From Chiloscyllium plagiosum (taxonomy: Eukaryota): a stretch of DNA of 64,000 nt. This document shows positions 1 through 64,000 of the stretch, piece by piece. The stretch spans positions 81,291,912 to 81,355,911 of the forward strand of contig NC_057718.1 of the NCBI RefSeq assembly GCF_004010195.1. Reading direction: 5' to 3'. The notes beneath the pieces were generated by a model. That model saw only the letters and a program-made list of their open reading frames with translations. It was not told the DNA's origin and ran no database searches. Numbering within the stretch: position 1 is the stretch's first letter; every line of letters starts with the position of its first letter. Made by a program: the position numbers and the translations under genes.

Positions 1-303
1 GCAGCGCTTGCTGCCACCCAGAATCGATTCCAGTCTTGGGCAACTGTCTGTGTGGAGTTCACACATTCTCCCTGCATCAGCTTGTGTTTCCTCCAAGTAC
101 TCTTGTTTCCTCTCCCATCTAAAGATGTGCATTTTAGATGGAGTGGCCATGCTAATTCACCCATAGTGTCCAGGGATGTGCAGGCTAGATGGATTAGCTA
201 TGGGAAATGCAGGGTTACAGGGATAGGGGGTGATCTGGGTAGGATGCTCTTTGGAGGGATGGTGTGCACTCGATGGGCTGAATGACCTGCCTCTGCACTG
301 TGT
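1..303 (+). mobile_element. HE1-like tRNA-derived SINE (V-SINE core, CR1-like tail), 5' partial
   Basis: tgtgtggagttcacacattctccc...tcccatctaaagatgtgc core followed by a CR1-type tail; several paralogs in this window. Confidence 0.8.
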
Positions 304-349
304 GGATTTGATCATTCTGTCTTCCTGGAACCAAACAACATCCTTCTCA

Positions 350-1700
350 CTGTCAAGAGGAGGCCATTCAGCCCACTGAGTCTGCTCCATCACTCAATGA
401 GATTATGGTTGATTTGATAATCCTCAACTCCACTTTGTTCCCTTTTCTCGAGAGCTTTTGATGCTCTTACTGATTGAAAAATCTATGTTATCTCAGCCCT
501 GAATGTAGTTATTGATGCAGCCTCAACATTGTATCAGTGGCAAAGAATTCACCACTTGTCACAATCTTCGAGAAGAATTCCTGTTCATTTCTGTCTTAAA
601 TGTACAACCCTATATTCTGAGATTATACCCTCTGGTCTCAGGTTCTTCCCACAAGGGGAAGCAACCTTCCTGCATCTCCTTTATCAATCCTCTCAGAATT
701 CTGTTTCAATAAGATCACCTTCCTTTCTTCTAAACTTCACGAGTACAATACCAACCTATTCAATCTCACCTCATAAGGCAGTTCTGCCATTCCTTGCATC
801 AGTGAACTGACCCTTCTCTGGATTCCTCCAATACCGGTGTATCTTTCCTGAAATAAGGGGTCTAAAGTATTCCGACTGTGGTCTGACTAAAACCTCGCAA
901 CTTTCACACTTTGAAATAATGGCTGACGTTTCATTTGCCTACACTATTACCTACAGATTGCTTTTTGTGATTCATGCATAAGGATTCCCAAGTCCCTCTG
1001 TTCTGTAGCTTTCTGTAGTCTTTCGCCATTTAAATAACATTTCGCTCTTCTGTTCTCGTGTTTTCCGCAAGTTGGATTCCATTTGTCAAGTTTTTGCCCA
1101 CTCATTTAACCTATCTATATCCCTCTCCACATTCTGTGACATCCTCATCACTTGCCTTCCAAACTATTTTTGTATCATCTGTAAATTTGGCCATATTTTG
1201 CTCACTTTCCTCATCCAAGTCATTAATATATATTCTGCATAATATGTATTGTGCATTCAACACTGTGGTACTCTGCTGACTATAGATTGTCATCTTGAAA
1301 ATGTCCCTTATCCCAAATCTGTTTTCTATTAGTTAGCCATGCTAATGTACTATTTCGAACACCATGGGCTTCAAATTCCTTGTGAAAATCCAAATGTTCC
1401 CTTCATTTATCCTGCTTGTTACCTTCTCTAAAAATTCTAGTAAATTTGTCGGGCATGATTTTCACATCAAGAAGCCATGCTGACTCTGCTTGATCATATT
1501 AAATATTTCTAAATGCTCATCCTTTATAATAAACTCCAACATTTTCCCAATAACATATGTTAAGCTAACTGGCCCATAGTTAACTCTCTCTTTTTTGTTT
1601 TTTTTAAACAAAGGTATTACATTGGCAATTTGCCAACCCTTTTTCCAGAATCGGAGGATTACTGGAAGATTACTACTAACAATAGAAGTTGCATATCTGC
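350..1700 (-). mobile_element. Decayed CR1 LINE, RT and 3' end
   Basis: Minus-strand peptide IYINDLDEESEQNMAKFTDDTK (YINDL..FADD RT motif); many stops. Confidence 0.85.
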
Positions 1701-3034
1701 GTCAATTCTATTTGTTTCTACATGAATGCCGAAGGACATAATAGGCTGAAAAAGGCATTGAACCAACTGAAACATAGCTGTCACTTGTTTGCATGCAGTG
1801 GAATGATTGCCTTTTTTTTGAAGTTAAATTTTGCCAAATTTTTCTTAAATATCACACTGCTGTCACAAACAGAACAATGAGACAATTATATCAACAATGA
1901 TTGTGAACAGTACTATAAGTACAGTAATTGTAAAAAGTATTATAAGTATTGTTTTTGTTTTGCCGGCTGCTCATTTTTGATGTCTGTTCGTAAACAAGTA
2001 CATTTACCTCTCTTAGTCAGTTATGATAACTATTTCACTATTTTTGGTTTTGTACAAGGCTTTTCAGCCATAAAGTCAATATCACAAGAGGTCAGCATGT
2101 AGGTATTTAAGGCAAATGGAATGTTAAAATGGAGTATAAAAGTAAGGAAACCTTGCTATACTGTACAGGGCATTGGTGAGATCATAGCCAGAAAACTACG
2201 TACAGTTTTGGTCATTTTGCTTGAAGCTGGACATATTTTCACTGGAGATAGTTGAGAGAAGACTCATCAGGCAGATTAATGGGGTGCAGGGTTTTTGTTT
2301 CTCCTTTTCTTTGCAGGATGTGGAGTTGCTTGCAAGGCCAGTATTTATGGTCCACCTATAGCTGCACTATAGAATGTGATAGTTGTTGTATGTTGTAGCA
2401 CCAGCAACTGTGATTTCTGGTTGTAGCCGAGTCCTGTCGCTAAACCCTCCCTCTATGCTGAGTTTAAGGACTTATTTGTTAGTCGAGGATAAAGTGTTAT
2501 TGAATCTTAATTAGAAGAGATGCTTGTCTTGCATATTTGGTTGTATTATAGCAATTGTACAAATTACATTGACTAGCTAGACATAATTAAAAATCCTACT
2601 AGGATCCAGAGATGATACATCTGTCCCGATCAGGATCTCATTCTAAGGACTGTTCCTTCTCCCCCCAAAAATTGTAAGATACAATCAGCTTGGGCAGAAC
2701 TTGATTCAGCTTCAGCATTAACTCTTTAACCATTGTCTTTTACTACAGTTGAACTGCTGCAATTTTTTTATTATAGGTATGCTGCTGTACTATTAAAAAA
2801 GAATTTCAAAGTTATGTTGTGAGCAGTTTGGACTGACAAACATTGAAGTTTAGAAGAATGAGAAATGATCTCATGGAAGCAAAGCAGGTTTTTGAGCAGA
2901 TTTGACAGAATCGATGTTTCCCATCTGGGTTATAGGCAGGAAAGTGACTACATCAGATCAGCCATTATCCTATTGACTGGCAAAGTATTTCAGGTCCAAA
3001 TAGCTTACTCCTGCTATATCTTAAGTTGTAGTCA

Positions 3035-4130
3035 ATTTGCCGAGAGGTGCAAGGGAGGAGCGAAGGACTTCTGGGAAGGTGAGTCTAACTATTTAAAAAC
3101 CTTACTTCAGGCGTCGGGGCCTCCATTTGCCAAGAGGTGCGAGGGAGGAGTGAAGGACTTTTGGGAAGTCATTATATTTATGTGGTTGCGTTACCGAAAC
3201 ACTACTTGGGTAGTATCTCCTCTAACCAAAAAAAAAGGTTCTGTGCACCAGATTGGTAAGGTAATGAGTTTATTTTTTATTCCTTATTTTTCAACAGTCT
3301 CTTTGGGAATTTAGAATAGTGGGAATGGAGGTTAGGGCAGTTGAATATTCCTCCTGCAGAATGTGGGAGGTAAGGGTCACCACTAGTGTACCTGCTGACT
3401 AAACCTGCGGGAAGTGCACCCAACTCCTGCTCCTCAAAAACCGCGTTAGGGAAATGGAGCTAGAGCTGGAACTTCGGATAATTCGGGAGGCAGAGGGGGT
3501 TATTGAGAGGAGTTACAGGGAGGACGTCACTCCTAGGGTACAAGAAAAAGGCAGATGGCTTACAGTCAGGGGGCGGAAATGGAACCGGCAGGCACTGCAG
3601 GGATCCCCTGTGGCCATTCCCCTCAACAATAAATATACCATTTTGGATACTGTTGGGGGGGACAACTTACCAGGGGAAAGCAGTGGGGCATAGGGCTCTG
3701 GCACAGAGACTGTGCCTGCTGCTCAGAAGGGAAGGGGGAAGAGGAGCAGAGCAGTAGTCATTGGGGACTCCATAATTAGGGGGACAGATAGGAGGTTCTG
3801 TGGGGATGAGAGAGACTCACGGTTGGTGTGTTGCCTCCCAGGTGCCAGGGTTCATGATGCCTCTGATCGTGTTTTTGGGATCCTTAAGGGGGAGGGGGAG
3901 CACCTCCAAGTCGTGGTCCACATAGACACCAACGACATAGGGAGGAAGAGAGATGGGGATTTAAGGCAGAAATTCAGGGAACTAGGACGAACAGAGTTGT
4001 TATCTCTGGTTTGTTGCCTGTGCCACGTGCTAGTGAGGTGAGGAATAGGGAGAGAGAGGAGTTGAACACGTGGCTACAGGGATGGTGCAGGAGGGAGGGT
4101 TTTGGATAATTGGGGCTCTTTCTGGGGTTG
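3035..4130 (+). mobile_element. CR1 LINE 5' end: 5'UTR repeats and ORF1 (zinc finger and SGNH esterase-like domain), disrupted
   Basis: ATG at 3325 reads MEVRAVEYSSCRMWE...TCGKC, then VVIGDSIIRG...CCLPGARV...VVHIDTNDIG. A 44-nt unit is repeated at 3035 and 3125. Confidence 0.85.
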
Positions 4131-5990
4131 TGGATCCAACATGGACCACTACAGAACTCCACTGGTCACCAGATACTGGACTGAATAAGTCCCCTTTATC
4201 CTTACTCTCTGCCTTCTGCCAGTCAGCAATTCTCCATTCATGCAAGTACTTTGACCCTGGCTCTTGATAAGAACCATTGGTCTTATTTTATTTATGTGGC
4301 ATCTTGTCAAAGGCCTTCTGGAAATTTGAATAGATCACGATCACTGGCTGTCCTTTGTCTAACTTGCCCATTCCCTCATCAAAGAATTCCAACAAATTTT
4401 TCAAACATGACCTTTCCTTGACAGAACAGTGTTGACTCAGCCCTATTTTACCATGCACTTCCACTTAATCCACAAACTCATTGTTAACAATGGATTCTAA
4501 AATCTTGCCAATTACCGAGGTCAGACTAACAGGCCTATAAATTATTGTCTTCTGTCTCCCTCCCTTCTTAATCAGGGGTGTTACATCAGCCATTCTTCAG
4601 TCCTCTGGGGCCCTCCCTGACTCCAGTGTTGCCTGAAAGGTCAGCACAATTACCTTCACCTTCAATCTCTTCAGCTATCTCCTTCAGATGTCTGAGGTGT
4701 GGTCCATATGGACTATCCAAGAGTTTCCCCAGCACCTTCTCCTAAGTGACAGCAATTATGCTCACTTCTGCCTCCTGACTCTCTCAAAGTTCTGGTGTGC
4801 TGCTGGTGTCTTCCATTGAAAATTAATGTAAAGTGTCTCTTGAGTTCCAATGCTATTTTTTGTTCCCCATTATACTTCTCCAGCTTCATTTTCTGGTGAT
4901 CCAAAGTTCACTTTTGTCTCTTTTGTATGACCATTTTAAAAAAAAAGCTTCCAGTCTCCTTTTATATCACGAGCTGGTTTGCTCTCAGATTTTATCATGT
5001 TGTCCCTTTTTTTTTTTAAGTTATCCTCTGCTGTTTTTTAAAGGCTTCCCAATCCTCTGTCTTCTCACAGATCTTCATCATATTGTATGTTTTTCCTTTT
5101 GCTTTTATGCTGTCCCTGACTTCCATCATCAGCTATGGTTGCCTTGTCCTCCCCTTAGTATGTTTCCTTTTCCTTAGGATGAATTTCTGCTTTGTGTCCT
5201 GAATTACCCCCAGAAACCCTTACCATTGCTGCTCTACCATCTTCCCTGTTAGACTGCCCTTCCAGTCAACTCTGGCCAACTCTTTCCTCATGTCTTTGTA
5301 GTTACTCAATTGTATTACTGTTACATCTGAATCCAACTTCTCCCTCTTAAACTACAGGGTTAATTTTATCATATTATGGTTACTCCCTGAGGCATTCCTT
5401 CACCTTAAGCTCCCTGATCAAGTCTGCCTCATGCAAATCACCAAATCCAGAATTGCCTATTCCCCAGTGGGCTCTACAACAAGCTGCTCCAAAAAAGATT
5501 TCACAGATGTTCCTCAGATTCCTTTTCTTGAGATCTGCTACCAAACTAATTTTCTTAATACACCTGCATATTGAAGTGCCCCATCATTATTGTAATGGAG
5601 CCTTTCTTACATCCTGTCTTTTCTATCTTCTGATTTATTTTAATCCCCACATTCTGACTACTGCTAAGATGCTGATACATAACTTCCATCAGGGTCTTTT
5701 CTCCTTTCTCCTCAACTCTACCTACATAGATTCTATGTTGGCCAGCTCTGTATCACTTCTTGCTATCAATTTAATTTAATTCTTTACTTATAAGGCAATC
5801 CTTATCTCTCTGCTTTTCTATGTGCCCTCTTGATAAGATGTATATCCTTGGATATTTAATCCTGAGCTTTGATCTTGCCGCCATGTCTTTGTGATACCCA
5901 CAACATCTTACCTGCAAATTTCAATCTATGCTATATTCTCATTTATCTTGTCTTGTGTACTGCTTGCATTAAGTACAACAGCTTCATCCA
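4130..5990 (-). mobile_element. Decayed CR1 LINE ORF2 (endonuclease to RT)
   Basis: Minus-strand CR1 ORF2 motifs (NYRPVSLTS, FQKAFDK, WSPVSG-like) with stops and frameshifts. Confidence 0.8.
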
Positions 5991-6639
5991 GTGTTAACTG
6001 TCTCCTCCTAACTATTCCCTTATGTGCTGTGCCTGAAGTTAGATGCACTTCTCGACATCACTTTGGAGCTCATCAACATCTTATACTACAATGTTGCTGC
6101 TAGGCCACTTTGTCCAGAGCCACACACTTGTTTTGTGCATCAGAACCGAATACATTTTAGGACTCTTAGCTTGTTTTCTTAAGCTCATTAATTTCACACT
6201 TGGGCACTCGCAATACCTCTGCCTTGCCTTTTCATGCAGAAAGCAAATCAGGCAGCTTGAAATACTTGCCAGCACTTAGCAGCCAAAAGGTAGACATATT
6301 AGTGTACAGTACTGTGCTACACATCTAAAGATATCGCAACAGTTTATGGTGGCATGACCATTGCATATGCTTCAATGATATAGCCATTTCTAAAATTCTA
6401 AGAGTACAGTTGTTAATCCAATGAAGAGTCAATCAGGCTAACAGGTCTGGCTTTGTTCAGGAAAGATGGTGAGCTGTCCAGAATGAGTGAGTAGGAAAGG
6501 CAGAGAGTATAAAGGATTAGTAGTTTGGGGGATGAATGATTGGATAACAACAGTTGAAGGAAATGAGGGGTAGACCATGAGCCTTAGTTGGAGGTGGATG
6601 TAGCAGCAGCATTAAAGTGAGGGTAAAGTAGCAGAGAGC

Positions 6640-9060
6640 ATACTTAACCCTTTCTCTGTCTACTCTGTCAAGAATCTGAAGAATCTTTTATATTTCAATA
6701 AGATCACCTCTCATTTTTCTACATTACAGCAAGTACAAGCCCAACTTAATGAATGTTTCCTCATAAGACAACCTTTTCATTCCTAGTATCAGCCTAAGAA
6801 CCTTCTCTGGATTCCTCCAAAGTCATTAAATCTTTCCTTATATAAGGTGCCCAGAATTACTCCTGTTAATCAAGCTGTGACCTTGTGTAATTTGTGTAAT
6901 GCCTACCTACTTTGATACTCAATTCCCTTTGAAATAAAGGTCAGTATTCTATTTGCCTTCCCTATTACTTGTTGAACTTGGATGCCAGCTAATGTGATTC
7001 ATGCAGGAGGACTCCCAACTCCATTTCTTCTGTAGATTTCAACAGTCTTTCTCTATTTAAATAATATTCACATTACCTTCAGTATATTCCTCCATCTCTC
7101 ATTTATATACTCCTACCATCACAGTAATTAGTCTGGTGAACCTTCACTGCACTCCTTTGAAAAGTATGTCCTTTTTTTCATAATGGGACCAAACTACATT
7201 TAATACTCCAGGTATGGTCTCATCAAGGCTCTATATAATTGAGCAAGGCATCTTTACTTATACTAAAATCCTCTGTGGTAAAGGTCAACATGTAATTTGT
7301 CTTTCTAATTGCTTTCTGCACCTGCATATTAGTTTTCAGAGAACATTGATACTCAGGGACCTTGGACTGCAGTATTTCCCACTCTCTTGTTATTTAAGAA
7401 GTACTCTGCACCTCTGTTCTTTCTATCAAAATGGATCACCTCCTAATTTATATCCATGTACAATTTATTGCCTCTACTATACGCTTTCCCACTGTCAACC
7501 TGTCCAAATCTCCTTAAAGACTTTATGCATTATCCTTGCAAAACACATTCCCACATACTTTTAATTTATTCAAAGGATGGAATATGGGCCAGCATTTATT
7601 GCCCATCCCCTCTTGCTAGCTAGCTTGCCAGACCATTTCAGAATTAAGAGAGTAGTTAAGAGTCATCCACATTTCTATGGATCTAGAGTCAAATGTAGGC
7701 CACAAGAAAGGATGGCAGTTTGCTTCCTTAAGAAACAAGATGGGTTTTTACAACAAACAACAATGGTTAGACTTTGGTTTCAGATTTTAATTTTCATTGT
7801 ACTCAATCTGCTGGTGGGATTTGAACCAAGGTGCCCAGTACCTTGCTTGGATCTCTGGATTACATGTCTAGCAACAATAACTCTAGTTCATCACCTATTG
7901 ATAGGAAATTAGTTATGCATAGCTTGAGGCTAACCATTCCACAAGCAATGGTGCACCATTGCTTCCTTCTGCACCACATGCTCGTCTTCTATCCAACTGA
8001 GCAACTGACTCCCCTTCCAAATAGGTTTTGGAAATGCGATCTTGCTCTCCAAAGCCAAATCATTGATATTGATTGTGAGCAACTGGGGCATAGGCCCTGT
8101 TTCTCATGGTTCCCCACTAGTTATAGCCTGTCAACTTGAGAATGTTTTGTTTTTTTCGACTCTGTTTTTTTTCTATTAAGTGCTCCTCAGTCTATGCCTA
8201 CATTGCAACTTATCCACTGTGCTCTAATTTTTATTTAGAGTCACAGAGATGTACAGAAAGGAAACAGACCCTTCAGTCCAACTCGTCCATGCCAACCAGA
8301 TATCCTAACCTAATCTAATCCCATTTGCCAGCATTTGGCCCATATCCCTCTAAACACTTCCTATTCATATACCCACCCCAGATACCTTTTAAATGCTGTA
8401 ATGTACCAGCATCCACCACATCCTCTAGGAGCTCATTCCATACACAAACCACTCTCTGCGTGAAAACGTTGCCCCTTAAGTCCCTTTAAAAGTCTCCCCT
8501 TCTCACTCTAAACATATTCTTGATGATTGGCATTTGCCAAAAACATCAATTCTCCTGCTCCTCAGATGCTGCCCTGACCTGCTGTGCTTTTCCAGCACCA
8601 CACTCTCGACTCTAATCATCAGCATTTGCAGTCCTCACTTTCACCTAAACATATTAGGTAAATACTCAGGGAAAAGACCTTGGATATTTATCTTATCCAT
8701 GCCCCTCAGGATTTTGTAAACCACATACTTGTGTGAAACCTGATTGAAAGCATTCTAAAAATCCAAATATATTGCATTCACTGTTTTCCCCCTTGTCTGT
8801 TCTGCAGGTTACATCTTACAAAAAACGTTTTGTCAAACATGATTTCGCCCTTTCATAACTCCATACTGACTATTCTATCAGCTTATTTTCTAGTTTCAAA
8901 TTTATCATGTCCCTTTTCCTACTGTTGATGTCAGACTAACAAGTCTGTAGTTCTCCGCTTACTCCTTCTTTCTTTTCTTAAGTATTGAGATTACATCCGC
9001 AATTTTCGATATGCAGGTACAGTTCCAGAAACCGTGGAATTTTGAATGATGATTATGAAT
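6640..9060 (-). mobile_element. Cluster of decayed CR1/LINE fragments, including a younger CR1 3' end at about 8235-8720
   Basis: Typical reverse-strand CR1 3' sequence (acagacccttcagtccaactcgtccatgcc...); older RT fragments on both sides. Confidence 0.75.
8519..8644 (+). mobile_element. Short Penelope-derived terminal-repeat element with a degenerate hammerhead core, inserted in a CR1
   Basis: Same family as 28976-29105; 11-bp TSD ctaaacatatt at 8508-8518 and 8645-8655. Confidence 0.75.
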
Positions 9061-10899
9061 ACTTATTCAATCATAAACACCCAAGTAATACCATAACACG
9101 ATATTGGCAAAGTAGTAGTCTCTCAGGAAATTGTTCTACATGATGTAAAGAATTAAAGTGTGTTGAGAATTGGACTACATAGTTCCATATAATAAGCAAT
9201 GAACAGAGCAAGCAAGCACATCAACTAATTTGCTGTATTTATTATGTTGATACCAAATGTGATCTATCAAATAATTTTGCAGTTGTATAGCGTTGTCATT
9301 ATTTCAACATACTTTCAGGCAATTGTCAATATAACTGCTAAGGTTATAGTTGTATAAAGATTACTATTACAGCTGCAGGCAGAAAAATACAATGTAGAGA
9401 TGCAGATTATGAAATTACTAATTCAAAGTTGGTTGAATCCTTATGAAATAATGGCCATGTGCTTGTTTACTCAGGTTCGCATTAAACAAGTCATTCTCTG
9501 ACTCTGACTTTTTACAGTTGCACAAAATAATTGCCCTTCTGTCGAGGCAGCAATCTTCTCAATGAAAATTAAGTTTACTTGTAGGTACAGGAATAACATT
9601 TTGTGCATATTTATGTCCTATTCGAACGAACTCTGCGTTTTTGTTATTTTTATTTTATATAATTATCAATTTTGGCTTGGAGCTGTGCACTGAATAGTGA
9701 GTTGCAAATGACCTTTGGACCGTGGACTCAGCTTGTGTCAAAGAAAAAGGAAGAGAAAACATTTATTTGTTTATTTGTGAGACCAGGTCAGGAAGTTAAT
9801 TGCAGGTTGGTTCTTGATCAAAAGGTTCTATAGACACATCAACACTGACACAGGACTGTATATTAAAACAGATGTTAAAACTTTAACCAAAAGCAACATC
9901 AGTACCTGGGACTTGATTCTGGCAAGTCTGGAGAGACCTTACACTGAAGCAGATTGAAGGTGTTAACTGGTAACTTGGATCTCACGGACAGACAATCAGT
10001 CCGACAGGGACAGGCCAAGTTTGAACTGGATTTTGAACAATGTTCGCTTTGAGTAATTTGGCTTTTGATGCTATATGTGAAGATTTGAAAGCTCCCTCCT
10101 AATTAGCTATTGGAAGATCAGAGAATTGAAATTCAGTTGTAAATAGCACTGACTTCCTCTGAGTAACCTGATGGACATCTTCAGAAAATCAACCAAGAAA
10201 CAATCGTCTATGCCTGTTGATAGTGTACCACTTGAGTCATCTGGCCAGTTTTGTTATTTTCTTTGGGTTTACGACTTAACTGGATTTATTTGTCTACTTC
10301 TGTGTGAAATGAGGCTAAAAACAATAGTTATTGGATTTATATCATAGACATCAATGATATTACTTTGTTCAATTTTGCTCAGCTGAATTTACTTTTTTGT
10401 TAATAAATTCCTGAATCTTTTGTTTAAGTTACATTTCTGGTGTCAGGAATTGATTATTTGCAGAGTCAGGGATTAGTTAGTCATGGTTAGGAATCATTAG
10501 GATAAATTTTGAGGGTCTTTGTAAGGTTATAATTTTACTGTGTTGTGAATACAGAAGTAAGAAGGCTGATTTTATTTAGCAGGCTGTCTGTATGTCGTAT
10601 CAGGTAAAAAATTTGCTTCGAAAAAATTAATTCTATTTGGTATTGATATCATCTTTTAATTCGACCATAAATAAGATGGCCTGAAAGTGTGCTTTAATTT
10701 CCAACTGTCATGTTTCCTGTTTCCTTGTTTCTGGTAGTTTCTGAAATTAACAACTTGCATTGAATTATATGACGTTGTGCTTGGACTTCTGCCCAATTGA
10801 AACTGAACTGTACTGGACACTTAGAACTCTTGGAGTAGCTTTATGGCTTAGGCAGTAATTTAAAATATTTTATTCATAGAATTTATAGAGTTTATTCAA

Positions 10900-11040
10900 A
10901 GAATCATAGAATCCCTATAGTACGGGAAGAGGCAATTCGGCCCATTAAGTCTGCACTGACCCTTTGAAGAGCATCACAACCAAACCCAGCCCCACCCTAT
11001 TCCTGTAACCCCATTACTATGGCTAATCCAACTAATGGAA
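10900..11040 (-). mobile_element. HE1-like SINE 3' fragment
   Basis: atcatagaatccctatagt...gtctgcactgaccctttgaagagcatc, the reverse complement of the SINE tail. Confidence 0.7.
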
Positions 11041-11194
11041 ACTCATTTTGCATAATTCCTATTTTTTCAAACGCTCCAATAAAGTCACCGGTAATAAAAA
11101 TTGGGAAAGCTGTACAGCAGACTGCCCAATTTGCTCTCAACCATTTTACAGTATGGAGCATAAAAATCCAGCAGTAAACAAAGCTGTCATTTAG

Positions 11195-12130
11195 ATAAGT
11201 AGTGGCTGGAAGAACACAGCATGCCAGGCAGCATTAGGAGGTGGAGAAGTTAACGTTTCTGATATAACCCTTCAGAACTCCATGTAGGGGTAGGGCGCTC
11301 TACAGATAAAGAGATGGGGAGGGAGGTGGTGTTGGGTTGGGTTTGAAAGAGCAGCAGAATGGTAAGATGGTGATAAGTGAGCACAGGTCGTGGGTATGAT
11401 CTGGTTGGTCGATGGGAGGGATGAATCCATTTGGTAGCTGGAAGGAAGGGTCGGTAGGTGGAATGGGAGGGAGGAGGCGGGGCTGGAAAGGGAGCAGGGG
11501 GATAGGTGGGAGAGTTATTTGAAATTGGAGAATTCAGTGTTAAGTCTTCCAGTCTCTAGGCTGCCCAGGTGGAAGATGAGGTATTGGTCCTTCAATTTGT
11601 GGTCTGATTCATTGTGGCAATGGAGGAGGCTGGGTTGACATGTCGGAAGGGTAGTGGGAAGGGGAATTGAAGTGGGCGCTGACCAGGAGGTCAGACTGGC
11701 CATTTTGAGCCCGGCAAAGATACTCGGCGAGACAGTCACCTCGTCTCTATTTGGTCTCCCCAGTGTAGACAAGACCACGTCAAGAAGGTGGGATGCAGTA
11801 CACTAGGTTGGAGGAGATGCAGATGAATCTCTGTCTCACCTGGAAGGTCTGTTTAGGACCTTGGATGGAGATGAGGGAAGTGATGTATGGGCAAGTGTTG
11901 CATCTTTTTCGCTACAGGGAAGGTACCAGGAGGGTTGGTGGGGAGTGTGGCACAAACCAGGGAGTGGCAAAGGAAATGGTTCCTGCTGAAGGCAGAGAGG
12001 ACTGGGGAGGGGAAGATGTTCTGGCTGGTGGGGCTTGATTAGAGTTGGTGGAAGTATTTGAGGATGATACATAGGACGCAAAGGCTGGTAGCATGGATAG
12101 TGAGGACAAGGGGGACTCTATTATGTTTGC
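11195..12130 (-). mobile_element. Penelope-like element 3' part (GIY-YIG endonuclease remnant and terminal repeat)
   Basis: Minus-strand peptide LLHCHNESDHKLKDQYLIFHLGSLETGRLNTEFSNFK resembles a PLE GIY-YIG C-terminus; terminal repeat related to the 28873-29105 family. Confidence 0.75.
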
Positions 12131-12479
12131 ACTCATAGATTTAATTTAGACTTCAGTTCGCATGTTAGCTTAGTTGGCTGCACAGCTCTTTGCGATGCAG
12201 AGTGATACCAACAGTGTGGATTTAATTACCACACCGCCTCAAGTTATCATGTATGACTTTCCTTCTCAACCTCTCCTCACCTCAGACATGGTGATCTCAA
12301 GTTAAACCACCAGCAGTCATCTCTGTCTAATGAGAAAGCAGCCCTATGGTCTGATAGGACTTTACCTTATTTACCATTTACCTCTGAAATGTATATATAA
12401 TACAAAACCTGAGGAGTCTTATGTTATCTTTAATCGTAAAAGCTTGATTAATATTTTACTAATTTCACATACATTTCTT

Positions 12480-13660
12480 AGTGAGTAGTGAGGATGGCAG
12501 CTGCTGGAGAAGTCAAGAGTGGATAAAGTGTAACGCTGGAAAATGCATAGCAGGTCAGGCAGCATCTGAAGAACAAGAGTGTTTATGTTTCAGGCTTAAC
12601 CCTTCATCAAGACTGGGGAGGCTGAAGGGGGCTGAGTAATAAATGGGGGGTGGGGCTAGGGGAAAGGTAGTTGGGATGGTGATGTGTGAAGGCGGGAGGT
12701 GATTGTGATAGGTTGGTGGAAGTGTGGAGCGGATAGATGGGAAGGAAGATGGACAGGTAGGTCAGTGGAGCCAAGTTGGAGGGTAGGATCTGGATGGGAT
12801 GGGATGGGTGCTGGGTAGATTTGAAAAATTATGAATTCAGTGTTGCGTGGTTGTAGGCTCCCGAGGCGGAAGGTGACGTGTTCATCCTCCAGTTTGCTGG
12901 TGGCCTTGTTCAGGCTATGAATGCCAAGTTCAGGCCGAGAATGTCATGGGGGGAATGGGAGGGGGAGTTGAAATGAATGACTAAGGTAGGTGTGGTTGGT
13001 TGGTGCGTACAGACCAGAGATGTTGGTGCATACAGACCAGAAATGTTCCCTGAACCTTTCCGCGAGTTTGTGCTCCATCTCTCCAATGGAGACTACATTG
13101 AGAGCAATGGATGCAGTAAATGAGGGTATGCAAGTAAATCTCTACTGGATTTGGAATGATCATATGGTGTCTTGGACAGCAGTTGGGGTGGGGATGTGGG
13201 CACAGGTTTTGCACCAGGGGAAGGTGCCAGGTGTGGAGAAATGGTTTGTGGGGAGTATGGACCTAACAAGGGAATCAAGGAAGGAATGGTCCCTATGGAA
13301 TGCAGTTAGGGTTGGGGAGAAAAATAGATATTTGGTGGTGGGGTCTGACTGTAGGTGGCAAAAATAACAGAGGATGATATGCTGGATTTAGAGATTAGTG
13401 GGGTGGAATGTGAGGACTGGGGGATTCTATCCTTGTTGCAGTTGGAGGAATGAGGTTAAAGGGCGGTGTTGCGGGAAATGGAAGAGATTGAGGGCATTGT
13501 TGCTAACAGGGGAGGGGAAATTACAATCCTGGAAGTAGGAGAACATCTGAGATTTCCTGGAGTGGAATCGCTCATCCAGGGAGCAGATACAGCGGAGACA
13601 GAGGAATTGGGAGTAAGGGATTGTGTTTTTACAGAAGTGGGTGGGAGGACATGTAGTTAA
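12480..13660 (-). mobile_element. Second decayed Penelope-like element of a related family
   Basis: Collinear with 11195-12130; IYCIHCSQCSLH(IG) GIY-like motif; degenerate hammerhead ttgatgaagggttaagcctgaaac on the minus strand at about 12587-12610. Confidence 0.75.
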
Positions 13661-15544
13661 GGTGTGGAATGTAAGATCATTATTTGGCCAGTTGCATTGT
13701 GTTTTTCCAAGAGTATGACATTTTTTTAAGCATTTATCATGGTGTTAGAAAAAGCTATCTGTATGAAGAACGTGTCTCCTGCAATGTTTTATCGTTTACA
13801 ATGTACCAAGTGGGGAGAATTCCATTAAAGACCATCAAGGATGTTGACACGATTGTAGGAAATTTTGGATCACCAATACCCACCTTCAAATTAAAAAGCA
13901 GAATTCTTTTAATGGAGCAGTCATTTTAATAAACGGTCACCATCTCACAATATGTTGGATAAAATGGGTTTTGGTTGCTATGATTTAAAAACAGATTTGT
14001 GAATGAACTCCTTACTACTTAATGGTGTTCATACGCGAGGAATAGCAATGTCCTTTAAGTATTGAGTTTTATTATTTTCTGCTTCAGGATTATATTCAGG
14101 TACTAAAATTTAATTCTGATGCTTACATTTAGAGGGAAGTATTCCAAATGAAAAAGTTCTGAACCGTCTCTGGTTCTCAATGATATCCTGCTAATATTTT
14201 AGAATTATCTTAAGAAACGCTGTGTATATTACAGCATTTATTACTTTCATTCAGTGGTGCCTACCTTTCCTTTCTATTAGGGTGGACACAATAATTTATA
14301 ACAGCAAAGTTGTTATTATTAGGTTAAGGATAATTTCTCCTAATTGTGCTTATTTCCATAAATTATCACTGTAATTTGACCAAGTATTAATAGTATATAA
14401 TTTATGGTCCCAGGAGTTGACACATAACTGAGAAATCAATATTTTATACAAATCAAAGAGTCATGGTAGTAATTTTAGGATTGATTAAATACACATGGGT
14501 GTAAAATATTCATTTTTCTTGACTATCAACTTATTAATGAGCTGAAGGAGCCTAAATGGATTAGACTCCAGGGAATATAACAAGTCACATCACAGTCCAG
14601 TGCAGTCCCTGTATCATTTGTCACCAACATCATGCAGAGCCCTGCGGAGGAGTACCATCTCATGAGATGTCAGAGCAGCATTTTGTCCAGAACTTTGGTT
14701 GGGCTTCAGTCTCCCTACTGAATTATTATCAGAATTCAGTGCAATCATTTCGGACAGCACTTTCCAATTGCTAAGTGCTCTGTAGTAGTGAGATTAGGTG
14801 GACGAGAGAAAATTAAATCCTGTGACAAGAAAGATTATACCCTGCATCCTTGCAATTTAGTTTTGGCCATACCACACAGTCACTTACAATGTGCAAATGA
14901 AAATTTTAATTTCACCTATAAAATTATCTGAAAATGTTGGTTTATAAATTCAAAATGGAACTGAAAGCTTACATTTAACCCCAATTTCAAAACATTTATA
15001 TTCCTGAATAATTGAATCTTTAATTTTTCAACTGGGGTATAATTAAATCTTAAGGCAAAGGATTATGTTTTAAAACAAATTAACTGGGGTGAAAAATTAT
15101 AATTTAACAATCATAATAATTCGGGTAGAAGTAAAATATGGTTACTTTAAATGAATGGTTTGTCATATACACAGATTAAATCAGGCTTATGACATATCTC
15201 TTGTGGGAAATATTGCATCGTGGATTATTTGAAGTAGTAATTTGTGTGGATGTGATGGAAGCACATTAAAAAGGTTTGGACATATGAATGCATGCATTTC
15301 ATCTTAAACTTGGTGATGCATGTTAATGCTTCCATGTCTTGTACTATTAAGATCATCTTTCCATTACCTGTGACCATGGAAATTGGAAAAAGATTCCAAG
15401 CACAGGTTATATTGTCATGGGTTACTCCTGTGGGATTTGTTTTATGTGATCAAAGGATACCATAGGTAGTAGCATCGAAAAATGGTGTTTGTTCATCTTT
15501 TCAGTGGAGCTAGAATTAATTGGGCACAAAGAAATCATAAATAA

Positions 15545-15620
15545 GAAAACTGACTTCTGTTTTGCTTTTGATCTTTAATACCATTCTTTAACACCTTTCT
15601 TTGGCCTGTTGGTGTTACAG
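15545..15620 (+). promoter_or_regulatory. 3' splice site region of the QKI exon (branch-point candidates, pyrimidine tract, AG)
   Basis: Candidate branch points ctgac, tttaat and cttaac; T/C-rich tract; AG at 15619-15620. Confidence 0.8.
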
Positions 15621-15764
15621 GAGGAACAAAATAGAGGCAAACCCAACTGGGAACACCTAAATGAAGACTTGCATGTATTAATCACTGTGGAAGATGCTCA
15701 GAACAGAGCAGAAATAAAACTAAAGAGGGCAGTGGAGGAAGTTAAAAAGTTGCTTGTACCAGCG
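15621..15764 (+). CDS. QKI: QKI (quaking, STAR/KH RNA-binding protein) internal coding exon, 144 nt, phase 0/0, equivalent to human exon 4
   Basis: Translates as [48 protein letters not shown] (48 aa), matching the vertebrate QKI KH-domain sequence as I recall it. Preceded by a pyrimidine tract and ttacag acceptor, followed by a GCG|gtaagt donor. Paralog assignment not tested. Confidence 0.95.
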
Positions 15765-15959
15765 GTAAGTACCTTCAATAACAGGTTCTGATTTCCCCCA
15801 TGTAACTTATTTAATCTACTTGCTCAAAATCACAAGCAGTTGACAAAAATGTACAACCAAGAATTCTATAAAAGGGAGGTTTTTATTTGCTCTCATGTTA
15901 GGTTTTTTTCCACTTGTCGCTGAAGGGCATTGTTTACTTGTCAGGTTATCTAAGATTAC

Positions 15960-16730
15960 ATAGAGATCTTGATAAGTTAGATCAGTGGCCTTACAAATGG
16001 CAAATGGAGTTTAATTTGGATAAATGAGGTATTGCATTTTGGTAATTCTAACAAGGACAGGACTTAAACAATTATCGGTAGGGCCCTGGGTAATGCTGTA
16101 GAACAGAGAGATCGAGGGGTTCAGGTACATAATTCTTTTGAAGTTGTGTCACGGGGTGTTGGATTTGGGGCATCATGTTGAAGTTGTACAGAATGTTGGT
16201 GAGGCCTCTTCTGGAGTGCTGTGTGCAGTTCCGGTTGTCCTGTTATAACAAGGGTATTATTAAACTGGAGAGGGTTCAGAGAAAATTTAGTAGGATTTTG
16301 CAGGGAATGGGGGCATTAGAGAAATAAAAATAGACTGAAAAGACTGGAACTTCTTTCACTGGAATATAGGAGGTTGAGGGGTGACCTTATTGAAGTTTAT
16401 AAAATCATATGGGGCAGAGATAAGGTGAATGACAAGGATCTTTTCCCTAGGTTGGAGGAGTTTAAAACAAGGACATAGTTTTAAGGTGAGAGGAGAAAGA
16501 TTTAAAAAAGGACATGAGGGGCAACTTTGTTTTTACACAGAGGGTGCTTCATGTGTGGAATGAACTGCTAAAGAACGTGGCAGATGCAGGTACAGTTATG
16601 ACATTTAAAAGGCATTTGCATAAATTCATGAATTGGAATATGCCAAGTGCCGGCTATTGCATTTGGAACATGGTCAGCGTGGACTGATTGGACCCAAGGG
16701 TTTGTTTCCATGCTGCATGACTATGACTGT
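15960..16730 (+). mobile_element. CR1 LINE 3' end, about 200 nt downstream of the QKI exon
   Basis: LVRPLLECCVQF, LRGDLIEVYKI and the CR1 3' tail ending in atgactatgact. Confidence 0.85.
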
Positions 16731-18064
16731 ACCCAACAGTTGGAAATTTTGACAACAAATGTTTGTAAGTTAGCTTGTTGGTATCAGAGGTGAGCATAAA
16801 AATATAACATTTAGAAACCGGCTTGTATTTAAAACATTATCAACTTATGACACCACTTTTAATGAAATGTCAATTTGTCTTTGCAATCCACAAAACCCAC
16901 TCTGTTCCTGCAAACAGTTCCATTTGCATAAAATGAAATTGTCAGAAAGGCAGAAAGATAATAGTCACTTTATATGCGTAAAACATGATGCCTAAGTGCC
17001 CAGAAAGTTAGGAGGTAAGTGGTGCTCATTCTGTGGCCAAAGTGTCACATCGTATGGCATGTACCTTACGTGAGTGTAGGTATGGAATGATACAGGTTTG
17101 ATCCATTGCATAGGCAGATTACCTGCTTTGGTCCATATCTTCAGATCAGCAGCCAAACTTCAAGGAACCATTTAAAACTCTCATTTGAAAGACATGTCTA
17201 AGACTTTTGGCTTTGCTTATTGTGTTTGTTATTATGACTACGTGTAGAGGGGGACTTTTCTTCCCTTTATTAATCCCTTCCTGGTTGGTCACAGCAAATA
17301 CTTTTATTTCTTTTTAGCACAAAGCTATCACACTTCAGCTGGACGACAGTTCACAAGAAAATGAAAGAGTTAATTACCAAGTTCTCTTGAGTGAAAAAAG
17401 GGGAATTTTATTCTCTACTAAATCCATGAAAATGGAATAAAAACATAATGTCAAACATACAAACAAACTCAAAATGAAAAGTTAAAAAGTGTGTGTGTCT
17501 GGTGCAGCAGAGTAGGATAAAGGCTATACAGTTTGAGCTTTCAGTCTTGAGTTAAATGTTCAACCTGAGACACAGTTGATTTAGTTATTGACTAGTACCC
17601 TAAGCAATGCTGAATTTTGTAGATATCCTTGTGTTCTTGCAAAGTGGTTGTTTCCCCAATTTACTTTCTCAATGGGGCCTTTTTTTTTGAATGCTGATGA
17701 AAAGAGGCAGGGTGAGAGATTCTTGCTTACAAATTCATTTCCATTATCTCTGTTCTGATGCTGAACCATTGCTCAGTGTGTAATCCCAAGTCTGTACATT
17801 GTTTTTCCAAGTTGGCTGACTGGCAGTCATGGATCTCATCTCTGAATATGTAAAATTATCAACTAATGTGAGTTAAAACACAAGTTGTAAATGTTTTGAT
17901 GCTGACTTGGTTGCCTGGTTTCAATGTCTATAGATTCAAATCACACTTTTAGTGTAGGCAGTTTTGTTTATTCCATAAAGTTTGAGGAAAACTTTGTGAG
18001 GCTTATGATCAGATGACCACTACAGCCATTTTAGGTCCATGTTTCTTCCTTTCTAGAAACTGTA

Positions 18065-18604
18065 ATGTGGAGGTGCCACTGTTGGACAAAGTTAAAATTC
18101 TCACAATGTCAGATAATAGTCCAACAGGTTTATTTGGAAGTACAAGCTTTCAGAGTGCTGCTCCTTTGTCAGGTAGCAAGTGAGGCAGGATCATAGGACA
18201 CAGAATTTATAGTACAAGGTCATAGTGTCTTACAACTGATGCAATGTATTGAGCAAAGCTAGATTGCTGTTAAATCTTTAATCACTTAGAATGGGGTTGC
18301 AGGTTTTGATTCATTAATATGTAAATCCCAGAACTTCCTTCAAGTCCCATTCCCAAGATCTAAAAGAAGTTCTGGGATTTACATATTAATGCATCAAAGC
18401 TTGCAACCCCATTCTAAGTGATTAAAGGCTTACCAGCAATCTCGGTTAGTTCAATATATCGCATCAGTTATATGACACTTTGATCTTTTACTATAAATTC
18501 CATGTCCTATGATCGTGCCCCACTAACTACCTGAGCAGCACTCTGAAAGCTTGTACTTCTACATAAAACTGTTGGACTGCAACATGGTGTGATTTTTAAC
18601 TTTG
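18065..18604. mobile_element. Penelope-derived element made of two inverted terminal repeats (about 250-bp arms)
   Basis: 18087-18340 is the imperfect reverse complement of 18363-18604; the arms carry hammerhead-like motifs ending in gaaagctt. Confidence 0.75.
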
Positions 18605-18855
18605 TAAAAACTGTTTAAGATCTTGGGTTTAATGATCAGATTTGATAGTCCATATTTGTCACTGGCATAAAATGCGAATGTCCTCCAATCCACGTTAAAA
18701 CTGTGGGTTGATGGCAGTCGCCACTGTTTCTACACCAGTCATGAGTGGGCATTTGAGTTGACCTATTAGGCTGCCCAACCCATGATCAGTGACCTACCCA
18801 TAGGGCCATGACCGACACCACAGCTTACCCGCTCTGCCTTAATGTTGACAAAGCG

Positions 18856-19092
18856 AAAAGTCACACAATAAATGGACTTAACAGCAATCTAGATTTGTTC
18901 ACTATATCACATCAGTTGTATGACACTTTGATCTTTTACTATTAATTCTGTGCCCTATGACCCTGCCCCATTAGCAAGGACGAAGGAGCAGAGCTCTGAA
19001 AGCTTGTAATTCCCAATAAACCTGTTGGACAATAACCTGGTGTTGTGATTTTAACTTTTTCCACCCCAGTTCAACACCGGCACCTCCACATT
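18856..19092 (+). mobile_element. Truncated copy of the 18065-18604 Penelope terminal-repeat family
   Basis: gacgaaggagcagagctctgaaagcttg...accccagttcaacaccggcacctccaca. Confidence 0.7.
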
Positions 19093-21079
19093 ACTGTTGA
19101 GACAGCTCAATTTGCTCTGGTCCTGCAGCAGCCCCGTTGGGTACAGCATGAAATGACACCCCGATTTAGGTTCAATGCAATTTCAGTTCAGTTCATTCTC
19201 AAGGTCAATGAGTTGCTTAGTCAGCAGCAAGCTTTTTTTTATGGATACCACTTATCAATTGGTTGAGGTTTAGCAGCAGTCATGTTTGTGTGAGCTATTT
19301 TATTAATTGGAGGAAAATTTAAAAATAAAGCTGACAGGGGAAAACTTGCAATGAAATTGCTGTTCCAATGATTGGGATTTATCTGGTTCTTCAATGATTT
19401 TAAAACGAAGCTGAATTGAATTTAAGGGAAAATCTGAATGTAATTTGATTCCACTTGTTTTAATTTATGGGTGGAATTGATACGTCGAAAACTAATGTTG
19501 TACAGTTTAATTTCTGAAACTACCTACCCTGTAAAATACATTAAAGTAACTCCAGTTAAGGGTTTAAGATTTTGCTCTAGCTATAAAGACTAATTAGCTC
19601 TGTTAACTTGTGACTGGATTTTTAATTTAGTCTAATGTTTTGTGGGAGGAATTGTTATGAATACTGTACTGCTACCTTTGAAATTAAAATCAGATTTTCA
19701 GTTAATAACAAAGAATAATGTAACAAACTTTCACAACTTAAGATGCTTACTCTAATAAAAGACTCAAAGCACTACTAAATATTTAGGTAATTTACCCTTT
19801 AAATCACAAAACAGAATACAGGTAATTAAGTAGACACTTAATTTTATTATTGGTCCAAAATAATTCTTATCTCCCAATAGTTCACTTATGTGATTTTTCT
19901 TTCTCAACCACATGATTTCTAACCGAGAACTGCCTGTCACAGTAAGAATATTCCCAGAGATTTTTACTTTTGTCAAGTAGGGCACATTTCCCTGCTTTGG
20001 TTAACACGACAAATATCATCTTTTCAATCTGAGACAAGCATCCACTTACGTTTAGACACTGAACCATAGAAACTTTGGGCCTCGACCTATCTCTGTTTCA
20101 GACCTGAGCATATCATCTTGTCTGTGCTCTGCAAGGATATTTTATGAAAGTCTGGAACCCAATATTACAGTGTACCTTCCCATTCCAAAACCCATCTCCT
20201 TAATATCATGAATCAAAGGAGCCCTATATCAAAAGAAATTAATTATCTTTCTTGGGAGCCAAATTTTCTTTAAAGATGGAACTAAACATTTGAAAACAAA
20301 CGATTTATAACTTTACATTCTCAACAACTTTCTGAGATTTTGGAGACCATTGATCCACTGCTGCCAAGTGGAAATATTTTGTATCTTATTCCCAATGAAT
20401 CAATCTGGGCTCCTTTTGTACTTTCACAATCTAACCACAGAGGCATATTTCACAGACATCTCATGGAGCCTTCATTTTATTCTAAATGTGAAGAGACAGC
20501 CCCGAAACAGTATCATCTCATCTGTTTCCTGATTGAAACAGAATTAGGTTATTTTATGAAGGTTCGTAAAATGTTATTTAGAAATTTGGGTTTGAAATTG
20601 GATAGAGCCATGTGTAGCTTTGTGAAGAAGAAAGTAGCTTAGTTTAATTTCATTTAATGCATTTGATCCTATGATGCAGTGAGACAGAAGCAATCCTTTT
20701 GGTAAGAGATAACCAGCCAGCTGTTAGTGAGTAAGCAAGTTTTTTCCATAGAGAAAAGCACTCATTCAGGGAGAAAAGGCCTGTTGACATTGGTTGTACA
20801 ATTTAACAGTCCCCAGAACAGACGGGGTAGATGAAAGGATGTCCTTGGTGGCTTAGAAGTTAGCAAAAACTTCCAGAAACAGAAGGCTTTAAGGTGTCAG
20901 AGAGGAAGACCTCTGACAGCACAATTAAATGCATGCATTTAAGGAGCATGTGTTAAGGAATAAGCAAACTGTGCTAGTTAGTTAAGGGGCTCGCGAGGAA
21001 AGATTAACTAGAAAAGACAGCATTGAGTGATTGAAGATGTTTGCTGGAAGGAAAGAAAGTACAACCTTTAGCACCTGAC

Positions 21080-21840
21080 AAGAAAGTAAAGTGATGGAAA
21101 GTGTCATCAAAAATGCTATCAAGCACCATCTGCTCAGCAATAAACTGTTCAGTAACATCCAGTTTGGGTTCACCCAGGACCACTTCGCTCCTGACCTGAT
21201 TGCAGCCTTGGTTCAAATGTAGACAAACGAGCTGAATTCCAGAGTTGAGGTAAGAGTGACATCCCCTGGCATCAAAGAAAATTTGAATTAATGGCTTTCA
21301 GGGGGCAAACTCTCTGCTGGCACACAGGAAGATAGTTGCGGTTGCTGGTGGTCAATCATCTCAGCTCCAGGATATCTCTACAGGAGTTCCTCAGGATAAT
21401 GTCCCAGGCTCAACCATCTTCAACTGCTTCATTAATGACCTTCTCTCTATCAGAAGGTCAGAAGTGGGGATGATCACTAATGATTGCATCATGTTTTGCA
21501 CTATTTGTGACTCCTTCGATACCCAACTGGTCTATGCTGAAATTCAACAAGATCTGGATAATAACCAGGCTAGAGCTGACAAATGGCAAATAACACAATG
21601 CCAACAAATGACAATATCCAATAAGGGACAACCTGACCCCTGCCATTTGACATTTACTGAATTCCCCCACTATCAACATTCTGGAGGTGTCCATTGACCA
21701 GAAATTCAACTGGACTCACCACATAAACACAGTGACTACAAGAGCAGGTCAGAAGGTAGGAAAACTGTGTTGTGTAACTCATTTCCTGACTCCCCAAGGC
21801 CTATCCAGCATCTATAAGGCACAAGTTAGGAGTGAATACT
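21080..21840 (+). mobile_element. Decayed non-LTR retrotransposon RT fragment (L2/CR1 group)
   Basis: QFGF..DH, GVPQDNV.GSTIFNCFINDL, DDC-like RT motifs. Confidence 0.75.
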
Positions 21841-21844
21841 TGAG

Positions 21845-22150
21845 ATCATTCAGTCCATCAAGTCTGCACTGACCCTCCAAACAGTGTCCACCCAGACCCA
21901 ACCCCCTCAACTCTGGACTTATCATGGCTAACCCACTTAGCCTGTTCATACCTGGGCATTGTGGGGCAAATTACCATGGCCAATCTACCTAACTTGCACA
22001 TCTTTGGACTACGGCACAAAACTGGAGCATCTGGTGGAAACCCATGTAGAAACAAAACATGCAAGCTCCACACAGACAGTGACCCAAGACTGGAATTGAA
22101 CCTAGATCCCTAACGCTGTGAGGTTGCAATGTTAACCATTGAGCTGCCGT
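21845..22150 (-). mobile_element. HE1-like SINE
   Basis: Reverse complement of the V-SINE core and tRNA-like head. Confidence 0.8.
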
Positions 22151-22309
22151 GTCGTCCTGTGACATGTTGAGTACACGTTGATTCTGTCTTGTTCTATCAA
22201 TATTTTCTAACTATTCTGTTATCATATTCATTATAATATATTTTCACAACTATCTTTATGCATATCTATCTATTTGGATAGATGGAACTTTTAATACCAC
22301 ATACGGGAT

Positions 22310-23720
22310 CCTAGACTTTGTAAATCATGGCATAGACCATAAGAACAGGAATGTTAAGATGAATTTATCTAAGAAGTTGGTTATACCTTAAGTGGTGGTC
22401 TGGGCATCATGCTATAGAAAAGATATTAATGCATTCGAAAGAATGCAGAAAAGGTTTACAAGAATGGTTCCAGGAATGAGACATGTCAGTCACAACCTCT
22501 CCAATCTTTCCTCGCTATTATTTGGAGAGATAAACTCTGAGGAGATTTGACACAAGACAGGTATGGATATGGTGTGTACAAGGAGAAAATTCCCACTGAT
22601 AAACTAATCGTGAATCAGAGGGCGCAACTTAAAATTATTTGAAAATAAAGAAAATGTGAAGTGAAAAGAATATTTTTCACACAACAAGGTAGTTAAGGAA
22701 TGCATTGCCTGGACGAAGGAGGCAGGTTCAAGTGAGACATTCAAGAGAACGTTGGATAATTACTTACATAGGAAGCATGTGCAGAGTTATAGAGATTGGC
22801 ACAAATTTAAAGTTCTCAAAGAGCCAGCACAGACTGTGCCATACAATTCTGTGACATACTGTCTTTTCCTCCAAACTAGATAACTTTACACATTCACATT
22901 TTATTGTCTTCATCCTGTTCAAACTATTTCACATATCCTATCCAAATCCTCTTTGCATCCTCCTTGCAACTAAAATGCCTACCTAGTTTGGTGTCATCAG
23001 CAAATTTGGGAATATTGCATTGACCCCCACATTCACATCAATTATATTGGTTATGAAGAACTATTGCCCCAGCACCTATCTTACAGTATTCCACTGATTC
23101 CATTCTGCAAATGACTTCTTATTCAGCTTCTTCTCTCTTCTCAATTCATAATGTAACTCATGCACTCTAATTTTGTTTACTGACATCTTGTGTGAAGCCT
23201 CCTGAAAATATGCCACATTCATGTTTTTCTTTATCTATGCTATGTTGTCAAGAAAACTATCTAACAGATTTGTCAAACATGATTTCAGTTTTATAAATCC
23301 AGTTCCACCATTATTTATATTCATTGTAATAGGTTCATGAAAATGTTAGAATCTAACGGGTCTGTATATCTCTATTCTCCCTCTCTCTCCCTTCTTAAAT
23401 AGTGCGAATGTTAGCTCTTACCAGTTTGTAGGAATCTTTCCACATCAGTGAAGATTTGAAAGATAACTACCAATGCACCCACTATCTCTCTAGCCACCTC
23501 CTTCAATATACTTTGGCATGTAGCTTTTTCAGTTTAAAAGACTTAAGATCCAGTTCATTTTTAAAGTATTACCTCTTTATTAACACTAATCTCTTTCAAT
23601 TCCAAAGTTTCACAACTCCCTTGGAATCAAATTCTAATATTTCTGGAAATTTATTGGAGCATTGGAAGATTAAGATCGGTACGTCTGCAATTTCCACCCT
23701 TATTTCCCTCAGAATTCAGG
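22310..23720. mobile_element. Old CR1 fragments (+ strand 22310-22850, - strand 22870-23720)
   Basis: RMQKRFTRMVPG on +; KFADDTKL on -. Confidence 0.7.
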
Positions 23721-24274
23721 AATGCAGCTAAACCTGGCAATACAGCCAGCCTTTTAACCTCTTCAATTGTTGGTTGTTGCAGTATCTGAACTACATACTC
23801 TTTCACTGTGACTTTGGCAGCACATTCAAAATACAGATTGGAAATCTTTTATCCAAACCTATCTGAAATCTCCCATTCTCCAATCTTCCTTGATCTCCAG
23901 CCTCTGCTGTTCACTCCTGATCTGCCAGAAGCTTTCCCCCACCCCACCTCACAGCATCTCAAGTGGCAGGCTCGGCCAAGAATCTTGATTCCCCTCCCCA
24001 AATATTTCAACCAAAATCCCCAATCAGCAACTTGCTAAAGCCAAATTGAAGAGATATCTTGCCAGTACTGCTTGTCATTTCTGGTTGAGTTCCTGTGTGC
24101 ACAATGACTGCTCTACTCAGAATGTATCTGCAAACTCTGAAAGCAGGATCCAGAAAGTTCTGGAATACGAGAGACCCTGGGAAGCCCGAGCCTGGGATAT
24201 AAGGCATCAATCCAAATTGTGCGAAGTCAAAGAAAATCTAGAAGGATTGCTCACCACAGAGCTGTAGAGTAGAC

Positions 24275-24660
24275 AACACTCTTGCTTCTTAGTGCAAGGT
24301 TCTGGGTTCAAGTTGTGCTTCAGAACACAAAGGAGATACTCAGTTGCAGTACTGAATGACGAAGATCTGCACTATTAGAATGAGACAATAAACTGAGGTT
24401 ATATCTGCCCTTTGGACAGATGTAAAAGATCCCATTATGCTATTTAGAAAATTACAGGGAGTTATCTCCAGTATTTTGGCCAATATTTATTCCTTAGTTA
24501 GCTTACAAAAACAGATTATCAGGTCACTATTACATTGTTATGGAATAGTTTCCAAAATTAGTTGCCATGTTTTCTAAATTTCAATGGTAACTACACTTGG
24601 GTGTGTACTTTACTGGCTGTAAGGTGTTTGAAGATATCTGGTGGTTATGTAAAACACTGA
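24275..24660 (+). mobile_element. DeuSINE-like element (resembles SacSINE1 / the AmnSINE Deu domain)
   Basis: gatgtaaaagatccca...gggagttatctccagtattttggccaatatttat resembles the Deu-domain consensus from memory; tRNA-like gggttcaag head. Confidence 0.65.
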
Positions 24661-24899
24661 AGTCAAAGAATTATATAGGCATTTGAGTGGTGTGGGCTGT
24701 GGCGAAATCTGTGGCACTATGAAAGTGCAGCGAGGCTTATCTCAATGTTTGGAGCAGCTTGAGCCATCCTTTATGCTTTTCAAAAGCAGCAGAGTGAAAT
24801 GCATGCTAGGCAGCAGTGAGTTTCCAGTAGACTGTTGTAATTGTTAAACGCTCAACTCAGCTCATTAATATTCAGCTTCCTATCCTCGTAAAATTTCAA

Positions 24900-27065
24900 A
24901 TTTAGTTTGAGGGAGATCAGATTGGGTCTCCAACAGTGTCTTCAACTTAAATAAGAGCTGTTACAGAGGATTGAAGAAAGAGTTGTTTGAAGCATGCTGG
25001 GAAAATAGACTAAGGGGAAAGTCAGTGGATGATCAGTGGCAAATATTTAAGCAAATTTTTCATAAAGCTCAACAAAAAATTAATTGTGTAAAAAAGGAGG
25101 ACACTGAAACATATGATCAACCCATTGTTAACAAAGACAATCGAGACATACAAAATGACAAAACCAAGTAGTGAGCAAGGTGATTGGGATTTTTTTAGGA
25201 ACCAGCAGCAGATGACTAAGGACTTAACAGAGGGAGAAAATTTATGAAAGTAATTGGTAAGAAATATAAAAACAAACAGAGCTTCTATAAGTATATAAAA
25301 AGAAAGTGGCTAAAGTACAGGATCTTTCGGGGATTCAACTGGGGAATTGATAACGGAAATTCAGATATTTTATTTTAGTCTTCATGATGGAGAACATTAT
25401 AAACATTGCAAAGTTAACAGATAAACAAAGTGCTAATGGAACAACGATCTTTTTATCATCTTTTTCAGGAGGGACCAAGTATTTGACAAACTAATAGGAT
25501 TAAAGTCACCAGGTTCTGAGGGTTTACATCCAAAGCTTTTAGAGATTTTTACAGAGACATTAGAGACATTGCAGAATTCTCTGGATTCACGGAAGTTTCC
25601 ATTCGAAAACACTAATGTGATGCCTGTTTAAGAAGAAAAGGAGACAGAAAGCAGAATATGTAGGCCTGTTCCTGGAGTTCATTATTAAGGAAGAAATAGC
25701 TGGACTTTTAGAAAAGCTTACGCAAACAGAGTCAACATAGTTCTATGAGAGAGAAATCATGCTCAACAACTTGCTATTGTTCTTTGAGGATGCAAAGAGC
25801 AGAGTTGATGAAAGCCATTCAGTCAGGGTTTTGCACAAGATAATTGCTCCTGTTATTGGGATAATATATTAGTATGAATTAAAGATTAATTAGCATGAAA
25901 CAGGTCTTTTTCAGATTGGAAAGAAGGAACTATTGAAGTCACACAAGGATCAATCTTAAGACTTCAATTATCTATTGTTTAAATGACTAAGCGGAAAAGG
26001 CAAAATGTACAGTATCCAAATTTGCTGCTGATGCAAAAACAAGTGGGAAGGCATGTTGCAATCAGGACATAGGAATCTGGAAGGCGATTTGAGTAGGTTG
26101 AGTAAGTGGCAAAATTTGAAAGATGTAGTTTAATGTAGAAAAGTGAGAGATTGTGCTTATTGGTATTATTAATCATAAAATAGACTAAATTTTAAATTGA
26201 GATTGCAAAAATTGCAGTGCAGAGATCCACATGTTCTTGTAAATGAGACGTAAAACATGCAGCTACAACACACTATTGAGATGGCAAATTGAATTTTGGT
26301 TCTTATTGCTTGGGTGTTAGAGTTTCAAACCAGCAAAATTTTGTTACAATTATACAAGTTGTTGGTGAGGCTGCATTTGGAGTAGTCTGTGTATATTTTG
26401 TCCCCATATCTAAAACAAAGAACTGTGAATGCTGAAAGTCAGAAATGAAGAAATTGCTGAGAAAACTCAGCTGATCTGCAGAAAGGTCACTGGACCCAAA
26501 AAATTAACTCTGCTTTCCCTCTACAGATGCTCCCAGACCTGCTGGGTTGTCTCAGCAATTTCTGTTTTCATATATAGGGGTATTGACATTGGAGACCATT
26601 CAAATGTGAATCACTAGGTTGATTCATGCAATGAATGGGTTGACTTATCAAGAACCGCTAAACAGGTTAGACTTTTATCCATTAGTGTTAAGAAGAATGA
26701 AGGGTGATCTTATTGAAACATCCAAGATTCAGAGGGGCTGTTCAAGATAGAAGTTGTAAAGATGTTTTCGCTCGTGGAGGTATCTCGAGCTAGGGGACGT
26801 AATTCCAAAATAAGGGGACAGTTATTTAAAACTGAGATGCCAATGAATTTCTTCTCACAGAGGAGAGTGAATTACTGGAATTTCCTATACCAGAGCATTG
26901 TGGAAGCAATATTATAAAGTATTTGAATAGGAAACAGATGGACCCTGAAAAATCAGGGACTTGATAGCTATGCTGAGCTGGCACAAAAGAGATGAGGCAT
27001 GGCATTGATCTTGTTAAATGATAGGAAAGTTTGAAGGCCCAGTTGGCCTACTCCTGCTCCAATTT
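24900..27065 (+). mobile_element. Long decayed CR1 ORF2 and 3' end, interrupted at about 26420-26570 by a short palindromic Penelope-like repeat
   Basis: Collinear CR1 ORF2 remnants (KSPGSEGLHP, KFAADAK, RMKGDLIET) and 3' tail ggcctactcctgctcc. Confidence 0.8.
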
Positions 27066-27979
27066 CTCATGTTCTTTCTTCTTGTTACTAAATTCGCCCC
27101 ACAGGCTCAAAGTTATGAAATCTCAATAAAGAAACCAGAGCAAATGCCTGTCAGTTTTGGTTTCCTCTGAACAACCTCCACGTTGGAACCACTCATCAGT
27201 ATTTCAGGGTAATTTCCGTGAGCATCCAATGTGTGCCAACGTCTGAGAACCCTCATGACATGTCTTTGATCGACTTACAAGATGCCTTTGCACCTTGGGC
27301 TTCATCAGCAGCTACCACTGTAAAGCAGCAGCAAGGACTATTTGTGTTCAGGGACTTACACCCGTCTCATGGACTGGATCTGGCGACATCTTCAGGCTAT
27401 TTGCTTGCTGTCATATGCACACTCACTCTGAACCTACCTGGATGCTCACAGCATCCTTGACTTGTATTTCTTTGCTTCAACTTTTTTTTCTTCTTTGTCT
27501 CTCAACCTACTTAGCACAGACATAAAGCCAGGAAGTTTGTAATGGTTGTCACAAAGCATCAGTTTGGTAAAGGTGATGGCCTCCACTAAGGCGTTCCCGG
27601 TACAGTAAATCAAGCAGCATTTGATATAGGTCCAGGGCAAGCTCAGAGCAGTTATAGCTTGGCTTCTCTTCTCGTAAAGGGTGAAGAAATATATATCGTG
27701 CAGCCCATGTCCCATCTTGAGTCTTTCTGTGCTGTAGTTAGCTGCTTTCCTCCTGGAAAGAGAGAAAGGGGCAGCTATTACTGGAGATGAAAGTGAGTGA
27801 CACAAATGTTACCCCTGAGCAAGTGAGTAGCCAGCATAAAGAGCATACAGGGTTAGTGGTTTTGGGGTAGGTGACAGCAAGTGAGGGAAGGTGATAGCGA
27901 GAGAAAGCATAAGCCTTGTTAGGAGGAGGTTAGTGTCTGAGATTAAAGTGAGTGTGCGGCATCTGAGAGAAAATGGTGG

Positions 27980-28320
27980 CACTGGTACTTCTGCACACCG
28001 GTAAGATATTGCCTTACTTCCTCCTATGCTAGACATTCTACCACGTGGCTAAGACTGCTTTAATCTGTGTGGTAACTTTGAACCAGGCTGGCATGGTGCA
28101 GTGTTCTAGTCTCCACTGCTGGACTTGAAAGGGGAGACTTTGTTTTGGCACCACCCTATCCAGCAGTACTTCCGGAACCCTGCCTGCAAAGCAGATTGCT
28201 GATATTCTCCTGTCTGCCACATCCAAGGTGAACATCAGCAATTTTTCAGGGTAGTTCCACTGTGATAGTGCTTGTCTAGGTGCACCATTCAAAGATAGCA
28301 TGGGCACAGTGGATACCAGC
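27980..28320 (-). mobile_element. Possible PIF/Harbinger Myb/SANT-like ORF remnant
   Basis: AICFAGRVPEVLLDRVV...MPAWFKVTTQIKAVLATW loosely resembles the Harbinger DNA-binding protein pattern; heavily decayed. A similar remnant lies at about 38100-38290 (+). Confidence 0.4.
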
Positions 28321-28872
28321 GTTTGGTGGATATCTGTTTAATGACTAGTTGTTCCAGAAATAGTGTCTGATAAAATGGGGCTGAAATTGGACTTTTTTAG
28401 ACACCATAGAGGCATGGTAACTAATTATTGAGGGAAGATGGGTGTGATATGAGAGAACTTGCTGGACCCTGTGGCAAAAAACTCTGCAAAAAATATACAA
28501 TTTGGACTTAACCAAACAAGCATAAAATTCTGTTCAAAGTCTTTCTTCATTCTGTCAAAGGCATTTTATAAATGTTAAGTCATTATTTAGAATGTCCAAA
28601 AAAACTTTTAGTAAAATTCAGGTTAAAGATACCAGAGTAATTTCATCTTTTAATTTGAACTGATGTTAGTTCAGTTTGATATCAAATTCTTAATATTTTC
28701 TTATCTGACGTCATTCATGGATTTTTGAGAATGCTGCTTTTAAGGCAGTATGACAACAGAACCTTGGAAACCTGCTGCAGTGCCCTTAGGTACATAAAAT
28801 TACTTCAAACTTAACAGATTGATAAGTCAAACAGTCTCAACTGCATTCTAACTAAAGGTGAAATTTGATGTG

Positions 28873-29105
28873 CAGGAAATGTGTTTCTGGAAAAGCGCAG
28901 CAGGTCAGGCAGCATCCAGGGAACAGGAGAATCGACGTTTCGGGCATAAGCCCTTCTTCAGGAAATAAGCCCTTCTTCCTGAAGAAGGGCTTATGCCCGA
29001 AACGTCGATTCTCCTGTTCCCTGGATGCTGCCTGACCTGCTGCGCTTTTCCAGCAACACATTTCCAGCTCTGATCTCCAGCATCTGCAGACCTCACTTTC
29101 TCCTC
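28873..29105 (+). mobile_element. Young short Penelope-derived element: 90-bp inverted repeat with hammerhead cores and a 14-bp TSD
   Basis: Arms 28875-28964 and 28976-29065 differ at one position; TSD tgaaatttgatgtg at 28859-28872 and 29106-29119. Confidence 0.85.
28976..29010 (+). ncRNA. Minimal hammerhead ribozyme motif (Penelope type)
   Basis: CUGAAGA-a-GGGC-uuau-GCCC-GAAA-C-GUC; predicted cleavage after 29006; identical motif on the minus strand in the left arm. Stem I is short and activity is untested. Confidence 0.65.
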
Positions 29106-29441
29106 TGAAATTTGATGTGGCCATGCTGCTTTAGTATCAACTGATGAATCATTTCACCGTACAACAATAGCAAGTGGCAAGAGTAAAAAGATTTCTGTGA
29201 ACCACCTACTGATGGTAATGGCAAACCAGTTCTGTACCTTTGTCAAGAATATCCATGGACAAGATTGAAGTCCGTGATTGACCATGCCTTTTGAGGCCAT
29301 GGTATCTGGAGAGAGTGAGTGAGTGTGAATTCTATGATAATTAGTTCTAGATAATTTGACCTCTATTGTTTAGACTGGGAAAACTTGCCTTGTAGAAATC
29401 CCTTTGGTGAGAACGCTTTGAGGAATTGGGAATTTGGACTG

Positions 29442-29579
29442 GAAATCAGGTTTCCTGATGAAGGGCTTTTACCCGAAATGTCGATTCTCCTGCTCCTTCG
29501 ATGCTGCCTGACCTGCTGTGCTTTACCAGCACCACACTGTTGATTCTAATCTTCAGCATCTGCTGTCCTCACTTTCGCC
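29442..29579 (+). mobile_element. Short Penelope terminal-repeat element with a hammerhead core (29455-29482)
   Basis: CTGATGA AGGGC TTTT ACCC GAAA TGTC; 11-bp TSD aatttggactg at 29431-29441 and 29580-29590. Confidence 0.8.
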
Positions 29580-30281
29580 AATTTGGACTGTATTCTTGGC
29601 CAACCACAGACTGCTAGACCAATAAATAAAATAGCATTAACTTCAATTGCCAGCACAACGCTTTGAAAATTTGGTGTTGGTTTAAAACAAAATATAGACT
29701 TAAAAAATGATATTAGTAAAAGTGATATAATGAAACAAAGAATTATGAATTCTAGAGATCTGAAACAAACAAAAACAAATTGCTGGGGAAACTCAGTAGT
29801 TCTGGCAGCATCTGGGGAGAGAAAACAGAGTTCAGTGAAGAAAGGTCATTGGACTCAATGTAAACCTCTCTCTCCACAGATGTTGCCAGACCTGCTGAGC
29901 TTCTTCTGTAAAAGTGACCCTTTTACTCGAGTTAATATTTAACCAAAGAATGGTAAACATTTAAGATTTTATTTTTGTATTTGCAGAGGTAACAAAACCA
30001 ATTATTCATATAACTTTTTTTACAGCTTAATCTGCCAGCCATATGCATCCCAAGATGAAAAATTGTAGCATTTAGATTATGTTGCCTCTCCATTTCTCAG
30101 AATTTGCACTAGTCACACAAATCCTCATTAAATTGCATTTGCCATGCCTGTCCATTTCACTGGTGTGTCTGTCCCCACTTGAAGTTTGGAATTATCACAA
30201 TTTTAAGTTTTATATGATCTGTGAACTTTGACATGAATTTGTATATAGAATATATTGTCACTAAAATATGCCTGTAGACTA

Positions 30282-30373
30282 TTTGGGGCTCCCTTTTATG
30301 TTAGCTGCTATTTTTTCCCTATCCGTTTTTGGGGCTCCCTTTTATGTTAGCTGCTATTTTTTCCCTATCAGTT
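30282..30373. repeat. 46-bp tandem duplication (2 copies)
   Basis: tttggggctcccttttatgttagctgctattttttccctatc(c/a)gtt twice, one mismatch. Confidence 0.95.
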
Positions 30374-30899
30374 TTTCCATTAAACACTCTGTATCTTGTC
30401 TGTTTCAGCTGTATTCTGTACTCAAAATTTGTCATAACCCCTGTTTTTCTGTTTAATTTTGACTTCTATTAGTTTGTCATTGAAGGAGTTTTAGGCGTGA
30501 GTGCATTATCGTTCCTCCTTGGGTTAATATGCTGAATCCAAACCATTTCTACAGTGCAAGACTGTCTCAAATCAATCTTTTCAAACGTGAAATTTTGTTT
30601 AATACGTACAAGTGTCATTTTTTTATATTAGTTTTGTATTGCAAAGTTGGTAGGCTTCATGCATTTATATAGTCAGTTTGATTTGATATTCAGAGAAGAT
30701 AATTCATTGACAGCTTTAATAGAGATCAACATCAGGCCTAGAGTCTTAGCAGTGCCTCTGTCTGTACTCCCAGGCTGCAGCCTGGTGTCGAAGGGCTTAC
30801 CAGTCCTCCAGTCAGCTTCTCAGTTTGACTGTATTGTGGACAAGACCAAACACCCTCAAAATATGTACAGAAAATCGTCTAAATCCTCACTTTTTCTTA

Positions 30900-31500
30900 T
30901 TTTACAGGTAACTGTAAGGTGTTGCATTCCAAGTGCAATTCAATTGGTCAAACGACTCAACACTACTTAAAACACACTTTATTCATACACTATTGGTAAA
31001 ATAGAACAAAAGAGAATAAATTGGAACAACTTAACGTTATTAGAACATTTAATAGAACAATAGATTATTCTATGACTAAAAAGTAACTGTTCCAATATAG
31101 TAACATCACCAAAACATACCTTTGGCAAAGGCAAATTCAGAAACTTTGACTGTCTCACAGGCAATTTTGCAGCCCAAGAGGAAAAACATAAAGAGAAAAC
31201 TCAAAGAGTGAAAGAGAGAGAGAAATTAGTAGGGAGAGACATACTGCAGCTTCCACCCAGCTTCAAGACCCAGCAATTGCTACACCTGAAAACCAAAAAC
31301 TAAAAATCTTGGTTCTGTGGGAGCTTAACCCCAACCATTGAGGTTGTTCTGTTGTTCCAATTCTTCAAAAAAAAAACCCCAAGGCTTCATCAGCTGTTTA
31401 ATTTAAGGGATTTCAATAAACACTCGAAACCTCTGCTTTAAAACTCCTCTTCAAAACAAAACCAGGATGAAATACTCTTCAAGCCATAGTATTGTTAAAA
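30900..31500 (-). mobile_element. LTR-like repeat, paralog of 54860-56262 in the opposite orientation
   Basis: Shares cctgtgagaca...tttgccaa...gatgttactatattggaacagtta with the 55.2/56.0-kb copy. Confidence 0.6.
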
Positions 31501-34500
31501 CTGGCTGAAACCAGGAAGTGGAGATAAACTATTAACCCATTCTTCTGGGGTTTTTGATTATTAAACAGCTCTTGTTTTCCATTCCTGATCCAATATCACA
31601 GTACTTGCCTCTGAATGCTTCTCACGTTCTACAAGCCATTCTATTTGCCTTCATATACATTTGCTGCCGTTGACTAAGTATCGAGAACCTCTGAAATTTC
31701 TCCCTAAACCCTTACCCTTTCCTCCTTTTGAAACCTTTATGAAATTCTATTCCAGTGACTAAACTTTATGGTCTCCGTTCCACTGATTTGGTAGCCCCAC
31801 AGAGCACCTGACAATATTGAAGATGCGATGTTAATGCAAGTTGTTGGTCGAGTTTTTCTTCTGTCCAGAGTTTGTTTAACAACTCCATGATTTTAAAAAA
31901 ATGAGTTCTCAGTTCAAAGCTCCTGAACAACACTTTTTTTTTCAGTTTAAAAGTCTTTTACATTGATCTCTCCCCTTTTATTATCCGATTTTTCTCAATC
32001 TCTTCAAATCTCTCAAAGTATGCAGTCAGACTGTGTGTTCCTATGGATGGAGATAACAGTTAAATTGTGATAAAGAAGTATGAGAAAGTATGCATATTAT
32101 GTGAAGATAATAACTAATCTGAAATTAGGGATCTTTGTGGAGCTGGATTTCATATAAAGAGTAACTTTGAATATTAATTACTTTATGTAAAGCTACTTAA
32201 AAAGTATGCTTCACAGAAGATTTTCCAAATTATAATACTGCACTTCTGACTTTCCACCCATTTTCCTTTTAAAAGATTCATGCTAGGCAATTTTGCTACT
32301 TTCTTGGCAACCTTCTCCTGATTTTGTTTTTATTCTTAATGTACTCCTTGAGTGTTGACATGTTTTCAATTAGTATGGACCATTCAAAGCGGCTTGGATC
32401 TTCCAATCCCAGTGAACACGCAAACTTCTGCTGTTGTGATGTATATCAGAATTGGAAATTCTGAAGATCTGACTAGTCTGGAAACTGAAATCTGTGGTTT
32501 ACTTGATGTGATTCTATGGGAACCTGTGCTGATGGCATCCTTGGAACCAGTTAGAACATAATTTTTTTTAAAAATGCGCTAATCAGGTCTCGCAGCATCA
32601 ATGGAGAGAAACTTAGAGTTGACATTTTGCGTGCAGTGTGACTCTTCTTTGGCCATTTTCTATTGAACTTCCCTACATTTTTGCATTGATTTATTACAGT
32701 TATTCCAAGCAGACTTAAAGCCTTCTGGATGCAGCCCCTTAAATTGGAGGAATGTCTTCACACTTCCTTTAGCCTCTGTGTGTGGGAAAGGTTAAATTGT
32801 AATTGAAATGCAGTCTGCAGTGTGTGCCACAGCTTCACTTTTGGGTGGAAGATCCGGGCCAATGTCATCCTAGTCTCATTATCCCACAGTCATACATTTA
32901 AATTTGGTGGACAAACTTGGTTTGGTTTTCCTCCATAGTCTTCCACTTGGGAATTTTCACAGGAAGACATGTAATGAATACAGCCAGTGGCCATGTTAAA
33001 AATGTTCAACAGATTATCATTAAATGAATCCTTGGTGGGCATGGAGGTTAAGATTTGTGTCAGGTTTTTCAAATGTCTTATTGTTTTGGAGGCAGTGTGA
33101 GGAAAAGGAGTTAGCAAAAAAAAAGCACATCCAGTGTTGCCACCTACGTCCAATTCAAGCTAACTTGTAGCTCCAGCCTACACTGTAGTTGATTCTCAAT
33201 GTCCTCTGAAGTGGCTTCATGTGCCTTGCAGTAATAAATATTGCTACAAAATTCAACAAAAATAAGAAAATTGGATAGTCTTAATGGTGGTCTGCAATCC
33301 AGAGTCATATCAGTAAAAGACTAAAGCCAGTTCAAACAAAAATACCTGAAATATTCCTCAATTTAAAATAATTATCATTTTTCCACATTTGCCCTTTCTA
33401 AATACATAAAGCATAATTCCTACTGTTGCAGGATTTAAAAATTGGTTGAATGCTAATGCATGGAGACATAATATGTAAGGCTTGTGGTAGTCACAAGATT
33501 TAATGGAATCCAGAGATCTTCATCGCTGTACAATTCAACATTTTGTTGACGTTGTGCTGTATGATGTTGTTTCAGATGGTCGGCACGTACCAAATTAAAA
33601 TTATATTTGAATTCCTTAGACACAGTAGGCAATTTATCATGGAGTTTTTATTTAGGTGCAGTGGCATAGAATGTTACATGACTATAGTCACCTTTAAGGT
33701 AGTCGTAATCATTACCAATTTATACTTCAGTGCATTTATGTTCATTGAATATATAAGGTACTCAATATAACTTGTTTTAAAAGTGTGAACTTATTGTTTG
33801 AGAATTCACTAGTATTTGTGTTTCCTCTCGCATGCAACTAATGTAATCATGGGAAAAATATTTCCCACTTGGAAGTATTCTACACATGTTTTTGGGGATT
33901 TTCTACTGTGAATATGGCCACATTAGCAAATGTTGCATTTAATTTGCCATAAGTAAGAGTGCTGCTCTTTGTCAATGATAGGAGCTGCAGGATGGGCAGA
34001 ATGTTCAATATAGTTTACTGTTGTACATACTGTGTGAATTTGATATTTTCATAACTCTGTTGCTTCCAAAGTTTACAACCAAATAAAAAATGAAGAGATA
34101 TTGTCTCTTAAAATGATCCCATATTGTACTATAATTTTATTCATATTGTGTTTATTAATGCTGATTTGAAATTTCAGATGGAATGCTGAGTCATTTAAGT
34201 TGTTTGGCTATATATTGAGTTAAATAATGCCATTTATGTAAGATCTTTTAATTTAAATAAATTATTAGTATTAACTTTATCCGTGTCATTTCTATTGTTA
34301 ATATCAATGCAGCCACATTTTGTAACACACATAATTAACCTCCATGCTAAATTACAATATGTACGGGCATTCTGTTTTTCTGTATTTCTATGTTTCAGCA
34401 ACTGTGCATTACTGAATTGTTTATTTTTCCTTAAAAGTATTGGGAAATACAACATTAAATTCCTTGGAGACTGGTAAGTATTTGCAAATGACACACATTT

Positions 34501-35649
34501 TGCTCCATTTTCGTAATTAGTTTTGTGATGAGGTGACAAGTTGAGACTTTGTAAAATCATAATTGTACCAGGTAACTGTTTGCTGTGTAGGTCATTGAGA
34601 GAGCAGATAGCATTGTGCTGCTTCAAATATTCACTGGTGATTTCTGATAATTTTATAATCTTGTGCAATCATGCACTGCCATGTTTCATTTTAATTTTAA
34701 TGCTGAGTCAAATATACTAGGGTGTAGCTACAGACATCACTTTTTGGAGCATGGTTCCAGCCATTAGTACAATAACTATGAAATGGTGTTCAGTTTGGGA
34801 TCCTGTCATGTAATGTATCATTACTAAAAACTGCTGATGGTAGTTGATTCTGCCCAGTTGTGGCCACTTTGGTAAGATTTTTAGAGAAGTTCTATTGTGA
34901 TTTATATTGCTGTATTTGCATTTGATCTCTATCATTTATTAAACATTGGCTAATTCCACAAGCCCTGCAGCTTCTGCTCGATTAGTGAAACTGTACACTT
35001 TCATTGCAGCTACTTCAATCTGTAACAATCTTAACAAATAATGCCTTTAAGCATGTTTTTAATGTTAATTAGTTATGCACATAGATTAGATATATCAAGA
35101 GTTATTGTAGAAAGGACACAATGTTTGAGTATTCACTGTTTCATATGCACACATTAAAATAATGCATGGTGTTACCCTTCATGTACATTGTGTTGAGTTA
35201 GCTACATATATTCACTACCACACTTGGCTGGAAAATAAGGACAACAATTTTGAAAATTTTCTAGACAGAATTACTTAAAAACAATGTAATTATTCAATGT
35301 TTTAGGCTTAACTAATTCAAATAAATTATTTGAGTCATCATTTGAGGATAGTCTGGATATTTTCATTTACTGATTTCTAAATCCGTTCAAAAATGTATTC
35401 CTTGTTTGAGATTCAGATGCTGTCTAACTTATGTTTAGTGATTTTAATTTCATTGTACTTTGCCATTTGAGTTTCATTTTGTGGTGTATATCTATTCCCT
35501 GATTAATAACATCCTGACTAACTTGACTTCTTGTTTACTTTTTGCTTTAAACTAAATTCATATTGTTATTTTCTTTAAATTAGCTACTGCTCACTGTTAG
35601 TGCCAGAATTATTTATATTTGGCCTCATGAACAGTTTTTTTTAGACAAA

Positions 35650-35882
35650 TGTAATTATTCTGAAATAACTCCACAGAGGCGGGTATCCCATCACCAAGTC
35701 ACCCTTTATTTACAGATGCATAGTACTTGACACTGGTCCGGCTTCTTTAGAACCAGCTCTCAGACAACAGAACCTCTGACACTCCTGTCAGCCAGGATTC
35801 CCTGATTGAGTCTGTTAACCTGGTCCAATCAGGGAATTCATTATATGAGGTTCACTTGGCTGACCTCGTTACAATCTCTAGA
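35650..35882. mobile_element. Short solo-LTR-like repeat (about 230 bp); second copy at 52335-52553
   Basis: Both copies share actccacaga..catc(a/c)caagtcaccctttatttaca...gtccaa(t/c)cagggaa; this copy starts tgt and the second copy ends actaca. Confidence 0.6.
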
Positions 35883-36824
35883 ATTCAAAATAAAACTATA
35901 TTGATGATGCATTAAGTTTAAACTAAGCAGAAAGCATGATAACAGAATTTGCTAACATATTGGTATGAGAAAAAAAGGTAACTATTACTCAAAATAAATA
36001 CAGAAGAGGGAATTAAATATAGTTTAACCAGGTACATCTTTGCCATCTCACAATCTGAGTCTAAAATGAATCTGAAGCTTTGCCCTCTACTACTGTACCC
36101 AAAATACCACTACAGGTGTTGATCACATGTCAATTCAAGAAGAGGCAGTAGCTTTGGATAATTTCGCAACAAACTGCACTATAAAATATGAGTTTTTTCT
36201 TTTGGGTTAGCTCAAATCCCTATCAAGATTTTTTTTCTTTTAAGAGCTAGTGGAATGTTGGATCCATAGTCTTTCTGTTGTCGGGCTTCTAATGATTTAG
36301 ACTTTTTCCCTACATTTATCAGACAGGGGTATTTTATTTTTCTCCTTTCCCTTGCCTGATGGTCCCATCTGCCAAAAAGAGGCAACATAAAATTTAGCCC
36401 AAATTGATCTTGTCTTAATTGTAGTGCAGTTTTATGAATTTCCCTTGAGTTTACCCAAAGTGTGATGGCACCCATCCATGGATAAAATTATCCTTTTGAT
36501 CTTTTCAACTGTTATTGAGCTCTGAATTTAGAACTTTAATATTTGGCATGCATCAATACATATCTAATAGGTTTAAATGAACACTAAAAGATTCTTACCA
36601 GACAATCTGGATTTTGCAGATCTTTGTTTTTCTCAACCTTCTCCAGATCTCTTACTGCACTCCCTTTTGCTATCTTCTTCCTTTATGCCTCCTAACAAAT
36701 CTCCTTGTTCTCTCCTTCACACTCCACCCACTCCTCATGACTCAGTCAGTAACTCTCACCACTGAACAAGTACAAGGTTTAGTTCTCACTTCAGTGCCGC
36801 GCACAGACAGTGCTGCATATAAAT

Positions 36825-37300
36825 ATAGGATCATATGAATTAGGAGTACAGTATTTGAGAGATTATGGCAGATCTAATTGTGGTCTCAATTCCACTTTGC
36901 TGCATAGACCCAGTATATTAAATTCTGCACGAGCATTTGAGTCTATATCTACCTTAAAAATATTCAATTATGTGCCTCCACCATTCTTTGGAAGAAAAGA
37001 GTTCCACAGACTTATAACCCTCAGAGAAAAAAAAGTCTCATCTCTGTTGTAAATGGGAGACTCTTTATTTCTAAATTGTGCCTCCTCATTCTCGTCTCTC
37101 ACAGTACAGGAAGCATCTTTTCAGCATCAACCTTTTAAAGTTCCCTCAAGAACTTCTGTTTTGACAAGATCACTGTTCTTTCTTCTGAACTTCAATTCGT
37201 ACATCTCCAACTTGTCTAACCTTTTGTCATATGACAGACCTCTGATCACAAGAACCTGTCATGAATCTTTTTTGCTCTGCTAAATAAATTAAATCCTTTC
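36825..37300 (-). mobile_element. Old CR1 3' fragment
   Basis: Reverse-strand CR1 3' region similar to 350-830. Confidence 0.65.
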
Positions 37301-39864
37301 TTAACTAAAACAACTAACGCTCAAAATTCACAAATCTCCCCTATAAGCCCCAATCATGGGTGCAACCAATTAGAGAAAGATTGCCCTCATATGTCGAGCT
37401 GACAGAACCTGAGAAGTGCTGCTCCTTCAATCCAAAGCTACTTCTCTCTTTTTCAGCTGATAGGCATGTCGTGAGCCTGTTGGTGACAAATCCAGAGAGA
37501 AACAACCTGTGATTGGAGCAGTGTGGAAGAGGTCACTGGCGATAGTAATGTTGCGGAGACATGAAGTTGGGGTGTGAGAAACAAGCTAAGACTTTTTGTG
37601 GAGGGAGGGGAGTGTTGAAACTGGGAGTCATGATGCCGGGTTCAGGAGAATGCAAATAAAAGACTGACTTGGCGGGGATAGCGTATCTAGGGTCAGAATG
37701 CAGTTGAACAAGGCTTGGGAAAAAAATTGAGGTGTGGAAGAAAGCACAAAAAGGAAATATGACAGGCTCCAAAGTGGAGAAAGTGAAGAGCTGAAAAAGA
37801 GGAGAAGTAACAAGCAGCAAAGGATGGTGGAAATGAGGGCTCACAGGTTTTCTTCGCACATCTTACCCAACTTGCCCAATTATTGACCTACCCTGCCATT
37901 GTGGAGACATTTCATCTGATTTTAGCCCCATTCTCTCACTCGATGTACCTGGAACAATTTGCCCACTGCCAGAATATCTTGCAATGGCCTGACATCCCTG
38001 ATCACAGCACCATCTTCAAAGATCCATTGTACATCCTGACAAGCAATGTTAGATTGGACCTGCTATACGCAATTCGTGACATTTGCCATGGACATGGCAG
38101 AGAAGAGAAAATAAGCACCCTTGTTTAAGGCAGGAAACTGGAGGTGATGCAAATCTGTGATTTGGAGTGGTGCATAGGTGAGACACTCCTATGCCCTCCA
38201 AGATGCGACAGAGGAAGCTATGAGATAAGTTCCTGCTACCCTGGACAGTACAGTCTCAGTCATTTGTAGGACATGGTAAATGACATTTTCCATTCCACGA
38301 GCATAAATGCCACTATCTTCTCTTCGATACCCCTCTCATCCGATATCGCTGCTGCACAACACACTTCATATCAAGGCTCACTCACTATTATTTGTAATGT
38401 CATCTCTGACTTGCCATCACTCGTCCCAGTCCTCAACTGTATTTATCTTGCACGTCCTCTGTGTTGTATGCTCACTCACTTAGGACTTCTCCCCACCTGC
38501 ATCACAAGTAAAATCTGTGCCACCCATCTCCATCTCCCTTAGTACCTGACTCCCCTCTCTCATTCCAGGAGGAAAACAACAGTGCAGAAAGAGTCAAAAT
38601 GGGTAATTGCCTGTTTGACATTCCACTCTTCATCCCTTAGGAGGAGAAGATGCTATTTCTGGCTGGCATAATTGGCTGACTGACTGTGTACAAGCCCCTG
38701 AACTGTTATTGGCAGTTGCCCTTGACTTGCCATGTTTTACAGAGTTTTGGGATCTAATGTAGTCAATCAACAATTTATGGAAATTTTCTGATAGCTCATT
38801 GAGCAGCAACGATTTAGATATAGTACAATAGTTAATTAGGCAAAGAAAGGAAATATACAACCCTGACAGATGAGAATGTTTTACCGATCCCAGAGCCAGT
38901 CTGTAGAATGAGGAGTAGAAACAGATTGTTTCCACAACCCAGTGAATGATCTCTGCATGAATGAACAATGCATGCTTGAACAACAGACATTGATTCACTT
39001 CATAGTGGTGAAGGTGGTTCAGAAGTAACTTATTACAAGTGATGTATATTTAATGCAGTCCCACAGACTGCAAAGCAAAACGTGATAGCAGAGTCAGAGG
39101 TCCCAGTACCATGACAAGCTTGGAGTTACACTAATTATTATGATTACATTTATCCAAGCATCTCCCTTTAAATTGAAAAAAAGTGTTATTATTTGCAGTT
39201 ACAAATGATCAAAGTTACCTAATATATTTGGTAACAAAGAAAATTATAATTCACTAATAAAATATGTTGATTTTAGTAAATTCTACTTCCATCGGTCTCT
39301 GCCCAGACATTGCATTCATAATCTTTGAAATGGTGCTGATGCACAGTATATGTGTACTTTGTTTACTGTTGGTCTGATGCTTGCTTGTTCCTAGATGTAT
39401 ATTCCTCTATGGGAAGTTTTGTTCCTAAGGCGAATGCTGTTGCCCCATTTTCATTGCTGGGTAACTGTGGACTTGTGAAATTGGTGGTCCTTTGTGCGAT
39501 GTGCAGGTGGTAAGATAACAACTTCTTGATCAGTTGCCTGTAGTGTGAGCAAGCTTCACAAGTTGTAAATTGATGACTGCAGTTGCAATTATCTATCTGG
39601 CCATTCACGTTTACTGTTTAGAATCAAGGTAATAACTGATCAGCACAGTCCCAAGCTGCCATGTAGAGTGATTTTGTTGGGATCATAGAATGTTTACACT
39701 CTAACTGGCACTCCAGTGTTCACCTTCGAAATGACTTGGTAGTTTCATGAGAGTTAAAGTCGGCTTTCTGTTGTTTCACCCTGATATTGTCTTCCACACC
39801 TGCTATTACTTCTAGCTTCAGTCAGTTTTTTTGCATTTGGAAGAGTAATTTGGGTGTGTAGGAC

Positions 39865-40100
39865 CATAGAATCTCTACAGTGTGGTAGCAGGCCATTCAG
39901 CCCATCAAGTCCACACTAACCTCCGAAGAGCATCCCACCCAGACCCACTCCATCTCTGTAACACTGTTTCCCATAGCTAATCTACCTAGCCTGCACATCT
40001 TTGGACTGTGGGAAGAAACCCACACAGACACACTGTGCAAACTCCACACAGTTGTCTGAGGGTAGAGTTGAGGGAGCAATTCTAACCACTGAACAACAGT
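39865..40100 (-). mobile_element. HE1-like SINE
   Basis: ctgcacatctttggactgtgggaagaaacc...aaactccacaca. Confidence 0.8.
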
Positions 40101-40429
40101 GCCATGGTGATATTAGCTTTTGGACTGGATTACTTTGCATATTATAAGTATATTTTTCTAATTAAGGATTGCCATGTACAAGTCTGTGCTGGATTTTCTT
40201 ATGTTTTCTATTATTCCTTTGGCAATTTTCATTACAGCTTCAGCCCTTCTAATTGATGAGGGATAGTGTGGCATCAAGCATAGTTTTGAATTTCCCAATT
40301 CTTTATGAAATATCTGAATTGGAAGTTATTATTACTTATCACAATATCACTAATATAATTACAACAGGAGTGTCCTTTAGGGCACTGTACACTCTCATTG
40401 GTAGTCATTCATGTCAGCTGCTCCAACTC

Positions 40430-41245
40430 ATGGAAACAGATCCTTCAGTCCAACCAGTCCATGCCGATCATGTTCCCAAATTAAACTATTTCCATCTGTT
40501 TTGCTTGACCCGTATCCCTCCAAACCTTTCTCCCAAATGTCTTTTAAATGTTGTAATCATACCTGCATCCACCACTTTCTCTGGTAGTTAATTCCACATC
40601 TGAACCACTTTCTATTTTTCTCCTCACATCTTAAACAAATGCCCCCTGGTTTTGAACTTGTCACCCTCGTGAAAAGAGACTTGTCATTTGATTTATCTGT
40701 ACCCCTCATGATTTTATGAACTTCAATAAGGTCACCCCTCAACCTCCTATGCTCCAATGGAAATAAACCCCAGCCTTTCAAATCTACTTTCATATCTCAA
40801 ATCCTCCCTTCCCAGAAACATCCTGGTAATTTTTTTCTGAGCCCTCTCTAGTTTAATAATATCCTTTCTATAATAGGGTGTTCAGAACTTCACACAGTAC
40901 TGCAGAAGAGGGCTCACCATCCTTTACAACCTCAACACAATGCCCCAATTCCGATACTCAAAGGTCTGAGCAATGAAGGCAGGTGTACTAAATGCCTCCT
41001 TAACCACCCTGTCCACCTAGGATGCAAATTTCAAAGAATTATATTCCTAACCCCTAGGTCTCTCTGTTCTACAACATTATCCAGGGCCCTTCCATTAATT
41101 GTATAATTCCTGTCCTTATTTGTATTTCAAAAATGCAATGAACTGCAATTATCCAGCAGTATAGCTCCCAGGCTTCTCCTTACAGTCTTTCTTAAACAGT
41201 GGCACAACATTAGCCACCTTCCAGTCCTCTGATACTTCACCCATG
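40430..41245 (-). mobile_element. CR1 LINE 3' fragment
   Basis: LEHRRLRGDLIEVHKIMRG on the minus strand. Confidence 0.85.
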
Positions 41246-41414
41246 TTTACAGTGTGATGATGCTGCTTCTTTAACAAGGTTATGTTGCATTTGTTTTTAG
41301 TTCATCCACATTTGATGCCTACATTTGATGAGTAGGATGTAGAAGCCTTTTTCATTTCATTTGAAAAGGTTCCGAAACAAATAACCATGTGAGCTTTCTT
41401 GATCCAAACAAAAC

Positions 41415-43775
41415 TTGGAGGGAATCCTGGGGTACAGGATTTACATGTATTTGGGAAGACAAAGACTGATTAGGGATAGTGAACATGGCTTTGTACGTGG
41501 GAACTCATGTCTCACGAATTTGAATGCGTTTTTTGCAGAAGTAGTGAAGAGAATTGATGAGAGCAGAGCAGTAGACATGATCTATATGAACATCAGTAAG
41601 GCGTTCGACAAGCTTCCTCGTGTTAGATTGGTTAGCAAGGTTAGATCATATAGAATACAGGGAGAACTAGTCATTTGGATACAGAACTGGCTCGAAGACA
41701 GAGGATGGTGGTGGAGGGTTGCCTTTCAGATTGGAGGCCTGTGACCAGTGGAGTGTCACAAGGATCAGTGCTGGGTCCACTGCTTTTCGTCATTTATATG
41801 AATGATTTGGATGTGAACATAGCAGGTATAGTTAGTAATTTTGCATGTTACCAAAATTGAATGTGTAGTGGACAGCAAAGAATGTTACTTCCGAGAACAA
41901 CAGGATCTTGATCAGATGGGCCAATAGGCTGAGAGGTAGCAGATGGAGTTTAATTTTAGGTAAATGTGAGATGCTGCATTTTGGAAAGGCAGATCAGAGC
42001 AGGATTTATACACTTCAAAGTTTGTGAGAAGATTTGTAGCTTGGGTGCTCGTTGTTGTAGTTCTGTTCGCCGAGCTGGGAATTTGTGTTGCAGATGTTTC
42101 ATCCCCTGTCTCAGTGACATCCTCAGTGCTTGGGAGCCTCCTGTGAAGCGCTTCTGTGATGTTTCCTCCGGCATTTATAGTGGTTTGAATCTGCCGCTTC
42201 CGGTTGTCAGTTCCAGCTGTCCGTTGCAGTGGTCGGTATATTGGATCCAGGTCGATGTGCTTATTGATTGAATCTGTGGATGAGTGCCATGCCTCTAGGA
42301 TTTCCCTGGCTGTTCTCTGTTTGGCTTGTCCTATAATAGTAGTGTTGTCCCAGTCGAATTCATGTTGCTTGTCATCTGCGTGTGTTGCTACTAAGGATAG
42401 CTGGTCGTGTCGTTTCGTGGCTAGTTGGTGTTCATGGATGCGGATCGTTAGCTGTCTTCCTGTTTGTCCTATGTAGTGTTTTGTGCATGGGATTTTGTAC
42501 ACTACATTGGTTTTGCTCATGCTGGGTATCGGGTCCTTCGTTCTGGTGAGTTGTTGTCTGAGAGTGGCTGTTGGTTTGTGTGCTGTTATGAGTCCTAGTG
42601 GTCGCAGTAGTCTGGCTGTCAGTTTGGAAATGCTCTTGATGTATGGTAGTGTGGCTAGTCCTTTGGGTTGCGGCATGTCCTCATTCCGTTGTCTTTCCCT
42701 TAGGAAGCTATTGATGAAATTGCGCGGGTATCCATTTATTCGCCAAAACTCTGCCGCTTCCACTCACATGCAGATGACAAGCAACATGAATTCGACTGGG
42801 GCAACACTACTATTATAGGACAAGCCAAACAGAGAACAGCCAGGGAATTCCTAGGGGCATGTATAGAGTGTCTGGATCTGCTGATCAGGTGTTTCAGTTT
42901 CTGCTGTAGTTCTTTAGCCAGTTTGTGTGATGATGTCCCTGGTAGTGATACTATTGGTCTGAGTGGGATGTCTGGTTTGTGCACTTTAGGTAGTACTTTA
43001 CTATCTAAAGTGCACAAACCAGACGTCCCACTCAGACCAACACAAATTCCCAGCTCGGCGAGCATCTATACACTTCATGGTAAAGTCCTGAGGAGCGTTC
43101 TGAACAGTGAAACCTTGGAGTGCCAGTGTTCATAGTTCCTTGAAAGTAAAGTTGCAGGTATATAGAATAGTGAAGAAGGCATTTGGTATGCTTTCCTTTA
43201 TTGGTCAGAGCATTGAGTACAGGAGTTGGGAGGTCATGTTGCGGCTGTCCAGGAAATTGGTTAGGCCACTTTTGGAATATTATGTGCAATTCTGGTCTCC
43301 TTCCTATTGAAAAGATGTTGTGAAACCTGAAAGGGTTCAGAAAAGATTTACAAGGATGTTGCCAGGGTTGGAGGATTTGAGCTATAGGGAGAGGCTGAAT
43401 AGGCTGGGGCTGTTTTCCCTGGAGGCTGAGAGGTGATCTTATAGAGGTTTATGCAATCCATGAGGGGCATGGATAGGTCTTTTCCCTGAGGTGGGGGAGT
43501 CCAGAACTGAAGGGCATGGGCTTAGGATGAGGGGGTAAAGATATAAAAGAGACCTAAGGGGCAACTTTTTCATGCAATTGGTGGTGCATGTGTGGAATGA
43601 GCTGCCAGAGGAAGTGATGGAGGCTGGTACAATTTCAGCATGTAAAAGGATATGTGAATGGGTAGGGCTAAGAGGGATATGTGCCAAGTGCAGGCAAATG
43701 GGACTAGATTAGTTTAAGATATCTGGTTGGCATGGACGAGTTGGACTGAAGGGTCTGTATCCGTGCTGTGACTCT
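41415..43775 (+). mobile_element. 5'-truncated CR1 LINE (RT to 3' end) split by a Penelope insertion
   Basis: [39 protein letters not shown]; resumes at 43078 with KKAFGMLSFIGQSIEYRSW. Confidence 0.9.
42018..43066 (-). mobile_element. Rearranged Penelope-like element (GIY-YIG endonuclease, RT scraps, terminal repeat)
   Basis: NVVYKIPC..HYIGQTGRQLTIRIHEH...REILEAWH...INKH; PKVHKPDIPLRPIVS; 11-bp TSD tatacacttca at 42007-42017 and 43067-43077. Confidence 0.9.
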
Positions 43776-43947
43776 AAGGTCAAGTTTTGCTCCTCCTGTA
43801 GTTGGAATATTTGCATATTGATAAAGAAAATTTTCTTGAACGCATTTAACAAATTCTCCACCCTCCAGACTTTAACCTTAGGACAGTCCCAGTCAATGTT
43901 TTGGAAATTAAAATCCCTTACTATTACAACCTTACTGTTCTAACATC

Positions 43948-45066
43948 ACGTATATACTCCAGTAATAGTCAAATGTTTTTGACTGCTTAGAGTCATAGAG
44001 ATGTACAGCATGGAAACCTTCGGTCCAACCCGTCCATGCCGACCAGATATCTCAACCCAATCTAGTCCCACCTGCCAGCACCCGGCCCATATCCCTCCAA
44101 ATCCTTCCTATTCATATACCCATCCAAATGCCTCTTAAATGTTGCAATTGTACCAGCCTCCACCACTTCCTCTGGCAGCTCATTCTATACCCCTACCACC
44201 CTCTGTGTGAAAAGATTGCCCCTTAGGTTTAGGGTGAGAGGGGAAAGATATAAAAGAGACCTATGTCCTCTAGTTCTGGACTCCCCAACCCCAGGGAAAA
44301 GACTTTGCCTATTTACCCTATCCATGCCCCTCATAATTTTGTAAACCTCTAAGGTTTAAAATCCCTTACTATTACAACCTGATTGTTCTAACCTCAGCCT
44401 CCGATGCTCCTGGGAAAACAGCCCCAGCCTGTTCAGTCTCTCCCTATACCTCAAATCCTCCAACCCTGACGACATCCTTGTAAATCTTTTCTGAACCCTC
44501 TCAAGTTTCACAACATCTTTCCAATAGGAAAGAGACCAGAATTGCACGCAATATTCCAACAGTGGCCTAACCAATGTCCTATACAGCCGCAACATGACCT
44601 CCCAACTCCTGTACTCAGTACTCTGGCCAATAAAGGAAAGCATACCAAACACCACCTTCACTATCCTCTCTACCTTTTTAAGGTTAAATTTATGGGGTCA
44701 CCTATTGCATGAATACTACTTTTGAGATGCTGAAATTCATGCCTGTCAAAATTCATACCGTATCATTAGCAGAAGCCCAACTAATTCTCAAAATGAATAA
44801 AGAAGAAAAAAGAATTACAATAATTCTGAAAACCCAGTGCGGAGCACAGCAGCCAGCAGAATGGAAAACCAGGAGCAGAGCAGAACAATCGGCAGACTGG
44901 AAAACTGGAGCTGGATGTGATAGCCGACTCATAAACGTTGATCTGTTATCTGTGAAGAACTAGGGTCGACGTTCACATGCAATATATGGAAAACTACAGA
45001 TTATTCGGCCAAAAATATGGGGTCGACCTTTAAATGAGATCGACTTTTACTCGAGTATATTCAGTA
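43948..45066. mobile_element. Non-autonomous Tc1/mariner (Tc2-like) DNA transposon
   Basis: Imperfect TIRs: cgtatatactccagtaatagtcaa (left) and tcgacttttactcgagtatattcag (right). Confidence 0.65.
43988..44674 (-). mobile_element. Young CR1 3' end nested in the Tc2-like element
   Basis: FGMLSFIGQSTEYRSWEVMLRLYRTLVRPLLEYCVQFWS...; tail ends ctatgactcta. Confidence 0.9.
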
Positions 45067-45954
45067 TATTTGAGATTTCTCCACATATGTCCTTCTCAAT
45101 TTCGCTCCAACTCTTTTGGGGGACCTATAGTACAATTCCCAAAAAAGTGATCATCCCTTTTCCTATTTCTAATTTCATTTCATGTAATACCACAGAAACA
45201 TCTTTTCAAATTACAGTAATAATGTTTCCCTTAATCAAACATGTCACACCCCCTCCTCTCTTGCCTCTCCTCCTATTCTTCCTTTCACATGTAAAACCTG
45301 GAACACTGAGCTGCCAATTCTGATCATAGCTCAGCCAAATTTTTATAATAGCTATGACATCCTCGTCCCTTTCTCCCATACATGCCCTGAGTTCATCTGC
45401 CTTACCTGTAAGACTTCTTGCATTGAAATAAATGTAGTCTAATTCTTCAGAGTTACTTCATTTTCTGACTTGCTTTTGTCTGTCTTGTCTAATTAACTTG
45501 CAGTTTTCTTATCTTATTTTCTCATTTTACTTCTCAGTTTTCACTCTTTCTTGGGAAACCCCCAACTCTCCCCACCATCCCGCATGACCCTTTGACAATA
45601 TGCTGCAAATGTTTTGAGATGTCCTTAACTCTGGCACCAGGAAAGCAACTATTCTATCCTAGATTCACACTCACTGCCACACAATCTCCTGTCTGTGACT
45701 CTGACAGGACAGTCCACTGTAACAATTATTCTTTTAAATGTTGACAAACTCTGTTTAATACAAGATTCATTCTTAGTGCCCAAAATCTGACAATCCTTTT
45801 GTATTTCCTCAGAGAGACAATTTCAACAGCAGCCAAAAAGGAAAATCTGTTTGAGAGCGGAATAAGTGCAGGAGACTTCTAAATGACCTTCACACCTTTC
45901 CTGACAATCAACCATCTATCTGACTGACTTACTGCATAATCATTTGTTTTTAAT

Positions 45955-46265
45955 CGAACCCCTACCATGTGGAAAAGGCCATTTGGCCTAACAAGTCCAC
46001 ATCGGCCCTTTGAAGAGCATGCCACCCAGACCACCCCACTACCCTGTAACCCTGCATTTCCCATGGCTAATCCACTTAACCTACACGCCTCTGGACACTG
46101 TGCAATTTAGTATGGCCAATCAACCTAGTCTGCACATCTTTGGGATGAAACAGGAGCACCCAGAGGAAACCAATACAGACTGAAGGAGAATGTGCATACT
46201 CGACACAGACAGTCGCCTGAGGCTAGAATTGAGCCTGGATCCTTGGTGCTGTGTGGGCCACAGTG
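45955..46265 (-). mobile_element. HE1-like SINE
   Basis: Reverse-complement V-SINE core and tail. Confidence 0.8.
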
Positions 46266-47096
46266 CTGTCCCAATCTACTTCCCTACTTCTCTAAATCTA
46301 CTTATTATCGCACTGTGTCTCTTGTATGCCCTCAGTGACATTAAGCCTAAAAAAGAAGCTCTAAATAGTGTCTTATATATAAAAATAAACTACCTTTCCT
46401 TCCCCACAGATTTAATATTAAGCATGAAAAAAAAACAGATTTAAATTTATAAATATTAAAAAGAAATCAAATGCTTCACTGAACAAACAAAAACACTCCT
46501 TCTCAAATTATCCAACATTCTGCTTTCAGTCTCCAGATTAAAAAAAAATCTGTCTCCAGAGACATCCATATGTAGGTCTATCCACGAGCTCCATCTAAAA
46601 ACAATCTCTCCTTCACGTACATTTTATAACGTAAATTGCTTGTCAAAAACTTCTAAAATTGTTCTGCAGATCAAAACTCAACAAGTGCAAACCCCATGGT
46701 GTTGAAATAAATCTCTGCTTTGCAATTGTAAAACAAAACTTTCTATTGTGTTTGTTTTATTTGGACTTAAACTTTTATATTTCAAAAAATATAAAACATG
46801 AGAAAAACGTCTCTCTCTAGATCAATAATTGACAAACACGTGGCGGCCTCACCAACATTAACTCAGTTTAAAAGAAATAAATCAATACTTTGTGTTTTCT
46901 TTGTAAATATTTGGATTACAAGAATTCAAAACTGATTCAAAATAAGAATCTTGTGATTCTGAAATGTGGAAAAAGAAACCATAAGAATTATACAAAAAAG
47001 CCTGCAAGTCAGGAGCAGCTAGAATATCCACACTACTCTCAATCCACCAGTAATTCCCCAGTAGTCAGACTAGTAGTGAGAAGATTATCACACCGT

Positions 47097-47400
47097 GGGG
47101 CAGCACTGTGGCTCATTGGTTAGCACTGCTGCCTCACAGCGCCAGGGACCTAGGTTCGATTCCAGCCTCTGGCAACTGTATGTGTGGAGTTTGCACATTC
47201 TCCCCGTGCCTGCGTGCGTTTCCTGCGGGTGCTCTGGTTTCCTCCCACAGTCCAAAGATGAATTGGCCATGCTAAATTGCCCGTAGTTAGGGTGCATTAG
47301 TTAGGGGGAATGGGTCTGGGTGGGTTGCTCTTCGGAGGGTTGGTGTGGATTGGTTGGGCTGAAGGGCCTGTTTCCATATTGTAGGGAATCTAATCTAATC
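47097..47400 (+). mobile_element. Near full-length HE1-like SINE
   Basis: A-box tggctcattgg, B-box ggttcgattcc, V-SINE core, tail with (aatct)n. Confidence 0.9.
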
Positions 47401-47404
47401 AATT

Positions 47405-48440
47405 CCTGCAAGTACAAAGAAATCTATTTCAAGTTTCGTTCATGATCTGCGTGAGATGTCATCTTTTATAGGCAAATTATAAGCCTGGTTAGCTTGATAT
47501 TATGAGTGTTAAGCTGTCTGATGTGGTCCTTAATACATAGCTCATGTCTGGCCAGTACACTGCTTATTTTGGCTTTCTTTAGATTAGACTCCTAATGTTT
47601 TGTATGGATGCACTTCATCCCATTTGTCCTCTCTAAGAGAATGAGGACTCTATTTCCTTTGTGCAGATAATATCCTGGGCTATCAATTCATCACTGTATG
47701 CTGGATACTCTTTGATACCACCAAGTGTAACCTTGATATGTTCATGTCATAATTTCATCATTACTTTTGGGATAGGCAATAAGCGCTGGCCTAGCCAGCT
47801 ATGCCCTCATCCCATGAATGAATAGGATGCAGCACTGAGAGTTGCATGCGATTGAATAGTTTGCTTGATTTGATCAAGATGTTTTTATTTCAGATTCAAT
47901 GCCTCAGCTGAGTTGAAAAAATTCCAGAGCATGTAGATCTGTTGCTTCATGTTCAATCTGGAAGATTTCATAATTTGTTTTACCAGCCTCAACTCTCTTC
48001 ATCAGGAGTGCTGCTCTCAGCAGCTTATCAACAACGTACACTAATTTCCTTGCTTTTTTGTTACATCTGGATAGTGCATCTGCAAATGAAATCATTTTCT
48101 TTGCAGACTCCATAGAAGAGAGAGAAACAGTTTGAGGAAGATACTTTGAAGTGGCTTGTCGTTTGACCGAACTGTCACATTGTCTCTTTGAATCAACTGT
48201 TGCTTAAAGTGCTCACAAGCAAAGATAATAGCCACGTGCTGTTTCTTTATCTGAGAGTGGCATGTTTACGTTTGCATTAAAACCCTGGATGCAGCTGAAC
48301 TGATTGTCCTTGAGTCATATGGGTTCTTCCAAGTCCTGTTTCACCACCAACATACTGCAAAGTATCTTCATCATTGACATCATAGTACCTCAACACTAGC
48401 ATTGTTGTCGCTAGTTGTTTGACTTGTGGAAACTGATTTG
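47405..48440 (-). mobile_element. Decayed Gypsy LTR-retrotransposon pol (RNase H to integrase zinc finger)
   Basis: VKQLATTMLVLRYYDVNDEDTLQY..ETGLG, CEHF..., KPLQSIFLK, FADALSR. Confidence 0.75.
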
Positions 48441-48454
48441 TACTATACCCAATA

Positions 48455-48870
48455 CCATTGTGCATCCTTATTATCTTCCTATTTCTGGCCTCACAAGCAC
48501 GTGGTACAGGGAGTAATCCTGAGATTAAGGCCCAAGAGATCCTGCTTTTCAACTTTTTATCTAATTCCCTCAATTCCTTTTGCAGGACCAACTCTTTGTT
48601 CCTGGCCATGTCTTTAGTACCAGCGTGGGCCATGACCTCTGGCTGCTTACCCTCTACAACCGAACGTACTTAGGAGACATCCTTGACTCTGGCACCAGGG
48701 AGGTAACTTACCATCCTGGAGTCTTGCTCATGGCCACAAAAATATCTGTCCTGCCTCTGGCTCTACAGTCCCCTATCACTCCTGCTTGCCTCGCTTTGAT
48801 CTTCCTGCTGTACAACAGAACCAGTTGTACTGACATTGATTTGCTGCTGCTTTTGTTTTTCCCTGGGAGG
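48455..48870 (-). mobile_element. CR1 ORF1 esterase remnant
   Basis: HAGTKDMARNK...LRELDKKLKSRIS..ISGLLPVPRA. Confidence 0.75.
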
Positions 48871-51374
48871 CTATAAGAATGGAATCAGGCAAGGGTGATA
48901 AAAAGGGCTGCACAGTGAAACAGTACACCGTGGAGGACTGGGCAGTAATGTAATGCAGCAACTGCAGGGGATGCGTATATTGAAAACTGTCTTGAAAAAA
49001 TCAATAGTCAACAATATTGATGCGTGTTTTAACTAAATGACTAATAAGTGATTGTTAGCAGCTAAGGAGGTAATTGGCAATCATCTTATTTCTTGAACAA
49101 AGCTGAGATTTCTCTTTCCATTCCCAAACCATTCCTCCAGAAGCCTTCTAAGAATCTATTCACATTCCCTTGTGTTTTTCATTTACATGCTGCCCCTTGT
49201 TTTGTTTTTTTCAAGATGGTGGTGGTGGCTGCGGCAGGATAGGAAGTGTTTGGTTCTCTGCCCTGTTCCCAGTCTGCTGGCCAGCCGCATTCTTTTTGTT
49301 TTTTTTTTATTTCTTCATTTCTCTTTTGTATTAAAATTCACCTTGTCTTTTTATCTGTGGCTGTGGTAGAGGCAGACGGTTGCAAAGGCCTTCTGTAGAA
49401 ATGGTACCATGGTAGATTCTGACATCTGTTCCTCATGGCCATAGTGGCAATGGCTTCATCAAAGACTTCATCGGTGTGTCTGGCCTGTTCCATCTGGCAG
49501 CTTCACTAGTGGCTATGGCATTGTCGACAAAATAGTTTGGTTTCTTTTCCATGGCATTGACAGCAAAATGGTGGCTTTGGGTGGCAAGTGAAGTGGCAAT
49601 AGTGACTTGGTGGGTCTGGTCTGTATCTGCTCGCTAAAGTGGTTTCGGTGTTGGCTTTGGTGGTGGCAGTGTGGTGGGTTTGGGAATCCTAAAATCCTTG
49701 CTTTGGCAGCTTTGGAGTGGTTTTGATGGTGGCATCCTGTAACTACTCCAGAAACACAGGAGCTATGGAGGGAACAAAAAATAAACTTGGTCCTAATTTT
49801 GTTTCAGTTATTTCTCTTTATAATTTCTGTAATTAAAATGGAGCTGAATTGTATTTTCATTAATACAAGTGACAATAAATTGCTATTCTGTGTCACCTGA
49901 AAGCAAAAAAGTAGGTTCCTTATATGCACTGATTATATTCAGCTCCATGACACTTCCACTTCTCCTGACTTCTCCACTGTTTCTGATACAATAGATTGTA
50001 GAAGGTTCATTTCCAAGATACTTTAGTTTAATATCCTTATCAATTGCTACAATAATCACTGCAGTTAATATAATGGCACTTATTCGATAAATTTCCAAGA
50101 TGCCAAAAATGCCTTCTAAAATATTTGAATTCAAATTCGGTTATAGCTGAAGATTTTAATAATATCAGGTGCAACAAATATCTTAAGTTTGCATAGTATT
50201 AGTAAAACAGAATTGCATTCATTGCTTCAATCCAATCCCACACAAAGTTATACAAACCACTTATGCAATGCGATAAATGTACCAATTTATACATAAAATG
50301 TAGAATTCAATGCAGGTTGTGGAAAAGAACTATTAGTTTACAAAGGAGTAATCTATTTCGAATAAATGTATAACATTATAGAAATGGAAGGCAACTCGTA
50401 TTTGTAAATTATCAAAAATATTCTAGAAATTGAGAATAAAGTTTTTAAAAAGTTCAATTCAAATTTATTTAATTGGTATTCTAATAATTGAACATTTTGG
50501 ATCCTGATGTATTCTTTGAATTTGGGATATTATCGTTGATGTCTGTATGGTCTATGGAGTTGCATGAGAACAGGCTCACATCTGTGGGTTACTTTAATAC
50601 TGCTTGAAAGCGCTTCAAAGTGCTTCACATGCAGTGCTTGTGGCAAACACAACACCAAATTGGAAATAATGAGACAAACAATCCATAAATTGCTTTTTTT
50701 TATTAGTGTTATTTGATGGAGCAAGAGTGATATGGGGATAACCATACAGGCTTCTACTTACACATTGTTCAACAATAGTCTCCACCTATTTGTAGGTATT
50801 GACTCTCTGAATGAAAATTCTGGTACCTTTTCAGGTAATCCCTGCTATGAGCAGTCTACGTAGATAGAAATCAGTTCTATATTTTATTCCTAGAGCCATC
50901 TTAAGGGTTCAAAGACAACAATGACCTGAAATTTACCCTTGTACATGTGTATATAAAATCAAGAGCTAGACCAGTACATAGTGTGCAAATTATCAACAGT
51001 ATTTGAGTGATGCCTCTTTCAAGTACAGTATGCATGGTCATTCATCAGGTTGTGTGGCACAGTGGTGATGTCCCTACCTTTGAGCTGGGAGATCTCAAAT
51101 TCCATGGGTTCAAGACCCATTTGCCCCAGAGGTGTGCAATGCCAACTCTGAAAATGTTATGATACAATAGTTATCCAGTCATTCATGGACATTACAACAG
51201 AACTGACAATTTGTGAACAAATTGTAATTGTATAGCAATTCTAACATAGTAAAACGCCCTAAAGCAGTAAAGCTTTAGAGTTTAAGATACACAGAAAATA
51301 AGTTGTACTATATTGCACCTTCACAATGAACCAATGGCCAAATCACTTAACCAGAGAAGTACTTTTGCAGAAGC

Positions 51375-51677
51375 AATTCTAGGGTTTGATTCCAACCTCA
51401 GGAGACTTTGTGTGGAGTTTGCACACCCTCCCCATGTCTGCATAGGTTTCCTCCAGGTGCTCCAGTTTCCTCCCACTGTCCAGAGATATGTAGGTTAGGT
51501 GAATTGGCCATGCTAAATTGCCTATAGTGTTCAGGGATGCGTAGGCTAGGTGCATTAGTCAGGGGTAAATGTAGAGTAATAGTGTAGGGGAACGAGCCTG
51601 GCGTTGGTGACTCTTTGGAGGGTTGATGTGGACTTGTTGGGCCGAAGGGCCTGTTTCCACACTATAGAGATTCTATG
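51375..51677 (+). mobile_element. HE1-like SINE, 5' truncated
   Basis: V-SINE core and tail ending gattctatga. Confidence 0.85.
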
Positions 51678-52334
51678 AAAACGTGGCAAGACTTCAGGCT
51701 TCTCTTAAATTTTACAATTTTTTTTGCCCCCTTAATGCTATTAATCCCCACTGCTATTTGTCTGGTGAGGAGCATCTTCATGACGTCATTGCAAAGTTGT
51801 TCAAACATTCTAAAGCCCTTACACACAGTACTTAACTTCTTGGAGGGCAAAATGTAACGTTTACTAATTTCCAGGTACAGATGGCTCGTTAGAGAATAAT
51901 TCAGTTGTAGTTTTGCATTAGAATGCACATTGATTATATCATAATCTAAAAAACTCTGATATATTCATGTGACCTTTTTAACTTGTGAAGAATCAGTCAT
52001 ATTAAGGGTCATATCACTCATATTAACTTGTGAAAAATCATTCCTCATGTTCAGCAAGTTGCAAGGAAAGAATGTGCAATATAACTTTCTGTAAAGAGAA
52101 GGCAATCACAGTAGTTTCAGTCTTAATTTTTTTTATGTTGAGGCAAATAATCAGCAAATTGTTTACTTATGATAACATATTACATTAAGTTCTTACATGG
52201 ATTTTCAGGAAATTAGGTGCAAGTTATGTTTTTCATATTTGTGGAAATAATTCTTCAAAAATCAGTTTAATGTTGTATTGTTTTTTATAAGGAGGCATTT
52301 CACTATGTATTTTGGTTAATGCATAGACAACTAC

Positions 52335-52553
52335 TGAAACAACTCCACAGAAGCTGGTATCCATCATCAAGTCACCCTTTATTTACACCCGAACTGTCTT
52401 TGACTTTAGAGTCAGGTCCCAGAGTGGCAGTATCTCTGATAATCTCCTTGTTTGTACATCAGCCAGGGCTCCCTAATTGGGGATGTTAAGCTAGTCCAAC
52501 CAGGGAACTCATATTCTGAGGTCCAGCTGGCTGATCTTGTCGCAGTCACTACA
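52335..52553. mobile_element. Solo-LTR-like repeat (paralog of 35650-35882)
   Basis: Direct similarity to 35666-35882. Confidence 0.6.
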
Positions 52554-54562
52554 GATACGGCATTTCTTTATGAAAGAGGAGCCCCTACAAATAAAGTAGC
52601 AGCCCCTGAAAATCAAAAGATAGTCCTTGAGAAAATCTTGAAAGGTACCCTTTGACTTGTGCTTTCAATCTATTGAATATCAGTTAGAGGTTTCACAAAG
52701 CTATCATTTGAATAATCCTACAATACGTGCACCAAGTCAAATCTTTAGAATTCACTTAATGTGCCAAAGTGCACTTTTGGGTCCTCCTTATGAGATCAGC
52801 AAGTTCACCTGCGTAGCAATGGAGGCAGCCGCACAAGGCAAGTTCCAATCTAAATCACCAGTTTGTGCAGAGTTAGTGAATCTTAATTGGCTAAGTGCTG
52901 AGAGCACTATTACTTACCAGTCAGTTAAGAAAAATAAATTATGCATAACTGTTCCTATTTGCCATCTAGCAGTCTCTACTGGAAATGTGTATGTGTGGGC
53001 AAAACTGGGCTTGGAGTGCTTGCTGTGGCTCATGGTATTTATTGTCAAGATTCACATCGGAAACAATAAATGAAGTATTAGGACCACCACAAAACTGTTA
53101 TCAAACATGGATTCTACAGGGGAAAGAGAATGGAGAAAATCAAAGCAAGTTAAAACTTCCAAGGCAAAAGAATTTTGAAAATGCATTTCTCTGCTTTGTA
53201 TGTATTGGAACGTTATACTATTTATGATGCTGATCACCACACATTTATTGCTTTAGGACTTAGGAATTATCAGAAGTCTATACATATATGAGATGCAGTC
53301 AAAGTGTTTGTATCTTTATTATTTTCTCCAATGGAGAGGTATATGTTTTTACAATTTTATTTTCTACTAATTCTGATTTGCCTCCTTACCACATTCATTT
53401 ATAAAATAGAATGTTAACTGTTTGCTATGTTTGTAATTTGTAGATTTTATTGTTATTGTGAATTCTATCTAGTGATTATATCTATATAGCAGGTATTTTA
53501 GGCTGTTTTAAGCACTAATGACTGTTGATAATACATGTGGGAAAAGTAAAACAGTGATGTCTGCTTAATATGTGCCAATGTTACAAAGGTCTGTACAAAA
53601 GTAAAGTACAATATTAGAGATTATAAGCATGGTTCTTTTGACAGTGTACTTTTGCAGCTACCAGTAAAGGTGGTGCAGTTTTAGTACTTCTTTACATGTG
53701 GTTCACACCAGTTTAAGCCATAAGTAAAGCAGAGGTATTTAAGTACTTTTTTCATGAAGGGTTTTTTTTGTGAGGCTCTAATCACAAGACAAGTGGCTGG
53801 AAGCTTTTGAGGTAAATAGAAGTATCTGAGAACTTCAGTCGTCGTCTTGTAGACAAGTATGTTTAAATCTGAACTTCTCCAGAGATCTAAAGTGCAGTAA
53901 TTAGAAGTCTTGAAGCAGAATTATGATTGTAATCGTTTAGTTGGAGAATGAAAGGATTGAATTGGGTCGTGCCTACCAACTAGATGAGTTTCCATGGGGA
54001 ATTTTAAGCATGTAATAAGCATTTGCTTAAGCCAGTTGGTGGGATTGTAGAAACTAATAAATTATGGGTTTGAAGGAGACGTCCCTGATTTCTCCACTGA
54101 AGCCCAACAACGAGCAAAACTGTTAGAAGGGGGCTTAGCTTCTTAATGAGAATGACCTGATCTGTGCTCCTGTGCTGTTGTTCAGCTTATTAAAGCTAAA
54201 CAGTTTCTGCTAAATACAGCACAGTAAGCACAATTCACAAGACACAGTTCATATCATATCCCCAGAGCTAAACATTGAATTTGATTGATCCAAACAAAAG
54301 TTAATTTCCCTCTGCTAGATTAGATCGTTTTTTTTTAACAATACTTTTAAAAAAATCATCAGTTATGATGTTTCAATATACATTAGTTTGCTGTTGACTT
54401 TCGAGTTTTCTTTTGTTCACCTATTTATTGAAAAACTTGTCAAATAAACCTTTTGAGGTTTATGGCAGGTTTGTGATTATAGTGGTGTTGGGCCTTTAAG
54501 CAATTCTGATACTATAGAAAACAATGTATATGATGGTTAGGCTTTTCTCTCTCTCTTCCCCT

Positions 54563-54597
54563 CCCCCCCCCCCCCCCCCCCCCCCCCCAGCCCCCCC
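54563..54597 (+). repeat. Poly-C tract (about C26-AG-C7)
   Basis: Direct observation. Confidence 0.9.
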
Positions 54598-55266
54598 GCG
54601 AACAATAAACTTTTGACTTCAAATTTGTTCTGTACCTTGTTAAGTGCAAGTAAATATATTCATTTTATTCCAATCCTGAAATAGATGAATCTCACTGAAG
54701 ATTGTTTAACTTTGTCACTGACTGCTACAATTTTAGTTAAAGCACTTTTATGAAATTCGGGGTTACTTAAAGCACTTGTGAGAAATATTTCTACATTTAC
54801 CACTTAATAGGAATCAATTCTTGATAAAACCAGGCAGATGTACAAAGAACATGAATGTAATGTTTCTTTTTAAGAAAAATGTATTTCTTTAGTGGCATCC
54901 ATAATTTCAAGAATTTCAAAATCCAACTGATGTTTTAGTTCAAAAAAAAGGTCAGAATGTTGAGATAATGCTCTGGCTCTGGCAGAGCAGTCTACCAAAA
55001 GCATTAGATTAAACAGCTTTTGAGATTTTGTTTTTTGTATGGAGGCAGCTTGGTTGGGTGTGGCCAGCACTCTCAGACCAGGATTTTTTTTTTAGGTTTA
55101 GCATTAAGCAGTTGCTATTCTGGACTTGAAGAAGTAGAAACTATCTTTTCTGCCTCTTGGTTTCAGCGAGAAGCTGGAGTTTCTTTCTGCTACTGGGTTA
55201 CCTGTGAGACAAATCTATTCTTCTAAATATTCCTTTTTGCCAAGGGATGTATTTAATGGATGTTAC

Positions 55267-56015
55267 TGTGAGAAACAAAGCTCACACACTTCTATAATTG
55301 CAGTCCGAGACAAAATCTGAATCAGTCGTATCCTTTATTTTTACCCTTGCAAGTGGGTGTGATGTCCAGTTCCAAGCAAGGCAGAGGACATACACACCAA
55401 ATTCAACAAACTCTCGATATTTATATAATTTGGTTCTTACATGTTTTTTTCATATTTCATTATTTCTCCCCCTGTTTACATCCTCCACTTCCTTAAGACT
55501 GGTCCCACCACTCCTGCTTATCGCTTGTCTTATCCGGCCTTGTCTGTGACAAAATGCTTATTTCTGGCCTCACAAGGCCGTTTGACCTAATCCTACTGCA
55601 GGTCATTGTTAGGCATATTCTTTCTTCATCAGTATCTACTCTTTCCATCTGGGCTTCTCCCGAAGCCACTCTGATCCCTATGACCTCTTTAATTAGGGTT
55701 TGTTCCTGTGTCTCTGTAAAAGTGGGAAACAGATGTTTGGACAGGCGTATCTGGCCTAACTTCATCCCCTCACAACATCTTATCTATTTGCCCATAATAT
55801 CGACCATTGTTTTGCAATCACGTTTCACGCTGGCATACAATTTTAGCTAATACAAAAACAATTATATATTTCCTCCACATAGTTTCCATTCTTGTTGACT
55901 CAGCTCCTGGCCGAAACAACCACACACTGATGTGAGTTCATTTACTTTGTATCAGAAATTATAATTGCAGAATTGCAGAACTGCAGAAGAACCATTAATT
56001 TACCTCTATCCCACA
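55267..56015 (-). mobile_element. 749-bp solo LTR nested in another LTR-like repeat (about 54860-56262)
   Basis: TGTG...CACA termini; 4-bp TSD ttac at 55263-55266 and 56016-56019; AATAAA on the minus strand near 55335. Confidence 0.75.
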
Positions 56016-56439
56016 TTACTATATTGGAACAGTTAATGAGTAATAGTTACTGTATGTATTATTCTTACGTTTTCCAAAGAATTAAGTTATTCTAAATTTC
56101 TCAGTTTTTGGTTGTACTTTAACAATAGTGTTTAAATAAATTGTGTTTTGCTGAATGTCAAATAGTTTGGTTAGTCACATTGTATCTCGAACACGGCACT
56201 TTTCATTTGCCTTTAAATAAGAAAAAGTTAGGGTCATATTTTGAGGAGTGTGGTCTCTAACAAAACGTTAGCACAGCAAAATGCTACTTATAGCAATGTG
56301 AGAATGAACAGATGATCTATTTTGAGTGTTGACATTATAAATAATCAAGGAGCGCATCAAAAGTCCCTTTCCTTCCAATTTGCCATTTTGTATGTTGTCA
56401 ACTCCTGTTTTAATTTTTTTTTCCTCTTGATGATATGGA

Positions 56440-56895
56440 AAAGACTGGAAATGCTGAGATGAAGCTGACAATTCCAACAACACTAAAGAAACTGAACACA
56501 ATCCAGGACAAAGCAGTCCATCTTTTTAGCACTCTATTCATAACCTACAAATTCACTCCCTTTCCAGTGACAGCAGCATGTACTATCAACGCTGCAACAA
56601 CTGTCCATGGTTCCTTCAACAGAATTTTCCTCTATTGCTTTGAAGTACTTTAATAGCAGGTACATGGGAATATCATCTGCAAGTTTCTGCCCAGGCCCCC
56701 CACCATTCTGGCTCGGAATTATGTTGCCATTTCTTCACTGTTGATGAGTCAAAATCTTGGAACTGTTTTCTTAACCATACTTTGTCTGTAGCTACATCCC
56801 AAGGATTGGTATAGCCCAAGAAGGCAGCATCCCACCACCTTTTCAAGAGCAATTCAAGATTGGTAATGAATATCTGCACGGCCAGTGACACACAC
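56440..56895 (+). mobile_element. LINE 3' end (L2/CR1 group, probably the same family as 21080-21840)
   Basis: PTTLKKLNTIQDKAVHL; tail gcagcatcccaccaccttttcaagagcaatt. Confidence 0.7.
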
Positions 56896-59800
56896 CTATT
56901 ATATAGGATCTTAAAACTTCAAAGTGCTCTGTCAGTAAATTCACATATTATTAATGCCACACATTGGCCAGAGTGTTTGTAATGGACTAAAGATGCCGAA
57001 AATCTCCATCTTGCTTAAATATTGAATGATGCCTTCAGTGTAAGGGCAGTTTTAAACTCATTGCAGGTTTAGTGTAGACCCTGTTGTTTTGGCATTAACT
57101 TGTTCTGTTCTTAAAAGAAAACAGTCTAGATGTCTCTCCTGACATATAATGTGTCATCAGAGAGTAGTCAACATTTCGATTATGATGTATGGAAATCCTC
57201 AGCACTGTATTTTTCAACTAAGGTACTGGAATCACATTTTTCTTTCAAAAAGTGCTTGTTAATACAGAGATCTGAAATATCAGGCTTGGGTCAACTTGCT
57301 AAAGGAACTTTTGTGGTTGACTTCTTATTCTGTTAATGTTCTTAAACCAATCAAAAGACTGAGTAGTTGAAAATTGAGTTCATTCTTCTGGCTTTTCAAA
57401 TCTGCGATAAAGTGAAAACTGCCTTTGTTCAGTGCCAGTGTCCTCTATGAGAAAATTGATTATTTTATTGAGTTATTATTATGAATGCATTAGGTAGTGC
57501 ATTTTGTGAATGAGTTAAAAGGTTTTTTGTCCTCTTGGCACTGACAAGACAGGGGTGATGAATGAGAATCATTGACTGCAAGATGTGATTCAGTAAGTAT
57601 GACTGTCAGTCTGTTACTTGACTCAGCTGTGGAACAGTTATTCCAGGTTTGGCACAGATCTAGCTACTGTGAGGAGCTACTGTGTGCAGGATCAGTGTGG
57701 CCCAAGGAAACTCCATTGTTTCTAATCCCGAGGATGATGCCAGATTTCCATCTAAATTTATTCTTTGACTTTTTTAGTAGCATTTTTGTATGACTGTGTC
57801 ACTTCGTAAATGATTTCAGAGGGTAGTATTGTATCAGATGATGGATATGAAAGGAATCATCTGAGCTAAGCTGAAATTCAGCCCACTCTGCAATATGTGA
57901 CAGCCACTTGGTGGAGCTATAGACAACTTTAGAGAGTTTTGGGCAGTTGTAGTTGGAGACAGTCGTTTCTTCGACGACTCATGTTACAGTATGCTGATTA
58001 TAACCTATATATGTTGAAAAGCTGTAATGCTCCTTATTTTGTTAACTAAGATAAATGCTGCTTCAGCTGAGACATATTTGCAGTTCATCCTTTACCACAG
58101 CCTGCTACCTAAGGATTCCAGGTCTTGCTAGCACTATTGTAACAGGTATTGTCCACCAGATTTCTGAGAGTCTGAAGTCGCAGTGCAGTCAAATTATGTA
58201 AAAGCAACAGATTTCTTCCCTAAAATTTTATTCCTGAGTCCTAATTAGTGGACAAGATGGAATGTTTTAAATAAAATCCTGTAGTCTCATGCTTACCATT
58301 GTTGATACTAACTTTATATTGAAAATTTGATAATTGCATTTGAATTGTACCAGCTGCTGTGATGGGATTTGAACTCTCGTTTCTGGACCATTATGCAAGT
58401 CTTCTGAATTACTAGTCTATGATAGGATTTCCATTGTCAATAATAACTTAATTTCGTGCTAATTGAGTTTTGTTTGAATTTTATCAAGCAGATCCTTCAT
58501 TGATTGAAATACTAATGAGTTTATTCGATAACAAAGTTTCACTTATTACTGAAGTATTAGTTTTGGCATATTTATTTTTAAATATGTTTAATTTTATAAA
58601 AATTCTTTTATGCACTCTGTCAATTTCATTGATTATAAACATCTATGTCCACGGTTGTCATGGAAATTATTTATGTAAATTGCTATGCTGTAACCTACAA
58701 TGATAAACCCTTTCCCCAAAGCTCTAAGACCGATAGGAAGGTATAATTACAAAAGACAAATTTGCATGGGCAGTTTTCATTATTACTAATGGGGCATTAG
58801 GACATCTTCCAGAAGTATAAAAATAAGGACAGAATGTATAACTTTACACTGGGGCTGAAAAAACTTTTGGATTTTAGTCCAATTGCTCCCATACTCTGAT
58901 CAATTTCATCTGAAAGTTATACTTGCTGTTGACACCCCCATAAGAGGTGGAACATTTGCCTCCTCAGTGGAAAATAATTCTGACATTGGCTCTGTTAGCA
59001 AGTCACCTTTCTACGTATGCCAGATTTTCTACATTTTATTAGCAATTTGTTTCCTTTGTTAATAAGACACAGATGGAAGACACATTGGGCAGAAATTTAT
59101 TCCCATGACAGAAAAATTGGCACTGAGCTGACAGAGACAAAACAAACCTGCTGCACAACCATAAATGTGTAGAGTTTGTGGACAGTGAGAAATTAGCCTC
59201 TCAATTAGAGGAAGTCTCACCCTCTTGAACTGTTGGTTAGTTAGATGAGCAGACAGTTTCAAGAGACCCCTTGTGCCAGACTTCTGTACTAGGCACGGTG
59301 AGGACTGCAGGCAGGCCCACACAGGAGGCCCATTAGAGCTCCAGACCCAGGTGTGATGGGAGCATTAAGTAGGGAAAGCTTTCTCACCTTAGGGCAAGGG
59401 CAGAGGGTGGAAGGATGGATTTCGTGGGGAGCAGAGTGCTGCCAATTGGCAAAGGACATCCTCAAATGATGGCACACTCCATTCTCCACCATGGTAAAAG
59501 TTTTTAAACAGAAAATGTCCATTCCTACCTACCTTCTCATACCAACTGTTTTATTGTGTGGGCATGGTCAATTGAGCTTTTAACAGGATAATGTAGGCTC
59601 CAGACCCAATTTCACCCTAATTAATTTCTGGATGAGAAGACCCAAGCTGAACTTTCCTGCCCCACAATCAGTTTGCGACCCTTAATTGGTGTAAGGCCAT
59701 ATCCTGTTTGGACTGCAATTACCTCAGGGGGAAGGGGGAGGAAAGAAAAAAGACACCGTGTGCAGTCTGTTACTTTTACAGGGTTGGCGGGCATGCGTGG

Positions 59801-60345
59801 GCACTAATTTTGATCAGATCAATGGGCTGGACCGAGAACAAGGGGAGCAGGTTCTCAGAGCCACAGTGCCACCACCAAAGCAACTCTTCCAATTCCCATC
59901 AGGGTACTGCATCCTGTGAGTCTAGGGTGATGTTCTGGGAATGCCATATTCTGAAATTGCCAGTGTCTGATTTGCTAATAGCTTCAAATGAGCAGGACTG
60001 CCTGTTCTGGTGACCTTATTCCAGTAAATATCCAGCTGCATGATTGGCAGAAGCTCCTATGGTTTTTCTCACCTTTGTAGGTCATAAGTTTCCCTCTTGG
60101 AAACTCTTCTGTTAGTCTGACAACTGGAAAATCTTGGTGTTTTCTAATTTCTGATTATGCATGACACAAATAGAAGCTTGTAGGATACATTTAACATTTT
60201 TACTTTTTTTATTATCTTGGGTGATGGCCAATTTGGTCTAAATTTCTGATCTTCACAGCATAGGCTAAACGTAATTGGCTTCTTTTAAATATCAATAAAG
60301 GGGTTTAGGGATATACAGATAATGTGTTCAACAGCTAAATGTGTT

Positions 60346-60655
60346 AGCGAGTTTTGAGAAGATTTGTAGCTCAGGTTGAGGTTCTGGATGTAGGTTTGCT
60401 TGCTGAGCTGGAAGGTTCATTTCCAGATGTTTCGTCACCTTATTAGGTAACATCTTCAGTGGAGTTAGACCCCATTTACCACCCTCTGAGAAAAAGAACA
60501 GGAAATGACATCACCAACCCAAAGAAACCCAAACATATAGATAGAAAGCAGGAATCATGAACAGTGCTTCGCCCGGAGGCCCACTGAAGATGTTACCTAG
60601 TAGGGTGATGAAACACCTGGAAATGAACCCTCCAGCTCAGCAAGCAAATCTGCAT
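60346..60655. mobile_element. Short Penelope element: inverted terminal repeats, each with a hammerhead-like core
   Basis: 15-bp TSD acag(c/t)taaatgtgtt at 60331-60345 and 60656-60670; cores at 60426-60459 (-) and 60584-60617 (+); internal ELDPIYHPLR matches the GIY-YIG C-terminus of the 42-kb element. Confidence 0.85.
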
Positions 60656-61959
60656 ACAGTTAAATGTGTTTCCATTAACATAAATGATGGATTTTCAAAC
60701 TTAAATCTCTTCCCAACACCTTACAAAATCAAGAGCAAAAGTGGCACAGTGGAAACCTCGAATCTGCTGAACCGGTTACTGACTAGAAATACTGAACACA
60801 CGAGTGCCCTGAAAGATTTTTCCCTTGGTATGTTTTTGGCTGGATATTTTGTAGAGGCAATTTATTATAAATAATAATTCAATAGAAAGATATGATGGGA
60901 GTGTGTGACTTACTTTTAGTTTGTGTGAAAACATCCTTTCCATATGAGAGAGAAAGCTTTTATTGTCTGCATTTATTGAATTTTGCTATTGTAAATCTGT
61001 TTTACCAAATTTGTCCTTGATGTATACTTGAGAGATTCTCGGTGTAGTACTTGTTCTATATACATCTAGCAATATTTCCCTAACCATGTAGATGGAAGCT
61101 TTTTTTGTCAAATGCGTGAATTTTTAAATTTATGTGTAGTTTTACAACTCTGTCTTTGATTTAGCCTGTGGTAAATATGCATTACCCCCAAACTTTATAA
61201 CCTGATCTCAATGTATCTATAAACCTCAATCAAAGGTAATGATCTTAACGGAGAAGGATATCTTGAATTTGTAGAAAATGTATTACAGATAATTCTTTAG
61301 GACAAAAGTGTTAAATTTATAATTGACTACAAATATTTCAATTGAAAGGATTCTGACTGTTTGTGAATAAGTGACTCCAGGATTTCTTGATGGTGTCTGG
61401 CCGTGTCTGTAATTATTTAAACTTCTAACAAACATAGATTTCTTTTACCACTGTGATACTAAATCCAATCTGTACTTCTGCTTCCTTTTTTCAATTAAAT
61501 ATTTTGTGCTGCTGATTTCATTTGTGGAGATGAAGATGATTTGACAGTTTTTACATTATTTCCTATTTTTATCTGTTTTGCTTTTTGTTGGCAGTCAGTG
61601 AGCTTTCTTAGAAAAAGCAACTCGCAATAAAATAGGTAATTGGCTAGTTTCTGCCAGTTCCCATTGACATCCAGCTTTGCTAAACATGAATCTGTTTTTC
61701 AGAGGGCATGTTCTGTTTCAAAGAAAAGGGCTTATGACTCAAGACTATTGAGTTAATATTTAGAACAATTATGTTAGGTTATTGTCTGCATTTCTTTGTG
61801 AGTGTATATACTCTATTTATACCTGTCAGAATACTTGATTTTTGTGGATTTACTGTCTAGTTGTAGTGTAAAAATACTTATTCTCTAGCTTTGTTTTTAG
61901 TATAAATAAAGATTTCTCCTTCTACACTCTCCTGGCTTAAAGAGCTTAAAGTTAGAGTT

Positions 61960-64000
61960 TTTAAAGCACAGAAAGAGGTCCTTTGGCCTTTTGTGTGCAT
62001 GCTGGTCATCAAACATCCATCTATTCTCACCCCAATTTCTAGCACTTGGTCCCTCACCTTGTATCCCCTGGTGTTTCAAGTGCTCATCTAAGGGTTCCTG
62101 CCTCACCACCCTTTAATGTAACATGCTTCAGAATTTCCTTCCAACTGGTATTAGGTTCACTGACATGTAGTTTCCTGATTGATCCTTGCCACCTTTCTTA
62201 AATAATGGTATAGCAAAAGCTACCCTTCAGTCCACTGGCACCCCACCTGTAGCCATAGAGGATTTCAAATTAATGTCAGACTCTTGCAATCCCACAGCAT
62301 ACCTTGGATACATTTAAGGGTCGGTGATGGCCTAATGGTATTATTGCTAGACTATTAATCCAAAGACCCAGGAAATATTCCAATGAGTACTGACCCAAAT
62401 CTACTGAACATGTCCTTGTAACACTTAACTGGTATCAGCTTAGTAAATCGCCTTTGGACTGTGTCCAATGCCGGTATATCTTTCCTTCGATAAGAAGCCA
62501 AAATCTGTTCACATATGCCAGTTGAGGTCTGACGTGTGTTTTTCAATTCAATTCCATTTGAAATAAAGGCCAATATGTCATTTACTTTCCTGTTACACTC
62601 TGAATTTCGATGTTAGCTTCTTGTGATTTATGGGTGAGAACTCTTGTGTTCACTGGCTTTCTTCAATTAAATAAAAATCAGCAGTTCTGTTCTTCCTGCC
62701 AAAATGCATAACCTCACATTTTCCCACATTATATTCCTTCTACCAAGTTTTTGCCCTCTTATCAAACCTTTCCCTATCCCTCTGCAGTCTCACTGTGTTG
62801 TTGTCACCACTTGCCTTCCCATATATTTTTCTGTCATCTACATTATTGCTATAGTACATTCATTTTCCTCATTCAAGTCATTAATACATTTATTGTAAAT
62901 AATTGTGGCCTCCGCACTGATCTTTGTAGCACTCTATTAGTTACAAGTTCCCATCCTGAAAGTGCTTCGTTTTTCCCAACTCTGTCTTCTATTGGTTAGC
63001 CAATCCTCTATGCGTACTAATAGACTACCTCCAATACCATGGATTCTTAACTTATTCAGTAGCCTAATGTGTACATAGCACCTTATCAAACACCTCTGAA
63101 TCTCCAAATATTGCGTCCACTGGTTCCTCTTTATTTTTGCTGCTTGCTACCTATTCAAAGACTTATAGTAAATTTGTCAGGTATGATTTCCCCTTCCTGA
63201 AGCCATGCTAACTTTGCTTGATCATATTATGCATTTGTAAATGTTCTGTTATGACATTGTTTATAATACAATGTAATATTCTTCCAATAACCAATGTTAA
63301 ACCAATTGGCCTATCGTTATTTATTTTTGTCTCTTTACCATTTTAAATAAACGTGTTACATTTGACAGATTTCCAATCTTTTGACATTTTTCTAGAATCT
63401 AAAGATTCATGGAAGATTACTACCAGTGCATACACTACTCAGTTAATTCCTTTAATATCTTATCATGCATCCCATCAACTCCAGGGAACTTATGGTTATT
63501 TAGCCCCATTAGCTTCCTCCTTACTTTCTATCCATTGATAATTTTGAATTTACTTCCTTGCCTCTTTTTTTACCCCTGAAGTATTTAGTTATTTTAGGAT
63601 GTTATTAGTGTCTTCTACTGTGAAGACTGATTCAAGGTATTTATTTAACTCGTCTGCCATTTCCATTTTACCCAATATTATTTTCCAACCTCATTCTCAA
63701 AGGGCCTTCTTTCTTCTTTTATATATATTTAAAGAAGCTCTTGTTATCTGTCTTGATATGATTTAAAAATTTACCTTCAAAGTTTATTTTCTTCCTTTTC
63801 TTTGTTGTCTTTTGTTAGTTTTTAAGATTTCCTGAATTCTCTGGTTTATCATGAAGCTGAGCCATGTTTGCAGTTTTTTTTCTTTCAACCTCGTGCTGTC
63901 CTTAACTTTCCTGATCAACCATGGTTGTGTTGTATCCTTCCTAGGAAACTTCATCCTCACTTGGAATATGTCTCTGCTGTGAGCCATAAATGATTTTCTT
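61960..64000 (-). mobile_element. Decayed CR1 LINE fragments running off the window end
   Basis: RRKDIPALDTVQRRFTKLIP and other ORF2 remnants. Confidence 0.8.

What the first reader, a model, noticed from the sequence alone, without database searches (positions are those of the whole stretch)
28859..29119. Young palindromic Penelope-derived mini-element with mirror-image hammerhead cores in a QKI intron
Seen: a 233-bp insert with a perfect 14-bp TSD, 90-bp inverted arms with one mismatch, and an 11-nt spacer (ataagcccttc) copied from the arm. Each strand carries CUGAAGA-a-GGGC(UUAU)GCCC-GAAACGUC. Stem III reduces to the self-complementary ACGU with no loop, so it could form only between two copies. 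Established: Penelope-like elements carry minimal hammerheads thought to act as dimers, and often have inverted 5' terminal repeats. Inference: this is a non-coding, ribozyme-bearing mobile unit. In the QKI pre-mRNA the long hairpin would sequester the sense ribozyme, which may be why it is tolerated.
Basis: partly seen in the sequence, partly recalled or inferred. Interest (0 to 1): 0.7.

Follow-up and report, generated by a model that had tools for sequence, protein, structure and literature searches.

The report
Head-to-head Penelope stub in QKI intron
This 233-base mirror-image insert is a real, recent scrap of a very common Penelope-like jumping gene, missing at the same site in a related species; it was likely built on landing from two short DNA copies of the element's ribozyme-bearing end, and its ribozyme is predicted to be locked in the hairpin and idle, so it is a mostly ordinary insertion.

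Summary
Observation confirmed: 14-bp target duplication, 90-bp arms with one mismatch, 11-nt spacer, a minimal hammerhead core on each strand, plus a 37-nt tail on the right arm only. One contig from a related species carries the empty site, so the insertion is real and recent. The arm belongs to a family on which 68,725-101,139 contigs per run lay. A relative in this window ends an RT + GIY-YIG Penelope-like remnant. Inverted end repeat, one-sided tail and target duplication are the published Penelope insertion layout. Another family 31 kb away has the same layout. The palindrome is likely made anew at insertion, not a mobile unit: its centre is rare and other copies have other centres. The two cores lie on opposite strands, so they cannot dimerise in one RNA. 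Helix I keeps 2 bp, and folding buries the core in either transcript. Family variation spares the non-CpG core (0 of 21 positions vs 4 of 5 free ones). Likely mechanism: both nicked strands prime cDNA from two start sites 37 nt apart and run to a fixed RNA 5' end. This scan noted the same kind of element in 76 earlier findings on other DNA.

The parts
28859..28872 (+). Left copy of the 14-bp target-site duplication
   Evidence: exact repeat; present once in the organism-B empty-site contig (table 8, record 1)
28873..28964 (-). Inverted arm: Penelope end repeat without the tail; sense 5' end at TTCCTGA
   Evidence: mismatches to the right arm at 28874 and 28886
28934..28961 (-). Minimal hammerhead core of the left arm (C3 = 28961, C17 = 28934)
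   Evidence: predicted buried in a minus-strand transcript, P(stem II) 8e-15
28965..28975 (+). 11-nt junction filler; with the shared TTC (28976-28978) it is a 14-nt inverted copy of 28981-28994 (snap-back or jump-back product, inferred)
   Evidence: (D5, I7)
28976..29068 (+). Direct arm: Penelope end repeat
28979..29006 (+). Minimal hammerhead core in the QKI sense strand; predicted cut site would be 29006/29007; helix I only 2 bp
   Evidence: P(stem II) 5e-15 in the plus-strand fold
29069..29105 (+). 37-nt one-sided tail
   Evidence: absent from the left arm; 29068 is a recurrent inversion joint across family contigs
29106..29119 (+). Right copy of the target-site duplication
29452..29579 (+). 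Older single-arm copy of the same family (83% identical), own 11-bp TSD, short inversion at its 5' junction; present in organism B
8517..8646 (+). Decayed single-arm copy with an 11-bp TSD, same 5' start
12487..13696 (-). Decayed, 5'-truncated coding Penelope-like remnant (RT C-terminus, partial Cys linker, GIY-YIG, 3' UTR) ending in a 76%-identical relative of arm + tail
15621..15764 (+). QKI exon upstream of the insertion

Best explanation
The insert is a recent head-to-head stub of a very abundant Penelope-like retrotransposon family, likely built at the landing site from two short cDNAs of the element's uncut, hammerhead-bearing RNA end, and its ribozyme is predicted to be an idle passenger. 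Shown: the anatomy, the empty site in a related species, the family's abundance and its link to an RT + GIY-YIG remnant. Inferred: the element's endonuclease nicks both strands 14 bp apart. One nick primes reverse transcription from the outer start site (tail end, 29105). The other primes from a second site about 37 nt inside (29068), which gives a one-sided tail. Both cDNAs run to a preferred RNA 5' end 3 nt before the hammerhead core. One 3' end snaps back or jumps back for 11 nt, and the two are joined. In any transcript one core is sense and its complement lies alongside it, so a ~90-bp duplex forms and the ribozyme would not fold. Purifying selection on the core likely acts on the master elements, not on this copy.
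For: Empty site: organism-B contig runs 28300-28858 then 29106-29478 with no gap in the record (1810 to 1811), >370 letters each side (table 8). Layout equals the published one: inverted 5'-truncated copy, 30-40-bp tail at one end, TSD, palindromes at the inverted junction (PMC8557442, PMC3846280 passages). In vitro a lizard PLE cuts and extends both strands, starts RT at two sites that bound the tail, and uses uncut RNA (PMC11167929, parts 1-2). Family contigs join the 5' end of an inverted arm directly to 29068 in 4 of 4 runs (7, 7, 11, 9 contigs; shorter side 37 nt = tail length in 2 of 4), and in 2 of 2 contig runs. All 4 short arms in the window start within about 2 nt of TTCCTGA. An unrelated family at 60346-60660 shows the same layout with a 10-bp TSD and a 38-nt tail. 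PLE link: tblastn E down to 8e-37 of RT/GIY-YIG proteins on 13696-12800. Folding: core pairs with the other arm at P 0.997 or more; forcing a cis dimer with the 29452 copy costs 137 kcal/mol with the left arm and 24 without it. Family variation of 5% or more: 0 of 21 non-CpG constrained positions vs 4 of 5 free positions in DNA run X2 (p 3e-4; 1 of 21 in RNA run X21, p 2e-3).
Against: The autonomous parent of this young subfamily was not seen; the coding remnant in the window has a different sequence upstream of the core. No whole genome was available, so no copies were aligned individually and the variety of centres rests on 15 of 1,491 joints shown and 15 of 45. The core is not significantly more conserved than the rest of the arm (0 of 21 vs 10 of 92, p 0.20; 1 of 21 vs 20 of 92, p 0.12). 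If the 5 hidden rows all fell in the core, p would be 0.03-0.05. No compensatory stem II change was seen among young-family reads; one both-sided change in a decayed copy (8517) is a single case. Folding energies ignore the PLE protein, which switches on cleavage of the lizard ribozyme. About a quarter to a third of RNA reads reaching 28976 carry native upstream sequence (rough estimate), so the 5' end is preferred, not absolute.
Confidence: 0.75

Rival explanations
1. The palindrome is itself a non-autonomous mobile unit (MITE- or SINE-like) copied whole by Penelope enzymes.
For: It has a clean TSD, keeps the tail that PLE proteins recognise, and has no ORF. Some other centre joints show high depth in one run (e.g. 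385-600 in X5).
Against: Contigs over the spacer are 0.09-0.6% of the arm's summed depth, and about half of them carry the family's native base instead (row 28966). The listed centre joints differ from each other and mostly sit in 1-3 contigs. A ~90-bp perfect hairpin is a poor RT template (established knowledge).
Confidence: 0.07
2. One cDNA folded back on itself (self-priming) and copied the whole arm, so no second priming event is needed.
For: A nested 14-bp palindrome sits at the junction, and such palindromes were read as self-priming in PMC3846280. Both arms share the same minority alleles at 29017, 29021, 29043 and 29064.
Against: A single fold-back gives one turn. Here the inner palindrome stops after 11 nt and a second full arm starts again at TTCCTGA. 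The left arm also ends exactly at the tail boundary, which recurs across the family.
Confidence: 0.13
3. The sense core cuts QKI pre-mRNA (as a dimer with the 29452 copy or with PLE protein help), and the inverted arm was kept because it silences this.
For: Two sense cores lie 476 nt apart and could in principle form a mixed helix III with one G-U pair. The core is intact, and hairpin burial is predicted.
Against: The forced dimer is 24 kcal/mol above the free fold even without the left arm. Helix I is 2 bp. Single minimal motifs showed no cleavage and dimers only low cleavage in PMC4209133. Unpaired sense copies persist in the same gene region.
Confidence: 0.05

Closest known systems
Insertion unit of endonuclease-bearing Penelope-like elements (Adineta Pen2a, D. 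virilis Penelope; PMC3846280, PMC8557442 Fig. 2 legend, PMC2377424; passages read)
   Same: Head-to-head inverted end repeat, 30-40-bp tail on one side, TSD, palindrome at the inverted junction
   Different: Here the unit is reduced to the end repeats alone (no ORF), and both arms stop 3 nt before the hammerhead core
Minimal hammerheads of metazoan PLEs (Cervera and de la Pena 2014, PMC4209133; parts 1-2 of 4 read)
   Same: Extra base between 9 and 10.1, G10.1-C11.1, palindromic 15.2-16.2, no loop 3; that paper also notes pairs 100-700 bp apart on opposite strands
   Different: Helix II is 4 bp (7-8 bp in Schistosoma); helix I is 2 bp in this copy against 4-5 bp
Poseidon_Ac (PAc) of Anolis carolinensis (PMC11167929; parts 1-2 of 4 read)
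   Same: Two RT start sites bounding the tail, both strands cut and extended, uncut RNA as template: predicts this anatomy
   Different: PAc is Penelope/Poseidon clade; the remnant tied to this family carries a CxxC linker of Neptune/Nematis type (criterion); the supplements held had no hit for 'inverted'
Non-LTR retrozymes (PMC7761336 passages; bioRxiv 10.64898/2026.07.22.740005 part 1 and passages)
   Same: Short, non-coding, type I hammerhead, PLE-derived
   Different: Retrozymes are head-to-tail tandems with two same-strand ribozymes that make circles; this is head-to-head with one core per strand

Membership tests
EN+ Penelope-like element insertion | Belongs to an element with RT and C-terminal GIY-YIG endonuclease | tested here: met
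   A 76%-identical relative of arm + tail ends remnant 13696-12487; its homologues carry RVT_1 and GIY-YIG (7 of 12 scanned had one or both; tblastn). The direct parent was not seen.
EN+ Penelope-like element insertion | Inverted 5'-truncated end repeat | tested here: met
EN+ Penelope-like element insertion | 30-40-bp tail on one side | tested here: met
   37 nt, 29069-29105
EN+ Penelope-like element insertion | Target-site duplication | tested here: met
   14 bp; single copy at the empty site in organism B
Minimal type I hammerhead of PLEs | CUGANGA / GAAA / UH core, extra base before stem II, G10.1-C11.1, palindromic 15.2-16.2 | tested here: met
   free positions vary while the non-CpG core does not
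Minimal type I hammerhead of PLEs | Helix I of 4-5 bp | tested here: not met
   2 bp in both arms; a family variant that adds a third pair is about 11% of depth
Minimal type I hammerhead of PLEs | Self-cleavage as a dimer or with PLE protein | not testable with these tools
   only folding predictions
Non-LTR retrozyme | Head-to-tail tandem with two same-strand hammerheads | tested here: not met
   head-to-head; cores on opposite strands
Non-LTR retrozyme | Circular RNA | not tested
   no suitable RNA data
MITE-like amplified palindrome | Same centre and ends repeated in many copies | tested here: not met
   spacer is 0.09-0.6% of arm depth; listed centres differ (only 15 of 1,491 joints shown)

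The most novel reading that the evidence does not exclude
These stubs are direct footprints of how Penelope elements make inverted ends. The enzyme primes from both cut strands at the two tail-bounding start sites nearest the RNA's 5' end, and both cDNAs run off at a transcription start in an initiator-like TCATT 4 nt before the hammerhead core. Tail-plus-inverted-arm joints at 29068 and the shared 5' end would then map the RT start sites and the transcription start in vivo. This account was not found in the 8 paper searches run, but earlier notes of this scan already propose it.
Probability: 0.45. Interest if true: 0.5.

Novelty: new member of a known kind. Interest (0 to 1): 0.2.

Why it matters
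As an object it is one of a great many similar stubs, and every structural feature is in print. Its use is as a dated, clean example. The empty site proves the 14-bp duplication and the exact ends. With sister copies it offers a genomic test of how Penelope elements build inverted repeats and tails, which PMC8557442 lists as unresolved. It is also a usable presence/absence marker between two related species. No effect on QKI is shown.

Tried and rejected
No whole genome held, so no genome-wide copy count. Rfam: no hammerhead family matched. Metagenome pattern scan: 0 hits. Pfam on 11 decayed window fragments: no PLE domain; word-based homologue search: 0 of 3 candidates scored; the link came from the phmmer search. 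RNA: no RNA holder listed. In raw-read run X21, 3,141 of 12,955,460 reads lay on the family in both orientations, none on the unique flank 29115-29230, and no pile-up of ends appeared; X22 gave 0 reads (no test). A fragmented poly(A) single-cell library is a weak test, so this is no evidence on expression or cleavage. A-to-I editing: A>G excess on one read strand, but non-A>G changes were equally biased and one locus gave 180 loose ends at 0.86 agreement; no matched DNA, so inconclusive. Polymorphism within organism A: pieces enter the insert by 13-26 bases in 3 of 4 other individuals (S2, S3, S4; none shown for S5), below the tool's 31-base bridging rule, and no empty-site piece was listed; fixation is not shown. 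The whale shark repeat library (supplement 20 of PMC8455134) cannot be read here; it, Repbase and Dfam may already name this family. PMC5785218 (dimer cleavage of PLE hammerheads) is not held; only its title was seen. bioRxiv supplements are closed. Assembly artefact rejected: junction-bearing pieces in other individuals and the empty site in organism B.

Full report
Observation. The described anatomy is in the sequence. A 14-bp exact direct repeat (28859-28872, 29106-29119) flanks 233 bp; the 14-mer occurs only twice in the window, and the chance figure is about 5e-6. The arms are 28872-28964 and 28976-29068, with 2 mismatches in 93 and 1 in the inner 90. The 11-nt spacer repeats 28946-28956 and makes a nested 14-bp palindrome with 28981-28994. 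Each strand has the hammerhead core. A QKI exon lies 13 kb upstream on the + strand (48/48 identical to PDB 4jvh_A; donor seen). The next exon was not found in the window with recalled motifs, so the intron placement is inferred.

Real and recent. No genome was held, so public runs were used. In run X11 of organism B one 2,198-base contig covers 28300-28858 and continues at 29106 with no letters between: the empty site with one copy of the target. Its flanks differ from the window by 12 of 559 and 13 of 373 substitutions. This is one contig from one individual. In organism A, pieces enter the insert by 13-26 bases in 3 of 4 other individuals, under the tool's 31-base bridging rule, so fixation is not shown. 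The older copy at 29452 is present in organism B.

The family. The window holds four more relatives. Two are single ~130-bp arms with their own 11-bp TSDs. Two end decayed coding remnants. A fragment of the longer remnant found 65 proteins; 7 of 12 scanned carry RVT_1 and/or GIY-YIG, and they align back over 13696-12800 with E down to 8e-37. Named homologues come from a stingray, the whale shark and a coral (3 of 6 named), which fits a cartilaginous fish host. A CxxC linker points to the Neptune/Nematis type (criterion). That remnant's end is 76% identical to arm plus tail, but its upstream sequence differs from the young subfamily's, so the direct parent was not seen.

The layout is known. 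Passages of PMC8557442 and PMC3846280 describe an inverted 5'-truncated copy, a 30-40-bp tail at one end, a TSD and palindromes at the inverted junction. PMC4209133 describes the minimal hammerhead and notes pairs on opposite strands. In this window an unrelated family at 60346-60660 has the same layout with a 10-bp TSD and a 38-nt tail, and three more decayed inverted elements are present.

The ribozyme. Across family reads, variants of 5% or more hit 4 of 5 free positions (N7, loop 2) and 0 of 21 non-CpG constrained positions in DNA run X2 (1 of 21 in RNA run X21; p 3e-4 and 2e-3; worst case for 5 hidden rows 0.03-0.05). CpG sites in the core decay at 4-16%. The core is not significantly more conserved than the downstream arm (p 0.12-0.20). 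This fits selection on master elements, with modest support. For this copy, helix I is 2 bp. The cores are on opposite strands, so one RNA holds one core and its complement; stem II probability is about 1e-14 in both directions. A forced trans homodimer is -13.3 kcal/mol against -22.4 for two free monomers. A cis dimer with the 29452 copy costs 24 kcal/mol without the left arm and 137 with it. These are predictions without protein; the lizard PLE ribozyme cuts only with its protein.

Mechanism (inferred). PMC11167929 shows a PLE protein cutting and extending both strands, starting RT at two sites that bound the tail, on uncut RNA. Here the right end sits at the tail end and the left end at the tail's inner boundary. 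Family contigs join an inverted arm's 5' end directly to 29068 in 4 of 4 runs and 2 of 2 contig runs. All four short arms in the window start within about 2 nt of TTCCTGA and keep the whole core, so the template was uncut. The native upstream sequence ends in CCTCA (loose-end consensus), which gives an initiator-like TCATT (consensus recalled). Two cDNAs, one per nick, that run to this end and join head to head explain the arms, the tail and the TSD. The 11-nt filler fits a brief snap-back or jump-back, with TTC shared at the join. The spacer draws only 0.09-0.6% of arm depth and the listed centres differ, so the palindrome is likely not a unit that spreads.

Earlier notes. My reading was recorded before the look-up (no sequence match). 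A word search then returned 76 findings in at least 12 genomes with the same kind of element and much the same two-cDNA reading. They are unchecked notes and add no support; they show that this is a common object.

Verdict. A real, recent insertion and a new member of a known kind; interest 0.2. The novel reading (genomic footprint of two-site priming and of the transcription start) has probability about 0.45 and interest 0.5.

Noticed in passing
window 60336-60670: Same layout in a different (Poseidon-like) family: 10-bp TSD, 38-nt tail on the left, 79-bp arms at 90%, hammerhead-like cores on both strands; the inverted arm again stops 3 nt before the core.
   Followed up: partly
window 18086-18605, 26413-26567, 29726-29907: Three more decayed inverted elements, two with hammerhead-like remains at the start of the direct arm; 29726-29907 has a candidate 10-bp TSD.
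   Followed up: partly
window 41912-43065 (-): Penelope-like GIY-YIG remnant with a hammerhead-like core at 42126 and a 42-bp inverted junction at 42954-43040.
   Followed up: partly
window 11202-12125 (-): Second decayed GIY-YIG Penelope-like remnant ending in a more distant relative of the arm.
   Followed up: partly
window 29442-29451: The older copy at 29452 has a short inversion between its left TSD and its 5' end.
   Followed up: no
window 43638-44131: 115-bp inverted pair at 79%, 264 bp apart, no TSD found; likely two copies of another repeat.
   Followed up: no
run X21 on window 28976-29102: One family copy appears highly expressed: 180 reads share a flank containing AATAAA behind the tail, as in a 3' UTR.
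   Followed up: no
window 28832: Individual S3 shares the organism-B base here while its contig enters the insert, so the insertion likely predates at least one flanking SNP.
   Followed up: no
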